A stretch of DNA of 64,000 nt from a virus (IMGVR_UViG_3300031705_000002:1-64000), one strand, 5' to 3'; positions 1 to 64,000 are shown, counted from the stretch's first letter. The notes: generated from the sequence alone by a model not told the origin. Made by a program: numbers and translations.

Positions 1-593
1 GTATAAGTGAGGACAAAGTTAAGCTGATGAAGAAAGGTATTAACTGTAAACACATATCAGAATTCTTTCTTCAATCAACCCCTAACAATGGATTCACTAT
101 GGACGACTCATTAATATCATGGTATACTGCTTCAAAATTGGAAGATATACAAGATTACAAATTCTTAAAAGGTATGAAAGCACTTCATCCTAAACTTAAA
201 GAGGTGTATGACAGACTTAGAGCACGTAGAGATAACACGTATTCTAACTTCAGGTTCGAGAGGATCAGAAAAACAGCAGTAATGACTACTGTAGAGAAAG
301 TGTTTCAATTTCAAGAGTATTGCGAGTCCATAAAAGATGTGGATGATAAAGCAGCTCTGATAGAAGCTAAAAGTGCAGAGCTATTCATACTGTCCGATGT
401 AGGAGAGAGTGTAGCTGTAAATATCAAGGAACTAGCTGAGTATGACAACTTGAAAGAGTTTGCAGATGAAGTTAAACCTCTATTATCTTATATCCAGCAT
501 TTGGAAAGTTATGAGAATATGGACCCAGAACTAGAGAAGGAAGTCCTCATCTACTTGAAGGCGAAAGATAGAGATACTTGGGAAACCTTGTAG
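1..593 (+). CDS. C-terminal part of a protein truncated by the window edge, probably rIIA-like
   Basis: Frame is open from base 3 (ISEDKVKL...) before the ATG at 27, so the gene starts upstream. It lies directly before an rIIB homologue, the usual position of rIIA. No diagnostic motif is visible in this fragment. Confidence 0.45.
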   Translation, partial: ISEDKVKLMKKGINCKHISEFFLQSTPNNGFTMDDSLISWYTASKLEDIQDYKFLKGMKALHPKLKEVYDRLRARRDNTYSNFRFERIRKTAVMTTVEKVFQFQEYCESIKDVDDKAALIEAKSAELFILSDVGESVAVNIKELAEYDNLKEFADEVKPLLSYIQHLESYENMDPELEKEVLIYLKAKDRDTWETL

Positions 594-599
594 TATTAA

Positions 600-642
600 C
601 TTAGCAGCCATATCCAGAAAGACTGGGTATGGCTTTGCTAAG
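600..642 (+). other. Long intergenic stem-loop
   Basis: CTTAGC-AGCCATATCCAG-aaaga-CTGGGTATGGCT-tt-GCTAAG: about 18-bp stem with one G-U pair and a 2-nt bulge, no U-tract. Confidence 0.7.
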
Positions 643-664
643 TCGTTAAAAATTAGTAAATTAG
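634..664 (+). promoter_or_regulatory. Candidate Bacteroidota sigma-70-type promoter for rIIB
   Basis: TTTG (634-637), 19-nt spacer, TAAATTAG (657-664); consensus is TTTG-N19-21-TAnnTTTG, so one mismatch. Lies 22 nt before the ATG. Confidence 0.4.
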
Positions 665-686
665 CAACCAATTAACACCAATAACT

Positions 687-1856
687 ATGATCACAATTAA
701 CGTAATTGAAGGAAAAATCTGCGGATCTTTTGGAGACACTCCATTCGCAGTACCGTACACTGAAGATGTGTACAATGAAATGATGAACCTATCTTCTCAG
801 ATGGAAGGGATAGAATCTATGGAAGACTACAATGATCTTCTAGAGGAATTTAAACCTCTAACAGTAGTAGATTACTCTGCTACAGTTGAAAGTGAGTGCG
901 AGCACTTACACGTAAATCCTGCTACAGGAGAGTTCTTCTTGAAGAATGAGGGCGTTGTATCGTCGATCCCTATGCCTGAAGCATTAGTGGATAGATTGTA
1001 TGACTCTATGGATAAGGGAATCTCTACTGAGCCTCTTATTAAGATGTGGACTAGATGGTTGAGAAACCCTATTCTAGCTGAGAAGTCTAAAAGTTCGAGA
1101 GGAGTAGTATTCTCTGAGAAGTTCTTTAACTTTGTGAACATGATGTATGTACACCCAAAGCTGAAGGAACAGTTAATGGACGAGGAAGGTTTATCCGAGC
1201 GTATCGCAGAAGAAAGAGCTACTATGTACCAAATGAAGATTACTCGTGAAGGGTTATTGAATGGGTACAAGGTCTCTACAGAAGTTATGCACAAGTATGA
1301 CACTGAGTCTGGAGAGCAAGTAGATCGCTATGCTAGAACATTCGATCCTAATACAGGAGAGATTAGTGGTGCAGGCTTACCAGAGAAGGTAGAAGACAGA
1401 CTATTTCAACCCGGTATTATGGGAACAAGTGGTGACGCATTCTACTGTGAGGGAGACAATGGATTTACTTCCCCAGGACACTTCATCAAGGTAGGTTGTA
1501 CTCATAGATTAGCTAGTTGGGACCAAGTAAATACAGACGACAATAGATCGTGTGTTAAAGGTCTCCACTTTGGTGGTCTTAAGTATATCGCATACTACTC
1601 AGGAGAGATTCACAATATCTTTGTAGACCCTATGCATATTGGAGCAGTTCCAGATGATAGAGATGGTGCTATTAGATGTAAGCAGTACTTTGTACATTCC
1701 TCTTTAGCAGGAGTAAATGGATCAATTTACCACAGTTCTACGTATGCTGAACAAACAGATGCAGAGTGGAACCTAATGAGAGCTGAAGCTGTTCTTGTTA
1801 AACTACAAAACAAAGCTTCTATCGACAAGGAAGTTGCAGAGCTTAATGCTTTGTAG
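687..1856 (+). CDS. rIIB: rIIB-like protein
   Basis: C-terminal motifs CVKGLHFGGLKY...VDPMHIGAVPDD...IRCKQYFV match the T4 rIIB family pattern; W.R...NP and IT.EG...GYK.V motifs upstream. Confidence 0.8.
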   Translation: MITINVIEGKICGSFGDTPFAVPYTEDVYNEMMNLSSQMEGIESMEDYNDLLEEFKPLTVVDYSATVESECEHLHVNPATGEFFLKNEGVVSSIPMPEALVDRLYDSMDKGISTEPLIKMWTRWLRNPILAEKSKSSRGVVFSEKFFNFVNMMYVHPKLKEQLMDEEGLSERIAEERATMYQMKITREGLLNGYKVSTEVMHKYDTESGEQVDRYARTFDPNTGEISGAGLPEKVEDRLFQPGIMGTSGDAFYCEGDNGFTSPGHFIKVGCTHRLASWDQVNTDDNRSCVKGLHFGGLKYIAYYSGEIHNIFVDPMHIGAVPDDRDGAIRCKQYFVHSSLAGVNGSIYHSSTYAEQTDAEWNLMRAEAVLVKLQNKASIDKEVAELNAL

Positions 1857-1878
1857 TTGATTGGTGATTAATTGATAT

Positions 1879-1909
1879 AAGGGGGGAAGAGATTCTCCCC
1901 TTTTTATTT
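1879..1909 (+). terminator. Rho-independent terminator after rIIB
   Basis: AAGGGGGGAA-GAGA-TTCTCCCCTT stem with a GNRA loop, followed by TTTATTT. Confidence 0.8.
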
Positions 1910-1927
1910 ACATTTAAAACTTACATT

Positions 1928-2689
1928 ATGAAACCAAAGAAGATTGCACTAATAGATGCAGACAGCTTGATATACTATGAAATGGGTAAACCTACCCTAG
2001 AAGAGGCTATCGAGGGAATAAACAATAGAATAGAAACCATACTCTCTGAAACAGGTGCGGATGAATACGCCGGATTCCTAACAATAGGAAAATGTTTCAG
2101 GTATAACATAGCTAAGACTAAACCTTATAAGTATAATAGAAAGTTTAGTTCTAAACCTCCAATCTTTTACGCGTTAAAAGAGTACTTGCAGCAGGCGCCA
2201 CATAACTTTGTACATGTGTACAAACTTGAGGCCGACGACTGTGTGAGTGTGTACGCTACTGTGATAGCTGAAAATAAGGACAAGTCATTTGTTATATGTA
2301 GTCCTGATAAGGACGTACTTAAACAAGTACCTGGAAAGCATTTCAACTTTCAAAAGTGTGAATGGGTGGATACGAGCGATGAAGATGCTAATAAGTTTTT
2401 GTGGATTCAAACACTTATGGGAGATTCTACAGACGGTATCCCAGGAATCCCAGGTATGGGAATTAAGACATCAGAAAAAATCATAAACGAAACTAAAGAT
2501 CTAGAACACTATCAACAAGTATTAAAAATATACATAGAAAAATTTGGAATTAAGGATGGGGTATGTAAATTTACAGAAACCTTTAATCTTGTATACATGT
2601 TAAGAACACCTGAAGAGGTGCTTAGGTATACAGGAAGTGACCTGCCTGACCTAGTTACGCAGGAAATTTCAAATTCTCTGTGGATATGA
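1928..2689 (+). CDS. 5'-3' exonuclease / flap endonuclease (T7 gp6/T5 D15/Pol I N-terminal family)
   Basis: IALIDADS, YKYNR, EADD, DKD and helix-3-turn-helix GDSTDGIPGIPGMG motifs. Confidence 0.9.
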   Translation: MKPKKIALIDADSLIYYEMGKPTLEEAIEGINNRIETILSETGADEYAGFLTIGKCFRYNIAKTKPYKYNRKFSSKPPIFYALKEYLQQAPHNFVHVYKLEADDCVSVYATVIAENKDKSFVICSPDKDVLKQVPGKHFNFQKCEWVDTSDEDANKFLWIQTLMGDSTDGIPGIPGMGIKTSEKIINETKDLEHYQQVLKIYIEKFGIKDGVCKFTETFNLVYMLRTPEEVLRYTGSDLPDLVTQEISNSLWI

Positions 2690-3414
2690 TAGACATAAAA
2701 AAAACTCAATGGATAGCAAAAGGAGCTAACAAGTTAATGTTAAAAGGGGAGAAATCCGCTTTTAGCACGACGCTTGATGGGGACAAGATAACTTCCGTAT
2801 CATCAAACTCTATTACTATATGTATAGGAGAGACTGTGAAGTACGAAGGGAAACTGCCCTATAAAGTGAACAAGATAAAAAAAGTAGATGGTGGATATGA
2901 ACTAATAGTCGCGGATAAAACCAAAGCCTCTATTTTTATGATGCCTATGCTTACTGGGACCCAGGATCTGTTCTTCTACAACACGTTATTTGTAAACGCC
3001 TTTATAGGTGTGGAAGGTGACTATGATTGTTTAGGACTTCTATATAGATTCTCAGGCAGCTCGACTTTCTTAAAATTTGAACAAGCTTTAAAAAGCTTTA
3101 AAAGTTTTAAAGAAGTACTAGACCCTAGCCCTTATTTTGTACTTTTTGTATTTAATATACCTAAAAAATTTCAAAACGACTACGTAAAATTCATCAAAGG
3201 ACAGTATTCTAGACTGTCCCCTGAGTTAAAAGAAAATATATTTAAATTCCACGGAGTGGATACCAATTCATCTCTAGGACAAATCTTATACAAAAGCGAC
3301 AAACGAAAACTAAGACTAGAAGAGTCTTTAGGAACATCTTTACCTACGAACGCAGAGCTACTGGATATACCAGATCTAAACACTGAGACATTCGACAAAG
3401 AAACTTACCTGTAA
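2686..3414 (+). CDS. Hypothetical phage protein
   Basis: Long ORF. The ATG at 2686 overlaps the previous stop (ATGA), which is more likely than the GTG at 2680. Confidence 0.75.
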   Translation: MIDIKKTQWIAKGANKLMLKGEKSAFSTTLDGDKITSVSSNSITICIGETVKYEGKLPYKVNKIKKVDGGYELIVADKTKASIFMMPMLTGTQDLFFYNTLFVNAFIGVEGDYDCLGLLYRFSGSSTFLKFEQALKSFKSFKEVLDPSPYFVLFVFNIPKKFQNDYVKFIKGQYSRLSPELKENIFKFHGVDTNSSLGQILYKSDKRKLRLEESLGTSLPTNAELLDIPDLNTETFDKETYL

Positions 3415-6400
3415 GGATTAGTTTTATCTTGATCATAGACTTCTATCCATCTTGATACTTGCTTATATCCTGGAAGGAACGGTAGAGAATAATATCCCCA
3501 CGGGGTTTTATCTCTACTATCTTTTCTTCCTGATATTGCATCTACTACCTCATCTTGAGTATTACCCAAAGCTTTTAAAGCATCAGTAAATAAACTAGCC
3601 ATTGGAACAGTACCTTTCATGAACGTCGTTAGATCGTTAGGATTAAGGAGGAATCCTAATTCCATAGCAGTTCTAGATAGTGCTGAATACAACTTACGGG
3701 TTACCCAGTATTTTGTGTAGAATCTCTCCTCATCATCACCTTTGAATCCTAGTATAAGCAATCCTGCTGCTAGCATTAGTATCCCTCTCAACTCTGCTGC
3801 GGCAGCTCTTATTTGTCTAGACCGCATAGTTAAAAACTCATTATATGTAAGCTCCTGTATCTTAGGATCATCCGGATTATTCTCTTTAAACTGCTTAAGT
3901 AGTTTCTTAGCAAGTTCTTCATTTGGCTTCATGTTGTACCCAACACCGAATGTAACAACTTCAGCTGATAGTTTAACTCCTGATACTAGTGCAGATTTTA
4001 CCGTATTCATTATGCCTTCCTCAATTTGGAAAGCCTCACCTGCAATAACACCATACCTACCCATCTCATACGTATCAGCCCTGTGATTATATCTAAAAGG
4101 ACCTACACGTTCTCTAACCATACGAGGCATCCAGTTCTTGAACTGCATCATAACATTCCCTATCAACGTAGTTTGAACTGCGTTAATATCTTGGTCAGAG
4201 ACCTGACCTTTAATGCTACCTGCCACATACTGTGCAATACCTCTGAATTTTCTATAACCTTGCTCAGATAGGGCCCCATAACTAAGAGTTCCACCTTCTT
4301 GTAGTGACTCTTGGGCTAATTCAAACATAGATTTAGACCCTTCTGGTAATAAATCTAATTTCTTAGGCATCCCATTGGCGTCTACGCCGTAATTCTGCAT
4401 CATAGCAACAAGAATGTTGTTGTCAATCATCTCATCAGCTTTTCTGTACGGATAGTAAAGCTTATCCATAGTAACATACTTTGTAAGCTTACTAGCTGAT
4501 AGATCATTCGCACGTCTATGTGTTACATCATCTTGCCATATTTGGAAATCATCCACTACAGCTCTGTATACATCTGTTTGCCTTGCAAGTAGAACATGTG
4601 TTTTATTCAACTGCTTGTTTGTATAGTGCAAACCTTTAGCTCCCTCAAAATAGGCGTTAGCCTTTGCTGCGAGGTATGCCGCTGTACCAGGTACGATTGC
4701 TATAGCTAATACCTTGGCCCCAAAGTACTGTTTGGCACTTAGTATCATTTTATTCATACTATACCCTCCTATATCCTTATCTGTACTTTGGATCTTTTGT
4801 CCGTACACATAGTAATTTAAGTATAGCTGCTCAAATAATTCCTGAGTATCTTTAGAATATAGCTTGTTACCCAGTTTACCTGTGGCCTCTCTAACTACAT
4901 TTCCTTTTAAATCCTCTGTAAGAGCAGGATTGTCAATAATAAAGTTACCTAATGCTAATATAGGAGCCTCAATCTCTGCTTTATTTGCATAATTGTGTGC
5001 TGTTTTACCCATTAAGTACAATGCGCGCCCAAGATCCTTAGTCTTAGTCCCATCTGTAATGGTGTTCTGATACAATAAAGGTATAGAAGGCTCTAACACA
5101 CCTGTAACCGGATTTCTTATTCCGTGCTCTCCTTGATCTTGACTAATCTTAAGTCCTTCTAAGGTAGTATCCATGGTTAAACTGTGCGTACCACTACCTA
5201 AAGAATCTATAAGATCCTCTTGTATGTTGGCAACAAAGTTACTCTTAATAGACATACCAGTCATATCTGCGAATTCCCTGTTGGTCTTCTCGTAGAACTC
5301 AAAGAATTCCTTAAGAGGCGCTTCTTTGTGTATTTTTGAGTACTCTTCTGAGTAATATGTAGCTTCTTTTTCAGGGTTTAACTCTAAATGGTACCAAGCT
5401 TTCTTACTGCTCCACGCACTATTTCTAGATAAGTCATGTGTAGCTAGCCATGCATTTCGCATTTGCTCTCTTTGCTGAGCCTTATCTTTAATTAGTACAT
5501 CCTTGTTAGTTGCCGCATCCCATTCATAGTAATCTGCATTACGCTCTTCAATACGCGCAAATTCCCTTTTCTTCCACTGCTCAAATTTTACTTTGTAGCC
5601 TTCTTTAGCCTGGAAGTTATCCTTAAGCCATACTATATCATTATCCTTTTGAGCTTGTTCCAGTCTTTTGTAGTATACCTCAGAGTGCTTACCCCAAAGA
5701 TTACCCGTCTCAGGGTTAATCATCATAGAGTATGCATCCATTGTGGACATGTTATTACTTTTTGCCCACGCTGTTACCTTATCCTGCTTTTCTATTATAT
5801 TCTTCTCAAGAGTAGCTTGTGCTTTACGCGTTTTTTCTTGGGCCTTATCTATAAGAGACCAAGCAGTTTGAAATATAGGATGAGAAAATTCAGATGCAGT
5901 ATTGAATAGCTTTTTAAAGAATCCAAGCTCTTTCACACTACGAGTATTGTTTTGGATACCAGCAGCGTTCCCCATTTCTAAAGTACGCGCTGCATTCTCA
6001 TCTCTAAGAAGGCCGTATGTTCTTTCTATAGGTCCTGCATATTTATCCATAACCTCTTTAAGCCTTCTTCTTTCCGTGTCGGTAGAATTAGCTAGTACAT
6101 CCTTAAAGTATTCCCCAGTTTCTAGGGCCATAGTTCTGTATAAAGAGAAACTCTCAAGTAGATCTGTTATCTCTTCTATTTCCATGTAGTCAGGATTAAG
6201 AGAACCGTCGTCTAGAAGTGGTTGTTTATGCTCTAGTTTTCGTTTTATAAGAATCATCTTATTCCTAACGTCTGCTAGTATATTTCCAACCCCTCCACTC
6301 AACTGTAGATCTTGTATAGCATTCTGAAGGCTCATGATCTCTGCATTTATTGTAGACCACTTCTCGCCGTTAACTTTTTTAAGTTTGGCTTCCAGCTTTT

Positions 6401-8363
6401 TTTGTCTTGCAGAAAACTTTGTAATAAGGTTATCAATACCCTTGTCTCCGAATAGTTCAGCTGCTACAGGTATTTGTTTTAAGAACTCACTGTCCATATC
6501 CATTTGAAGCAACGTCACTTTAGGAGTTAGTTCAAAAACCCCATTAACTTTCTGTTGCTCATACTGAACATGTATTGGAACAATCCTAGATTTTCTTATC
6601 TTTGATATTCCATACTTACGCATTAAGATGTCTTTGTATGCACTAATCTGCATATTATACCCATCCATCTTTGGTCCAAAAGGACTAGATATTAGTTTAG
6701 TGCTTGCCCCATACCCAACTACGGCGTTATCTCTAGAACTAGGAGTCGTAAACTTGTAATCATATATGTCAGCGCTGTTGTCAGAGTATAGTATTACTAA
6801 ATCTGCTGTACCAGCTGTGTCTTCATGTACAATACCTTTCTTACCGTCCGGGTCATATACTACCTGTTCTGTAAACACAATGAATTCACCCTCTTTACCA
6901 GTAGTTTTGTTGATCTCTTCTTGCTGCTTCTTAGCTTGCAGGTATATACGATTAATACCCTTTGCTAAAGTGTTGAATTGAGCCTGAGTTAAGCCAGAGT
7001 CCTTGAATATTGCATCTTTGTCGCCCGTTTTATGCGCGATAAGCTCCATTATTCTTTGGGAAGTGTTATGGTGGTGCGTTCCACCCTCTCTTTTTATCTC
7101 ATTGTCTTTATTCTTGTTAATTTCTGCAGCTTTTTCCTTGCCGCCTACTTTCTTAACAAACTTTGCTTGATTTCTATCAGTAATACGATTCCATATTATC
7201 TTATCCTCATCAAGCATCTTATACCTGTTACTCTGACCTGACTCGTCTCCAATAAGAGACTCTCCATCCTTGGCCATTTTCTCTATTTCCTCATTCGCTA
7301 CTGAAACCTGTTCTATGTTAGCAGTAGTTTTGTTGAACATGTCCACAGTTCTAGCGACTTTTTCTTCATCACTCTTGGGGGCCTCGTCTTCTAGCTCGTA
7401 GAAAGGAACTTGCCCCAGAGTTGCAGTACGCGCATTCTGTATGTTGTTAACCTGTTTGTTTATAAGACTTAAAGCAGCTCTCATATATGGATCTTCACTA
7501 GGTTTCTTGAACATCCCTTTGATGAATCTCAGAACCTTGTCAAACCATCGTTCTGCTCTAGCAGCCTTGGTAGGAAACTCTCCCGTTACTTCGCCGGCTA
7601 CAATTATCTGCGCGATAACCTTACCTACGGCCTCTTCCTTAAGTCTTTCTACGTCGTTGTTGTATACTTCTGAATACTGATCTACTACCTCTTGGTATAA
7701 ATCATAACTTACTATCTCATCCATCATAGACCTATACAAAGGACTATTTTCAGACTTGAGAATCTTTACAAAAAAGTGAGCTGCCTCTTCTGGTAGAGTA
7801 CTTAGACCGGCCTTACCTTCAACTACTTCTACAACCCTGTTAAGCATGTCAGCTTTTGCAACAGCATTCATAGGGTTACCATTCGCATCTAATATTTCAC
7901 TTACAATCTTATAATCTACATTAATAAGCTTAAAGAAGTCCTGCATTTTAAGGTCTAACTCTAGAAGAGGGTTACCTTTTGCCACCATTTGGTACTCAGG
8001 AGGTAGAAAATCTCCTACGCTATTAAATACACCTGCAGCCATTTCTGTTGGTGACTGCATAAACTTATCCCTATTATAATTCTCAACTATCTTATACTCA
8101 TACAAAGTAGATTGACCTAACTGCGTAAAGTTCACTCTATGCAATGTACCCATCTTCTTGTTGTACTCCTTTAACCGTGCAAGTGTGTTCTTAACCTGTG
8201 TGTTAGACAAACCCCTTTTAGGGTTCGCCGGAAGCTTGAGATCTACCTGAGTGTTAGGTATCTTATTATTGTTCTTTGTATATAAAGAGTATGTAGAAAA
8301 ATCACCTATTGCTCCAGATAATTTTTTCCAATCCGGGTGTGATTTATTAGGACAAGTTGCCAT
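3405..8363 (-). CDS. Large virion cargo protein with a degenerate zincin-like domain and a PD-(D/E)XK nuclease domain
   Basis: EEAAHFF (7776-7790) plus later KEEAVG; GTHHH...AGTADLVI...IYDYKF...QISAY (core about 6750-6815); hydrophobic C-terminal segments; last gene after the virion RNAP, as in crAss-like genomes. Confidence 0.75.
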   Translation of the reverse strand: MATCPNKSHPDWKKLSGAIGDFSTYSLYTKNNNKIPNTQVDLKLPANPKRGLSNTQVKNTLARLKEYNKKMGTLHRVNFTQLGQSTLYEYKIVENYNRDKFMQSPTEMAAGVFNSVGDFLPPEYQMVAKGNPLLELDLKMQDFFKLINVDYKIVSEILDANGNPMNAVAKADMLNRVVEVVEGKAGLSTLPEEAAHFFVKILKSENSPLYRSMMDEIVSYDLYQEVVDQYSEVYNNDVERLKEEAVGKVIAQIIVAGEVTGEFPTKAARAERWFDKVLRFIKGMFKKPSEDPYMRAALSLINKQVNNIQNARTATLGQVPFYELEDEAPKSDEEKVARTVDMFNKTTANIEQVSVANEEIEKMAKDGESLIGDESGQSNRYKMLDEDKIIWNRITDRNQAKFVKKVGGKEKAAEINKNKDNEIKREGGTHHHNTSQRIMELIAHKTGDKDAIFKDSGLTQAQFNTLAKGINRIYLQAKKQQEEINKTTGKEGEFIVFTEQVVYDPDGKKGIVHEDTAGTADLVILYSDNSADIYDYKFTTPSSRDNAVVGYGASTKLISSPFGPKMDGYNMQISAYKDILMRKYGISKIRKSRIVPIHVQYEQQKVNGVFELTPKVTLLQMDMDSEFLKQIPVAAELFGDKGIDNLITKFSARQKKLEAKLKKVNGEKWSTINAEIMSLQNAIQDLQLSGGVGNILADVRNKMILIKRKLEHKQPLLDDGSLNPDYMEIEEITDLLESFSLYRTMALETGEYFKDVLANSTDTERRRLKEVMDKYAGPIERTYGLLRDENAARTLEMGNAAGIQNNTRSVKELGFFKKLFNTASEFSHPIFQTAWSLIDKAQEKTRKAQATLEKNIIEKQDKVTAWAKSNNMSTMDAYSMMINPETGNLWGKHSEVYYKRLEQAQKDNDIVWLKDNFQAKEGYKVKFEQWKKREFARIEERNADYYEWDAATNKDVLIKDKAQQREQMRNAWLATHDLSRNSAWSSKKAWYHLELNPEKEATYYSEEYSKIHKEAPLKEFFEFYEKTNREFADMTGMSIKSNFVANIQEDLIDSLGSGTHSLTMDTTLEGLKISQDQGEHGIRNPVTGVLEPSIPLLYQNTITDGTKTKDLGRALYLMGKTAHNYANKAEIEAPILALGNFIIDNPALTEDLKGNVVREATGKLGNKLYSKDTQELFEQLYLNYYVYGQKIQSTDKDIGGYSMNKMILSAKQYFGAKVLAIAIVPGTAAYLAAKANAYFEGAKGLHYTNKQLNKTHVLLARQTDVYRAVVDDFQIWQDDVTHRRANDLSASKLTKYVTMDKLYYPYRKADEMIDNNILVAMMQNYGVDANGMPKKLDLLPEGSKSMFELAQESLQEGGTLSYGALSEQGYRKFRGIAQYVAGSIKGQVSDQDINAVQTTLIGNVMMQFKNWMPRMVRERVGPFRYNHRADTYEMGRYGVIAGEAFQIEEGIMNTVKSALVSGVKLSAEVVTFGVGYNMKPNEELAKKLLKQFKENNPDDPKIQELTYNEFLTMRSRQIRAAAAELRGILMLAAGLLILGFKGDDEERFYTKYWVTRKLYSALSRTAMELGFLLNPNDLTTFMKGTVPMASLFTDALKALGNTQDEVVDAISGRKDSRDKTPWGYYSLPFLPGYKQVSRWIEVYDQDKTNPYR

Positions 8364-8366
8364 AGA

Positions 8367-11300
8367 TTAACATTTAAAGTAAGTTTCCATTGTTTGGATA
8401 AAGCCTGCAAGTGCAGGATTAGTAGTAGCTGGTAACACTAAGACAGCGTTATCATTTGCATCTATCAGAGCTTTTAATCCACTAAGCATAGCATCATAAG
8501 TAGCTCCAGGGATAGCCTGCGCATCTACTGGTCCCAAACCTAGCAAAGATACTAAGAATTTCTTCTTAGGACTCTTTTGCATTGTATTATTTAGATTTCC
8601 AATTTGAGTTATAAAGTCTTGTAATGTTGGCGCGGCATCTTTAGAGGCCTTAACCGGTACTGATACTAAACCAGGTTTAGCTGTGTACGTTCTTCCAACT
8701 TCCAATCCTTTAGCTTTTGCTATAGAGGACAGACCATTTAAACTTCCATCTTGATTAGTGGATATTACAGGGATACCATCTAAAGAGAATATATCACCCT
8801 GTACAACCTTTTGTCCTGAAGCCACTTTCGGGGCAACATTAATAGGTGTAGGCTCTAAAGGTTGAAGTATGTCTTTAAGATTTCTATCTGCAGTTTTAGA
8901 CGTCCAATCTATATTATCTCTCGTAATGTTGTTCTTACGAATGATAGAGATAGGTTTAGCTAACCCATATTCCTTCAAGAACATTCCATCTCCTAGTGTA
9001 GGTATCTGTACCCACTTAACTGTCTTCCACTCTCGCGGTGCGTTAGCATAAGATTTACCTTCATCTAACCATTGTATCAACAAAGCTTGATTCTCTAGCA
9101 TTCCTGGAGCCAGTTTGAATAAGTAAACCTCTTTTATGCTTTGGCTTCTCTTCTTCTTTAGCTTCTTCTCTTCAACGCTAAGCGACGTATCTTCTAATTC
9201 TACAGTTATGTAGTCTTTTAAGATACCCTTTGTAGGCATAGGACGAGAAGATATATTTCTATTTACAGTAACCTCATCCTTTTTTAACTTCTTGTACTGC
9301 CCCATAGACATAGCCTCATAATCCTCACGTGTAAGGAATTGAGTTTTAAACCTCTCTACTGCAAATTCATTTTTATAATTATTTCTAATGAATTGCTCAG
9401 AGAATACGCTTAAGTCTTGTTGGCCAGGATTAAATAAGAAGTTCTTAATGATAGGTTGAACTACTCTCATGTAGTGTTCTGTAGGTATAATATCTAAGAA
9501 CGATATAGGAGATGTCATTTGACCCGACTGTAAGATGATGAACTTAACAATGTCATCAGCTAGGGCAGGATCCTTATCCATAAGGATTTGGAAGTCCTCT
9601 ATTAGTACGTTTCTATCGTACGACGTAAGACGTTTAGAGAACTTCTTAAGATTCTCTATACGGAACTTAGTATCTGTAGGATCGTACTTCTGTAGTATAG
9701 GGAATAGCTCATTAAGAATCAACGACTTTTCGTTACTCTTACGCATTTCATCCTTCATGTGCTTGATACGTCTAGGTAAACTAGGAGTACTTTCATTCCC
9801 CTGGAATAATCTAGATGCATGTGTGAAAATCTCATTCCCCTTGTCACCAACGGTAGACAGTATGAAGGATACAAAGTTATGCTCCACTAAATCTCCGTAC
9901 TTAGCTTTATCTTCTAACGATAATGAACGAGTCATTACACGGATCAATAGATTTGATACTACCTCCTTAGCGTCCTCATCTTTATCAGACATAAATATGT
10001 CGTTAAAGATTTGGCCACCTTCTCTTTGTGCATCCTCGAAACTTCTCTGGAAACTTTCTTCCAAGTACTTGTCAAGGTTGTTAAACTTGTTGTCCATTAT
10101 TAATGTAGACAATTGAAGGTCTCTAATACGAGTTTCCATTCTACTCTTAGAAGTCATACCACCACGATCACCTAATACTGCTTGCGACAGTTGAGATAAA
10201 GGACCTGCAATATTTACTGATACCGAGTCATATAGATCCAGCATATCAATCTGTGCTAAGTAGTAATCATGTATTTCCTCTTTTGTAAGGGCAGTCAAAC
10301 CTACTGCTTCTGCTATAGATTTACCTGCTGTAATAGCATTCTCATACGCAACCAGTTCAGAAGTTCTTTTTAGTAAAGTCTCTAACTCTTCTATAGTACC
10401 AAACCCTGCGCTTGTAGGCGTATACCCTTCAGGCATGTCAGGACTAAATGAGTTTATTTCTTCTTTAACTTTTTCAATTACATCCTCTCTCTTTACCCCA
10501 GGTAAATCAGTTTGCATTGCTACATACCTAGTTAGACCTCCTTGGGTCATGTATCTTGTTACATACTCTAATGGTACTCCTACTCTTAGTAGTCCAAAGT
10601 ATGCTCCGGCAGTTATCAAGTTAGCATTTATGTCAAATACAAATGGATCATTTGCAACATCTACGAATGCATTAATGAATTCACCAATAACCTCTGAAAT
10701 ATAGTTGGTACCTGTAACGTCTTTAGCGTATCCTACGCCGTAAGATACGTTTCCGTCTGCATCTATGATAGCTTCGTGGTGTGGGAAAGGAATACCAAGT
10801 AGTTCTTTTGCTCTTAACGCTAACCCAGCACGTTGTGCCTTTATTTGGTGCGTATTAGTAACAGCTGCTACCCCTAATGCTTGTTTACCTACCCAGAATC
10901 GTGTACCCATCTCTTGGATGTATTCAAATTCCATAAGCTTAGAGAAGTCTATCTTTTCTTGTGACTTTCCTTGAACACCTCTTACCTCATTAGCCTGACC
11001 TTTAAGTCTATCTGCTCCTACTGGACGGATAAGCTGCTCGAAGTTCATTGGGTGTAACACAATCTCTCTAGATTTAGAAAGTATAGCATTATCAATTGCT
11101 TTTTGAGCGTTTTGTCTCTCAATAGAGATAGTTGGGTTCTTTTTAGCAAGGTCAGTAGTTAAAGCACCTTCTAGCTGCTTGTCCATCTTTTCAAAAAGAC
11201 TTTCAATTTTACTAAGTTGACTTTGAAGACTAACATCTGCTCCCGCATCATCTACTCCTATTGTTTTGATAAGTTTAGAAAGCTCTATACCTATCTCATA

Positions 11301-14300
11301 GTCTAAATTATCCTTTTGATTAGCATTAGCTTTTCTCTTCTGCGCGTAGAGCTCATCAATTCTTTGTAGAATTTCTTGATTCTCCACAGTCTGAAGATGC
11401 TCTCCAAGCTCAATCTTAGTGTCCTTAAACTGATCAGATAGGGCCTGGAATGCCTTTACAGCACTTTCCTTGAATCCTAATGTATCTAAAAGTAACTTGT
11501 ACTTTCTAGGGTCATGCTTTCTTAGTTGTTTAACTCTTACTTCTACACTAGACCCCGTGTCTAAGAATTTTATTCTAGTTAACTTATTTTTACCTTTGTT
11601 CCACTCATAGTTAGGGAAGTATAAGGTCAATTTATCAATATCATAATCGGAACCAGCTTTCACAACAATCTCAGAAGGTGTCATAATAGCCTCACCTGCA
11701 GATTCAGGTAAGAACCCTTTGATAACTATTGCATCTATAGAGTTAAGCGCTGATGTTGGGATACGGTATCCAAAAATCTCTAAGAGATCTGAGTTACCTA
11801 TCTTTTCACCGTCTTTGTAGATTCCATCTTCTCTTACCTCTACATTCTCACCTATAAGCTGCTTGAAGTAGTGGGGAACCATAACTTCCATAGCCATTGT
11901 CTCACCATCTTCTCTTCTGTAGAACTGTAAAGCCTCTACATTTGCTCCAAATGAATGTTTGTCTTGGTATATTGTAGGAATACGCTGTGCTTCAAACCCT
12001 GTAGAAGCTACCTGTACCTTAGATGCACCAAATGTTTTGTATCTGATAACTCTGTTGGCTGCTAAAGAATATAATAAATTCTCTATTTGAGGCTTATTCC
12101 CTAGTAAATCTAGTACCCTAGTTTCAGAAGCTAAGAACTCTTCAAGTCCCTCTACATAAGAGTCAGACATGTCTCTACTTTTTGCTTCCTGCATAAGTAG
12201 CTCTGTAAGTTTCTCAGCACCTCTGTCATCTACATAGTATCCGTTCTCGTCGCTTTCTATTCCAAGGTCCTCAAGTAGTAGAGCAAATTGAGCATCTACT
12301 GTTTCATTCTCTAGTCTAGTAAGCGCTTTATCAAGTTTGACAACATCTTCATTAACAACTGCCCCATTATCGTACGCATTCGACGCCAATAAAGCTCTCT
12401 GTTGTGTACCTCTTACAGTTTTGTCCTTAACTTTTTCGCCCATCTCTACCTGAATACCCATGTACTCATAGTAAAGCTCTTGAACATTTGCTCCTTTGAT
12501 TCCTTCGTAGATACCAGTCTCGTCGTAGAAGTTATTAGCCTCTCCGTTTTTATCAACTATAGCACCTATCTTTACACCACTCTTAAATACAGTAAGGCCC
12601 ACTTGGTTCTTTTGCATATCGCTATACATACGAGCAAGGTTACTATCAGGACTCACAGATTCCATAAGTGATGGGAATAATGGTAGTAATGAAAGTTTAT
12701 AGAATGCTGGACTATATATTTTAGAGTTATATGTAGGACCGTAGTACTGAGGTTTTAGTGGAGTAAAGTATGCTACTTCTTCAGCATTTAACTTGTCTCC
12801 GGCCTGTAGCTTAGCGTACGCCGCTCTTTGATTAGGCGTAATGTCACCTACTCTCTCTAAGAATTCCATATACTCATCTATAGTGATATACCCTTGGGCA
12901 TCACCTTCCTCAAACTCTAAGTATCCCTTTAAAGTTTGGTATACTTCTTCTGTTTTAGGATCTACAGCTGTTGCAGGGTTTAGAAGTTTCGCTTGCATAG
13001 CAAAAGGATCTGCACCTAGAGATTGTGAGTAGTCTATGAATGTTGAATCAGCGATTCTACCTTTTACATCTTTGTATACAGTAGTACGAAGTCTTCCATC
13101 CGGACTCTTACCATCTAATCTCTTGTAGTTTCTAGATAACCATTCATTAACCTTGGCGCTAACATCTGCAAACTTCTTAGGACCGTGAGGACCAGAAGTA
13201 CGCTTGAAGTATGCATTCGCTTTAAAGAATCCAACATCACCTAAGATTAATACAGTCTGCTCTATGTTACCTACCAGAGAGATCATGTTGAATCTTTCTA
13301 CGATATTGGTAACATCTCTTTTTGTTAGTAGCTTTTCCTTAAGACCTTTCTCTGAGATAAGCCCTGCAGGCATACCCTTTAAAACGTCCTTATGTAGTCT
13401 AGTACCAAAGTTATCACCGTTATCATAAAACAGTTTAGTTTTAACACCCTCACTAATCATTGTGGTATTACGACCCTCTAGGTATTTTATAATGCCTGCA
13501 TTAATAGCAGTCTTATTATCCTCTAAGTATTGATCTATACTGTCTACATTTATAGCGTTTAGATCAATTACATCCTCCAGGTAGCTAAATAACCTAAGTT
13601 TGTTCTTATTATCTTTGTAGTCTGATACATTGTTACCAGCCTCTATCTTAGCTTTATATATCTCCATTCGAAGATACTTTGTCATCTGCGTAACAAACGC
13701 CGCCCTAGTTTTAGGCATTGAGTTGAAGATAGATTTACCTTCCTCATTCTTCTGTGTAAGATCGAATACAAATTCAGTCTTCTTTTCAGAAGCTCTAATC
13801 ATAGGAATTATACCTTGCATTATAGCTGCAAACTCTGTATTAAATCTACGTCTTGGGGATGCATTCTCAAACACATTACCAAATCTGCTAGATTTCTTTT
13901 TAATACCATTTATACTTCCTAGGCTAATTTTCATACCCTGTATAGCACCCTCTAAAAGTAAAGAACCTTGAACAGATTCCTTTATGTTTCCAGCTTGGTC
14001 TAATAAGAAGTCAGGTATCTTACCATTGTTAAGTCTACCTACAATATTTGTAGCAAAGTTATTCAGTATTATAGAGTACACAGTTTTACCCTCAGCATTT
14101 TGAAACTGAAGATCAATTGTTTTATCCGTACGCTTAGCTTGTATCTCTATGATTTTCTTGATACGAGTATATGCACCACTTTGTACATTGTAGAAATCTT
14201 CTATACTTTCGTTAGATTCCCCTAGTTTTATCAACTCAGGTATAACCCCTTCCACAGCATTTTCATAGATAGAGTTCTTTTCTATCATAGTTAAGCTATC

Positions 14301-17300
14301 TCTATCTGTAAAGATGATACCAAAGTTCTCCAATAGATCTATCACGTCGTCCGCCGAGAACGTACCTGCTCCTACAAAGTCATTTAAGCTTAAGCTTCTC
14401 TTTCCAATTTTCATTTTCTTGGAAGTATCAACTAACATCTCTTCTGTAGAAGGATCTTTCTTGAATGGGCCCTTGTTTAAGCTGAAGATCTCCTTAAGGT
14501 TACTTCTAAACTCCTCGATAAGAAGAGCTGACTCTCTATCTGCGTTAGCTTTTATGAATCTGATGGAGTTATAGTTCTCACCTCTTGAGTCATCCTCAAT
14601 GATAGCCAACATATCCTCACTGTTAAATTTGTGGAACTGTTGTCTGAACTGTCTTTGCAACTTAAACTCATTAGGACTTAAAGCCTCTGAAGACTCATTA
14701 GCTTTTAACCTATCTACAAGGAAAGAGATAGTACCCTTTCTTCCGCCTACGTCCCCAAACTCTGGGTGCGACGATTTAAGAGCTTCTAAACTTGCGATCT
14801 GATCCTCGAAGGATTCAGTACCTGCTAGCTCTCTCATTACTAGGTTGAAGAATGGTCTGTAATCTACAAGCCCAATTGAATGAACTGAATTTACATTCCT
14901 ATTACTTCTACTTGCTGGTAATGTTGCGATAAGTAACTTAACTAATGCAGGTGCTAATTCTTTAGCATTAACTTCATTAGCTTCATTGATGTTGTAACTG
15001 TCTCTAAACTTAGTAGATTCTTCCTCTACCTTACCTTGGAACTCTACTTTGAACTGCGTTAACCAATCGAACATGCTTTCTTTGATCTCAGCTCTGTTCT
15101 GATCTATCATACGCATCATATCCATGATTCCAGAGGCCTCTGCCGAGTTCTTTGGAAGCGCCTGATATGTTTTAGCTAAACTACTTAAACGTACGTTAAA
15201 CGCCTCGTTTATAAGTCTACCAACTTCCTTGGATCTAGCCTCAGAATGTTGTCTATCTGCTAACTCTAACAGGTCCTGTAGAGTTAAGTCAGTTTGTATC
15301 CCAGTACTGTTTGAGAAAAAGAACCCAAAGGTATCTGCGATTAAGCTTTCTACTAAATCTTTACTCACTCCTACTGACAGTTTGGCCCCATTTTTAAGTA
15401 GTATCCTCTTGTCGAGCGACGTTTCAGACTCTGCACTAGCAACCGGGTCACTGAATGTATTGTTTTGTATAGCTGTAAAGAATTTTTGAAGTCCTTCTTG
15501 CTCTTGCTTAGTACCTCTCCCTAACATATTGTTAAAGAAATCCTTAAGCGATTGGAAGAATCTCTGTATTAGAGTTCTTTCCTTACCTGCTTTATCACCT
15601 ATCTTATAGTTACCATCAAGTAGCATGAAAGTTCTAAACTCTTCTGCTAGTGATTCCTCTACATTATCAGTGATACCTGTAAGTTTACTGTACGCTTCAA
15701 ACACTTTTGCCTTAGTTTCAGGTGTAGTGAACTTACCCATAACAACGTGGAACGCCTCATGGTAAGTTGTACCCTGTACAGCTAGCTCAGATATTAATAC
15801 ACGTGCAGCATTTAAAGTTCTACCGTATGCTTTACCACCGATTAGTCCCTCAATAACCTTTATAGGTATACCAGGGAACTTAGCTTCAAACCACGCTTTC
15901 TCTTTTGCTATATCAGCTTTCTCATACTTCTCAGTTACTACTTCTGCAAGTAGGTTCTGAACTTGGTCCTCAGCTGCTTGATCGTTAGGATCTTCACTTC
16001 CTATGCCTAGCATGCTGTTTAGGAATGCCTCATTTTCAGCATCCAACCCTAGAGCGCCGGTTGGTTCTATAGGGGTCGAGTCTGCTATGACCTCTTTCTC
16101 TATAGTTGTAGGGTTAGTTACAACTGTAGGATCGAGTACTATGTTTTCAATTGTTAAGTTTCCTGTAATCTGAGGAGACAGTTGTTTTAAGCTTTCGAAT
16201 GAAGGCGTAAAAGATGCGCCGTTAAGCACTGCCATAGAATTCGTAGATTCTACAAGCTTTTTAACACCTTCCGGAACATTGTCAGGATCTATAAACTCAA
16301 GTACGTTATTACCACCTGTTCTAGCTATCTTGTATTTAACTTGAACACCTGCGGCATTAGTATAAACTAAGTCATACTGAGTACCTTGGGTCATTTGATT
16401 AGAATCTATTGCTGTAGACTCTGCATCTTGTGTATTTGTTTCAGCTACTGGTGGCGCTGGTGTAGGATCTGCGTTAGGAAGTTGATTTTTAAATGCATCA
16501 ACATCTGTTCCCTCTGTAGGCTCTGACTGTTGTATAACAGGCTTCTGAACAGGCTTTACTTCCGGTGTCTTTGTATTAAACTTTAGATATGTGAACTTGA
16601 ACTGTGTAAGGTTTACATTGTCCGTGTCTTCTTGCACTAAAGCAGTACCTAAAGGAGCGCCGTTATGGTCTCCCTCTCTAGGTCTCATTAAGTAATCTTT
16701 ATAGTTGGTATAAGTTTCACCTTGTACGTAATTTCCTTCAGCGTCAATTGTGAATTCTGTGTACGGCGCTTGGGAATCCCCAATAAGCTTCTTATCTATG
16801 TTGTGAGTTTTGTTCGCTAAGAACTTTCTTAGAACTTCTACATTTGCCTCGTTATATAAAGGAACTGTAACCTCTCTCATGGACCCTGTTTCCGGATCTC
16901 TACCTTTTTGTATGGTAACTCCTTGAGGGTCTAGGGTTCTGATGTCCATTTTAACTCCTCCAACGTACAACATCTCTATTCCACCTTCCATACGTGTATG
17001 GATATTGAACCTTGGATTGTGTGCAAAACCGTCCCATCTACCAAACTTGATTATCTCTTTAAGGTATTTGAATACGGACTGGTTGTCGCTTCCTTCTATA
17101 ACTTCTGCATTCTCCTTTACTCCAGGATCTAGTGACATTATAGCTCTACCATACTTGGTAAGCACTTGTATAACAGTCTCAATCTCCGTGGCATTAAGGT
17201 TTCTCTTCTCCATTCTTACTGGACGACCTTTATGCACAGCATAAATCTCTCCTAGAATAGCTTTAAAACTTGTACCAAACTCAGCCATTGATGTACCCGT

Positions 17301-20300
17301 AGCAATCCTAAGTGGAATACTAGCTATGCTTTCTAAGGACTGGGTAATTCTACCTAGTACAGAGTTTTTAGGGAATACATATCTGTTAGATTTAGATCCC
17401 TCACCTCTTACTTTAGGTGCGTAGTGTGGCATCCCTTTACTGATACCTGATAACTCTAAGTATACATTTTTACCTTTCTCTTTAGATCCAATTAAGTTTC
17501 TTAAAGCGATATGGTTATCTGTCAACTCTTTATGTAACGCTATCTTTTCTGCTGCTTCTAGTTTACTAGAAAAATATTCAACAGGTTTTGGAAGCATCAT
17601 AGAAGTATACACCAAATCATCACCCATCTTTATAGGTAAGCCTGTTTTTTGGTAACAAACAACTAGTATAATATCTTTCTGACCGTCCACATCTGGGTAG
17701 AAGTCATTATCTGTTAAAGCTTCAAACGGATTATTATCCTTAGTAACAGCTATCACCTTATAGGCTCCAGATGCTACAACTTTATTACTAAGACTGTCTA
17801 CAAACTTAAAGAACGTTCTCTGTGAAGGAGACATGTGTTTAGGGTCTAGATTATCTGCTTTATCAGCTCTATCTATACCTGCAGTTTTGTTATACCCAAC
17901 AGTAGCAAGATCAGGTTTATAGTTATCATCCTTAACCTCTTGCTCTTGCGCATTCTGCTTGTCCTCTAATGTAGAGTCTGGGTCTATTCCAAAGTCTTCT
18001 GGGTCATCCTGGAATACCTCTTCCGTGGATGTAGCCTCTGACTCTTCTTGTACTTTATTTGCTAGCGTTCCTTTGGGAGCACCTCTAGCTATGTCTTCTT
18101 CTATTTGCTCTTCCTGATTTATAGCAGATAGTTTATCCTGTACAGCAGTGTAGTTTCTACCAAATATAATACTTCTCTGAACCTTGGACATGCCTCTATA
18201 CTTATTCTCAGCAAGTTGTAGTAAAATGTTCTCACGCTTCTTAGCCGCGGCTATGGTATTTTGTAAATCTGCAAGTTTCTCTTCCGTAGCAAAGAATTCG
18301 TCCTCCAAAAACTTTTGGTCTTCTCTGGCCTTCTCTATGGCAGGTAACTGTGCAAATAAATCCGGAGTAAGACTAGATTGTATCGCGTATAGTGCAGGAT
18401 ACTTCTGTCTCTCCTCATTAGTGTACTTTGTGATGGACTCGTAAGTAGGCTCTACTCCAGGGTTAGCTGCTCTAAAGTCATTGATTACTTTTAACAGTCT
18501 ATCTTCCTTAAGAATTCTGTTAAGTACATCTTTATAATCTTGAAGCTTTTGGATGTCATCCGATAGTACATCTACCTGTAGCATAATCTCCTCAAGAGCC
18601 TGCTCTGTTCTAGACACACTTGCCGCTGCATTAGTTGTAAGCTCAGATTGAGTGCTTAACTTTTGAGTACCGTCTTTTTGTAAGGTAGTACCAGAAATAT
18701 TAAGGGCATCTAATCCCTCAGCTTTAACCTGCTTTTCTAGCTCAAGTTTTTCTTCCATACTTAAGTTCTGAGAAGTCTCAGTAGCCTTAAGCATCTTATC
18801 TAAAAATACTTGATTCTCTTCTAATGTAGTCTTATCTGCTAAAAGTTTATCTCTTAACGCTGATACCTCTACCTGTAAGTCTGTTGCAATTTTAAGCTCT
18901 TCCTCTAGTTGTTTTGTAGATACAAATCTACCTTTAGAATCACGGTTGTTTTTCTTCTTACTTAGGCGCTCTGATATGTAGCCTATAGCTTTCGCTAGTC
19001 TTACATCTAAAGCTTCAATAGCTTCTGCAGCCTCTTGAATCTTCTTAACGTTAGTAGATTGTATTCTCTGTACAGCTTCCTTTACTTTTCTACGCTCTAT
19101 ACCTCGTTGATCTAATTGTTCAACAAGCGCTGCAGTTCTAGTACCATTGTTAAATATTACTTTTGCAGGTATTTGGTCTGTACCATCTTTTACGTTATAT
19201 AAAGTGTTAGGGTCTAGGAACTTATACGTCTGTAAGTTTTTACCATCTCCGTCAACATCTACCACAAACTCATCCTCACGAGAAGCCTCAAAAAGCTTTT
19301 CCATATCACCGTCACGGATAGCCTCTTCCTTCTCCATCTTTACTCGCTCTTCTTCATCTTTGGATTTCTGATCCATAAAGAAGTCAACCATTTGAAGGTA
19401 TTCTTGCTGTCCTTGTGTTGTAAGTAGTAAATTATAATTAGTCAAGAAATCTTGACGTCTTTGACGTACCATTCTTAAGTCACGCAGAAGAGCTTTAACC
19501 TCTTCCTGCTTATCAAGTTTGCCTGCTTCAGTAGGGTTTTTCTTCTTCCACGCCTCAAGTAATGCTTCGTCTTCTTCTGTGTTGCTGAAAGGATCTTTTC
19601 CTACCTCTCTGTCGAGTACTGGTGCAACGTTCCCTTTACCATCACCTTCTAATCCGGCAGCTTCAGTTCCTCTTAATTGATCGTACAAGCTAGAGTTTTT
19701 ATCAGTGCGCATAGATCCGTCTGTGATCTCATCAATCATATTACTGATCTCTTCCTCTCTCTTATCTACGTTCTCAATAGTAGAAGCTGCATGTATTAAG
19801 CCTCTACGTACTTTATCATTCTCACCTATGTATGCTTTATCTACAGCTTTTGTAGCTGCTTTAATTTTTGCTGCCTTACTTAATGCAGACGAGACTACTT
19901 TCTCTTTACGGTCTGCAATCTCATCCGAGCTAAGATCTTCATTTTCATATCCAAACTCCTGCACGAACTCTTCGTCAGACATATTACGAACCTCTTCCAT
20001 TTCGCTTTTAATATCATTGTAGAACCCACCCTCTATTCTAGAGTGTATGTAGCTAAATAGTGCGTCGTTCTCTAGGTTCTTATACGCAAACATGTTGTTC
20101 TCTGCTAATGCAGCATCCATCTGTTCTTGTAAGTTAACCTGTTCTGCGTAGTTGTCAAAGTTTCTTTTAACTGCAGCTACAGCAGAAGGGTTTTTATTCA
20201 TGTACTTGGTAAGCTTATCTATGTGCTCTCTTCTTTCTAGGCGATCTTTCAATCCGTCCCATACACCACCTTGCATACCATCAAACTTACGCTTACCTTC

Positions 20301-21782
20301 TGTACCGTCTTTGTTTTTAGATTTTGTATAACTAGGAAGACCCATAGCCCCTAATAAGAACCCAATACCTATTTCTTTTTGTGACTCTTTACTTCCATAC
20401 GCCTCTGCGAATGTGTCATCTGCCGCTCTGATTATACCTAAAGCAGCGTTGACTCCGTTAGCTCCTCTACCGTTTGTGTATGCCTCAGCTGCAGCGTGTT
20501 GACCAGACAGGTCAATCCATTTCTGCCCACCTTCTTCTACAAACCCTTCGTAGAAAGGATTTTTAAGTACGTGATACGCAGCACTTGCTAGTTTTTTACC
20601 TGCACCATATGACTTATACGCTGCTCTATACGGATCTAAAACACCATCAGTAACATCTTTTATAATACCTCTACGTGCATTCTTAACAGCTCCACTTCTT
20701 GCAGCTGCTCTTGCTCCTGCTCCAAATATTTTTGGAAACTGCAATGCATTACCGTATCCTACTAATGCCAGGTTAGCTCCAAATACTGCGTTAGCAGATT
20801 GGGTAGCTAAATCTTGTATATAAGCTAAATCTTCCCCTTCAGGATTCTCTCCATCATGCTCATCTCTATATGTTTGTAGTAAATCTTTCTTAACACTATT
20901 TAAATGATGACGAGCTTCTACTCCAGATTCATATCCAGCTCCAGACAGTAATTGTCTAGCCACAATAGACGCTTGCCTAGCTTTCATTCCAAGGCTAACT
21001 TTGTTAGCAGCGGAAAGTGCTTTAGCAGCTTTAGCTCCCTTACTTCCCATCTTAAGCATACGAGCTGCTCTTGCAACTAATGCGGCAGTAGTAGCCGCCT
21101 GTACAGGTGCCGCAGCCCCAAAGGTAGCTGCAGAAGCAAAAGTTAGTGCAGCCTCAGTTAATACAGCCCCTGCAATAAAAGAAAGGCCATTAGTAAAGTC
21201 ATTAGCCCAAAAATTGGCAGTCCCCATACTTCTGAAGAAGCCGTATTCACGCTCTTCTTTAGATACATAGTTAGGTAACTTACCATCCATTCCTTCGTTC
21301 AGACTGTCTAGCCCGTTCTGGAACTCATTATCAAAGATGCCTTTAAAGGAATCTTGTGCACTAGTATCCGTAAAGGCATACGTACCTACTGCACCTATAC
21401 TAGATACTAAAGCACCTATACCTCCTGCACCTGCTGTAAGAGTTTTACCCGCAAACTTAGTTATACCGTTAGCCCATTTAGAGGCTGTAGATTGTCCAAA
21501 AGCAGCCCTGTCTTCTAGGTCATCATGCTCTACATTGATACTACCTACCTGTCTGTTTTGAAGATCTGCAGATCCTTCCAATGCATCATCGTACAGATCT
21601 TGATCCACAAGACTTGTTCTACTGAACCCTAAACTTGCGTCCGGGCCAGTAACATCTAGAAAACTACTAGAGTTTACAAGGTCTGAAGTCTTTTTTTCGC
21701 GCGCATTTCTCTCGGTCTCTTCTTTAGAAAGCCCTGTTTTAGGGTCTATCGAAGGCGTATTTATTGTGTCTAAAACTCCCAT
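8367..21782 (-). CDS. Virion-packaged crAss-type RNA polymerase, fused to an N-terminal membrane/coiled-coil region and a zincin protease domain (4471 aa)
   Basis: Catalytic GSDYDIDKL (DYDID at 11634-11648) preceded by YRIPT; HEAFH (15747-15761) with downstream EESLAEEF; Ala/Gly-rich hydrophobic helices in the first 500 aa. Confidence 0.9.
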   Translation of the reverse strand: MGVLDTINTPSIDPKTGLSKEETERNAREKKTSDLVNSSSFLDVTGPDASLGFSRTSLVDQDLYDDALEGSADLQNRQVGSINVEHDDLEDRAAFGQSTASKWANGITKFAGKTLTAGAGGIGALVSSIGAVGTYAFTDTSAQDSFKGIFDNEFQNGLDSLNEGMDGKLPNYVSKEEREYGFFRSMGTANFWANDFTNGLSFIAGAVLTEAALTFASAATFGAAAPVQAATTAALVARAARMLKMGSKGAKAAKALSAANKVSLGMKARQASIVARQLLSGAGYESGVEARHHLNSVKKDLLQTYRDEHDGENPEGEDLAYIQDLATQSANAVFGANLALVGYGNALQFPKIFGAGARAAARSGAVKNARRGIIKDVTDGVLDPYRAAYKSYGAGKKLASAAYHVLKNPFYEGFVEEGGQKWIDLSGQHAAAEAYTNGRGANGVNAALGIIRAADDTFAEAYGSKESQKEIGIGFLLGAMGLPSYTKSKNKDGTEGKRKFDGMQGGVWDGLKDRLERREHIDKLTKYMNKNPSAVAAVKRNFDNYAEQVNLQEQMDAALAENNMFAYKNLENDALFSYIHSRIEGGFYNDIKSEMEEVRNMSDEEFVQEFGYENEDLSSDEIADRKEKVVSSALSKAAKIKAATKAVDKAYIGENDKVRRGLIHAASTIENVDKREEEISNMIDEITDGSMRTDKNSSLYDQLRGTEAAGLEGDGKGNVAPVLDREVGKDPFSNTEEDEALLEAWKKKNPTEAGKLDKQEEVKALLRDLRMVRQRRQDFLTNYNLLLTTQGQQEYLQMVDFFMDQKSKDEEERVKMEKEEAIRDGDMEKLFEASREDEFVVDVDGDGKNLQTYKFLDPNTLYNVKDGTDQIPAKVIFNNGTRTAALVEQLDQRGIERRKVKEAVQRIQSTNVKKIQEAAEAIEALDVRLAKAIGYISERLSKKKNNRDSKGRFVSTKQLEEELKIATDLQVEVSALRDKLLADKTTLEENQVFLDKMLKATETSQNLSMEEKLELEKQVKAEGLDALNISGTTLQKDGTQKLSTQSELTTNAAASVSRTEQALEEIMLQVDVLSDDIQKLQDYKDVLNRILKEDRLLKVINDFRAANPGVEPTYESITKYTNEERQKYPALYAIQSSLTPDLFAQLPAIEKAREDQKFLEDEFFATEEKLADLQNTIAAAKKRENILLQLAENKYRGMSKVQRSIIFGRNYTAVQDKLSAINQEEQIEEDIARGAPKGTLANKVQEESEATSTEEVFQDDPEDFGIDPDSTLEDKQNAQEQEVKDDNYKPDLATVGYNKTAGIDRADKADNLDPKHMSPSQRTFFKFVDSLSNKVVASGAYKVIAVTKDNNPFEALTDNDFYPDVDGQKDIILVVCYQKTGLPIKMGDDLVYTSMMLPKPVEYFSSKLEAAEKIALHKELTDNHIALRNLIGSKEKGKNVYLELSGISKGMPHYAPKVRGEGSKSNRYVFPKNSVLGRITQSLESIASIPLRIATGTSMAEFGTSFKAILGEIYAVHKGRPVRMEKRNLNATEIETVIQVLTKYGRAIMSLDPGVKENAEVIEGSDNQSVFKYLKEIIKFGRWDGFAHNPRFNIHTRMEGGIEMLYVGGVKMDIRTLDPQGVTIQKGRDPETGSMREVTVPLYNEANVEVLRKFLANKTHNIDKKLIGDSQAPYTEFTIDAEGNYVQGETYTNYKDYLMRPREGDHNGAPLGTALVQEDTDNVNLTQFKFTYLKFNTKTPEVKPVQKPVIQQSEPTEGTDVDAFKNQLPNADPTPAPPVAETNTQDAESTAIDSNQMTQGTQYDLVYTNAAGVQVKYKIARTGGNNVLEFIDPDNVPEGVKKLVESTNSMAVLNGASFTPSFESLKQLSPQITGNLTIENIVLDPTVVTNPTTIEKEVIADSTPIEPTGALGLDAENEAFLNSMLGIGSEDPNDQAAEDQVQNLLAEVVTEKYEKADIAKEKAWFEAKFPGIPIKVIEGLIGGKAYGRTLNAARVLISELAVQGTTYHEAFHVVMGKFTTPETKAKVFEAYSKLTGITDNVEESLAEEFRTFMLLDGNYKIGDKAGKERTLIQRFFQSLKDFFNNMLGRGTKQEQEGLQKFFTAIQNNTFSDPVASAESETSLDKRILLKNGAKLSVGVSKDLVESLIADTFGFFFSNSTGIQTDLTLQDLLELADRQHSEARSKEVGRLINEAFNVRLSSLAKTYQALPKNSAEASGIMDMMRMIDQNRAEIKESMFDWLTQFKVEFQGKVEEESTKFRDSYNINEANEVNAKELAPALVKLLIATLPASRSNRNVNSVHSIGLVDYRPFFNLVMRELAGTESFEDQIASLEALKSSHPEFGDVGGRKGTISFLVDRLKANESSEALSPNEFKLQRQFRQQFHKFNSEDMLAIIEDDSRGENYNSIRFIKANADRESALLIEEFRSNLKEIFSLNKGPFKKDPSTEEMLVDTSKKMKIGKRSLSLNDFVGAGTFSADDVIDLLENFGIIFTDRDSLTMIEKNSIYENAVEGVIPELIKLGESNESIEDFYNVQSGAYTRIKKIIEIQAKRTDKTIDLQFQNAEGKTVYSIILNNFATNIVGRLNNGKIPDFLLDQAGNIKESVQGSLLLEGAIQGMKISLGSINGIKKKSSRFGNVFENASPRRRFNTEFAAIMQGIIPMIRASEKKTEFVFDLTQKNEEGKSIFNSMPKTRAAFVTQMTKYLRMEIYKAKIEAGNNVSDYKDNKNKLRLFSYLEDVIDLNAINVDSIDQYLEDNKTAINAGIIKYLEGRNTTMISEGVKTKLFYDNGDNFGTRLHKDVLKGMPAGLISEKGLKEKLLTKRDVTNIVERFNMISLVGNIEQTVLILGDVGFFKANAYFKRTSGPHGPKKFADVSAKVNEWLSRNYKRLDGKSPDGRLRTTVYKDVKGRIADSTFIDYSQSLGADPFAMQAKLLNPATAVDPKTEEVYQTLKGYLEFEEGDAQGYITIDEYMEFLERVGDITPNQRAAYAKLQAGDKLNAEEVAYFTPLKPQYYGPTYNSKIYSPAFYKLSLLPLFPSLMESVSPDSNLARMYSDMQKNQVGLTVFKSGVKIGAIVDKNGEANNFYDETGIYEGIKGANVQELYYEYMGIQVEMGEKVKDKTVRGTQQRALLASNAYDNGAVVNEDVVKLDKALTRLENETVDAQFALLLEDLGIESDENGYYVDDRGAEKLTELLMQEAKSRDMSDSYVEGLEEFLASETRVLDLLGNKPQIENLLYSLAANRVIRYKTFGASKVQVASTGFEAQRIPTIYQDKHSFGANVEALQFYRREDGETMAMEVMVPHYFKQLIGENVEVREDGIYKDGEKIGNSDLLEIFGYRIPTSALNSIDAIVIKGFLPESAGEAIMTPSEIVVKAGSDYDIDKLTLYFPNYEWNKGKNKLTRIKFLDTGSSVEVRVKQLRKHDPRKYKLLLDTLGFKESAVKAFQALSDQFKDTKIELGEHLQTVENQEILQRIDELYAQKRKANANQKDNLDYEIGIELSKLIKTIGVDDAGADVSLQSQLSKIESLFEKMDKQLEGALTTDLAKKNPTISIERQNAQKAIDNAILSKSREIVLHPMNFEQLIRPVGADRLKGQANEVRGVQGKSQEKIDFSKLMEFEYIQEMGTRFWVGKQALGVAAVTNTHQIKAQRAGLALRAKELLGIPFPHHEAIIDADGNVSYGVGYAKDVTGTNYISEVIGEFINAFVDVANDPFVFDINANLITAGAYFGLLRVGVPLEYVTRYMTQGGLTRYVAMQTDLPGVKREDVIEKVKEEINSFSPDMPEGYTPTSAGFGTIEELETLLKRTSELVAYENAITAGKSIAEAVGLTALTKEEIHDYYLAQIDMLDLYDSVSVNIAGPLSQLSQAVLGDRGGMTSKSRMETRIRDLQLSTLIMDNKFNNLDKYLEESFQRSFEDAQREGGQIFNDIFMSDKDEDAKEVVSNLLIRVMTRSLSLEDKAKYGDLVEHNFVSFILSTVGDKGNEIFTHASRLFQGNESTPSLPRRIKHMKDEMRKSNEKSLILNELFPILQKYDPTDTKFRIENLKKFSKRLTSYDRNVLIEDFQILMDKDPALADDIVKFIILQSGQMTSPISFLDIIPTEHYMRVVQPIIKNFLFNPGQQDLSVFSEQFIRNNYKNEFAVERFKTQFLTREDYEAMSMGQYKKLKKDEVTVNRNISSRPMPTKGILKDYITVELEDTSLSVEEKKLKKKRSQSIKEVYLFKLAPGMLENQALLIQWLDEGKSYANAPREWKTVKWVQIPTLGDGMFLKEYGLAKPISIIRKNNITRDNIDWTSKTADRNLKDILQPLEPTPINVAPKVASGQKVVQGDIFSLDGIPVISTNQDGSLNGLSSIAKAKGLEVGRTYTAKPGLVSVPVKASKDAAPTLQDFITQIGNLNNTMQKSPKKKFLVSLLGLGPVDAQAIPGATYDAMLSGLKALIDANDNAVLVLPATTNPALAGFIQTMETYFKC

Positions 21783-21784
21783 AC

Positions 21785-24001
21785 TTAGTAATCAGTAATT
21801 TTAAATTGTTGTGATCTGTATTGACTTAACGCTTCATTAAACTCCTCATGTCTAGGATGAGACTCGTCGTTAGATATACTCCTCAATTCTCTAGGATCTC
21901 CTAACTTCATCAATCTCCCTACGCCGCCTAAGATAAGGTTTTCTACTTGAATAGTACCAAGTTGAACACTACTTACTGTTTTTTCTTGCTCAGCTGTTAA
22001 ATTCCAGTCTGCAACATCGAAGTCAGCGGGGTTAGATTGTAAAGCTTTCCCCATATCAGGGTTCATACGTCGTACATATCCCATACCTATAGCTTCTATT
22101 TTTTTAGTGTGATATTCACCTAAAGTTATATCCCCTGCAGCTGCTTCGTTATACGCATTTACATTACCTCTCCATATGTCCATTCCCATAGCGTCTGCTA
22201 TATTTGACATAAGTCCTAATCCACCTCCGTTATCTCCTTTAGCGATGGCTCTATAAGGTTTCCCTTTTATTTTTAAAACCATAGATGCTGGAGTACCAGC
22301 AAATATATCCGGAAGTACTAGTCCTCCAAATATAAAGTCAGGATTTTCTGTTCCTATAGCTGTTTGTAAGGCTGCAAGTTCCTTACTACTCATGGCTTCT
22401 CCGTCTGCTCCTATAATATTAAACTGGTCTACGGACATTGCCTTCAAGTTGTTATTGACTGCGGTATTCCCTTTAGTTCCGTTATGGTTAAATACTATTA
22501 GGTCATTAGTTTTTATAGGAGTTTTTTCATATGCCTCATAAAAATCATCCCCATTTGCTACATCCTTGTACGCACCATTTCCTTTCATAAAGTCATAATA
22601 CTGACCTGCTAGTGTGCTAAGCTGTGCTCTATCTGTGTCATTAAAATCTGTCCCAAAGTTTGAATTTATAGCTTCTATATTAGAGAATTGACTTTTCATC
22701 ATTTTTCGTTCTCCTTCTTCTGATAAGAATAACTTCCTAACGTTAGCAAAAGCACGTTTAGATACAGGTCTGTGTGTAGTAGATTCTCCTGCAGAGTTTT
22801 CTTGAACCGCCCCAAGTAAATCATTACTTCTATCCATCCCCCACGCACTTTTAGTAGTCTCCATTAAGAGGTTTTCTAATAGTTGGAACTTACTGTTTTT
22901 ACCTTTCCATAAATCTTCCCTAGCTTTAATATTTGCATCGTGGTCTCCCCCTTGCATTGTAAGCTTAATAATCTTGTTCCGTTTTACTTCAGCAGCATTC
23001 ATTTCTAATAATATAGATTGCTTTTTGTCCGGATCTGTTTCACCTCTATACGATTCTATAAGTTTCCCATAAGATGCGTTCTGTACCTCTATAGGATCTA
23101 AGTTTTCATCTATCACAGTTTGTCCGGGAACTGCCATACTATTTCCCATAGGAGTAGCAGGACCCTCTCCAACAGGAGCTGTCATGTACGAAGGAATCAT
23201 ACCTACTTGTTTACTTGCGATAGCTTTCATACTCTCCACAATAGCAACCTTTGCTTCCTCCTCTGTGTAACCTCCAAGCTCAGTCAAAGAGCGTAACTCT
23301 TGACGGCCTTCATCTGTTCCATATATATACGAATCCACTAAGTCGATTGCAGTATTATCTGCCTTTCCTTGGCTTACACCTGTCCAACGTTCCAGTAACC
23401 CTAAGATTTTACTAGGTTCTAGAGGGGACCCATTCTTAGATATACCTTTTAATACACTTTGTTTTTGAGCTGTATAATCAAGTTGGATTTGTGAATCAGG
23501 TCTATACACATTAGATACCATGTTACCATCTGCGTCTTCTGCATATGATTGATGATTGTCAAACTTATGCCCAACAACATTACCTTGGTCGTCATATAAA
23601 GCATTGAAATCTAGTACATGTGACACACCTTTTTCCAACCGTAGTTTAGCAATATCTTCTTGCTCTTTCTTACGTACCTGATAAGACTCTTGCGCTAATT
23701 GTACACCTTTATTAGAAACTAATCCGGTAGTAGCAGCATCTATAGTAACGCCAGAATTCTCCCAATCACCTGAATTAGCATGTTTTGCTAGCTGGTTTGA
23801 GATTTCATTCTTTGCGTTATTCAAAAGGTATTGATCTCCATCACCTACCTGCATAGCTCCCATAGCCTGCTCTAGTAGTGTCTTCTTCTCTAATCCTTTA
23901 TCATATCTCTCTCGTAAGATCTTAGCTACGTTTACAGACTGATCATCAACGTATTGACTCTGCATTGATCTTAAATTACTTCTAGTATATTTACTTGCCA
24001 T
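21785..24001 (-). CDS. Putative ejected cargo / internal virion protein (738 aa)
   Basis: Long ORF between the first cargo gene and the RNAP; helical N-terminus. Function inferred from gene order only. Confidence 0.6.
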   Translation of the reverse strand: MASKYTRSNLRSMQSQYVDDQSVNVAKILRERYDKGLEKKTLLEQAMGAMQVGDGDQYLLNNAKNEISNQLAKHANSGDWENSGVTIDAATTGLVSNKGVQLAQESYQVRKKEQEDIAKLRLEKGVSHVLDFNALYDDQGNVVGHKFDNHQSYAEDADGNMVSNVYRPDSQIQLDYTAQKQSVLKGISKNGSPLEPSKILGLLERWTGVSQGKADNTAIDLVDSYIYGTDEGRQELRSLTELGGYTEEEAKVAIVESMKAIASKQVGMIPSYMTAPVGEGPATPMGNSMAVPGQTVIDENLDPIEVQNASYGKLIESYRGETDPDKKQSILLEMNAAEVKRNKIIKLTMQGGDHDANIKAREDLWKGKNSKFQLLENLLMETTKSAWGMDRSNDLLGAVQENSAGESTTHRPVSKRAFANVRKLFLSEEGERKMMKSQFSNIEAINSNFGTDFNDTDRAQLSTLAGQYYDFMKGNGAYKDVANGDDFYEAYEKTPIKTNDLIVFNHNGTKGNTAVNNNLKAMSVDQFNIIGADGEAMSSKELAALQTAIGTENPDFIFGGLVLPDIFAGTPASMVLKIKGKPYRAIAKGDNGGGLGLMSNIADAMGMDIWRGNVNAYNEAAAGDITLGEYHTKKIEAIGMGYVRRMNPDMGKALQSNPADFDVADWNLTAEQEKTVSSVQLGTIQVENLILGGVGRLMKLGDPRELRSISNDESHPRHEEFNEALSQYRSQQFKITDY

Positions 24002-24011
24002 AGTTTCTTTT

Positions 24012-24536
24012 TTATGCTTCTACCCCGTAGATAGGGTAACCTCCTCCACTTATATGCCCACTAGGATACATATTATACGCATCTTCTGAGGAGTCATTAA
24101 ATTCTAAATGAAAATGTGCGCCCTTTTTGTTGCCACGCTCATCTATAAGCTCTGCGTTATTATCCTTTAAGTACTTTAATCCTTTTGCAGAAATCTTCGT
24201 TCCTTTTGTATCCCAATCATCAAAGAAAAACTTCATCATTGCTTTACCATCTGTGCTTTTTACTCCAAAATCTACAGCGTTACCTGATGCGTGTAACGAA
24301 CCTGAGTCTCCGTCGCGAGTAGCACTTGTTATAGTGTACCCATCAGAACCAAAATCTCCAGAAGAAAGTAACGAATTTAGGTTATATAAACCATGTTGAG
24401 CGTTACCTCCTAAAGCTGTGTTTTTAGCGTTACGTACAGTTATAGGAACATTTTTATTCTTGTATGTATCTATACCAAATGTTGACCAATCTGAATCAAC
24501 CTCCTCCTGGTCTGGAGTAGGTGTGATTACTTTCCC
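24012..24536 (-). CDS. Peptidase M15 (Hedgehog/DD-peptidase fold) domain, predicted -1 frameshift extension (172 aa) of the 1108-aa cargo protein
   Basis: Frame is open from 24536 to the stop at 24012. It translates VITPTPDQEEV...YTITSATRDGDSGSLHASGNAVDFG...GAHFHLEF. No ATG/GTG/TTG occurs before 24239, which lies downstream of the S-x-H-xx-G-x-A-x-D motif. Confidence 0.8.
   Translation of the reverse strand, partial: GKVITPTPDQEEVDSDWSTFGIDTYKNKNVPITVRNAKNTALGGNAQHGLYNLNSLLSSGDFGSDGYTITSATRDGDSGSLHASGNAVDFGVKSTDGKAMMKFFFDDWDTKGTKISAKGLKYLKDNNAELIDERGNKKGAHFHLEFNDSSEDAYNMYPSGHISGGGYPIYGVEA
24499..24536 (-). promoter_or_regulatory. Programmed -1 ribosomal frameshift signal
   Basis: In-frame heptamer G_GGA_AAG (24530-24536) immediately before TAA, 7-nt spacer, then hairpin ACCUACUCC-AGACCA-GGAGGAGGU (24499-24522). 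Confidence 0.7.
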
Positions 24537-27500
24537 CTAGGGGTACCTTTTTGATTGGTATCCTTCTGACCCATCTCTGCGTTCAACTCTATGCTCCACT
24601 CTTCAAGCTTTTTCAAGGCATCTAAATCACCTGTTCTAGCAGCTGTTACAAGATTCTCATAGTCTTCTTTCCCGTACTTTTCACGCATTAGAACACCACT
24701 TCCACCATCAATAGCAGCAGAAAGTCTATCTGATGCATTTTGAAGTTTTCTATCTCTATTCATAACACCAAGATTCTCAGCACCTACTTGCATTGCATCA
24801 ACTAGTGCATCCTCTGAAGCACTCTTACTTGCCAAGTTAGTATCATCAATCATCATTTGATTAGATACATCTTGCATATCTCCTTGAGCGTTGAACTTAG
24901 CAGCTTCAAATATTGCCTTAGCATTTTGATTATCAATACCTCTATTCATTTCGTTTTCAGCACTACCTATATCAGCATTAGCATCTAATTTCTTAGAGTA
25001 CGCAGCCATTTGATCAGATAAACTTCCACCTTGCGTCTGAACAAAATTAACTACCTTTTGGTAATCTCTCTCATTCTGTGCTCTTTCTTTGTCCATATTC
25101 CCGTACTTCAACTTCTCAGGAGTAACCTCTGGAGCTGTTCCAGGTAACTTTACTCTATCTACGTTCTTAGCGTTTTTATACGCCTGAGCTACAGGAATCA
25201 TACTAGCTAATCCTACTGCATTGTCCATAGTAAGACCTTTCTTTAAACGACTTAACTGCTGATCCCACGTAAGTTTATTACTTTCGTTTTTAGCGTTTGT
25301 AGTTATATCTTCAGTTGCCTTATTAGTAGCTACAGATTCCTCTGCAGGAGAATTAAATACACTCTCAGGGTTGGTAGGTAATGTAATCTCATTATCAGAA
25401 TTACCTGGACCTGGAGGCGAAGAAAGTACAGTATCTCCCCAATCAGCGTTTGCTCCTGCATCGTACCCATAGCTGTCTATAAAGTACTGACGTCTTTGTG
25501 CTCCTGTCATACCAGACAACGCACCACCAGTTGAATACTTATTTCTAACGCTTCCTCCGTTTTTCATAAATAATTTCTTAGGATCTCTTCCAGCTTGTTT
25601 CTCTTGTGTAACCGCTAGACTTATTTTCTCCTCATCAGTTCCACCATTCGCTAGTATCTTCTCATGTTGTTGAGCATAAGATGATCCGCCGTTCTTTAAG
25701 TGCGACGAAAAGATATAAGGTTTACCTAAGATCTCCTCTTCAGTTTCCTGATCCTCTACGTTAGTTCGAGAATTCTTATCTATACCACCTTCTTCGTGTG
25801 TCGCTCCTATGTACTTTTTAGCCCCGGAAGGTAAATCAACGACTTCTCCACCTGGAAGAGGTCTACCTCCAGTAGCCATTTCATTTCCTTGGTATCCGTA
25901 TTTACCTTTGAAAATATTACTGAAAAAGTTTCCAATACCACTCTTAGTGTTTCCAAACTTTTCCATTCTACGTGCATCTCTACTAGACATTATATCTTGA
26001 GTACCTTTAGAATTAAACTTAGAATCAGGATTGTTTTGTGATACTCTCTCAGAAGTATTATTTTTCATCTCATTCTGCCTGGTCTTAAATAAATCTCTCC
26101 TATAATTATTATTATTTATACGATTCTTTCTGTAATCAGAACGCTCTCTCCCTGAAGCACTGTAGTTAGGATCCGTGTACTTTCCATTAAGCATGTTCGC
26201 ACCGCTTAATCCCATACGCGATTCCATAGAGTCTACACCTGTGGTTGCGCCATCCATAAATAGCTTTTCACCATTCGCATCGTACTGCTCACCTTCCCAA
26301 ACATTGGAATCAGGTGTTATTCTATTCCCACCATAAAGACTAGTATTCCAATTGTTGCGGGTACCGTCTGCATTTGCCCCCATTGATTGGTTAATAGCTC
26401 CTGTATTTTTGTTTACACCCCTATTAAACTGTTCATACGCTATTTGAGTAGGTCCTCCTGTTTCGTAGTGGCCTCTCCCTCCTGTCCGAGCTTCGTACTT
26501 CTTTATGTTAGATGAAAAATCTTGCCCAAAGTTTATACCCGATTGCATTCTCTTTTGAGAATCAATAAGGTCTGACTTGTTGGCTAGTGTATTTGTTTTC
26601 GTTTCAAGCTTCCCCTGCGCCATTTTTTTAGCAGACTTGATTTCATTTCTTTCTTTCCACTTCATAGCAACATCTTTGATCCCTCCAATATAGTCACCTG
26701 TCGCAACAGCTGTTCCTACATCACCAGCAACTTCCCACCACTTATACGTACCAGCATCTTGATCACTGATCAATCTATCTGACACCATATCTATAGGGTT
26801 TGGCTCTGTAGCTCCAACTAGTTCTAGTCCTTTGTCAAGACCTGTACTAAGCATTTGATTCTTACGCGAGATTTCAGCTTCTTTTGCAGAGCTGTCTGGA
26901 CCGTCTTCTAATAGTTGTTTTTTCTGCGCGTCTAAATCTTGAGAATCACCAGGAGTGTATAAACTATTCTGTATTGTGTTACTCCTTGTATTGTACGAGC
27001 CTCCAACAGCTTGTCCGCTGCTATACCCTTGTGGTATATCATTATCGTAAAGATCAGACTCATCTCCTAAAGTAGAGTCATCTACTCCTGCATTTTGGTA
27101 GTATTTCATACCTCCGTTTCTGTAGGTATCCATCCCTCCAGTACGCTTTTCAGATATATTTACTGCAGTTCTTTTTCCTTCCCCGTTTTTAGATCCCCAA
27201 TATGTACCTATATTCCTAGGGGTAGAGTATCCTGCACCTGAAGTTTTTGCAAACTGTGAAGCTTTATCTGCCGCACTCATATCATCTGACACTGCATTAT
27301 TAAAGTTGTATTGATCTATAAATAGTGTATCAGTTGTTCCCGGCGGTATGAATATGCTAGCTCTTCCGTACGTAGTTTTAGCATTATAGTCCTCACTGCT
27401 CATGGTTTTCTTAAACATATCCCACGTATTTCCAGACGTTGGATCTACATCAGCAGTAGGAGTTTGGTACTCCGTACCGTCATCATTTAAATGTGTTTTG

Positions 27501-27853
27501 TAATCTGCGTATTTTATATTTCTTCTACCATCTTCAGTGGCAGTCCGAGTAGCTCTTCTAAGTGCTTCTAGCTCTCCAGAATCCAAATCATGTTCTGTCC
27601 TAGGAAATGCTTTACTTATAGAGTTTGGCACAGCCACATCCTCAGCAAGGCTTCTAACATTTAAAGGGATTGAATTGTACAGGGCTGTAACAGGATTAAG
27701 TTTACTTGCAAGGTTAGATGCCGGTCCCATTATACTATTTTTAAGCTTGAAGGATTCGTAGGCTTCCTTACTTTTAGGTCCCCAGTTTCCATCTGCTTCT
27801 ATTTTATATCCCTGTTCTTTTAATAAAGTCTGTAATTGTGTTATTTTGTCCAT
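24527..27853 (-). CDS. Ejected cargo protein with N-terminal peptidoglycan-binding domain (1108 aa)
   Basis: N-terminus QLQTLLKEQGYKIEADGNWGPKSKEA fits PG_binding_1; GATHEEGGI motif; repeated (T/N)GG motifs; first gene after the muzzle. Confidence 0.7.
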   Translation of the reverse strand: MDKITQLQTLLKEQGYKIEADGNWGPKSKEAYESFKLKNSIMGPASNLASKLNPVTALYNSIPLNVRSLAEDVAVPNSISKAFPRTEHDLDSGELEALRRATRTATEDGRRNIKYADYKTHLNDDGTEYQTPTADVDPTSGNTWDMFKKTMSSEDYNAKTTYGRASIFIPPGTTDTLFIDQYNFNNAVSDDMSAADKASQFAKTSGAGYSTPRNIGTYWGSKNGEGKRTAVNISEKRTGGMDTYRNGGMKYYQNAGVDDSTLGDESDLYDNDIPQGYSSGQAVGGSYNTRSNTIQNSLYTPGDSQDLDAQKKQLLEDGPDSSAKEAEISRKNQMLSTGLDKGLELVGATEPNPIDMVSDRLISDQDAGTYKWWEVAGDVGTAVATGDYIGGIKDVAMKWKERNEIKSAKKMAQGKLETKTNTLANKSDLIDSQKRMQSGINFGQDFSSNIKKYEARTGGRGHYETGGPTQIAYEQFNRGVNKNTGAINQSMGANADGTRNNWNTSLYGGNRITPDSNVWEGEQYDANGEKLFMDGATTGVDSMESRMGLSGANMLNGKYTDPNYSASGRERSDYRKNRINNNNYRRDLFKTRQNEMKNNTSERVSQNNPDSKFNSKGTQDIMSSRDARRMEKFGNTKSGIGNFFSNIFKGKYGYQGNEMATGGRPLPGGEVVDLPSGAKKYIGATHEEGGIDKNSRTNVEDQETEEEILGKPYIFSSHLKNGGSSYAQQHEKILANGGTDEEKISLAVTQEKQAGRDPKKLFMKNGGSVRNKYSTGGALSGMTGAQRRQYFIDSYGYDAGANADWGDTVLSSPPGPGNSDNEITLPTNPESVFNSPAEESVATNKATEDITTNAKNESNKLTWDQQLSRLKKGLTMDNAVGLASMIPVAQAYKNAKNVDRVKLPGTAPEVTPEKLKYGNMDKERAQNERDYQKVVNFVQTQGGSLSDQMAAYSKKLDANADIGSAENEMNRGIDNQNAKAIFEAAKFNAQGDMQDVSNQMMIDDTNLASKSASEDALVDAMQVGAENLGVMNRDRKLQNASDRLSAAIDGGSGVLMREKYGKEDYENLVTAARTGDLDALKKLEEWSIELNAEMGQKDTNQKGTPRGK

Positions 27854-30800
27854 TATCTATTGTATTTGCGCATTGCCACAGAAGTGGAATACAAATTTAC
27901 GAAATTTTTATTGATATTGTCGTGTATAAGTCTAATTCCTAAGTAAGTATCTGTAAACTTACGTTGCTTAGTCCAAGGCTTCTCACTGTCTATGTACAAA
28001 GGATGTGTGAATATAGTATATGCACCACCTTTACCCCAGGTAGCTTCAAACATATCATGCACATCATTATTCCCTACAAAATCTAAACCTGTGTTATCAG
28101 CTCCTCCGGCAGTACCCTGCGATGTAGCCTCTAAAGTTTCAAGTAGATGTGAGGATATGTGCCCAGAAAATCCTGAAGTTATAGTAGATGTGTAAGCTTC
28201 TGTGTACCCATCAAGAGTAGTCTCATAAAGCCTGGCCATATCTCTAAACTTATTTATATTCCACATATGCCCTATCTTCCGGATGTTACGTAGATATTTC
28301 ACATCTATTACCCCAGAGTGTTGGGTATTGTTATATACGAAGAACTGTGTAAATCCATCCTTATCTAGTCGCTTATATCGTACTTGATTTAAGTTATAAA
28401 TATTTGGAACAGCTGCTTCAAAAACCTCCGTCTCATATTTAAAACTAGAAAAGACTTTAGAAACATCTCTTTCTTTGTTCTCTATAACCTCAATCTCAAA
28501 AGGTTGTGTAAAATTCGTAGTCACCGAAGAACCTCCATAAAATGATCCAGGAGCTTCTACAGAATTGTGAGCCCAAATAGTAAAGGACTCATCTGCGTCA
28601 TCTCCAATCCAAGGTCCCCCAACCCAAAATATAGAAGGAAAATCTTTCCAGTTGTAGAAGGAGTAAAAAGTTTTAGATGTATACGTATAGTGATGTGGTA
28701 GGTAATCATGTAAAGACCCCCAAGCATTCAGTTCTGGGTAGAATGAAATAGTCCATCCTACACGCTGCCATATCACATCTATTTCCATCTCAGGTTCAGG
28801 AACTACAATCACCTCTTCTTCATAAGTAGTAGCTCTTACAGGTCTAACCCCGAATTTAATCGACACATTCTGAGCCTCCACAGATGAATCAGAATCAACT
28901 ACTGTTGATGCGTGGGTTATAACCCCTGTAGATCCACCACCTTGCCCTAATTCCCCGTTAAATCCAGTGCTATCACCATTCTGATCTAACGTTTCTATTA
29001 AGAATACCCTAACCCCTTGAACACCCTCAGTGAAATCGCTAATCTCTCCTGTATACGGGTTTAAGTTAAACTCGTGCCCAACATCTGCGTTTTGTAATTC
29101 CGGATAGTCCGAAGTATTTAAAATTGTCACTTGGTGGTACACGTATCTTCTCCCATATGGGAAATGATTGACGAAGTCAGGAGTCGCGGAACCCTCATTC
29201 TCATAATCTCGTAGCGCGGAAAATCCAACAGTAGGCTCATACCTATCTGGCATACCTCCGGGCTCTGCAAGTGCAGCGATTGTATCCTCTGGGTCTGGCC
29301 CATATGAGTAATCCAGAGTTAAGCCAGACAAACGAAGTGATTCCCTACTTATATCTACACCAAAAAAGTACCCAGAGTTAACGCTGTTGTTGTTGGGATC
29401 GCCCCCCACCCCGTATTGACTATCATTGAATGATGATGTACCTAATATTATACCTCTAGTTTTATACCCATCAACCATAAAAGTAGAAATGGTATTTGTT
29501 ACATTAGGGGCAGCTACTGAACCTGTTGCAGTGTTTATGTGTTCTGCAGATATGAAATTTTCTGCTCCTTGTGCGTTACCGTTTAGGTCAGGATTTCTTG
29601 TACAGTTTTTCACAATGTACCCAGCCTCAGATAAAGACGGGTAGAACCATTGTACCTGCATATCTCCATCAGTATGGACATGCCTCCACGGAGTATTCAG
29701 ATTAACCGCATTAAAGATCATATCATAGCTACCATTTATAGGGTCTACACCAGCCGAAGAAAATCGTTCCTCTATATAGTCTCTAACAAGTAAAGTATTA
29801 GCCAGCCCTTCACCTAACCCTAATCCACATTCTGGGACAGCACTAATTGCACTACCCTCATCTGTATAGAATGACATTAAATCTATTCCAATACTTTCCC
29901 AATACGACGGACCAGATGTGTAGTACCCACCTAAAAGATCTGAAGTACTCAGACCTGCAGCATTGTGTTGCATCAAAGCTTGGAATAACCATGATGGTGC
30001 CTCATTGTGTCCGTATAGAGGTATAGGCGCTATATACTTCACAGTTTGAGAAAACGTCTCCCAGTTGTCATCTATAAGAACTGGTGTCCCCTCCCAAGGA
30101 GATTCTGAATACGAATCAGCATAACTTCCATCATCATGATTAGTTCCAGATAAGTATCTAACTACGTATAACTTCTTATCTCCTGTCGAGGATGGATCGC
30201 ATGACCAATAATTAGGAATAGAGTCACCACCTGCAGACACAGATGTTTCTGGGTAGAAATTTCTTATCATATCTACTAACGGAACCAATAGATCTGTAGT
30301 AGGTAACGCCCAATCTCCTACCTGTGAAAAGTCATCGTAGTGCTCCAAGGCCATGGTAGCAGCTGGGGAATAATCACCATTAACATTTAAAATTTCATCT
30401 GCCGTACTAATGTTTTGTGAAGCGTTTTGAGAGTACGTTAATTGACCTTGTAGGGTAGAGTTCTCAGACGCACTTATTGCGGGAACACTACTAGCATTTA
30501 TACCATTCCCCCATTCTGAGAAAGGTAAAAAATCTCCTACTGTACTAGGTAAATCTTCAGGTGACGTTAAGTATATAGTCCAAGAATTAGAAGCAGTTGC
30601 CTCTATTGCAAATATATGTCCGCCCTCATAAACATCTCCAATTTGTGGAAGAGTTCTAGTAGACATAGTAGAATTTATATCCGTTATAGAAACTGAAGAA
30701 GTAAAAGGTATCGCTACAGTCTGTAAAGCTTCTGAGTCAGAGCTAATAGTTCTAGTGTCTAGATAGAAGTCACCATCAGTTACTGTGAAACTCTCTTCAG

Positions 30801-33800
30801 GAACAGTTTTAAACTCTATATTATCTATAGAACCATTAAACCCTCCATGCGCATAGAACGCTAACTCAGGTTCTGCCCCTTTCCATGTGTCATCTATCGT
30901 ATATGTACCATCTTGGAATACTGATCGAACAGCACTTTCACCTGTCCCATAAAATACGGATACAGTACCCGCAGTACAATTCTGTACCGTGAATGTTAGA
31001 AGACGCCTATCGCCTATAGAAGATTGTGTATTTTGTGAGAAGTACCCATCAGATGTACCATCATTGGTAATCTTATAATCTCTTATACTCCAACCTGCAT
31101 CTAACTCCCATACCGGGTGGGCAACCCTTTGTAGGGAAGTGCCTGATAAGTATAGATCAGAAGTTGATATAGAAGTTCCATGTATTCGTAATTCATATAC
31201 CTTTGTCGTAGGAACACTGAAATTCTCGCTAACAGTTGTTAAGGTGCCTTCTACAGCATTAGTTGTAAGTATAGAGCCTACACCTACTACCTCTACTGTC
31301 ACCCCATTTGTTCCTTTCCATGTTAATTCAAACGTGTGTAGAACGCCTGTTTCAAGGGTAAAGTATTGATATATATACCCTTTAGTAGAGTAGTTAATCT
31401 TTAACTCGTTACTTGTCAAAGTACGTACAAGATCTGAAGATCCTAACCAGAAGAAAGAACTTGGAAAATTATCGCCGGCTGTGAAATCAGTATGAATAAA
31501 AGATGTATTCTCTACAAGTTCATTACCGTGTGAGAAATCTCCATTAGAGATTAAATTCATGGACGGCTTAAATAGTAAGCTGTACACATCTGTACTCTCA
31601 TTATATACAATCCCCCCAGGAATATTCCTACCTCCCTTACGTCGTAAGAAAGTACCACGATCTGTGAAAAGTAAAGCTCGTTTAGTTAATAGAATTCTTT
31701 GGTATTTCTCATCCCATACACTTACAAAACCTTTCCCAACTATAGGACTATCTTTATATGGAGAGGTTCTGAACCCCCACGCACTGATATACTGCTCGTC
31801 ATCCACTAAGGTCTGAGCGTAATCAAATTCTAAAGTACTAAACGAATCCTTATCGTTTGAAAGGTTATTGTAGAACCACTTTTCCATACCAAGATTACTG
31901 ATCTCAGTCATCTTATCCGTAGTCATGAATATCTTTTTATTCCTCTCATCAACAGAGAAATAGCCATACTTAGTAACAAGTGTAGAATACTGTGATTGTG
32001 TACCTCCATACCCGTGCTCTGTCTGTACTAGTTCATCCGGATCTTGTTGGAATATATCCCCACTACCAATGAACGCCTCTGACCCATCCTTCATAGCCAT
32101 AGTCTGCTTACCTTTTGTAACCAGTAAACTATCTTCCATGTGGATATATAAAAGGTTATTGAAAGTAGATAACTTCCATAACTCTCCTCTGTTCTTAGGC
32201 ATGTCCATCTGTTCTCGGGATAGATATATTCTAAAGTTATCTATTAGAGATGTACGACTAGCTTTTGTAGACCTTTGTATTCTAGTTGTGAATACAGAAG
32301 GAGCTGTAATTAAGTTAGGGAGTACAAATGCAGGACGCACATTATTTACTATCGAGTAGTCTGGATTGTATTTTATTTTGTCCTCCCCTGTAAAATCAAA
32401 CAGGTTTAAAAGATCAAAGTTTTTTCCATCCCTATCAACCAGTGCAACCTTTTGCATAGGCGATCCTGGGAAGTATGAAGTACTTACATCCTCTTCATGT
32501 CTAAAGTTTACATTATCTGTTGACTCAATTATAGAGTACAAAACACTAACTTGATCCGATGGAAGGTAGGTACTTATCCTAGGAGTAAGACTTTGTCTGA
32601 ACCCATACTTACATATGAATGTATCACCACCAAGTATAACAGTAGCATCCCCTGTAGGGCTATCATCTATATAGTCGTCACAATCTATCTCCACTACCTC
32701 ATACTCACAAGCACCATCATCTACCGTTGCGGTAGGATCATAGTTTAATGCACCAGAATCTGTACACCCAAACACAGTGTCATCAACTGGGGGAACTAGA
32801 AAATGCTGTCGTATACCTTTTAGCCTAGCATATCTAGGTGCTATATAAAGTTCTGAAAGATTTCTATATGGGTACAAGACGCTACTACTAGGAGTTAGAG
32901 ACATATCTCTAAAATTAGTATTCCCCGAAGTATCTCCAGGCTCTAAAATAGAATTACACACTGACGCCGCATTAGCCAACCCAGCGTTTTGATACCATCC
33001 GAATTGTGGGTGTACAGGGTGATTCTCTCCTCCTGACGAAGCATATTCAGTGTATCCTGTTAGGTTTATCGTTGGGTTATCCGGCCCATCCCCTGAAATC
33101 GCATGAGGGTGTGAATCATAAGTTGTCCCACATGATAGGGTAACACTAGACATAGGCCCCACCATACTAAAAGGTGTTATATATGCAACAGGACTTAAAT
33201 GTCCTGATCGTGCAGTATATGCATACACACCGAAGGGTGTGCCCAAATCAAGCCAAGACAGGTCTGTTAACCCGTCCCATATAGTTACTTGTTGTACTCC
33301 AATATAATTGTGATTTTTAATTGTAGATATACCAAGATTTACAGTATTAGCTACATAGGGAAATCCTGAGCCATCCCAATCAGGGACAACATCCATACTA
33401 AAGTAATCGGAAGCTACATCGTGAAAGTCAGAGCCCACTTGTAAGAATCCATCACTCCACCCACCTAGAGCAACCGAGTCAGGAACTACCCAATCCGTAT
33501 GCCCTGTTAAGGATAACGCCGTCCCACTACTATTGAATGCAGTTATACCTAAAAGTGCTGACGCAGGACTGTAGAAGTATGTATAATCTAGAGTTCCTGG
33601 ATCTCCTGAGACCTGTCCACTAGATAAGCCTTCTGAGTTATGTATATCTTCCTTTGTGAAAACCCAATAGGAAAATCCTTGATTCACAGGATCGTACTCA
33701 TGAGCGTATACTATACCTCCAGCTTCCGCAGAGTATTCTCCTATCTCAGGCATAGTAGACCTAAACTTGCCTTTCCCTTTCCTTCCAGGTAAAGATCTAC

Positions 33801-36800
33801 CACCAGACAGAGATCCTATCGCGTAGTCCCCTCCACCATCTTCGATGAAGTTCTCTAAGTTCTTTCCTTTTATTTCAAACCCTGTCCATATAAGATTTTG
33901 ACTGTCTACTGTGTTGTAAACGTCTGTTTTAAATGCTTCTAAGTTTACTGTGTATGTAGAAGATTGTACTCCCAGATAATCACTAGGATTATCAACCATA
34001 GGAATTACGTTGTTATTATCTCCATCGTTTATTTTAGGTAAGAATCCTGAATTATCCTCATTACCTGCAAGCCCTAAAGCTATATGGGTTTCTCCTCCTT
34101 GATTGTAAAGTTTATATCCAAATCCATGTCCAGAGGCATCTAAAATAGAATCACCATTAACATAAGTTTTACACCTTTCTTTTAATAGTTTATATCTATC
34201 TCTAAAGTTGAATGCATATGACTCTGCCACAAAGAATTTAGAGTTTATTATCTCTACATCACAAGGGTCATTACTATTCTCATGGTGAGCTCCAGGCCCT
34301 TTAAACGTGTGGTATGTTGTTACCCACTGTGTAGAGATATGTGTAGCCGGAGAAATACTTTTTTGAGTTCTAAGGAGTTCAAAATTATAAAACGCAAGCA
34401 TTTGATAGTCCCTCCCATTATCAGGAGAAGTTGCTGTTAGATAGGAATCATTATATGTGAGTGGAGTTTTTATCCAAAAGTTTTGTAGAATACCTTCAGT
34501 ACCGTCCGCATTTACTAAACACCCACCAAGCTGTCCTCTTACTTTATCATAAGGAGTTACTACTCCCTGGCCTAAAATTCTTTTATCCTCATGCTGTCTG
34601 TCCGCATAGTATATTCTAAACCCTTGAACTTTTTTAGCTATACTAGCTGGTATTTTTATATTATCTAATGTGAACCCTAAAATCCGAATAGAGTCTGAGG
34701 TAGTACCTCCAGAAACAATTGCCTCTGAAGCTCCTGCTGTAGGGCTACTATATATAGTACCCTCCATATTATCGTCATTGTAAAAATTTAAATCGTTTGG
34801 AAAATTTGAATCTGTTTGGTGATACCCATAATCAGTATGTGTACCACTAAACCCAGCTTCTCCTAGGAATCCCCCCATCTGGGATTGACTATGATCAAAT
34901 AAAGCCCACCCAGAATCTACATCTATTGCAATACATTCCGCTAAATATGTCCCTCCAGGATCTCCAAGCCAATTGGGTATTAGTAATGCGTCTACTTCCC
35001 ATGCAATTACATATGTAGACCCCACTACTAAACCTCCAACATTACTTACATGATATGCTTCATGTTCGTTGGAAAAATCATTGCTGTCAGGTCCTAATAA
35101 TGTACCATCTGCTAATACCCATACTATCTCAGTGTCCTCAATATTATTATTATTTGAGGCACCTCCAGAAATCTCAAATTCTATTTCCGGAAGTAGTATA
35201 GTCGCCGTAGTTATAGTAGACGTAGTACTGCCAGAGATAACTCTAAACGCTTCATTATCATTTTTAGGAAAACGGTGATGTCTTACCTGTGCGGCAGACC
35301 CATTTGGATTCTTGTATACATCAGAGCTGAATGCCTCTGTATTAGGGTAGGTCTCATGGGAGTTTTCCCAGTATTCCATATCGTTACTTCCGTCCTCTTC
35401 ACTGTAACTTTTAAAATGGTAACTTTTTACTTCTCCTAAATTATTTAAATTACCAGCATTGTATAACCCCGAATTTTCTAAGGGCCCTAACTCGGTTGAA
35501 ATACTTTCACGTCCGGGTATGTGATAGGCATATGACATGCTACCATCATTTAAAATAAAAGATATGTAAAAGGCATAAACCTCACCTCTTGTGTACCCTC
35601 TCTTTTTATATGCATTATACGGGTCTCTATATCCGTTTGATTTATCTGCTACAAGAGGAGGCATTTCTATAAAGCCATGCTCCAAGTTATCGGAGATTAA
35701 TGAGAACTCATCAAAATTAGAAACATCAATAATTTTAGGTCTAAGCTTAATATTCCCCGCACTCCTCTGGTACCCTACATCTAGATTTCTTGTTAGGTTA
35801 CCTAGGTATAAAACATTATCTAATTGTGTGATTGTCTTAACAGTGTCGTACGATACAGTATCTATCACAATCTCATCCACTGATGAACTTGTGTACCCCT
35901 CTGTACCAGAGAACGTTAGCTCAAAGTCTGGACCATTTAGTTCTATCTCTATATCATGCAGTTGAAAAGCAAATCTATTACCATCTAAATGTTGAATGAT
36001 AGCAGGTCTTATATAATCATAATCCGTATTGTAATCGGAGATATTCCAAACGATAGACTTACCTGTTTGTGTTCCGGGAGGTGCTCCATCATACCTTTCT
36101 ATTGGTAGTACACTTTCTATATCGTCAACGATAGATACAGGATTATCCACTACTACATAGTTAGTGGCAACTAAATCTTTATCTACATACGCTAAAGCTA
36201 AAGCATACGATCCCGACACTAGTCCTCCCCCAGAGATTACTTTCTGTAAATCTATCGTAGGAACTGGGCCTGCGTGTGGGAATAAGTTAAGTCTATCTAT
36301 AAAATTCTTATTAATAGAATTCGCAGGGTACTTACCATAAAGTTGTTCGTAAGAACCTGTATCTGCAACCGCCTCTTCCTGTCTAGTTATGTTTAACGAT
36401 CTTGGAGGATTAAAATTATCCGTCCAGTACACAACTAAATTCTCATTAGCATCAATTTTATATGTCCCTGATATAGGGTTCTTAGGAAGGAATTTTAAAC
36501 TTACATCTATGATTTTACAGTTCTGGCCTTCAATCTCTATTGTAGGAAAGTTTAATAGAGTTTTGTATAGTAGCTCCTGATTCTCTCCGCCTGAAGGGGA
36601 TAGCACACCTACTTCAGATCTTCCGTACTCTAAGGATTGAGATTCTGCAGGGTTAGCGGCAACAGAGAATACTACGATTCTATCATCAGTAATCTCTATG
36701 GTCCCTATAACTTTATACCCCTTGATAAAAGTGCCCGGACCACCACCAATCCTTTTAGCAGTTCTTCCAATAGGAGGACCTGCCTTATTACCTTCTTCGT

Positions 36801-36915
36801 TTCCAACTGTGCCATCTACTCTATTAACGACAGCATTTCTAGCATATCTCCACGACCCTTCAGGTTGATCAGAAGGAGAAGTGTCTCTTATAAGCCCTTT
36901 TATATATCTACTCAT
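27853..36915 (-). CDS. Tail muzzle / stabilisation protein (P22 gp10-like) with large inserted domains (3020 aa)
   Basis: N-terminus KGLIRDTSPSDQPEGSWRYARN; RGEVYAFYISFILNDGSMSYAYHIPGR; GGDTFI; YGGTQS; WTISFYPELNAWGSLHDYLP. These core motifs and the position after the ring gene are crAss-typical. Confidence 0.8.
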   Translation of the reverse strand: MSRYIKGLIRDTSPSDQPEGSWRYARNAVVNRVDGTVGNEEGNKAGPPIGRTAKRIGGGPGTFIKGYKVIGTIEITDDRIVVFSVAANPAESQSLEYGRSEVGVLSPSGGENQELLYKTLLNFPTIEIEGQNCKIIDVSLKFLPKNPISGTYKIDANENLVVYWTDNFNPPRSLNITRQEEAVADTGSYEQLYGKYPANSINKNFIDRLNLFPHAGPVPTIDLQKVISGGGLVSGSYALALAYVDKDLVATNYVVVDNPVSIVDDIESVLPIERYDGAPPGTQTGKSIVWNISDYNTDYDYIRPAIIQHLDGNRFAFQLHDIEIELNGPDFELTFSGTEGYTSSSVDEIVIDTVSYDTVKTITQLDNVLYLGNLTRNLDVGYQRSAGNIKLRPKIIDVSNFDEFSLISDNLEHGFIEMPPLVADKSNGYRDPYNAYKKRGYTRGEVYAFYISFILNDGSMSYAYHIPGRESISTELGPLENSGLYNAGNLNNLGEVKSYHFKSYSEEDGSNDMEYWENSHETYPNTEAFSSDVYKNPNGSAAQVRHHRFPKNDNEAFRVISGSTTSTITTATILLPEIEFEISGGASNNNNIEDTEIVWVLADGTLLGPDSNDFSNEHEAYHVSNVGGLVVGSTYVIAWEVDALLIPNWLGDPGGTYLAECIAIDVDSGWALFDHSQSQMGGFLGEAGFSGTHTDYGYHQTDSNFPNDLNFYNDDNMEGTIYSSPTAGASEAIVSGGTTSDSIRILGFTLDNIKIPASIAKKVQGFRIYYADRQHEDKRILGQGVVTPYDKVRGQLGGCLVNADGTEGILQNFWIKTPLTYNDSYLTATSPDNGRDYQMLAFYNFELLRTQKSISPATHISTQWVTTYHTFKGPGAHHENSNDPCDVEIINSKFFVAESYAFNFRDRYKLLKERCKTYVNGDSILDASGHGFGYKLYNQGGETHIALGLAGNEDNSGFLPKINDGDNNNVIPMVDNPSDYLGVQSSTYTVNLEAFKTDVYNTVDSQNLIWTGFEIKGKNLENFIEDGGGDYAIGSLSGGRSLPGRKGKGKFRSTMPEIGEYSAEAGGIVYAHEYDPVNQGFSYWVFTKEDIHNSEGLSSGQVSGDPGTLDYTYFYSPASALLGITAFNSSGTALSLTGHTDWVVPDSVALGGWSDGFLQVGSDFHDVASDYFSMDVVPDWDGSGFPYVANTVNLGISTIKNHNYIGVQQVTIWDGLTDLSWLDLGTPFGVYAYTARSGHLSPVAYITPFSMVGPMSSVTLSCGTTYDSHPHAISGDGPDNPTINLTGYTEYASSGGENHPVHPQFGWYQNAGLANAASVCNSILEPGDTSGNTNFRDMSLTPSSSVLYPYRNLSELYIAPRYARLKGIRQHFLVPPVDDTVFGCTDSGALNYDPTATVDDGACEYEVVEIDCDDYIDDSPTGDATVILGGDTFICKYGFRQSLTPRISTYLPSDQVSVLYSIIESTDNVNFRHEEDVSTSYFPGSPMQKVALVDRDGKNFDLLNLFDFTGEDKIKYNPDYSIVNNVRPAFVLPNLITAPSVFTTRIQRSTKASRTSLIDNFRIYLSREQMDMPKNRGELWKLSTFNNLLYIHMEDSLLVTKGKQTMAMKDGSEAFIGSGDIFQQDPDELVQTEHGYGGTQSQYSTLVTKYGYFSVDERNKKIFMTTDKMTEISNLGMEKWFYNNLSNDKDSFSTLEFDYAQTLVDDEQYISAWGFRTSPYKDSPIVGKGFVSVWDEKYQRILLTKRALLFTDRGTFLRRKGGRNIPGGIVYNESTDVYSLLFKPSMNLISNGDFSHGNELVENTSFIHTDFTAGDNFPSSFFWLGSSDLVRTLTSNELKINYSTKGYIYQYFTLETGVLHTFELTWKGTNGVTVEVVGVGSILTTNAVEGTLTTVSENFSVPTTKVYELRIHGTSISTSDLYLSGTSLQRVAHPVWELDAGWSIRDYKITNDGTSDGYFSQNTQSSIGDRRLLTFTVQNCTAGTVSVFYGTGESAVRSVFQDGTYTIDDTWKGAEPELAFYAHGGFNGSIDNIEFKTVPEESFTVTDGDFYLDTRTISSDSEALQTVAIPFTSSVSITDINSTMSTRTLPQIGDVYEGGHIFAIEATASNSWTIYLTSPEDLPSTVGDFLPFSEWGNGINASSVPAISASENSTLQGQLTYSQNASQNISTADEILNVNGDYSPAATMALEHYDDFSQVGDWALPTTDLLVPLVDMIRNFYPETSVSAGGDSIPNYWSCDPSSTGDKKLYVVRYLSGTNHDDGSYADSYSESPWEGTPVLIDDNWETFSQTVKYIAPIPLYGHNEAPSWLFQALMQHNAAGLSTSDLLGGYYTSGPSYWESIGIDLMSFYTDEGSAISAVPECGLGLGEGLANTLLVRDYIEERFSSAGVDPINGSYDMIFNAVNLNTPWRHVHTDGDMQVQWFYPSLSEAGYIVKNCTRNPDLNGNAQGAENFISAEHINTATGSVAAPNVTNTISTFMVDGYKTRGIILGTSSFNDSQYGVGGDPNNNSVNSGYFFGVDISRESLRLSGLTLDYSYGPDPEDTIAALAEPGGMPDRYEPTVGFSALRDYENEGSATPDFVNHFPYGRRYVYHQVTILNTSDYPELQNADVGHEFNLNPYTGEISDFTEGVQGVRVFLIETLDQNGDSTGFNGELGQGGGSTGVITHASTVVDSDSSVEAQNVSIKFGVRPVRATTYEEEVIVVPEPEMEIDVIWQRVGWTISFYPELNAWGSLHDYLPHHYTYTSKTFYSFYNWKDFPSIFWVGGPWIGDDADESFTIWAHNSVEAPGSFYGGSSVTTNFTQPFEIEVIENKERDVSKVFSSFKYETEVFEAAVPNIYNLNQVRYKRLDKDGFTQFFVYNNTQHSGVIDVKYLRNIRKIGHMWNINKFRDMARLYETTLDGYTEAYTSTITSGFSGHISSHLLETLEATSQGTAGGADNTGLDFVGNNDVHDMFEATWGKGGAYTIFTHPLYIDSEKPWTKQRKFTDTYLGIRLIHDNINKNFVNLYSTSVAMRKYNR

Positions 36916-37835
36916 TATGCTCTATCGTTTAAGTCCTCAAAGAATGATGCCCCACTGTCCATGTTTGGTATTAATCTCACCCATTGATTCATGAATGATT
37001 CATACTTAGCTATGTCTGGGTAGTTAGCTGCGTTCCTAGCTTGTGTACAATAGTACTGCCATTTTTGATCTGCAAAGCCGTAATCAATTTTGTTTGTCGG
37101 TTTATCAAATCCACCTAATAATAATTTTTTAAAGATGTACCAAAACATGGCTTCTTTAAAACTAATGTCATCCGGGATCATAGGATAGTTATCCTTATCC
37201 GTAGGGAATGCCATATAACTTAAACATACCTGACCAGAAGCGAAGGATGTTTTAAGGTATCCATCATCAATAATGTATGAAGCTATACTGCTTGCAAATT
37301 CATTACTGCACCCATCTGCATGCATACTCTTGTGAAAAGTACCTGAACCGTATTTTAAAGGTTTTAAAGCAGCAGAGTTTCCAAAGTATATATTTTCAAG
37401 TACTACTATTCTATTAGTAAGTTCTCGAAGTTCTAGTACATTGGATTTATATTGAGTATCAAATTGATTTAAATCAGCAGTAACTAAGTTTGAAGATGTT
37501 AGAGCTTCTACGTTCTCATTGTACTCTACAATGTCCGCTTTTAAACTATTTACCTTCTCTAGAATATTACGAAGCTCGTTACTAGTTCCTGGAGAGGTTG
37601 ACTCGTTTAAGGCTACTTGGTTTATGTAGTATAAATCTGCGGGTAGTACATACCTATGATTCTCTATAATACACACTGTTTGTTTATTGACAAGTTGTGC
37701 AGAAGCCCCGATATGCTCCAGCGCTTCTCCTATCCATTCTACGGCGTCTATAACCCAGTCCGCATTATTAGGTTTAAGATCTCGCATGATCTTTCTAATA
37801 ATGGGTTTACATGAAATATGCTTATATACTGCCAT
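36915..37835 (-). CDS. Tail tubular / ring protein (P22 gp4-like)
   Basis: EWIGEAL..IG, LPADLY, SF..GQVCLSY.AFPTD..YPMIPD, W..YC.QAR motifs; directly upstream of the muzzle. Confidence 0.75.
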   Translation of the reverse strand: MAVYKHISCKPIIRKIMRDLKPNNADWVIDAVEWIGEALEHIGASAQLVNKQTVCIIENHRYVLPADLYYINQVALNESTSPGTSNELRNILEKVNSLKADIVEYNENVEALTSSNLVTADLNQFDTQYKSNVLELRELTNRIVVLENIYFGNSAALKPLKYGSGTFHKSMHADGCSNEFASSIASYIIDDGYLKTSFASGQVCLSYMAFPTDKDNYPMIPDDISFKEAMFWYIFKKLLLGGFDKPTNKIDYGFADQKWQYYCTQARNAANYPDIAKYESFMNQWVRLIPNMDSGASFFEDLNDRA

Positions 37836-37836
37836 A

Positions 37837-38310
37837 CTAATTTTTTTTAAATTTTAAATACGCCAAATCATCTGTTCTTAAAAGATGAATCAATTTTTCT
37901 TTATTTCCCTTTATTCCTCGTGTTAGGTCAAACCTATACACGGACTTATTAGGTATTAAGCATTTTCCTTTTCTCCAATAATATCTACAGTACTCAGCAT
38001 TAGTATGGTATATGTACCATTTTATTCCCTTACCTGTTTCGGAGTTATATAGGGCTATACCCTTAGTTTCTAGCTCTTTTTTATACTTCAAGCTTTCCCC
38101 CCAATCTATTTTAGGGAACGAAGGATTTGTTTCTACTCTCACAATCGACAGTGAAGATAGTTTATTTCCCATATTAAACGTGCCTCCATCTAAGATATAA
38201 TCAATCATATCTATGTTGAACTCAGAGCATATAGCTGTAAAAGTTTTCTTATCCACATATTCCTTCTCAGAAATATATTTTATATATATATCTTTTAAAG
38301 TGTATCCCAT
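37837..38310 (-). CDS. crAss IHF/HU-like protein, copy A
   Basis: Basic 157-aa protein with IDW..S and YHTN...RYYWRK...Y.F..TR motifs; paralogue of 44073-44537. Confidence 0.65.
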   Translation of the reverse strand: MGYTLKDIYIKYISEKEYVDKKTFTAICSEFNIDMIDYILDGGTFNMGNKLSSLSIVRVETNPSFPKIDWGESLKYKKELETKGIALYNSETGKGIKWYIYHTNAEYCRYYWRKGKCLIPNKSVYRFDLTRGIKGNKEKLIHLLRTDDLAYLKFKKN

Positions 38311-39008
38311 TATCTGGCAGGTCCTCTACTAGGTGAAGGCGGTGCTGAAACATCCTGTGCATTATCATTAGTGGTGTCACTTGGAGTGGTCGCCAACAAC
38401 TGTAATTCCTTAGAAGCAATCCCTTCTGTAATAGCTTGTATCATATCCATAGGTATTGGGTAGTCATCAGTGCTATTATAACAATCGTTACCCTCACAGT
38501 CGAACGTAGCTAATGACTCAGGGTCTTCAAATATACCTCTTATATTTATATAGGATAGACCATTAGCGTTATAAATATAGATATGGTCCTCAATCATATA
38601 CGCTCGCCTCTCATGATTAGTATACTTATCATAAGGAAGCCACTGTACAGTTATAGGGTCTACAATAGGAATAGTCTCTAGCCCTGTTATATCTCCTACA
38701 TGTGTGATAGCGTCTTTAAAGTTTAACCTAACTGTTTTAGGGATAGGCTCTACAGACTTGTATACAGAAGCTCTGGCAGGTAATCTACAGCATTTAGTAG
38801 CATCAACTTTCTCTACTTTAATACATTTTAAATCCTGCTCAAGGTGCCTAGTTATATTACCATTTCTAGCATAGTCCCTACGTATCAGCATTGCTCGGTA
38901 ATACTTAATGTTAAATTTAATTTGAGCCAGAGATATATGTTCACTCACATTAGATCTACCTCCTCTAACTAAATTTAAAATGTTGTATGCTATTTCATCT
39001 AGTGTCAT
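38310..39008 (-). CDS. Tail ring/collar structural protein, copy A
   Basis: L.EI.Y.I.N..RGG, RA..IR.D, IRGIFEDP, YPIP motifs; paralogue of 44537-45232. Confidence 0.65.
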   Translation of the reverse strand: MTLDEIAYNILNLVRGGRSNVSEHISLAQIKFNIKYYRAMLIRRDYARNGNITRHLEQDLKCIKVEKVDATKCCRLPARASVYKSVEPIPKTVRLNFKDAITHVGDITGLETIPIVDPITVQWLPYDKYTNHERRAYMIEDHIYIYNANGLSYINIRGIFEDPESLATFDCEGNDCYNSTDDYPIPMDMIQAITEGIASKELQLLATTPSDTTNDNAQDVSAPPSPSRGPAR

Positions 39009-39014
39009 ATCTTT

Positions 39015-40166
39015 CTACACATTAGTTTGTAAATATCCTTCGTATCCTCGTTGTTTGTTCCATATATGTGCCTGACCTGTTCTTTTAGCCTCATACCCCA
39101 TCATCTTATGCCAATCATCATTCTTGCATATAGAAGGTATGAACCTAACTTTAATCCCTCTGTACTCATTTACCATTTCTTTGTGTACATGGCCACAGTG
39201 CGCTTCTCTTGAGGTCGTACGAGCAAACATAACAGGTTGCTCAGTAGCCATTATTAATGGCATGTCAGCTGCCTTAACTTTGTCTCCGTGTGTAAACATA
39301 ATCATGTTGATCCCGTACTCGTAGTACTTACGGTGCTCAAATGAATTATCTATTAACACTTGACCATCATTTGTGAAGTACGCATTTAAGTACTCACCGG
39401 CGTAGAACATACGTTCATAGTCGTGATTCCCCTGTATAACTACTACGTCAACTGGAGCATATTGAGATAGATACTGGATTGCTCTTACGATTAATGCGCA
39501 GTATCCTACAAATGTTTCTTTCCAATCTGCTGAATCAAATTGAGGTGTACCCTTAGTGGTAGCCCTACTTAACCCTTCAGAATTCATACCATCATTACCT
39601 ATTGGTAAGAGTATTTTTTCAATATCTAAACCTTTAGATTTAATCATAAGGTCCTCAATCACATTCATATACTCTTCCTCAGCTTGTTTTAAAGTTTGAC
39701 CTGTATACTTTCCATAGTGAATATCAGGCAAAGATACCTCGTATGTAACGGGATCTTTTGCTTTGCTAGGTTCTACTCTTGCACGTATCGGGCTGTGGTT
39801 CTTAAGGATCTCAATGATTTCAGCCTTAGTGTTATCTATGACTTCATCTTCCCCCTTAACGACAACAGAGAATCTTTTTTCTCCTCCCATATTCTGCCAG
39901 AATTTAACTGACTGAATATCATTCTTATCTATATCGTTCTCTTGTACGAATCTATCAAAATCATTTAACTCGCTTTGGTCTATGTTTATGTTAGCGTTTG
40001 AGAGGACCATACTAGTAAAGCCTCCCATTGCTTCTATCCGCGCTTCCTTCAATGCTTCTTTACAAAGGTCTACATCGCATTCTAATTTTAAAGCTAATCT
40101 CCCTGAGCCCTCTTTAAGGTATCCAGGCTTGAGATGTAAAAACTCTTTAATTTCAGACTTCGTCAT
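39015..40166 (-). CDS. Calcineurin-like metallophosphoesterase, copy A
   Basis: DIHYG, GND, GNHD, THGD and GHVH metal-binding motifs. Confidence 0.85.
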   Translation of the reverse strand: MTKSEIKEFLHLKPGYLKEGSGRLALKLECDVDLCKEALKEARIEAMGGFTSMVLSNANINIDQSELNDFDRFVQENDIDKNDIQSVKFWQNMGGEKRFSVVVKGEDEVIDNTKAEIIEILKNHSPIRARVEPSKAKDPVTYEVSLPDIHYGKYTGQTLKQAEEEYMNVIEDLMIKSKGLDIEKILLPIGNDGMNSEGLSRATTKGTPQFDSADWKETFVGYCALIVRAIQYLSQYAPVDVVVIQGNHDYERMFYAGEYLNAYFTNDGQVLIDNSFEHRKYYEYGINMIMFTHGDKVKAADMPLIMATEQPVMFARTTSREAHCGHVHKEMVNEYRGIKVRFIPSICKNDDWHKMMGYEAKRTGQAHIWNKQRGYEGYLQTNV

Positions 40167-40549
40167 GATTTTTTAATTTTCTCTATGGATCGTCCAGCGA
40201 AGTACGCTCCATAAACGGTTATCAATAAGGTTTGGTAAATTGGTTTGTACGCATCATCCATTACAAATTCCCCCACATTACCGTCTACAAAAGACATCAG
40301 TACGAGAATTATAGTTAAAAAAGAAAGTATTAAAGGTCGTATATTTTTTGGTAGCCATGCATCAGATTTCATATCTGCTTCCCATCGCTTGCTAACTTGT
40401 TCTTGAGCTTGTGCCTCAGCTCTCATGAAGACTTCTTCAATCTTCTGCTTTGCTTCCAGCTTCTCTTCTTTAGAAGTAGTTAAATTATCAAGTACATCGC
40501 CGACTTGCTTAATTAATCCTCCACCTAGTAAGTCTAATATCTTATTCAT
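40163..40549 (-). CDS. Putative holin (GTA/3TM holin family), copy A
   Basis: RWEADMKSD.WL.KNIRP, two hydrophobic helices, YFAGRSIEK C-terminus. Confidence 0.75.
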   Translation of the reverse strand: MNKILDLLGGGLIKQVGDVLDNLTTSKEEKLEAKQKIEEVFMRAEAQAQEQVSKRWEADMKSDAWLPKNIRPLILSFLTIILVLMSFVDGNVGEFVMDDAYKPIYQTLLITVYGAYFAGRSIEKIKKS

Positions 40550-40910
40550 AATTTACAATTATATCTCCTGTCATAGTACTTGCACCATTAACTTGCACAA
40601 CTAAATCATATTCAGAGCTATACGTGAAAGGGGTATCACCCAAAGGTAATAAACTAGCACTAACAGGAATGTTAACACTTTTTAAAAGATAATACTTTTT
40701 ATGCTCAAGAATTTGATTTCTGTTACCTATAACTTTTCTAATGTATATATCACAAAGTAGGGTGACCGATGCTGAAGTATTAGATATTAAAACATGTGTT
40801 AAGTTTATATCTGTACTCCTACCTCCAACCTTCGCCACAACTTTACTAAGCATTGTATATACATGATCGCTAGTAGAGTTACCTTTTATATTTTTATATA
40901 TCTTTGCCAT
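40542..40910 (-). CDS. Hypothetical beta-rich protein, possibly tail-associated
   Basis: 122-aa ORF tightly coupled to its neighbours. Confidence 0.6.
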   Translation of the reverse strand: MAKIYKNIKGNSTSDHVYTMLSKVVAKVGGRSTDINLTHVLISNTSASVTLLCDIYIRKVIGNRNQILEHKKYYLLKSVNIPVSASLLPLGDTPFTYSSEYDLVVQVNGASTMTGDIIVNYE

Positions 40911-40911
40911 C

Positions 40912-41205
40912 CTATCCTATTGTTACTACTCCTCTATTATTCCAAAGCAATCCAGAACCTCTAGTTGTAGCCCTTGTTGGTAAACTACCTCCTGTAGATA
41001 CAACTAACAACTCTGCACTAACTATGTAGCGTCTAAGCTCATCTATATCTTCTTGCATCTGTTGCATTTGATATAACATTGCTGCTTCAGGGGGGTATGC
41101 TTCTAACTCTGAGTGTTTAGTATTATCAAAACTTGATTTTAAAGCTGCTTTTTCACTTCCTGTTTTTCTGTGTACTGCTTCTGATTTTTTACTTGCTAGT
41201 GCCAT
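40912..41205 (-). CDS. Small hypothetical protein, possibly fibre-associated
   Basis: Short coiled coil and a C-terminal LPT...G.LWN..G motif of the kind seen in small phage fibre proteins. Confidence 0.55.
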   Translation of the reverse strand: MALASKKSEAVHRKTGSEKAALKSSFDNTKHSELEAYPPEAAMLYQMQQMQEDIDELRRYIVSAELLVVSTGGSLPTRATTRGSGLLWNNRGVVTIG

Positions 41206-41208
41206 ATC

Positions 41209-44073
41209 TTATACTGCTGCTATTGTCATTATTCCTCCGTTAACTTGATCTCCAGACGCTTGAGCTAATTCTATCAGTATATAGTTGGTGGCATCTGCAG
41301 TCACGTCCGTTATATTTATACTGGCCCCTACGTTACCTGTACCTTTACTTGTTACAGCTCTAGCATCTACGTTAGCCTCATATACGGTTATTGCTGGAGA
41401 TCCAGTACCATATATGTGCACATCAGTTGCTTTAAACCCTGCGGGAATCTCTGCAGAAGCAAACATAGTATTAGCACCGTGACTTTCTACCCACCTATCA
41501 CTAGTTGTATCATCTATTGCTAGAGGTCTACCTCCGTCATCCGCTATAAAGTCACTTGGTAGGATTTTTATATATAACTCTTGAGTTTTTATCCTAGCTC
41601 CTTCTATTGTAACCTTACCTGCTGCAGTTCTTGCTATAGTAGTGTCTGAAGCGTCACCTAATTCTATTGCTCCTTCTACAGTTAAAGACTTGTCTTGCCC
41701 TACAGTAAGAGCAAGAGCAATAGCACTAGTAGTATTAGGTGTAACATAGAACTCAATCTTACTTCCACCATTAGCATCATCTGCATGATTTTCAGTTGCT
41801 ACACCTCTCATTTGCAAGGTTGTACTTGTATCATCGTCATTTTGCCAAGCTATTACACCTATATTATCTCCGTCAGCAACTGTAGTACTAGAGTCTTTTA
41901 AAATAAGGCCAGGTGTTGTTCCTTCTATAAAACAAGCATCAGCTAAATATATATAATCTAAATTTCTTTTTATATACAGTTGTTTTAGATACGAATTGTT
42001 TTGTATAGTACCTAAACTAAATGTGTCATCATCTTCATTGTAAGCTATTTTAGCTCCATATTGAGGAGTATCTACATCATAACTTCCTGTTTCAAAAAAT
42101 GATATACCACCACCTGTAGTATCACTACCATTTCGACAATCTATAGAAATCCAATTGTTACTAGTACTAGTGTCTCCACCAATTCGCATGTTAGCAGTGT
42201 AAGTCTTTAAAGAGGTTACAGTTTGTGCAACGTTTAAGTGCATTGTATCTGCATCTAAGTTTGCGTTTGGTAACACTCCTGTAACTTCTGCAGTCAAATC
42301 TACACCACCGTCTTTTATTGTTACAGCACCTGAAGAAACTGCAAAGTTGTCAGAACTAAAACTAGCTTTACCTTTTGCAGATGTAGAAGCGTCTGTAACT
42401 ATAGCTGTAGCATTACCTGTGTCAAGAGTACCTACAGTAGTTATAGCAAGTCCGTGTATATCAGCCTGTGTTTGGTCAGCAGTAGCTCCATCTTCTACAT
42501 TAATAATTGTACGAAGATTAGTTGCAGATATTTCTTCTACTACTCCTGCACCTGCAGAGTCTCTACCTAATACTACGTTAGTAGCTGATACGTTTTGCAT
42601 CTTAGCATATGTAACTGCGTCTGCAGCTATTGTTGTAGCCCTATTACTAGAGGTTACATCTCCTGTTAAATTACCTATAGAAGCTACACCTGCCGCTAAT
42701 GTAGCAGCGTCTGCAGTAGATGCATTACCTGTTGTATCTTCATTCTGTAAAGCTAATGTTCCTGTAGACGCAGGTAAAGTTACTGTTATATCAGAGCCTG
42801 GATTACCTCCCGACAATGTTGCTTCGTGTACATCATCTGAAGTACCTTCAAATATAATATCATTACCAAATACAGTTGCATCTCCTGTAGTAAAAATAGT
42901 ACCAAGTATATTTAAGTTTCCACTTATAGTAGTGTCTCCGTCTGCGTCTACTTTAAGTCTAGGTAAAACCCCAAACCCATTAAGACTACTTCCTGAAGTT
43001 CCGTCAGCGGCTGTCCAAAATTCTATATCTCCACCATCTCCAGTTCCTGTACCTTGACCTCCGTAGAACTTTAAAGATCCTCCTTGCTGGTCTGTACCTG
43101 TTCCATTAGCCCCCTCTAACTTAAGAGTTCCTCCTACACCTGCACCGTCTTGCCGCTTTATGCCTATGACTGTTGTGTTTGTTGGTCCTATTGTCAGCCT
43201 GTTTGACGCAAAGGATAACTGTGTCTCCGCTTGAATAGCAGATGCCCCATTACCTGTAAGAAGAGAGTTGGAAGTTAAACTAGTTGCCCCAGTACCTCCT
43301 TTACTAACTGGAACCGTGTCTGATAAAGTTGACCCTGCAGCCGTAACAGTTATGTCTGCGCTACCATCAAAATCTTCCCCGTTAATCGCCCTAGCTGTAG
43401 TGAGTATTGTAGCTGATGCGGAAGTGGTGGCGGTTATTGAGGCACTCCCAAGAGCTGCTAAGTTATTAGAGCTTGATGTCCACTTAAGGGCACTAGAAGA
43501 AGTGTCCCCAAATATATACATATCACTACCATTTCCATTAATACCGAAACTTAACGTATTTGAGGAATGGGAGAGTATTGCGTCTCCATCTCCCCAACCT
43601 ATAGAAGCTCCAGTGGCTAGATATAAATTAGCCCAACTTTTTGTGGGTGACCCTAAACCTATTCCATCATTACTCGTAGGGGAAAGGTAGTTGGCATTTA
43701 AGCTTATCTCAGTAACATTGTTTATTTTAAAATCAATCTCATCGGCAGTACCAAAATCTATACAAGTCTCAGCATCCTCACCAATGATTAAGTCAGTGAC
43801 TAATATAGACGATGGATTTAAGGGCATAGCGGCTATATCAGAAATAACTTCTGCACCTGTTCTGTATTTTACTACATTACTAGCATCGATTGTAAGGAAT
43901 TTATCAGGGTCAGTGGTATCGTTTTGTAAACCCTCTATCTTAATAGGGTCTAATTTATCCTTCACATGAAATTTATGTGTAGGAACTTTAACTCCGATAC
44001 CCACTCTAAACAGAGTAAACATATCGGAGGACTTTTCCTTAACCTGTTTCCAAAAAGATACTAATTTTTTCAT
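41209..44073 (-). CDS. Tail fibre / spike protein (954 aa)
   Basis: G/S/T/A-rich; fibre-type motifs RVGIGVKVP, TARAINGEDFDGSADIT, VSKGGTGATS, GDVT...IAADAVTYAKMQ. Confidence 0.75.
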   Translation of the reverse strand: MKKLVSFWKQVKEKSSDMFTLFRVGIGVKVPTHKFHVKDKLDPIKIEGLQNDTTDPDKFLTIDASNVVKYRTGAEVISDIAAMPLNPSSILVTDLIIGEDAETCIDFGTADEIDFKINNVTEISLNANYLSPTSNDGIGLGSPTKSWANLYLATGASIGWGDGDAILSHSSNTLSFGINGNGSDMYIFGDTSSSALKWTSSSNNLAALGSASITATTSASATILTTARAINGEDFDGSADITVTAAGSTLSDTVPVSKGGTGATSLTSNSLLTGNGASAIQAETQLSFASNRLTIGPTNTTVIGIKRQDGAGVGGTLKLEGANGTGTDQQGGSLKFYGGQGTGTGDGGDIEFWTAADGTSGSSLNGFGVLPRLKVDADGDTTISGNLNILGTIFTTGDATVFGNDIIFEGTSDDVHEATLSGGNPGSDITVTLPASTGTLALQNEDTTGNASTADAATLAAGVASIGNLTGDVTSSNRATTIAADAVTYAKMQNVSATNVVLGRDSAGAGVVEEISATNLRTIINVEDGATADQTQADIHGLAITTVGTLDTGNATAIVTDASTSAKGKASFSSDNFAVSSGAVTIKDGGVDLTAEVTGVLPNANLDADTMHLNVAQTVTSLKTYTANMRIGGDTSTSNNWISIDCRNGSDTTGGGISFFETGSYDVDTPQYGAKIAYNEDDDTFSLGTIQNNSYLKQLYIKRNLDYIYLADACFIEGTTPGLILKDSSTTVADGDNIGVIAWQNDDDTSTTLQMRGVATENHADDANGGSKIEFYVTPNTTSAIALALTVGQDKSLTVEGAIELGDASDTTIARTAAGKVTIEGARIKTQELYIKILPSDFIADDGGRPLAIDDTTSDRWVESHGANTMFASAEIPAGFKATDVHIYGTGSPAITVYEANVDARAVTSKGTGNVGASINITDVTADATNYILIELAQASGDQVNGGIMTIAAV

Positions 44074-44537
44074 TACATAAAATAATCTAGTTCTCTATCT
44101 TCATCTTTTAATATACCCGCCAACCTTCTAGCGTTAGTTCTGGTTGGTATGAAAGCGTATGCAGTTATATTCTTAACTGCCCCCTTCTTCCAATAGAACC
44201 TGTATTTATATCCTCCTGTATGAGCGTTCATATGATAGATACGCTTCTTCAGTTCTTTAGATTTTTGCCAATCTATCCTGAGGGTATTCTTGTCTGCAAA
44301 ATTCATCTTAGTCTTTTTGACTCTCATGAACCCTAGCCTAACAAGAAGTTTAATCTCAGCACTGCCGTCTAACATCTTGTCTACCAGTGCTTTATTATAT
44401 TCATCACAAACCTTTCTGAATACTTTGTACTCTGCTTGCAATTCTTTTATTGTATTCTTCTTGTAGAACTTGTAAATATCTCTACATCCATTATCTATTT
44501 TGTAAACTCCGTCTCCTCGTTTGCTGTTTTCGTACAC
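44073..44537 (-). CDS. crAss IHF/HU-like protein, copy B
   Basis: IDWQKS, YHMN.HT.GY.YRFYWKK, Y.F.PTR; GTG start overlaps the upstream TAG (TAGTG). Confidence 0.65.
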   Translation of the reverse strand: MYENSKRGDGVYKIDNGCRDIYKFYKKNTIKELQAEYKVFRKVCDEYNKALVDKMLDGSAEIKLLVRLGFMRVKKTKMNFADKNTLRIDWQKSKELKKRIYHMNAHTGGYKYRFYWKKGAVKNITAYAFIPTRTNARRLAGILKDEDRELDYFM

Positions 44538-45232
44538 TATTTCTGAGCGTTAGGTTGTAGGTCTGAGTTAGCATTATTTGATCTATCTGTCTGCATCTGA
44601 ATCATAGGCTGCATATTCTGAGCCATCATAGCTTGCTTAATTAGATCTAGCATTGAAGTAGATAAAGGGTATTCATCAGTTTCTACATCGTAGCAAAGGC
44701 TATCATCTGATTTTGTGTACTCTCCTATCCTAGTAGGATCCTGCCAAACACCCTCTACTTTAATCTCTTCTAATAACTCTGCTTCTGGGCCTAAGATATA
44801 TACGAATCCGTCTAGCAAGAATGCAAATGTCATCCTCTGAGTATATCTATTATTTCCTGCCCAGGGAGCTCTGTTGTAAGGGATCATGTGGAAGTTGGCT
44901 GAGAGAATTCCTGTAGGCCCAATAGCTGTTACCAAATTTTGGTGAGCAGTTTCTACTGAACTAGGTATCTTCTTCTTAGATCTAACGATCATAACTTCAT
45001 CTGAAAGACCACAAGTAGTCCCACTTACAGGCTCTACCTCTAGACAGTATATTAATTGTTTAATATTATCAGATATACTCCTACGCTTATTAATATCCTG
45101 ACGGATATACTGCGCTCTTAGGGTGTGTATCTGAAACTCGATCTGACGATCTGATATAATATCATCATCAGATTGAACCCCACCACGAATGATGTTCTTA
45201 ATGTCGTAAACAATTTCTTTTAATAGTGCCAT
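44537..45232 (-). CDS. Tail ring/collar structural protein, copy B
   Basis: Collinear paralogue of 38310-39008 (RGG, RA..IR.D, C..VE.V, GVWQDP, YPL). Confidence 0.65.
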   Translation of the reverse strand: MALLKEIVYDIKNIIRGGVQSDDDIISDRQIEFQIHTLRAQYIRQDINKRRSISDNIKQLIYCLEVEPVSGTTCGLSDEVMIVRSKKKIPSSVETAHQNLVTAIGPTGILSANFHMIPYNRAPWAGNNRYTQRMTFAFLLDGFVYILGPEAELLEEIKVEGVWQDPTRIGEYTKSDDSLCYDVETDEYPLSTSMLDLIKQAMMAQNMQPMIQMQTDRSNNANSDLQPNAQK

Positions 45233-46411
45233 CTAGTCTAAATTTACTTGTAAGTGCCCTTCACACCCTTTACTTTTATTCCATATATACGCCTGAGCTT
45301 CTCTCATGGCCCCGTAACCCATCACCTTATGCCAAGTATCGTTAGGGCAAATACTAGGCAGGAACCTTACTTTAATCCCTCCTGTGTACGTGTTAACAAT
45401 CTCTCTATGTTGATGTCCACAGTGTATCTCTCTATATTTACATTTAGCAAATTTTACAGGTTGCTCTGTAGCCATTATTATAGGCATGACTGCAGGTTTT
45501 TCTTTGTCTCCGTGGGTAAACATTATAAGGTTTGTTCCGTACACATAGTACTTCCTAGACTCATAACTATTATCCACTTCTACTACTGTAGAATCTCTAT
45601 ACCAAGATTCAATAACTTCACCTATGTAGAACATACGTTCGAAGTCATGATTACCTTGTATTACTATAACGTCTACTGGTGCGAATGCTGCTAAATAATC
45701 TATAGCTAACACTAACAACTTCCAATATCCTCTAAAGGTCTCCTGCCATTCCTCAGAATCATGCTGAGGAGTTCCCTTAGTTGTTGCTCGGCTGTACCCT
45801 TCAGAGTTTAAACCATCATTACCAATAGGAAGGATAAACCTTTCTATGTTAAGTCCAGTTGCTTTTCGATGTAACTCCTTAATAGTATTAAGGTATATTC
45901 GATTAGCTTTCTCTTGGGATACTCCCGTTATCTTACCATAATGAAAATCAGGTAAAGATATTTCGTATGCTACTGGATCCCCTATCTTAAAATCATAGGC
46001 TGGATCTGGATGCTCGGGTACGTATTCCTGCATCTCTTTAAAGAACTCTTCTTTAAACTCAATTAAGTTTGCTGCCTGCGGTTTAGTTACCACAGAGAAC
46101 CTAGAGTCTCCCTTAACTGTTTGCCAGTGTTTAACCGACGTTACCTCTTTTTGATTTATACCTTTTTCCTTCAGGTGTATATCTAGTTCGGGAAGGTACG
46201 CATTCTCAGCTGAACTGTAGTCTTTCGTGTCATTTTCATTAGAGTTTTTATCTGACTCCTGCCCTGACCACTTAAATCCTCCTGCGGAATTCCTAGCTCC
46301 TAATAATACTTTTCTTATACTACTGTCGTTTACTCCCGACTCTCGCATAGCTTCCATGATTGTTGCGTACTCCCCTACAATATTGCCTTGGCTATCAATT
46401 TGTAAAATCAT
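45233..46411 (-). CDS. Calcineurin-like metallophosphoesterase, copy B, with N-terminal NUMOD1 (IENR1) DNA-binding domain
   Basis: DFHYG, GND, GNHD, THGD, GHQH. N-terminus ILQID..GNIVGEY.TI.EA....G...SSI..VL.G..NSAGGFKW is NUMOD1-like. Confidence 0.85.
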   Translation of the reverse strand: MILQIDSQGNIVGEYATIMEAMRESGVNDSSIRKVLLGARNSAGGFKWSGQESDKNSNENDTKDYSSAENAYLPELDIHLKEKGINQKEVTSVKHWQTVKGDSRFSVVTKPQAANLIEFKEEFFKEMQEYVPEHPDPAYDFKIGDPVAYEISLPDFHYGKITGVSQEKANRIYLNTIKELHRKATGLNIERFILPIGNDGLNSEGYSRATTKGTPQHDSEEWQETFRGYWKLLVLAIDYLAAFAPVDVIVIQGNHDFERMFYIGEVIESWYRDSTVVEVDNSYESRKYYVYGTNLIMFTHGDKEKPAVMPIIMATEQPVKFAKCKYREIHCGHQHREIVNTYTGGIKVRFLPSICPNDTWHKVMGYGAMREAQAYIWNKSKGCEGHLQVNLD

Positions 46412-46794
46412 TTCTTTTTTATTTTTTCAATACTCCTCCCTGCAAAATAAGCTCCGTACACGGTGATTAGTAAAGTTTGGTAGATTGGTTTATAAGCTGC
46501 GTCCATTACGAATCCTCCTAGATTACCATCTAAGAAAGACAGTACGACTAGGATTAAAGTTAAAAAAGCGAGAGCCAAAGGTCTTATGTTCTTGGATAAC
46601 CAGTTGTCAGACTTCATGTCTGCCTCCCATCTCCTAGAAACTTGTTCCTGGGCATTCGCTTCAGCTTGCATTAGCACTTCCTCTATCTTTTGACGGGCAG
46701 CTAACTTCTCTTCTTTAGAGGTGGTTAGATTATCAAGTACATCTCCTACTTGCTTAATCACTCCACCTCCTAATAGGTCTAGTAGTTTACTCAT
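46408..46794 (-). CDS. Putative holin (GTA/3TM holin family), copy B
   Basis: Same motifs as copy A (107/128 identical by manual count); directly follows the endolysin. Confidence 0.75.
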   Translation of the reverse strand: MSKLLDLLGGGVIKQVGDVLDNLTTSKEEKLAARQKIEEVLMQAEANAQEQVSRRWEADMKSDNWLSKNIRPLALAFLTLILVVLSFLDGNLGGFVMDAAYKPIYQTLLITVYGAYFAGRSIEKIKKK

Positions 46795-47249
46795 GATAAG
46801 TCTGCATATTTATATTTAGTGTCATTGTCTTCATCCTTGTAGGCTTCCAACACTTGCTTTCTATTACCTTCCTTAATCAACGATATGTGTATCCAAGCGA
46901 AGTCGAATTCGTTAATCATTTGGTCGAACTCAATACCACTTTCTAATACCCAGTCGTAGATTTCTTTGTTCGATATTTTACCATCGTTCCAAAATTGCAA
47001 ATCCAAAGCCTCACCTTTACAATGCTGGCTTTTGTTACTTCCACCGATAGCCCTGTTGAGGGCTGGGTTGCGATAACCACTACTGATCCTGATAGGACCA
47101 AGAGCTTCTCGCATAGGTTGAACAAGGTTAGTAATAATCCTTTGAATACTTCGTAGGTGTTCTTTGTTGGGGCCATTATCTATCCCCAACCGTTTAGCTG
47201 CATTGCTTCGAGTAATCTCAGACAATACAAAATTATCGCTTAATCTCAT
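46791..47249 (-). CDS. Endolysin, peptidase M15A/M15_3 family
   Basis: ISSGYR..ALNRAIGG...SQHCKGEALD...WIHIS zinc-peptidase motifs. Confidence 0.9.
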   Translation of the reverse strand: MRLSDNFVLSEITRSNAAKRLGIDNGPNKEHLRSIQRIITNLVQPMREALGPIRISSGYRNPALNRAIGGSNKSQHCKGEALDLQFWNDGKISNKEIYDWVLESGIEFDQMINEFDFAWIHISLIKEGNRKQVLEAYKDEDNDTKYKYADLS

Positions 47250-47742
47250 CTATGTACACCTTTCTAGTTAATATTCCGTTACTTGCTATATAGAAACCTC
47301 TTACAGGTTTTACTTCTCTGCCTAAAATATCGTAATAGTGAGTTGGGATGAAGGGTGTATTATCAACCTCTTCTATTCCTATAGTCAAGCATCCTACATC
47401 TACTAGTTGCTCTTTGAATTCTTGCGGCCAAGTACCAAGCGAATCGATCCAATCTACATCAGATAAGAAGTCATACTCTGTTTGACCTACATATAAGTAT
47501 GCACCATTCCATCCGTCTCCGTAAGAGTCCATCATGTTTATCTGGTAATACTCTGGTAATACAACTGCACCTAAATAAGGAGCTATACCTTCTAATAATA
47601 TACCACCATTACAGGTTAGAATCTGCCAAGTTATCTCATCAGGGTATTCTCCTGTTGTACACTCTACAAATACTTGTTGCTGCTGTGCTGAAGATGTTAA
47701 CGACATCAATGTCACGAACACTAAAAATAATAGTTTTTTCAT
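47233..47742 (-). CDS. Exported protein with signal peptide and T9SS-CTD-like C-terminus
   Basis: MKKLLFLVFV...SSA|QQQQ signal; DSYGDGWNG motif; C-terminal IGIEE...YYDILGREV...GFYI...RKVYI. Confidence 0.65.
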   Translation of the reverse strand: MKKLLFLVFVTLMSLTSSAQQQQVFVECTTGEYPDEITWQILTCNGGILLEGIAPYLGAVVLPEYYQINMMDSYGDGWNGAYLYVGQTEYDFLSDVDWIDSLGTWPQEFKEQLVDVGCLTIGIEEVDNTPFIPTHYYDILGREVKPVRGFYIASNGILTRKVYIDEIKR

Positions 47743-48110
47743 TATTGGAATTTGTTAAATGTTATTTCGTCTATAACAGACTGTACTTCTTTTTTGGTAG
47801 CATTCAACTCCATCATAATGTTGGGGTTAAATCTGTTCTGCTCCACACCATTATCGAAGACAATAATGGTGGGAACTGAGGTTACTTTGTATTTACTCTG
47901 AAGGTCGGAGCTCTTGATAATACACACTCTATACGAGGAACAATCTTTTAGAGCCTCTAGGAATTCAACTTCGTTTCCTTGATTCCATTCTACCCAGAAT
48001 TCTACGACTACTATACCTTTAGCTGTCTTGGGTCCAAATGAGCTAGAAGTGACAAACTCTTGAGCTACAATATTTGTAGTAAGGAGTAGTAATAATAATA
48101 AGTATTTCAT
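47742..48110 (-). CDS. Exported thioredoxin-fold protein lacking CXXC
   Basis: Signal ...NIVA|Q; VVVEFWVEWN replaces FxAxWCxxC; KYKVTSVPTIIVFDNG cis-Pro motif. Confidence 0.75.
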   Translation of the reverse strand: MKYLLLLLLLTTNIVAQEFVTSSSFGPKTAKGIVVVEFWVEWNQGNEVEFLEALKDCSSYRVCIIKSSDLQSKYKVTSVPTIIVFDNGVEQNRFNPNIMMELNATKKEVQSVIDEITFNKFQ

Positions 48111-48409
48111 ATTGCTATTCGTATTGTAACAACTCCTAGCACCGATCCCACTGCGTCTGCAGCTAAATCACTCCACTCAGGTTGTCCGTGTTTAATGTCA
48201 TAAATTTCTTTAATACTTCCAGCTAAGACGGCTGCGCATAATCCTATCAGTATCGCTTTCTTCTTGTCGTTGGTTTTATTGTAAACTACAGCACTAATAG
48301 TAGAACTAATTACATAACTCCCACCAAGATGTAGAAGCTTGTCCTGTGGTACTAGTTGTGCACACACATTACTTGTAATCAATAACGCTATCAAAAGTAG
48401 TTTACTCAT
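48107..48409 (-). CDS. Small membrane protein, VanZ/YfiM-like
   Basis: DKLLH, KEIYD and WSDLAAD motifs with hydrophobic helices; signal ...NVCA|Q. Confidence 0.6.
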   Translation of the reverse strand: MSKLLLIALLITSNVCAQLVPQDKLLHLGGSYVISSTISAVVYNKTNDKKKAILIGLCAAVLAGSIKEIYDIKHGQPEWSDLAADAVGSVLGVVTIRIAI

Positions 48410-48680
48410 AAAGCTTTTGTTTAATAAGCTTCATGTCTTCTTTCATCTCAGAAACATCTTCCTGAGTATTCATGATAGTCTGACGTATCAGCTTATCTTT
48501 CATATCGAACTCCATTCGAGTAATAACAGGGTCTATCGGTTCAGGTAACTCCCTAGCTTCTGCTATATCGTTCTGTAGTGTAAACCACATCCCCACCAAT
48601 GTTGCTATTAAGAATGCTATACCTCCTAAAGTCTTGAGACTTATCTGTACTGCACTGTCTTCACTTAATTCTTTAGCCAT
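48402..48680 (-). CDS. Single-pass membrane protein with C-terminal coiled coil
   Basis: Hydrophobic LGGIAFLIATLVGMWF, then heptad-like QEDVSEMKEDMKLIKQKL. Confidence 0.65.
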   Translation of the reverse strand: MAKELSEDSAVQISLKTLGGIAFLIATLVGMWFTLQNDIAEARELPEPIDPVITRMEFDMKDKLIRQTIMNTQEDVSEMKEDMKLIKQKLYE

Positions 48681-48683
48681 CTA

Positions 48684-49712
48684 TTAAAATATTAAATAAT
48701 TTATTCCCGTTTGCATATTATAAGATCTTATATCCCAGTACTTAAGGTGTCTTCCTTCTACGAAGATACTAAAATGTTTGTTAAATTTAACACCAAACAC
48801 CACACCAATATCCCATTCCGTCGTTACCCCAGGGTATGAGTAGGAATATTCACTCAAACCTTTATGTGCAGGATACACAGAACCCCATGCATGCATCCAA
48901 GACTTGCTTGAATAATGATAATAATCGGCTCCTACAACCATAGAAACTTCTTGTTGAAGACCCAAATCATTAAGTTGCTGATTGTTGTATTCGTTTACAG
49001 CATCCCCAAAATGATACGAGTAAAACTCAGGGTCTGACTCAGCGATAACTTCCCCTTCATGAGACCACACATGATTGTCATCATCAGTGTATCCAAACTC
49101 ATTAGCTAGCTGCCACCAGTGTTTGTTCTCAGGCTTAGAGAACCATTCCTCTATTGGAGAGTATCCGTACACAGGGTGAGAACGATGGGCTACGCCTAAA
49201 GTAAGGTCGATATTACCAAAACTTTTACGTAGCCTAACCTCGCCCAGAGTATATTTAAGATTAATTAATCCGTCATCCACATACGAAGCTTTCGATGTTA
49301 GGTGATCAGATATGTATCTAACCTTATATTCTTGCTGTTTAAATTTCATCCCTCTATTACGAATGGATGAGTACTTAAACAAGTACTCTAAACCAGGTGC
49401 GTTAGATATTGTAGCGTAATCGCTACTCTCGTCTTCTGAACCCGTGTAAAAATTACCCTGTTTTACCTGGTAATCAAAACGTGCTATCTTTCTAAGCCCT
49501 ATTGTTATGTTATAATTAGGAGCGCTGACCTCAGTCATCTCAACAAGCTGTCCAGAGCCTGCAATCCCATCAACTATAAAAGCTTGATTCTCTGAGAAGG
49601 GTGCTGCCGTAGACATACTTGCATAGAATGTAGCAAACCTAAATAGGGAGAACCCCATCTGAGCATTAGCAACCGTGCTAACAAACAGTAATATGTATAA
49701 TAACTTCTTCAT
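48684..49712 (-). CDS. Putative outer-membrane beta-barrel protein (342 aa)
   Basis: Signal ...VANA|Q; alternating amphipathic strands; terminal MQTGINYLIF resembles a BAM beta-signal. Confidence 0.65.
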   Translation of the reverse strand: MKKLLYILLFVSTVANAQMGFSLFRFATFYASMSTAAPFSENQAFIVDGIAGSGQLVEMTEVSAPNYNITIGLRKIARFDYQVKQGNFYTGSEDESSDYATISNAPGLEYLFKYSSIRNRGMKFKQQEYKVRYISDHLTSKASYVDDGLINLKYTLGEVRLRKSFGNIDLTLGVAHRSHPVYGYSPIEEWFSKPENKHWWQLANEFGYTDDDNHVWSHEGEVIAESDPEFYSYHFGDAVNEYNNQQLNDLGLQQEVSMVVGADYYHYSSKSWMHAWGSVYPAHKGLSEYSYSYPGVTTEWDIGVVFGVKFNKHFSIFVEGRHLKYWDIRSYNMQTGINYLIF

Positions 49713-49921
49713 TTCTTAGCAAATTTCTCTACCCCTGAAATACCAAAGCATCCTAAGACAACCCAAACAAAGGCTTCGTAAACAAATTCGTTTACTACTA
49801 GTTCAGCTCCAAGCCACCCCGTAACAAGATCAGCTACCATGATAAGACACATTATAGCAAATGCTATAAAACCTACAATAGCTTTCTCGTTCCAATTATT
49901 ATCGTTCTTAAATATTTCCAT
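49709..49921 (-). CDS. Small two-TM membrane protein (holin-like)
   Basis: Two hydrophobic helices and a charged EKFAKK tail. Confidence 0.6.
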   Translation of the reverse strand: MEIFKNDNNWNEKAIVGFIAFAIMCLIMVADLVTGWLGAELVVNEFVYEAFVWVVLGCFGISGVEKFAKK

Positions 49922-49935
49922 TTTAGTCTTTTTTA

Positions 49936-50241
49936 TTATGCACTAAACGTTAATAAGTGAGCTCCCCTAGAAACGCTCTGACTGGTGATGTACGGAAGCT
50001 TAAATCTAATTACAGTTCTACCGTCATCGGATGTAAACACTGCATAAGGGCTTCCAATTCTATAAGTCATTACACCGTCTGCAGCTCTTAACCTCCTTGG
50101 TGCGCAGGTAACTTTACAGTTACCTCTAGTCGAAAGAACGTTGGCAGCAAAAACTTTGAATTGCTTCTTATACCTCCCTATTCTTTTAGCGGGTTTTAAG
50201 CCAAGTTGCTTTCCCCCGCCCGATCCATTTCCGTACCCCAT
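49936..50241 (-). CDS. Hypothetical basic protein
   Basis: 101-aa ORF filling the operon with 3-14 nt gaps. Confidence 0.55.
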   Translation of the reverse strand: MGYGNGSGGGKQLGLKPAKRIGRYKKQFKVFAANVLSTRGNCKVTCAPRRLRAADGVMTYRIGSPYAVFTSDDGRTVIRFKLPYITSQSVSRGAHLLTFSA

Positions 50242-50244
50242 AAC

Positions 50245-50604
50245 TTATACAACTGTTACTTCAAAAGTTGCTCCATGTCCTTTTTTATGTAAAAGTATAG
50301 CATTACCACTACCTCCTGTAGCTAAAAGAATAGAAGTTATGTTTCCATAAAACACATCTCCAGCGGTTAACGTTAAGTCGGTTGCTATAACTGTACCGTC
50401 TACAGTTATAGACGCTATTATAACCCCCGCATCATCAAGCCCATCAGCTTTTACAGCATAGAAGCTACCTGTTACTGCTGTAGAAGTTGCTTTACCCTCA
50501 GGTACTATAGTTACTCCGTGGCGAGCATAATCTAAATCCATCTGTTCGTCAAGTCTTTTCTGTACGTTTACTAGCTGGTTAGCTAAATCTCTATTTCTGT
50601 CCAT
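50245..50604 (-). CDS. Small beta-rich hypothetical protein, possibly virion-associated
   Basis: 119-aa ORF with an A-rich leader; LTAGDVFYGNITSI motif. Confidence 0.6.
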   Translation of the reverse strand: MDRNRDLANQLVNVQKRLDEQMDLDYARHGVTIVPEGKATSTAVTGSFYAVKADGLDDAGVIIASITVDGTVIATDLTLTAGDVFYGNITSILLATGGSGNAILLHKKGHGATFEVTVV

Positions 50605-50615
50605 TTTGTTTTATT

Positions 50616-53600
50616 TTAACATGTTTTACAATTACAAAGATCAGCTAACTTCTCTTTGTACATTTCTATTTTAATTTGATTACCTTCTTTTAAGGACGCT
50701 ACATACGCCTGGTATATGGCATATACTTTAAGAGCCTTCAATTGACTCTCTGTGTCTTCCTTTAAAAGATTAACAGCTGTCATAGAGTTCTCTATACAGT
50801 TATGTAACTCCGTTGAAACACAAGACCCATCATCATAAAGAGCATCAATATCATAATTGAAAGACCCTATAGTAGTACATCCAGGTTTAATTAGATTTAA
50901 AGTGAATGGCTCAAAGTAAGTTGAGTTGTACACAGTCTTAGTTTGTAGTGTATTTCCATACTCATCCTTTAGTACATACACAACCATATTATCAGATAAA
51001 ACCTTAACCCCTATAGGAGTGGATTCTGCTAAAGTAAAGCCCTCACTTACAGAGGCTCCCTCCGTAAGCGCCCCCGAAAGATCCACTAACTTCTCTCCTG
51101 TAGCTACATTGTAGATAACAAAAGCAGTGTCAGAGTAATCCGATACTGGAGACTCCTCAGTTATTACCTCTACAGTAAAACTAGTGAATTCTCCTTCATC
51201 CTCCTTAACATCTCTAGAACACCCTAGGGTATTTATAGCTAATGGAGAGCACCCTATAGAGCAGCTTCCTGGTCCAGTTTTTAAAACTATACTACCATCT
51301 GCAGTTGTAGACGATCCATGATCTAATACATGTAAAACATTCTCCCCTTTTCTTAAAGTTAAAGTTAAATCAACCCAAGAATTTAAATAGTTAAACCCTA
51401 TAGGCATAAACCCTACACAATCAGGAGAGTTTAAAATAGTAGTTATCCCTGAAGCAGTAACAGTGTTAAGGATAGTCCCTGATATAGTATACAGTATGTA
51501 GTCTATATTAGCTTCCGCCCCTTCAGGTTCTACAGTAATAGTGTAAACACCTGATAAATCCTCAGTACCTTCAACGTCTTCAAGCTCTATTAGGGTTTGA
51601 CATAACGACATATCAGGAGTCCAGTAAGTAGGATCCGAAGTTGCCTCAGGGTTAAACTCCAAGTAGTCAGTGTTAGGACAGTATGATGTAGGCACTATGT
51701 ACTCACATACACTGTTATCAGATATTTCACAATCCCCAAGTATCTCTGAAAAGGAAACAGCTACTGTATCAGTACACACTGATAAATATCCCCCACTAGT
51801 TATACAAGGATCTACACAGGCTCCACACACCCCTGCATCAGGAATGTATAAAGTGCTTGTAGGAGCAGTAGTAAGATTCCCTACACTAGTAACAATACTT
51901 ACTACGCCTCCCGTAGACAGTGTTTGAGCTTGACTTTGACTTATAGCTCCTGAGGTTAGTAAGAACATTACGTTATTACTTTCCGTACCCCAATCCTCAT
52001 ACTGACAAACTCCTGTACATACATATACCGTAGTCACATTAGAGTCTAAGTCTGGGAAATAAGGAGCAAACGAGATGCCCTGAGTAAGTTCCGCTATAGT
52101 TCCGTCAGGATCTAAAGCCATTAAAACTCTATATACATGGTAATTAGTTTCATAAAAGTTTTGAGGTGTAGCGGTTGTTTCGTCCTGATACACAGCTAAG
52201 TGCACAAACCCCTCTATAGTTCCGTGCTCTATAACGTCTGTGTCTACATCTAGTTTAGTTACAGATATTATATTAGAACCAATATAAGAACCAAATACAT
52301 CTTCAATATAAACATTATCTATTAGTTCATCCGTCACTCGGAAGTAGAAGGAAACCGCCTTACCTATAACTGTTGATACAGTGTTTGAGTCTATAGAGCT
52401 TACACTTCCTAACACCCCCGTAATAGTATTAACGGAAGGATTAGTTATAGAGTATGAGAACGTAACCTCCGCATTTTCATCAGCTCCTGCTAAAGTAAGG
52501 GTAGGGTTAAGTCTAGTTATATTTTGACATCTTTTAGTTATATACGGATTATCCCTCGTATAAACTACCTCCCCAGGTATAGGTAGGAGTTCAGATATTA
52601 CATCGTTAAGTCCTACCTCTAAATCATAATAACCTATAGTATAAGTATCTTCCCCGTTAACATTAGAGTAGGTACCTGTATGATGAGTAATTATTGGATT
52701 ACCACTAAAGTATACAGCGTCTACAGAAGAATCTAGAACAGTAAAGTCCTCAGGGTTTGTGATACCGAAGTATTCACAATTACCCCCCTCCACTAAAGCG
52801 GTAGGGTCATGATTGTACGCCTGTGGGTCTGTACATCCCGTACAAGTACTGTTGTTCCCGTCACACACTCCACACAGATCTACTGTAGAACCTTGACAAT
52901 CACATACATCGCCAGGAGTAGTAGTGCCTATTACAAACGTAGTCGCATTGTTACACTCACATTGAGGCACAACCTCATTAGGGCCATTACAAATGAGACA
53001 AGCATCAAGCGTTGAAGTACCTCCCTGAACGCCTGCACAGTCCGTATCCGTCTCTGTTCCTAAAAGAACACAAGCACCAACAAATTCGTCATACACATAC
53101 CCTGAGCAACACTCGCCGAAAGCAAGTGGGGCTAAACTGGCATAACTCGAGCACCCACCTGGAGCACAGTATTGGTTGCCAGCTAAAGTGTATATAGTAG
53201 TAGCTTCATCATAAACTGCTCCTACCACAAATTCTGTTGTAGACACCATGCAGTCATCAAATGTAACAGTGTTGTCACAGGAATTAGAGATCCCTCCAGG
53301 GGAGTATTCTACGGTATATGAGGGAGCTGCAGCTCCGTCAACGCACCCACAGTTAGGTGAAGCGAAAGGGATATTCCCCTCACAGTCGCAGTAACCTTCA
53401 GGTATATCAGCACACGCACATTCATATTCTGTAGCCTCAACTGTAGGGTCGAAGCATCCGCACTCTCCCATCTCGAAAGGTGTGGAAGTAAGAACGCCCT
53501 CCACGCCATGCGGAATACATTCATTACACTCGTCACTAAAACCTTCGCAGCCATCCACCCCTAAAGACTCAGTTAAAGGTATCCACATCGGAGTCCCTGC

Positions 53601-56600
53601 ATAATTTAATTCTTGCAGGGTAGGGTCTCCAGGGCATATCGCAGAGCTTGAATATGATGCATGATACCCGTCGCCGTCTATGTCTAACACATATAGAGAC
53701 GTCGTATCACTACATATTATCGCCCCTTCAGCATCGTAGCACTGTTGGTTGAAGTCCGCTATATTACTCTCTCCAGCGCAATCGCAATACTGTCCATGTA
53801 CCTCTGTAGAGTTTTGTCCCGCACAGTTACATAAAGAATTGTCTATAAAGTTTCCACCACAATCACAGTTAACATCCAGTTGGCCTGTACCGCCATCACA
53901 GTCACATACACCGTATGCCTGTAAGTATGTTATGGTATTTTGATCTAAATTCCCCGCTAAGTGGTCTGTGTACTGATCACAATTGCAGTACCCGTTACTA
54001 TCAGAAATAACAGTGTCAGGGTTGTTAGTACAATCCGTACAATTAGATATACCTGCCCCTAAATAAGAGGGAGTCAAACCTCCTGCACCATCACAGTTGC
54101 AAGCATTCGTAGGATTTACACAAAGACTCTCTAAGTGTTCAGAAGGATAAAGGTCGTCACCAGAGTTTAGAAGTAAACCATCCTCCACAAAAGATCCTGA
54201 AGTTCCGTATCCGTTACAGTTAGTAGTATCTGTTAATAAATCTGAGCATCCATAGAAGGTGCATGCAGATAAATCTTCTACACAATCAGTGACGCCTTGG
54301 CACCCTGCTGCAGAAGTGTTATTTCCTAGGTTTGTCCCCTGAGGACATTCATAGCATGCGGTTGTTTGGGTTCCTGTGCCTTCTAGGTATACAGCGCCAG
54401 ACCCTGCACCAGTTACATCGCCATTGGTATGGCAAACCCCACACTGATCCACGTGAGTAACTCTGTAATCTCCCATACATACATCACAGGCATCCCCAAA
54501 GGTGCCTTCATCAAACGGGGGAGTCGTACAGCTACCATCATTGACGTTAGCTAGGGGATTAAAATTACAACACCAGTCATACGTACATCCAAATATAGGA
54601 AGAATGTAACCTAGATCCTCTCCTATATCAGTTACAATTCCCCCAAACTCTCCTTTAGCGGGTAGTAATGGGTAGGCTCCAAGGGAATCCCCCTTATAGA
54701 GATCTATACCAAACGCAATGCGAACCGCGTCAAAGTCTTCAGGGTTAACTAATCTAGATATTCTAGAGTGGAAGTTAGTACCTATATATATATGCCCATT
54801 AGGCAACTTTAAAATATTGTTTATAAGTCCTGCAGCGTTTACATCCTCTACATCAAGAAGATTCCGTTTTATGTCGTTCGCCGAAATAACAGTACCAGCA
54901 GGTAGGTGGGTAAGGGGTGAAAAACCAACCTGCCCTCGTTTATATTTTCTTATACCTCGAATATCCCCCGCTCCATCCGCAACAGTAACATATACGATGT
55001 CTACTGCCAGTTCCATAGAAGCTATAGAACCATATACTGAATCAAATAGCTCTGATAAAGACATAGTTATTACAGTCGTCGACCCACTAGTTGGAAGTGT
55101 AGCCAAAGAGGGAGCGCCGTTGTTGCTTGTATAACTAAGTGCATACAAGGCTTCAGATACTTTTAGTATCCCCCCATCAAACGTACCTGACGTACCTGAT
55201 AAATCTGTAGACAAATGCTCTGTTAAAGTAGATGTAGAAATATCGTTAACAATAGGAAACGATTGTAGTTTCATTGTAACACCTATATGGGTATAAACAT
55301 ATATAACAGTTCTGTTACCTAGACCTGTATTTATAACACAAGTATCTACTATTACTTCTGATTCAGGTATAGTTAATATCTCTCCCTCCAAAACTACTGT
55401 ACCTAAACACATACCCCAAGGAGCTGTGAAGGAGGTACATCCTATACCAAAAGTCAACTTATAACTTTTAAATACATTGCCATCTAAGGTTATTATTTTA
55501 TAGTGAAAATCATCTAATCCTGTGTAAGTTTCCACAGAAATAACCTCTCCCTCTATAACGCTTAGTGTGTCTCCTATTCTATTCAGCACAGTGTATGCCT
55601 CCTCGCCGTTTATTTTCGCTACAACTGCAACTAAAACTCCGTTAGATGACACTATCCTAGCTCCCTCTACGGATAAGTCAATATTTTTATTATTTATATA
55701 ATATTCAAAAGAAGAAACGTCAGCAGGTAAAGATAAATCTTTAAGATTTACTGCTTCTCTCCCTACATTTGTAGCTACATACATATATTCCTCACTATCC
55801 CCTATAGGTAAAAAAGCTCCTGGAGGTGTAGGGGTTATTATATTTAATTGCCTGTGGTTGTTCGGGTCTCTCCATTCGAGGGAGTGCGTTAGCAAAAATT
55901 CTTCATAAGAATTAAAACTTACAGCTACTCCTAGACCTGTTTCTAAGCTAATTTTTGCAGTATCTATGACTAGCGAATTGTTGTGACCCTCTAATGGGAG
56001 AGGCAACTCCTTGATAAGTATGTCAGGCAAATTAATCAAAGTGTCTACAGATGTCTGAAGGTCAGGGGTAGGTATAACTATATACTCTGTACTACCTTTG
56101 GCGTACACATGTATAGCTCCATCCTTACTTAATGAAATATCTGTTATAGTACTAGATAAAGGATTGCTTATAGATACGATACTAGACCTTATTTCTCCGT
56201 GTATTTCATTCTCAAAGAATTCCTCGGAATTAAGTCTGGTTAAATTGTATACTGTTATATACTGATCTCCGCTACTAGCGTCTTCCGATATAGTATATAG
56301 AAAATTATCATGAGGAGATAGAACTGCTTTTTTAAATAAAACGCCATAATCTCCTTCAGTAAGATTGTGATCTGTGTTTGGTGCTGCAGCGTACATATGT
56401 ATTTCTAATCCGTCCACTTCGGTGGGGGCTAGTAACGCTCCACTTATATTATCTACATACGTAAGTATAAACCCAAACTTCCCGCCTATAACTACCAGTT
56501 TTTTACCTATCCCTAAGTCTGTTGCACCAGAGTTAAGTAGTGTCGTTACCTGGGATGACACTAGATGCCCTGAGCGTAATCTACTAGATATAATAAAAGG

Positions 56601-58484
56601 AATATCATTAAGTTTAGCACTATCGTAATCTCCGCTCCCATAATCCACCCCCGTGTAAACCTCAGTTTCTAAGTCTAAGATAGCATCTAAACCGTCTCCA
56701 TCCGTTATACCTAGTGTACTAAAATCTAAATATCCCTCCTCGTCTGTAAGGAATTTTACTCCAGGTATGTTATACATCCTAGATAAACTTTTTGAAAGAC
56801 CTCTAGAATCAAGTCCGTCGGACTCGAAGAAACTGTACCCTTTGAAGGTTATTGTATAGGCTTTAGCGTCCCCCATACCATCAGTCATCAGTCTTGCAGA
56901 CATTCCAGTTCCCCCTCCCACTATGTCACCACCCTGCTCTACATATTGGTTTCTAGCACTTCTAATATTTACTACATCACTCTGCTGTATACTAACATCT
57001 AACAACTCTAAATCTCTATATACCGTATAACTGTCTTGTACAGGAGATAATGCCAATGTGAGTGTTCTAGGAAGAGTCATCCCTATAAATGAGGTACCAG
57101 CATCCTGTGTACGCGATGAGAGTATTGAGGCAACCCTACCATGAAAAGCTTTAGATTTACCTACAGAATTCTCTGCATAGTATATAGTACTTTCGTCTTC
57201 AAAAAGACCTGAACTCTCTATAATACCCCCTACAAACTCTCCTCCTATAACAATACCTGGAGTATCTATATGGAAAGTATTTACAATCTCCCCTAATTCT
57301 ACGTCAGGGTTGTCGCAGTCTATCCCTGGGTAATCCGCAGGGGTTCTATCTAAAATAGTCTTAACAGATAGGTACGCGCCAGAGGTAAAAAATATATTGG
57401 TATATTCCTCCCCTACATCTGTAACACTTCGAACAGAGAGAAACTTCTCCTTAGCCACAAACTCTGAGGGCTCTAAATCTGTGTGAAGACCTGTACCATG
57501 GTAAAAGTTCGCCATAGAGGTTCCAAGCCTATCTGAAATGGATGCCACCCATTTACCATCTAAAATACCAATAAATATATAGTTTAAAACTATAGAGTTT
57601 TCTTCTAATATTGAAGAGGATGTTACGTAGTCTAGGGTATCACTCTTAACGGGGGAAACATAAGAAGCCCCACTCATCAAATCAACATAATTAAACATAT
57701 CCTCAAACGCCCCTAAGAGTATATAGTTGTGGGTAGGTACCACAAACCTTGAAGCATCTATATCATGGAAGGTTTTTGTTTTAACAACTTTGGCGCAAGA
57801 TCCATCATCTACGTTAGCATTAGAATTAAAGTTAGAAGATAAAGAATTAGTACACCCATAAACCCAAGGGTTAGTGCTATTTGTACCTCCGTATAGTTTA
57901 AAAATATGTGACTTTAAAATCTTATATCTATTCAGCACATAAGTAGTAATATCTCCTTCGGGAGATGTTCTGATGCCGTGTTTACTATGAAACACGTTCC
58001 CGTGGTATGAAACGTTAACTACTGTATCTCCCTTCTGATCTCCTAACCCTAAAAGGTTACCTATGTAATGTAAGGTAGCGGGCATCATGTTTACCCTCTT
58101 AGGTAATAGTGTAGTACCCCAAGAAGTGGAATTACTGTATGTGATTGAAGTCTTAGTAACTTTTGTATCAGTAATTGCAGAAGAAAAGTCAAACAAAATG
58201 TCTGCCTCCTTTTTGCTTACCTCCTTAAACTTAACAAGTAGATTCCCGTCCAGGTGCATATTATTACTATACAAGTCTGTCAATAGGGACTCCCATTGAA
58301 ATAATGCATTATGTATATCTATGACAATACCTCCTATATCACTAGGAACTTTAGACGAATCCTGGAAATAGTTTGTATCTATATGGTAACCCAACTCTAA
58401 TATATCAGAACTTCCCGCTTTAACATTGTTAATAGCAGTAAGTAACGGTTGGAATATCTTTAATGAGTTTAATTTATAAGCCAT
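50616..58484 (-). CDS. Giant acidic, Cys-rich putative tail appendage protein (2622 aa)
   Basis: Degenerate matrixin-like N-terminus, beta-propeller-like segments, about 600-aa Cys-rich block, GCT..NY..A..DDGSC repeats, C-terminal CNCKTC. Confidence 0.65.
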   Translation of the reverse strand: MAYKLNSLKIFQPLLTAINNVKAGSSDILELGYHIDTNYFQDSSKVPSDIGGIVIDIHNALFQWESLLTDLYSNNMHLDGNLLVKFKEVSKKEADILFDFSSAITDTKVTKTSITYSNSTSWGTTLLPKRVNMMPATLHYIGNLLGLGDQKGDTVVNVSYHGNVFHSKHGIRTSPEGDITTYVLNRYKILKSHIFKLYGGTNSTNPWVYGCTNSLSSNFNSNANVDDGSCAKVVKTKTFHDIDASRFVVPTHNYILLGAFEDMFNYVDLMSGASYVSPVKSDTLDYVTSSSILEENSIVLNYIFIGILDGKWVASISDRLGTSMANFYHGTGLHTDLEPSEFVAKEKFLSVRSVTDVGEEYTNIFFTSGAYLSVKTILDRTPADYPGIDCDNPDVELGEIVNTFHIDTPGIVIGGEFVGGIIESSGLFEDESTIYYAENSVGKSKAFHGRVASILSSRTQDAGTSFIGMTLPRTLTLALSPVQDSYTVYRDLELLDVSIQQSDVVNIRSARNQYVEQGGDIVGGGTGMSARLMTDGMGDAKAYTITFKGYSFFESDGLDSRGLSKSLSRMYNIPGVKFLTDEEGYLDFSTLGITDGDGLDAILDLETEVYTGVDYGSGDYDSAKLNDIPFIISSRLRSGHLVSSQVTTLLNSGATDLGIGKKLVVIGGKFGFILTYVDNISGALLAPTEVDGLEIHMYAAAPNTDHNLTEGDYGVLFKKAVLSPHDNFLYTISEDASSGDQYITVYNLTRLNSEEFFENEIHGEIRSSIVSISNPLSSTITDISLSKDGAIHVYAKGSTEYIVIPTPDLQTSVDTLINLPDILIKELPLPLEGHNNSLVIDTAKISLETGLGVAVSFNSYEEFLLTHSLEWRDPNNHRQLNIITPTPPGAFLPIGDSEEYMYVATNVGREAVNLKDLSLPADVSSFEYYINNKNIDLSVEGARIVSSNGVLVAVVAKINGEEAYTVLNRIGDTLSVIEGEVISVETYTGLDDFHYKIITLDGNVFKSYKLTFGIGCTSFTAPWGMCLGTVVLEGEILTIPESEVIVDTCVINTGLGNRTVIYVYTHIGVTMKLQSFPIVNDISTSTLTEHLSTDLSGTSGTFDGGILKVSEALYALSYTSNNGAPSLATLPTSGSTTVITMSLSELFDSVYGSIASMELAVDIVYVTVADGAGDIRGIRKYKRGQVGFSPLTHLPAGTVISANDIKRNLLDVEDVNAAGLINNILKLPNGHIYIGTNFHSRISRLVNPEDFDAVRIAFGIDLYKGDSLGAYPLLPAKGEFGGIVTDIGEDLGYILPIFGCTYDWCCNFNPLANVNDGSCTTPPFDEGTFGDACDVCMGDYRVTHVDQCGVCHTNGDVTGAGSGAVYLEGTGTQTTACYECPQGTNLGNNTSAAGCQGVTDCVEDLSACTFYGCSDLLTDTTNCNGYGTSGSFVEDGLLLNSGDDLYPSEHLESLCVNPTNACNCDGAGGLTPSYLGAGISNCTDCTNNPDTVISDSNGYCNCDQYTDHLAGNLDQNTITYLQAYGVCDCDGGTGQLDVNCDCGGNFIDNSLCNCAGQNSTEVHGQYCDCAGESNIADFNQQCYDAEGAIICSDTTSLYVLDIDGDGYHASYSSSAICPGDPTLQELNYAGTPMWIPLTESLGVDGCEGFSDECNECIPHGVEGVLTSTPFEMGECGCFDPTVEATEYECACADIPEGYCDCEGNIPFASPNCGCVDGAAAPSYTVEYSPGGISNSCDNTVTFDDCMVSTTEFVVGAVYDEATTIYTLAGNQYCAPGGCSSYASLAPLAFGECCSGYVYDEFVGACVLLGTETDTDCAGVQGGTSTLDACLICNGPNEVVPQCECNNATTFVIGTTTPGDVCDCQGSTVDLCGVCDGNNSTCTGCTDPQAYNHDPTALVEGGNCEYFGITNPEDFTVLDSSVDAVYFSGNPIITHHTGTYSNVNGEDTYTIGYYDLEVGLNDVISELLPIPGEVVYTRDNPYITKRCQNITRLNPTLTLAGADENAEVTFSYSITNPSVNTITGVLGSVSSIDSNTVSTVIGKAVSFYFRVTDELIDNVYIEDVFGSYIGSNIISVTKLDVDTDVIEHGTIEGFVHLAVYQDETTATPQNFYETNYHVYRVLMALDPDGTIAELTQGISFAPYFPDLDSNVTTVYVCTGVCQYEDWGTESNNVMFLLTSGAISQSQAQTLSTGGVVSIVTSVGNLTTAPTSTLYIPDAGVCGACVDPCITSGGYLSVCTDTVAVSFSEILGDCEISDNSVCEYIVPTSYCPNTDYLEFNPEATSDPTYWTPDMSLCQTLIELEDVEGTEDLSGVYTITVEPEGAEANIDYILYTISGTILNTVTASGITTILNSPDCVGFMPIGFNYLNSWVDLTLTLRKGENVLHVLDHGSSTTADGSIVLKTGPGSCSIGCSPLAINTLGCSRDVKEDEGEFTSFTVEVITEESPVSDYSDTAFVIYNVATGEKLVDLSGALTEGASVSEGFTLAESTPIGVKVLSDNMVVYVLKDEYGNTLQTKTVYNSTYFEPFTLNLIKPGCTTIGSFNYDIDALYDDGSCVSTELHNCIENSMTAVNLLKEDTESQLKALKVYAIYQAYVASLKEGNQIKIEMYKEKLADLCNCKTC
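52770..54600 (-). repeat. Cys-rich protein repeat region (CxC, DxCGVC, DCAG units)
   Basis: DQCGVC, CNCD, CDCDG, CDCAG, DECNEC, CDCEG, DCAGVQGG, DACLICNG, DLCGVCDG in the 2622-aa protein; degenerate at DNA level. Confidence 0.8.
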
Positions 58485-58495
58485 CTGTATTTATC

Positions 58496-60007
58496 TTATT
58501 TTAAAGGTTTTACTATAAACATATGACCTAGGGCGTCATTTAAAGCTGTCGCGCACTTTAGAGTCCCCTGCACAGAAAAAGTACTAAGCCAGTTATCTAA
58601 ATCTACACTTGCAAAATTATTATTAACAACTACCCCGTCTACTGCAATAGAAGATACAATATACGCCCGAAGATCAGAAGACTTAAGAACAGTAGCAGTT
58701 AATTTAAAAGTTCCTACGGCTGATATAGTCCCAGTAGTAGCTATTGACACACTATTAATCATAATGTCTGCTGAATTATTAGTAGTATCACTGAAGCTGC
58801 CATAGTATTCTATCTCAAACCCTTCATTTACATCGTACTCTGATAGATCTATATCAAAAGAATATATAGGATCATCAGCATTTAAAACTAAAGCGTACTT
58901 TTTGGCCGCACTTTTTAAAATACCTGAACCTGAACCTGAAGATATGTTCTCTCTTTTATTATGAGTATTACTTTCTATATAATAATCCTTTCCATCGTTA
59001 TAGATAGAAACAGCTTGATACTTTTGGTTTAAAGTTAATGTAGGAGCAGACTCTATAGTATCCTGAGAACTAGTGCTCACAACTATATTATTTATATCTG
59101 CATATCCATACTCGTCTTTTATTACAAACTTAGTAAGCTTGGGATTTTGTAAAGACTTTACACTAGGTAATGTAATAGATACAGACCCTCTTCTGGAATC
59201 CGCAGCTATAATACCTCTATCGCTTTCCTTAGCTATGAATGCATTAAAATCAACTAACCTTCTATTAAACATACTACTACCTTCTAAAACCTCTCTAATA
59301 CTTCTAGGAGACATAGCGGATAAAGAGCTGGTTAGGTTTTGAGAGTCCTCCGATGAGGATAACTTTAATATACCTGCCACCTCTTCTGTGGCGAATACTA
59401 CGTTAGTATTTATAATAGCAAACTGAGTCCCCACCTCTCCATGCGTTCCTCCAGCACTTCCTGCTGTACATATTATAATATCCCCTTTCTGCACGCTAGG
59501 ACCATTAAGGGCGAACTTAGGGTACTCTTTCATGGAGATATAAGTATCTCCTGCTGCAGACCTAGGGTAGACACTCCCATCAAGTTCTTTTATTGTCTTT
59601 AAAGATGCAACCAAGAGAGAGTCTGCATACCTTTTGTTAATTAAATCGTCATTGCTAAACATCGTCACCTTATCATACGTTAAGGGGGCAGATATTTTAG
59701 AAGATCCATCTACCTTAATTAGGTGAGCAACCTTAGTGTCTACATAAGATTTATTTGAAGCATCTCCTCCTACCTTAGGTGAGGGTACCTTTAAAGGTTT
59801 AACTAATACTGGGTTGTTTTTATTTAAAGTGTTCTTTTGTATATCCTTCTTTAGCGTCCTTAACTCTGCAGCCAGCTTATCGCCACTCAGAGTCAGGACC
59901 TTAGTAAGATCACTCACACTTATATTCTTAACTTTGCCTCCCTGTACTATAGTTAAAAGATCAGAACTGGTAGGTTTGGTCGTTTTAGGTAAATTCGATA
60001 TTTTCAT
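58496..60007 (-). CDS. Tail fibre-like structural protein (503 aa)
   Basis: MKISNLP...DLLTIVQGG..K head; DASNKSYVD / DLINKRYAD repeats; AGILKLSS; SITLPS...IKDEYG domain typical of fibres. Confidence 0.7.
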   Translation of the reverse strand: MKISNLPKTTKPTSSDLLTIVQGGKVKNISVSDLTKVLTLSGDKLAAELRTLKKDIQKNTLNKNNPVLVKPLKVPSPKVGGDASNKSYVDTKVAHLIKVDGSSKISAPLTYDKVTMFSNDDLINKRYADSLLVASLKTIKELDGSVYPRSAAGDTYISMKEYPKFALNGPSVQKGDIIICTAGSAGGTHGEVGTQFAIINTNVVFATEEVAGILKLSSSEDSQNLTSSLSAMSPRSIREVLEGSSMFNRRLVDFNAFIAKESDRGIIAADSRRGSVSITLPSVKSLQNPKLTKFVIKDEYGYADINNIVVSTSSQDTIESAPTLTLNQKYQAVSIYNDGKDYYIESNTHNKRENISSGSGSGILKSAAKKYALVLNADDPIYSFDIDLSEYDVNEGFEIEYYGSFSDTTNNSADIMINSVSIATTGTISAVGTFKLTATVLKSSDLRAYIVSSIAVDGVVVNNNFASVDLDNWLSTFSVQGTLKCATALNDALGHMFIVKPLK

Positions 60008-60017
60008 TATTCGTTAT

Positions 60018-60734
60018 TTATACATCTAATGGACGACCATCTTCAGTAGTTAGTGACTTATTATCATTTAATCTTAGAACCTCTCTCTCTTGAGGCGTTT
60101 TCTTGAACTCTGCCTTCACCTCTAAGTACTTATTATTAGAGTATGAGATACCCATCTCTACCGCCACCTTATCTAGAAGAGCATCCCAGTGTTTAATAGC
60201 GTTGACACTTAGTGGTTGAGTAGGGGATACGTAATAATCAACCCCACCCGACACTCTAGGGTGCGCAGACACAGAGGCATTAGAGATAGTTACACTACCT
60301 CCATTATATTTAGACCCCTTAGGGAAGGTAAACGACAGAGAATTATTTTGCACGTCTAATGTAGCCCCTATTGTAGGGTGAAATACATCTATATTTAGTA
60401 AAGATTGATTTTCTTCTATATTAAGTTTTCCTATTAACTCCCTAAAACCCTCTAATGTGGTTATAAATACATTAACGGTTGCAGGGTAGGTTACCATAGA
60501 CGACGAGGACACCACAACCGATATAGGGTTAGGTGTGCGGGATGTTATATTTATAGGCTCCTTTATTGTGTCCCCTAAAAGATCTAACCATGAGGCCAAT
60601 ACATTATATGTAGACTCCATCTTCCTGTTACTTCTTCCTGAGGACAGCTTAGATATTATTTTAAAGGAGTATTCCCTAAAGGAATACCTAGCCTGTATAT
60701 ATTTCTTATATATAGATAGTTGTGTAGCAGTCAT
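60018..60734 (-). CDS. Hypothetical structural protein (238 aa)
   Basis: Coupled ORF; C-terminal LTTEDG motif often found just before fibre genes. Confidence 0.55.
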   Translation of the reverse strand: MTATQLSIYKKYIQARYSFREYSFKIISKLSSGRSNRKMESTYNVLASWLDLLGDTIKEPINITSRTPNPISVVVSSSSMVTYPATVNVFITTLEGFRELIGKLNIEENQSLLNIDVFHPTIGATLDVQNNSLSFTFPKGSKYNGGSVTISNASVSAHPRVSGGVDYYVSPTQPLSVNAIKHWDALLDKVAVEMGISYSNNKYLEVKAEFKKTPQEREVLRLNDNKSLTTEDGRPLDV

Positions 60735-60740
60735 GTTATA

Positions 60741-63700
60741 TTATAATTTTACAAATTTACAAATATTTTCTATATTTTCTTTGATTTTAAAGAACTTTTT
60801 CGCATATTCAAGCGCGATAGGTGTTTTTATATTCACAGCCTTTAACTGTTCTGAGGTATACAGTCTGAATAAGATACTCCCGAGAGTGCCTGCCCAAACC
60901 ATCTCCCCTAACCTACGTACGTAAGGTCCCGAATAAGACTCCCCAGAAGCTGAGTAGTATACTCCTCCCAAGGTAAATAACTTAGAAGTTAGTGTGAAGT
61001 TTAAGGAATCTCTTGGGAGAGGTTCTTCGACATACTCCCCGCAGTCTACTTCATATTCCACGCCAGAATCTAGGATTATCTGATTAATCGTCTCATCGGA
61101 GGCTCCGCCCCCTATAAAGCACCCCTCCGATGTAAGAACACCCGAAAGACATGCATCGTCACTAAGTACGTACTGGTAACCCCCACCCGCACATTCTTGG
61201 CCTTCAGTGTCATACAAAGGGTATTCATCGTTATATAGTACAGGGCTCTCTGTAGCTCCCTCCTCAAAGTATTCAAGGTATTCCTCTAAGTATAGGGCGT
61301 CTCCGCAATCTGTAGGTGAGACAACTTCACATATCTCTATTATATGTGTAGGGACTACACAGCCTTCTTCCCCTAAAAATATACAGTGTCTCCAGTCATA
61401 TATAGATGCATCAGGGTTGTAATTAAGAGCCTCTATATCCATACACCCTACAAGTGAGGTGGTATCTATAGCCTCTATGTACTCTACAATTTCCGTAAAA
61501 ATAGGAGTAAAAAGATCCACAGTAGATACATATGTTTTTAAGTCTAATAAGTCTGCAAACACCTTCATGGGAGCGAAGGTTCCTGCGCCTGAATCCAGAA
61601 CCTCCTCAATAATAGCTATCTGAGAAGGGCTATAGGCCTGCCTAGTTCCTGAATATATTACATTGTCTAGGGTCTTATACCCCTCTCCGTACCCGTAAGA
61701 CCTAACACCAGTACCAAGACTGTAATTCATAGGATCCGCTAGTGTATTGAATGTATAGGTGTACCCGTTAAACGTCATTCCGTGTAGATACAACTCCGTA
61801 CTTTCTCCCTTAAGATAGCTCTTATAGCTATCTATATCTAAGTCTACTATTTTATAAGGATTGTAGTATTCAGAGTACATTTCAGTGCTTCCCGTAATAA
61901 CTCTATTTAACATCGTCCCTGCACTTCGACGTGAATAGTCCATAGGCATTACATCAGGGTACGAGTATATATCCGAGATGTCTACGTATGTACCCCCTCC
62001 TACCGCAAAAGTTTGGTACGTAAGGGTTTGACCTAAGGCAAGCTCGTAGGGCAACTTACTCTCAGGCCCTGCTATACCATAATAACCAAAAGTAGGTAAA
62101 TGCCCATTATATGTGCTGAAAGCCGCAACATTCCCTTTAAAATATTTTGTAGCCAGAAGTGAGTTAAACACAAGTAAATTCCTCAAAGTTTGACTGTGTT
62201 CATTTACGGCGCCGTCAAAGACGCTCCTCATAACTCTTGCGTAAAGCTCTTGAGCCTCCCCAATAACGTATCCTACAAAATCACCATCAATATCTCTGTA
62301 CGTTTGGGGGGTATGTAGACAGGGACAAAACTCTGCATTGTATAAATCATCTGTAGGAGTATTGTCAGGATAAGGAGGGTAGGCAGTGTTAGCCCAATTA
62401 CCGTTAACTTCCCAAAACTCATCGTATATATCTGTAGGGGCACCGTCCCCGTCCAACTTACAGAAGGACGCCCTTGTAATAAAATCTATAGGAGAAATCC
62501 GCGTATAATTAGTGGCAGTAGTAGTAGTTATTACTATATTAGAAAAAACCCCTCCAGACGTTGAATCAATAGTTAGGTCAAAGTTTTCGGGGGATGTACT
62601 CCACGGAGATATAGTAATGCTTGCTCCGACACTCCCGTTATCTACAATAGTACTCCCAAACATACCTCCCTCGTGGTGCAGGTTTACATAACCTCCCCCA
62701 AATTGCGAAGAAAGGGTTACAGTAAAGCTTATAGATTCAAACCTCCCCTCTATGGGGATAATTATAGGCGAACCCCCCATAGTAGTTACACTTCCAGTGG
62801 TCTCATTTATATATATAGAGCCATCCATAGATGTATGTATCTTAGCAAAAATTGGAGTGTAACTTCCCGTAACACCCGAAGTTACATCTTCGTAGTGAGA
62901 CTTATTAACAACAAATTTAGGGAACCCTTCCTCCGTGACAGCAGTGTCAGACAAGTGCCCTCCCCAAGGGGCCCCGTGATCTACTGCTGCGGTAGAATAT
63001 TTAACCTGTAATTTTAGGGCTGAAATCTCCTCGGACGAGAGGTCGAAAGGAGAGCCTGCTATAGTTTCAGGTATTATTTTTATAGTTACCCCATCTTCCA
63101 CAACAGTATCATACCCTAAAGTAGGTTTGTTAGGGGAAGAGTGCATGTCCTTTAGGTGCCTAAACAGCCCACTTAAATACTGACTATCTGTAGTACTTAA
63201 GCCTCCAGCACTTTCTGCAGTAAACGTAAATATAGGCTTATATGAATCTACAAGCCCTCCCTCAAAAGAATGCTTCAAAGCGAAGGTATGCCCAAGCTCA
63301 TGTGTAAGTATACTCACAAAAGTGTTAAACTTAAACTCAGAAAAAGCACCTATAGGGGTAGCCATCATAAGCTCCCCGTGCCCCATAAAAGAGTTATTAC
63401 TCGAGTAACGCGACGTAGGCATAGAGGCTCTACCTGAAAAGTCAACTCTACGGCCAAACTTCCCTGAGGGACCCGACAACACTATTATATTTAAAAAAGG
63501 ATAGCCAGCTTTCCCCGTGTTTTTGTAATATTGGTAAGCTTCGTTTTCAGAGTAATCAGCTAAGCGCCCATAACGGACATTAATATCCCCGATATTAAAT
63601 CTAGGGGTTTCGCTAAGAGTTTGGTGCCTATACTTAGCGGACAGTCCTGGGGCCCCAAAACCTTCTAAGGTAGAGGCAGCAAGCATTTCAGACCCTTTCA

Positions 63701-64000
63701 ATTTACTCTGGTCTTGAATAAATATAGCCCCCTCAGGTCCGCAATCTATAAATCCTCCTAAATCTGCTATATGTCTAAGCCGTACTAAGTTTATGTATTC
63801 TGGGGTTAACTCCAAAGCAGCCCCCACGCCCCCTGGATCTCCCACCCACTCGCTCTCAAAGGTAGATGAAAATATAAGAAACTCCTCCTCTGCTGCCTCT
63901 CGCTGAGCAAGTGCTTCGTCACTTATAGTGTTTAGGGTGTCAGATGCTGTGTATGAAAAATAAGGGGAATCAGAGTCTGCCGCAACTTTAAAATCCACTA
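60741..64000 (-). CDS. Large protein with M43 (pappalysin/ulilysin)-like zinc metalloprotease domain, probably 5'-truncated by the window
   Basis: LTHELGHTFALKHSF (63264-63302), FLNI, DPMNYS Met-turn-like and YSPSQ motifs; the frame remains open at the window edge. Confidence 0.7.
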   Translation of the reverse strand, partial: VDFKVAADSDSPYFSYTASDTLNTISDEALAQREAAEEEFLIFSSTFESEWVGDPGGVGAALELTPEYINLVRLRHIADLGGFIDCGPEGAIFIQDQSKLKGSEMLAASTLEGFGAPGLSAKYRHQTLSETPRFNIGDINVRYGRLADYSENEAYQYYKNTGKAGYPFLNIIVLSGPSGKFGRRVDFSGRASMPTSRYSSNNSFMGHGELMMATPIGAFSEFKFNTFVSILTHELGHTFALKHSFEGGLVDSYKPIFTFTAESAGGLSTTDSQYLSGLFRHLKDMHSSPNKPTLGYDTVVEDGVTIKIIPETIAGSPFDLSSEEISALKLQVKYSTAAVDHGAPWGGHLSDTAVTEEGFPKFVVNKSHYEDVTSGVTGSYTPIFAKIHTSMDGSIYINETTGSVTTMGGSPIIIPIEGRFESISFTVTLSSQFGGGYVNLHHEGGMFGSTIVDNGSVGASITISPWSTSPENFDLTIDSTSGGVFSNIVITTTTATNYTRISPIDFITRASFCKLDGDGAPTDIYDEFWEVNGNWANTAYPPYPDNTPTDDLYNAEFCPCLHTPQTYRDIDGDFVGYVIGEAQELYARVMRSVFDGAVNEHSQTLRNLLVFNSLLATKYFKGNVAAFSTYNGHLPTFGYYGIAGPESKLPYELALGQTLTYQTFAVGGGTYVDISDIYSYPDVMPMDYSRRSAGTMLNRVITGSTEMYSEYYNPYKIVDLDIDSYKSYLKGESTELYLHGMTFNGYTYTFNTLADPMNYSLGTGVRSYGYGEGYKTLDNVIYSGTRQAYSPSQIAIIEEVLDSGAGTFAPMKVFADLLDLKTYVSTVDLFTPIFTEIVEYIEAIDTTSLVGCMDIEALNYNPDASIYDWRHCIFLGEEGCVVPTHIIEICEVVSPTDCGDALYLEEYLEYFEEGATESPVLYNDEYPLYDTEGQECAGGGYQYVLSDDACLSGVLTSEGCFIGGGASDETINQIILDSGVEYEVDCGEYVEEPLPRDSLNFTLTSKLFTLGGVYYSASGESYSGPYVRRLGEMVWAGTLGSILFRLYTSEQLKAVNIKTPIALEYAKKFFKIKENIENICKFVKL

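What the first reader, a model, noticed from the sequence alone, without database searches (positions are those of the whole stretch)
24012..24543. Hidden programmed -1 frameshift adds a cell-wall peptidase to an ejected virion cargo protein
Seen in sequence: the 1108-aa gene ends ...CCT AGG GGA AAG TAA, placing the heptamer G_GGA_AAG in frame right before the stop. The -1 frame has a TAG immediately 5' of the heptamer (24537-24539), then stays open for 172 codons. It encodes a complete M15-type zinc peptidase (TSATR, SLHASGNAVD at 24270-24299, HFH at 24108-24116). Its first possible start (24239) lies after the His/Asp ligands, so independent initiation would give a dead fragment. The overlap window for a shift is only the two heptamer codons. 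A hairpin (ACCUACUCC/GGAGGAGGU, extendable) begins 7 nt downstream, and a CCCCTAGGGG palindrome overlaps the site. This is the only late-block gap over 20 nt in the ORF track. Established: GGGAAAG is the lambda gpG/gpGT slippery site. Inference: the gene makes a major 1108-aa form and a minor 1280-aa form carrying a muralytic domain, so only a few copies of the ejected protein are armed. I know of no described frameshift in crAss-like cargo genes.
Basis: partly seen in the sequence, partly recalled or inferred. Interest (0 to 1): 0.92.

Follow-up and report, generated by a model that had tools for sequence, protein, structure and literature searches.

The report
Frameshift adds wall peptidase to cargo
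In a marine crAss-like phage, a cell-wall-cutting enzyme domain with no usable start codon lies one base out of frame behind a classic slippery sequence at the end of a large virion gene, and related phages keep this layout or encode the two parts as one protein, so ribosomes most likely slip back one base to make an enzyme-carrying long form.

Summary
The 1108-aa gene (24527-27853, minus strand) ends G_GGA_AAG TAA. The -1 frame opens at the heptamer and runs 174 codons. Its first ATG/GTG/TTG lies after the predicted zinc ligands.

Main evidence:
- Two independent Tara assemblies (66-72% identical extension) have the same in-frame heptamer followed by a stop, and the same open -1 frame.
- Six protein clusters of this clade end in (A/R)GK plus 0-1 residue.
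- At least four more distant relatives encode both parts as one ORF of 1015-1155 aa.
- The 30 linker codons before the relatives' called start evolve as coding sequence, and the window has GTA (Val) where relatives have GTG/ATG.
- The extension is a divergent M15/LAS peptidase. Pfam does not hit it directly. Motifs, hhalign to a Peptidase_M15_3 member (98%) and LAS-only top fold matches support the assignment.

Weak points: "cargo protein" rests on synteny with crAss001 (the gene follows the muzzle gene). The hairpin or pseudoknot is only suggestive. The "minor form" ratio is untested. Reads could not be checked.

Best reading: a conserved programmed -1 frameshift (about 0.8). I found no paper describing it, though this scan has flagged the same device in several other crAss-like genomes. 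It is a new member of a known kind.

The parts
24527..27853 (-). 0-frame gene, 1108 aa. It sits directly behind the muzzle gene, at the cargo-protein-1 position. Its N-terminus resembles a peptidoglycan-binding domain.
   Evidence: ORF. The upstream 3020-aa ORF matches Pfam crAss_MUZ at 6e-43. crAss001 gene order is gp44 muzzle then gp45 cargo C1. N-terminus: PG_binding_3 at E 0.04 in the window, PG_binding_1 at 1e-5 in the L010 homologue, and PF01471 precomputed on P0049-51.
24530..24536 (-). Slippery heptamer G_GGA_AAG on the last two sense codons (Gly-Lys)
   Evidence: It is identical and in frame in L009 and L010. The first G is kept although its codon changes from AGG (Arg) to GCG (Ala).
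24527..24529 (-). 0-frame stop TAA directly 3' of the heptamer
   Evidence: L009 has TAG and L010 has TAA at the same place. P0048 and P0051 have one more residue before the stop.
24537..24539 (-). TAG in the -1 frame directly 5' of the heptamer. It limits the overlap of the two frames to the heptamer.
   Evidence: In L009 and L010 a TAA lies 6 and 1 codons before the heptamer in the -1 frame. TAG is an ordinary stop for 5 of 30 genes here.
24494..24528 (-). Predicted hairpin starting 1 nt after the heptamer (13 pairs, one bulge, one 1x1 loop, 6-nt loop)
   Evidence: -13.9 kcal/mol, z -1.96. Hairpins at the homologous place: L009 -10.8 kcal/mol (z -0.86), L010 -13.4 kcal/mol (z -3.77).
24484..24512 (-). 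Candidate pseudoknot stem 2: loop GACCA (24508-24512) pairs with UGGUC (24484-24488)
   Evidence: All 6 columns pair in all three genomes (C-G to U-G, A-U to G-U). The duplex is stronger than in 96-99.6% of shuffles. The bases also encode the conserved D-Q and D-W-S, so RNA and protein constraints cannot be separated.
24438..24530 (-). -1-frame linker (Val3 to Thr33 of the extension) with no start codon
   Evidence: One in-frame 3-nt indel against the relatives. pS exceeds pN in all pairs; dN/dS 0.17-0.55.
24435..24437 (-). GTA (Val) codon at the position where relatives have GTG (L009) or ATG (L010), the start chosen there by gene callers
24015..24437 (-). Divergent M15/LAS-type zinc peptidase domain. 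Motifs: TSATR (Arg 24315-24317), S-x-H-x2-G-x-A-x-D (24270-24299), H-x-H (24108-24116).
   Evidence: The motif residues are invariant in 12 homologues. hhalign to P0034, a Pfam Peptidase_M15_3 member, gives 98.1%, E 1e-13. AF2 model pLDDT 77. The top 11 VIA matches all have the LAS/hedgehog fold, Z 4.1-6.3. BFVD matches are dominated by Peptidase M15/M15A.
24012..24014 (-). Stop TAA of the -1-frame extension. The next gene (738 aa, 21785-24001) starts 10 nt later.

Best explanation
This is a programmed -1 ribosomal frameshift.

Mechanism (inferred):
- Ribosomes translating the 1108-aa gene reach G_GGA_AAG on its last two codons.
- tRNA-Gly and tRNA-Lys re-pair on GGG_AAA. Alternatively, tRNA-Lys alone slips while the adjacent stop codon waits in the A site.
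- Translation continues in the -1 frame with GTA (Val).
- The result is a 1280-aa protein: the whole 1108-aa protein, a roughly 30-residue linker and a C-terminal M15/LAS zinc peptidase.
- Ribosomes that do not slip terminate at TAA and make the 1108-aa form.
- The adjacent stop and a downstream hairpin, possibly a pseudoknot, are the likely stimulators.

Shown here: the sequence anatomy, its conservation in relatives, in-frame fusions in more distant relatives, coding-type evolution of the start-less linker, and the peptidase-like nature of the domain.

Inferred: the slip itself, its efficiency, virion incorporation and ejection of the protein, and cell-wall cleavage during infection.
For: 1. 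Anatomy: an in-frame X_XXY_YYZ heptamer, an adjacent stop, a -1 frame open for 174 codons from the heptamer, and no start before the catalytic motifs.
2. L009 and L010 come from different Tara samples and share 72% and 69% protein identity in the extension. Both have the same heptamer, a stop and an open -1 frame at the homologous junction. Flanking codons differ, but the wobble G that completes the heptamer is kept.
3. Six 90%-identity protein clusters of the clade end in (A/R)GK plus 0-1 residue.
4. The trans-frame products align colinearly with single ORFs of 1015 and 1155 aa (L001, L012). P0007 (1092 aa) and P0011 (1151 aa) also carry both parts in one frame.
5. The linker has pS > pN in all three pairs (dN/dS 0.17-0.55) and an in-frame 3-nt indel. 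The domain has dN/dS 0.13-0.19, so it is not a pseudogene.
6. The window has GTA where relatives have GTG/ATG. GTG to GTA is synonymous if the codon is read as an internal Val.
7. A hairpin is predicted at the same place in all three genomes. In the proposed two-stem structure, 93% of cells pair, against 22-47% when the partners are slid.
8. G_GGA_AAG is listed as highly shift-prone in E. coli and is a g-t shift site (PMC5009743).
9. Neither a terminator-like site on either strand nor a sigma-70-type promoter match on the coding strand lies between the two reading frames.
Against: - There is no direct evidence of the trans-frame protein.
- Read support could not be checked.
- Only three DNA sequences of the frameshift clade were available, so the heptamer is seen in three genomes and the RNA structure has a single compensatory pair. 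Shuffle controls for that structure are not significant.
- Hairpin z-scores are modest: -0.86 to -3.77.
- Relatives carry a canonical start codon 35-40 codons into the -1 frame, which could give a free-standing enzyme there.
- The host's tRNA-Lys repertoire and its slippage propensity at AAG are unknown.
Confidence: 0.8

Rival explanations
1. The peptidase is made as a separate small protein by independent initiation inside the -1 ORF. Relatives would use the GTG/ATG. The window would use a non-canonical codon such as GTA, ATC or ATA. On this view the heptamer is a coincidence.
For: Gene callers annotate complete genes of 141-147 aa in relatives (P0003-P0005). L009 has GTG and L010 has ATG at the same codon. 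L010 has a TAnnTTTG-like octamer upstream of that ATG (read; not conserved). Some distant family members are short stand-alone proteins, for example P0021 at 183 aa.
Against: - The window has GTA at that codon. Its first ATG/GTG/TTG gives a fragment lacking Arg74, His82 and Asp89.
- No near-cognate start is conserved in the linker.
- The 30 upstream codons evolve as coding sequence in this frame.
- The frame opens within 0-6 codons of a conserved heptamer in all three genomes.
- In in-frame fusions the homologous residue is a variable T/F/L.
Confidence: 0.08
2. The gene is a fusion broken by a 1-nt deletion. It is either a decaying pseudogene domain or an assembly or sequencing error in a G/A run, and the domain is not expressed.
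For: In-frame fusions are the state in more distant relatives. The break lies in a short homopolymer-rich stretch (GGGGAAAG). Reads could not be examined.
Against: - The same frame structure occurs in three independent assemblies whose synonymous sites are near saturation.
- The domain is under purifying selection (dN/dS 0.13-0.19) with all motif residues intact.
- The break point coincides with a canonical slippery heptamer in every case.
Confidence: 0.03
3. The two ORFs are linked by another recoding or coupling route. Candidates are termination-reinitiation at the stop, transcriptional slippage in the G4A3 run, or TAG reassignment that lets a longer overlapping -1 ORF start upstream (GTG at 24599).
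For: The stop codon abuts the site. With TAG read as Gln, the -1 frame opens 22 codons further upstream and begins near a GTG. crAss-like phages with TAG reassignment exist (bioRxiv 10.64898/2026.08.21.746148).
Against: - TAG ends 5 of 30 tightly packed genes in this window, and all giant ORFs are intact under table 11.
- The relatives have TAA, not TAG, in the -1 frame just before the heptamer.
- No start codon lies near the stop for reinitiation.
- By established knowledge, runs of 3-4 identical bases are far shorter than the 8 or more typical of transcriptional slippage.
Confidence: 0.05

Closest known systems
Phage lambda G/GT tail-assembly-chaperone -1 frameshift, and the conserved g-t frameshifts of tailed phages and archaeal viruses
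   Same: The slippery heptamer G_GGA_AAG is identical. One gene gives a short and a C-terminally extended product. The extension ORF has no start of its own. Gene callers routinely miss the device (PMC5009743; Levin et al. 1993 and Xu et al. 2004 from own knowledge).
   Different: The proteins are unrelated: here a virion-module gene behind the crAss muzzle gene rather than a chaperone upstream of a tape measure. The site lies on the very last two codons with an abutting stop. The extension is an enzyme domain. Frameshift efficiency is unknown here.
Accessory C-terminal Ig-like domains added to phage structural proteins by programmed frameshifts (T3 gene 10, Lactobacillus phage A2, Listeria phages A118/A500/PSA; Fraser et al. 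2006 as reviewed in PMC5009743)
   Same: A mobile accessory domain is in frame in some phages and out of frame in others, where it is expressed through a frameshift. This is the pattern seen here between L001/L012/P0007/P0011 and the window/L009/L010.
   Different: The domain here is a catalytic M15/LAS peptidase rather than an Ig-like binding domain. The carrier is predicted to be an internal, ejected protein rather than a surface capsid or tail protein.
Virion-associated peptidoglycan hydrolase domains on ejected internal proteins of podoviruses, such as the T7 gp16 lytic transglycosylase domain (own knowledge; T7 ejection proteins are discussed in PMC10172136)
   Same: A muralytic module is carried on a large internal virion protein presumed to leave the capsid ahead of the DNA. 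A peptidoglycan-binding-like N-terminus on the same protein fits a wall-directed role.
   Different: T7's domain is an in-frame, N-terminal transglycosylase present on every copy. Here it is a C-terminal peptidase reached only by recoding.
crAss001 gp45, cargo protein C1 (Pfam crAss_CARG1, PF25725)
   Same: The gene position is the same: IHF-like, ring, muzzle, then this gene, then a second mid-sized gene and the giant RNAP-type genes. A distant M15-domain relative (P0042) has a sub-threshold crAss_CARG1 match.
   Different: No significant sequence similarity was found: Pfam gives nothing at E<=5, and hhalign of the family profile against gp45 gives probability 0.7%. The crAss001 paper contains no occurrence of 'peptidase' or 'peptidoglycan'.
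Peptidase_M15_3 (PF08291) and LAS enzymes (VanX/VanY, MepA, Ply500, Streptomyces DD-peptidase, Hedgehog N-domain fold)
   Same: The Arg, S-x-H-x2-G-x-A-x-D and H-x-H motifs are present. There is an hhalign link to a PF08291 member. All top fold matches have this fold.
   Different: The domain is too divergent for a direct Pfam or PHROG hit. It belongs to a small family of 36 clusters among 1.84 billion representatives, found almost only as a terminal module of very large phage proteins.

Membership tests
Programmed -1 ribosomal frameshift site (X_XXY_YYZ type) | Heptamer X_XXY_YYZ in the 0 frame inside the overlap of the two ORFs | tested here: met
   G_GGA_AAG lies at 24530-24536 in the correct phase. 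The overlap is bounded by the -1-frame TAG and the 0-frame TAA.
Programmed -1 ribosomal frameshift site (X_XXY_YYZ type) | The downstream ORF is in the -1 frame, is coding, and has no initiation codon of its own that would give a functional product | tested here: met
   174 open codons. The first start, at 24239, falls after the Arg/His/Asp motifs. Linker dN/dS is 0.17-0.55 and domain dN/dS 0.13-0.19.
Programmed -1 ribosomal frameshift site (X_XXY_YYZ type) | The site and the frame arrangement are conserved in diverged relatives | tested here: met
   L009 and L010 have the identical heptamer plus a stop. Six protein clusters end in (A/R)GK(+0/1). Only three DNA sequences were available.
Programmed -1 ribosomal frameshift site (X_XXY_YYZ type) | Some relatives encode the two parts as one in-frame protein | tested here: met
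   L001/P0008, L012/P0009, P0007 and P0011.
Programmed -1 ribosomal frameshift site (X_XXY_YYZ type) | A stimulatory element, such as a 3' hairpin or pseudoknot at 5-9 nt or an adjacent stop | tested here: inconclusive
   An adjacent stop is present in all three genomes. Hairpins are predicted 1-5 nt downstream at -10.8 to -13.9 kcal/mol (z -0.86 to -3.77). There is one compensatory pair, and the shuffle control is not significant with three sequences.
Programmed -1 ribosomal frameshift site (X_XXY_YYZ type) | Detection of the trans-frame protein, or measured shifting | not testable with these tools
   This needs MS of virions or a reporter assay.
Peptidase M15 / LAS zinc peptidases (Pfam Peptidase_M15_3, PF08291) | A match to the family profile above threshold | tested here: not met
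   P0002 has no Pfam hit even at E<=5. The fused homologue P0008 scores E 0.022, below the cut-off. The indirect link is significant: 7 of 26 distant family members hit PF08291 (best 2e-11), and hhalign of A3 against P0034 gives 98.1%, E 1e-13.
Peptidase M15 / LAS zinc peptidases (Pfam Peptidase_M15_3, PF08291) | Zinc-ligand and catalytic motifs H-x(3-6)-D and H-x-H, with the conserved Arg and S-x-H-x2-G-x-A-x-D signature | tested here: met
   R74, S80, H82, G85, A87, D89, H141 and H143 are invariant in 12 homologues. S, R, H, A and D are invariant in 26 distant members.
Peptidase M15 / LAS zinc peptidases (Pfam Peptidase_M15_3, PF08291) | Hedgehog/DD-peptidase fold | tested here: inconclusive
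   AF2 model pLDDT 77. Foldseek against PDB has best E 0.44. The top 11 VIA-align matches are all LAS-fold proteins, but Z is only 4.1-6.3, below the tool's caution level of 8. BFVD matches are dominated by M15/M15A at E 3e-3 to 1.
Peptidase M15 / LAS zinc peptidases (Pfam Peptidase_M15_3, PF08291) | Peptidoglycan peptidase activity | not testable with these tools
   This needs a zymogram or a muropeptide assay.
Crassvirus cargo protein 1 (crAss001 gp45; Pfam crAss_CARG1, PF25725) | Sequence or profile similarity to gp45 or crAss_CARG1 | tested here: not met
   No Pfam hit for P0001 or its homologues at E<=5. hhalign of A6 against gp45 gives probability 0.7%.
Crassvirus cargo protein 1 (crAss001 gp45; Pfam crAss_CARG1, PF25725) | Gene position directly downstream of the muzzle gene in the ring-muzzle-cargo-RNAP block | tested here: met
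   The 3020-aa upstream ORF matches crAss_MUZ at 6e-43. The crAss001 gene order is, and the window's order.
Crassvirus cargo protein 1 (crAss001 gp45; Pfam crAss_CARG1, PF25725) | Presence inside the virion and ejection | not testable with these tools
   This needs virion proteomics or cryo-EM.
Lambda-type G/GT tail assembly chaperone | A pair of small chaperone ORFs directly upstream of a tape-measure gene | tested here: not met
   The carrier is a 1108-aa protein in a crAss-type podovirus-like module, and no tape-measure context is present. It works like G/GT but is not a member.

The most novel reading that the evidence does not exclude
Environmental Crassvirales may use a conserved recoding device, so far undescribed, to set a fixed ratio of unarmed to peptidase-armed copies of their first-ejected cargo protein. 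An RNA pseudoknot would be embedded in, and would constrain, the linker's D-Q...D-W-S codons. The muralytic module would be interchangeable in three ways:
- M15 or CHAP-like.
- Attached to the C-terminus of cargo 1 or to the N-terminus of the next giant protein.
- Joined in frame or through the frameshift.
This would make cargo-protein heterogeneity a regulated feature of crAss-like infection.
Probability: 0.4. Interest if true: 0.7.

Novelty: new member of a known kind. Interest (0 to 1): 0.6.

Why it matters
How crAss-like phages cross the cell wall, and what their ejected cargo proteins do, is still largely unknown. The crAss001 structural paper assigns no enzymatic activity to cargo proteins C1 and C2.

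A conserved frameshift that puts a peptidoglycan peptidase on a fraction of the protein encoded right behind the muzzle gene gives a concrete, testable candidate for the virion-borne wall-opening activity.

There is also an annotation problem. Gene callers either drop the domain or call a truncated 141-147-aa gene, as in P0003-P0005. The mechanism itself is textbook, so the value lies in the new biological context and in correcting annotation across marine Crassvirales.

Tried and rejected
DNA for P0005, P0047-P0051 and the fused P0007/P0011 could not be fetched.

Searches that gave nothing useful:
- GenBank phage collection: no DNA or protein match.
- Pfam and PHROGs directly on the extension, the 1108-aa protein and the 738-aa protein: nothing.
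- A DNA pattern (heptamer, gap, GATTGGTC) in IMG/VR gave 107 matching stretches. None of the fetched loci encoded a relative by tblastn.
- The genome-contig scan found only a marginal Massilia hit.
- The PDB sequence-profile search had its best hit at E 0.3, to Ply500.
- Foldseek against PDB found nothing at E<=0.001.
- hhalign of the cargo family against crAss001 gp45 was not significant.
- Literature searches for a crAss/Crassvirales frameshift found no description.

Ideas rejected:
- TAG reassignment. TAG ends 5 of 30 genes in the window, and the relatives have TAA at the homologous place.
- The CCCCTAGGGG palindrome as a functional element. It is not conserved.
- An SD-like upstream stimulator was considered but not pursued, because spacing differs among the three genomes.
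Full report
**1. The observation**

The minus-strand ORF 24527..27853 encodes 1108 aa and ends ...CCT AGG GGA AAG TAA.
- In the -1 frame a TAG (24537-24539) is followed by GGG AAA GTA and 174 sense codons, down to TAA at 24012-24014.
- The first ATG/GTG/TTG of that frame is at 24239.
- The late genes are tightly packed. Every other gap over 20 nt between large ORFs holds an ATG-started ORF of 70-97 aa, so the start-less 24240-24526 stretch is the one anomaly.
- GGGAAAG alone is not unusual: 11 in the window against 7.7 expected. By my frame arithmetic, only two of the nine minus-strand copies are in the G_GGA_AAG phase.

**2. What the phage is**

The window is part of a 94,957-bp IMG/VR virus record rated complete.
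- The 3020-aa ORF directly upstream of the 1108-aa gene matches Pfam crAss_MUZ, the crassvirus muzzle protein, at 6e-43.
- In crAss001 the gene order is IHF-like gp42, ring gp43, muzzle gp44, cargo C1 gp45, cargo C2 gp46, then the giant RNAP-type proteins. The window has the same succession of sizes.
- The 1108-aa gene therefore sits at the cargo-C1 position. Homology to gp45 was not detectable: Pfam gives nothing at E<=5, and hhalign gives probability 0.7%. 'Cargo protein' is thus a synteny-based inference.
- The N-terminus resembles a peptidoglycan-binding domain: PG_binding_3 at E 0.04 in the window, PG_binding_1 at 1e-5 in the L010 homologue, and PF01471 precomputed on three clade members.

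**3. Relatives decide the question**

The extension has few relatives. Their DNA was recovered from IMG/VR and Tara/JGI contigs.

*Same arrangement.* Two Tara contigs from different samples, L009 and L010, have extensions 72% and 69% identical to the window's.
- In both, a homologous large ORF (1076 and 1210 aa) ends GCG GGA AAG TAG or TAA.
- In both, the -1 frame opens 1-6 codons before the heptamer and runs through the domain.
- The codon before Gly differs (AGG Arg against GCG Ala), yet its third base stays G, which preserves the heptamer.
- At the protein level, six 90%-identity clusters of the clade end in (A/R)GK or (A/R)GK plus one residue, although the preceding residues vary.

*In-frame fusions.* In more distant relatives both parts lie in one ORF.
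- These are L001/P0008 (1015 aa), L012/P0009 (1155 aa), P0007 (1092 aa) and P0011 (1151 aa).
- The conceptual trans-frame products of the window, L009 and L010 align colinearly with them across the junction.

*Other arrangements.*
- In a third group (L002-L008, P0012-P0020) the same domain is the N-terminal module of the next, 860-2170-aa protein.
- In L122 the 1104-aa homologue carries a weak CHAP-like C-terminus instead.

The muralytic module is therefore a mobile terminal domain of these large virion-module proteins, and the window's clade reaches it across a frame change.

**4. Is the linker translated?**

From the heptamer to the codon where gene callers start the relatives' 141-147-aa 'gene', the three genomes share D-Q-x-E-V-x-x-D-W-S-x-F/Y...D-x-Y-x-N-x-N-V-P-x-T.
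- Many differences are synonymous.
- There is one in-frame 3-nt indel.
- Nei-Gojobori pS exceeds pN in every pair (0.41/0.27, 0.61/0.19, 0.57/0.27), giving dN/dS 0.17-0.55.
- The domain itself has dN/dS 0.13-0.19.
- At the relatives' called start, L009 has GTG, L010 has ATG and the window has GTA. GTG to GTA is a silent Val change if the codon is internal, but it would destroy a start.
- No near-cognate start is conserved in the linker.

This is hard to reconcile with independent initiation in the window. It does not exclude independent initiation as an additional route in the relatives.

**5. Stimulators**

The 0-frame stop abuts the heptamer in all three genomes. This 'shifty stop' context is named in the review literature (Weiss et al. 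1987, cited in PMC5009743).

A hairpin is predicted at the same place in all three genomes:

| Genome | Free energy (kcal/mol) | z-score |
|---|---|---|
| Window | -13.9 | -1.96 |
| L009 | -10.8 | -0.86 |
| L010 | -13.4 | -3.77 |

- The hairpin loop (GA[C/U]CA[A/G]) can also pair with the conserved UUGGUC 6-10 nt downstream of the stem. This would form an H-type pseudoknot.
- All six columns of that second stem pair in all three genomes, with two wobble substitutions. The duplex beats 96-99.6% of shuffles.
- With three sequences there is only one compensatory pair, and the column-shuffle control is not significant.
- The paired bases also encode the conserved residues.

The structure is therefore plausible but unproven.

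**6. What the extension is**

Direct Pfam, PHROG and PDB sequence searches fail or are marginal. Other evidence supports a divergent M15/LAS zinc peptidase:
- A profile of 12 homologues finds only 36 clusters among 1.84 billion representatives.
- Seven of 26 distant members match Pfam Peptidase_M15_3, best 2e-11. Others carry Phage_lysozyme2, LysM or a sub-threshold crAss_CARG1 match.
- hhalign of the profile against one PF08291-positive member gives 98.1%, E 1e-13, across all motifs.
- Arg74, Ser80, His82, Asp89, His141 and His143 are invariant.
- An AlphaFold model (pLDDT 77) has LAS or hedgehog-fold proteins as its top 11 VIA-align matches: ShhN, MepA, VldE, LdcB, VanY, VanXY, VanX, Ply500 and the Streptomyces DD-peptidase. 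Z is only 4.1-6.3.
- BFVD matches are dominated by 'Peptidase M15/M15A'.

I read it as a divergent M15/LAS zinc peptidase. Activity is untested.

**7. Alternatives**

- *Assembly error or pseudogene.* Three independent assemblies share the frame structure, and the domain is under purifying selection.
- *TAG reassignment.* TAG ends 5 of 30 genes here, and the relatives have TAA at that place.
- *Independent transcription unit.* No terminator-like site, and no sigma-70-type promoter match on the coding strand, lies between the frames. This scan does not cover Bacteroidota-type promoters.
- *Transcriptional slippage.* It is unlikely for such short runs (established knowledge).

**8. Comparison and novelty**

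The device works like lambda G/GT, with the same heptamer.
- It resembles even more closely the accessory Ig-like domains of phage structural proteins. Those are in frame in some phages and reached by frameshift in others (PMC5009743).
- It is not a member of the G/GT family.
- I found no paper describing a frameshift in Crassvirales virion or cargo genes. The held part of the 2016 recoding review contains no occurrence of peptidoglycan, endolysin or muralytic.
- Earlier unchecked notes of this same scan report the same kind of device in several other crAss-like genomes. I did not test those. They suggest the phenomenon is widespread.

**Verdict**

It is a new member of a known kind of recoding, of moderate to good interest. 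The claims about a minor form and about ejection remain inference.

Noticed in passing
L122:1895-5209 (IMGVR_UViG_3300020469_002640): A 1104-aa homologue of the 1108-aa protein has no M15 domain. Instead it has a weak CHAP-domain match (E 0.028, residues 979-1073) at its in-frame C-terminus, and the next gene follows 25 nt later. This suggests the C-terminal muralytic module is interchangeable.
   Followed up: partly
L002-L008, around position 8000 in each: In a more distant group of contigs the same M15-like domain is the N-terminal module of an ORF of roughly 1850 to more than 2080 aa (two run off their contig) that follows the preceding ORF closely (about 925 aa in L003/L004, with a TAATG overlap). 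Across lineages the domain therefore sits on either side of this gene boundary.
   Followed up: partly
window 24484-24512 (-); L009 and L010 8028-8056: The loop of the post-heptamer hairpin is complementary to the conserved UUGGUC downstream in all three genomes, which makes a candidate H-type pseudoknot. The bases involved encode the clade-specific D-Q and D-W-S, residues that the in-frame-fusion relatives do not conserve.
   Followed up: partly
window 27740-27853 (-): The N-terminus of the 1108-aa protein looks like a peptidoglycan-binding domain: PG_binding_3 at E 0.04 here, and PG_binding_1 above threshold in the L010, P0049, P0050 and P0051 homologues.
   Followed up: partly
window 50209-50215 (-), in the 101-aa ORF 49936..50241: This is the only other GGGAAAG in the window that lies in the G_GGA_AAG phase of a gene. 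It falls near that gene's 5' end. The -1 frame behind it was not examined.
   Followed up: no
window 39015-40166 and 45233-46411 (-): Two paralogous late genes both match PHROG 704 (DNA repair exonuclease / metallophosphoesterase type) at 1e-50 to 1e-54. This is a duplicated cassette within the virion-gene block.
   Followed up: no
P0048 and P0051 (protein clusters of the clade; DNA not available): Two clade members end ...AGKQ and ...AGKY. Their 0-frame stop therefore lies one codon after the presumed heptamer, so the abutting stop is not universal in the clade.
   Followed up: no
window 60741-63998 (-): The 1085-aa ORF has a sub-threshold Peptidase_M43 match (E 8e-4) around residues 225-250.
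   Followed up: no
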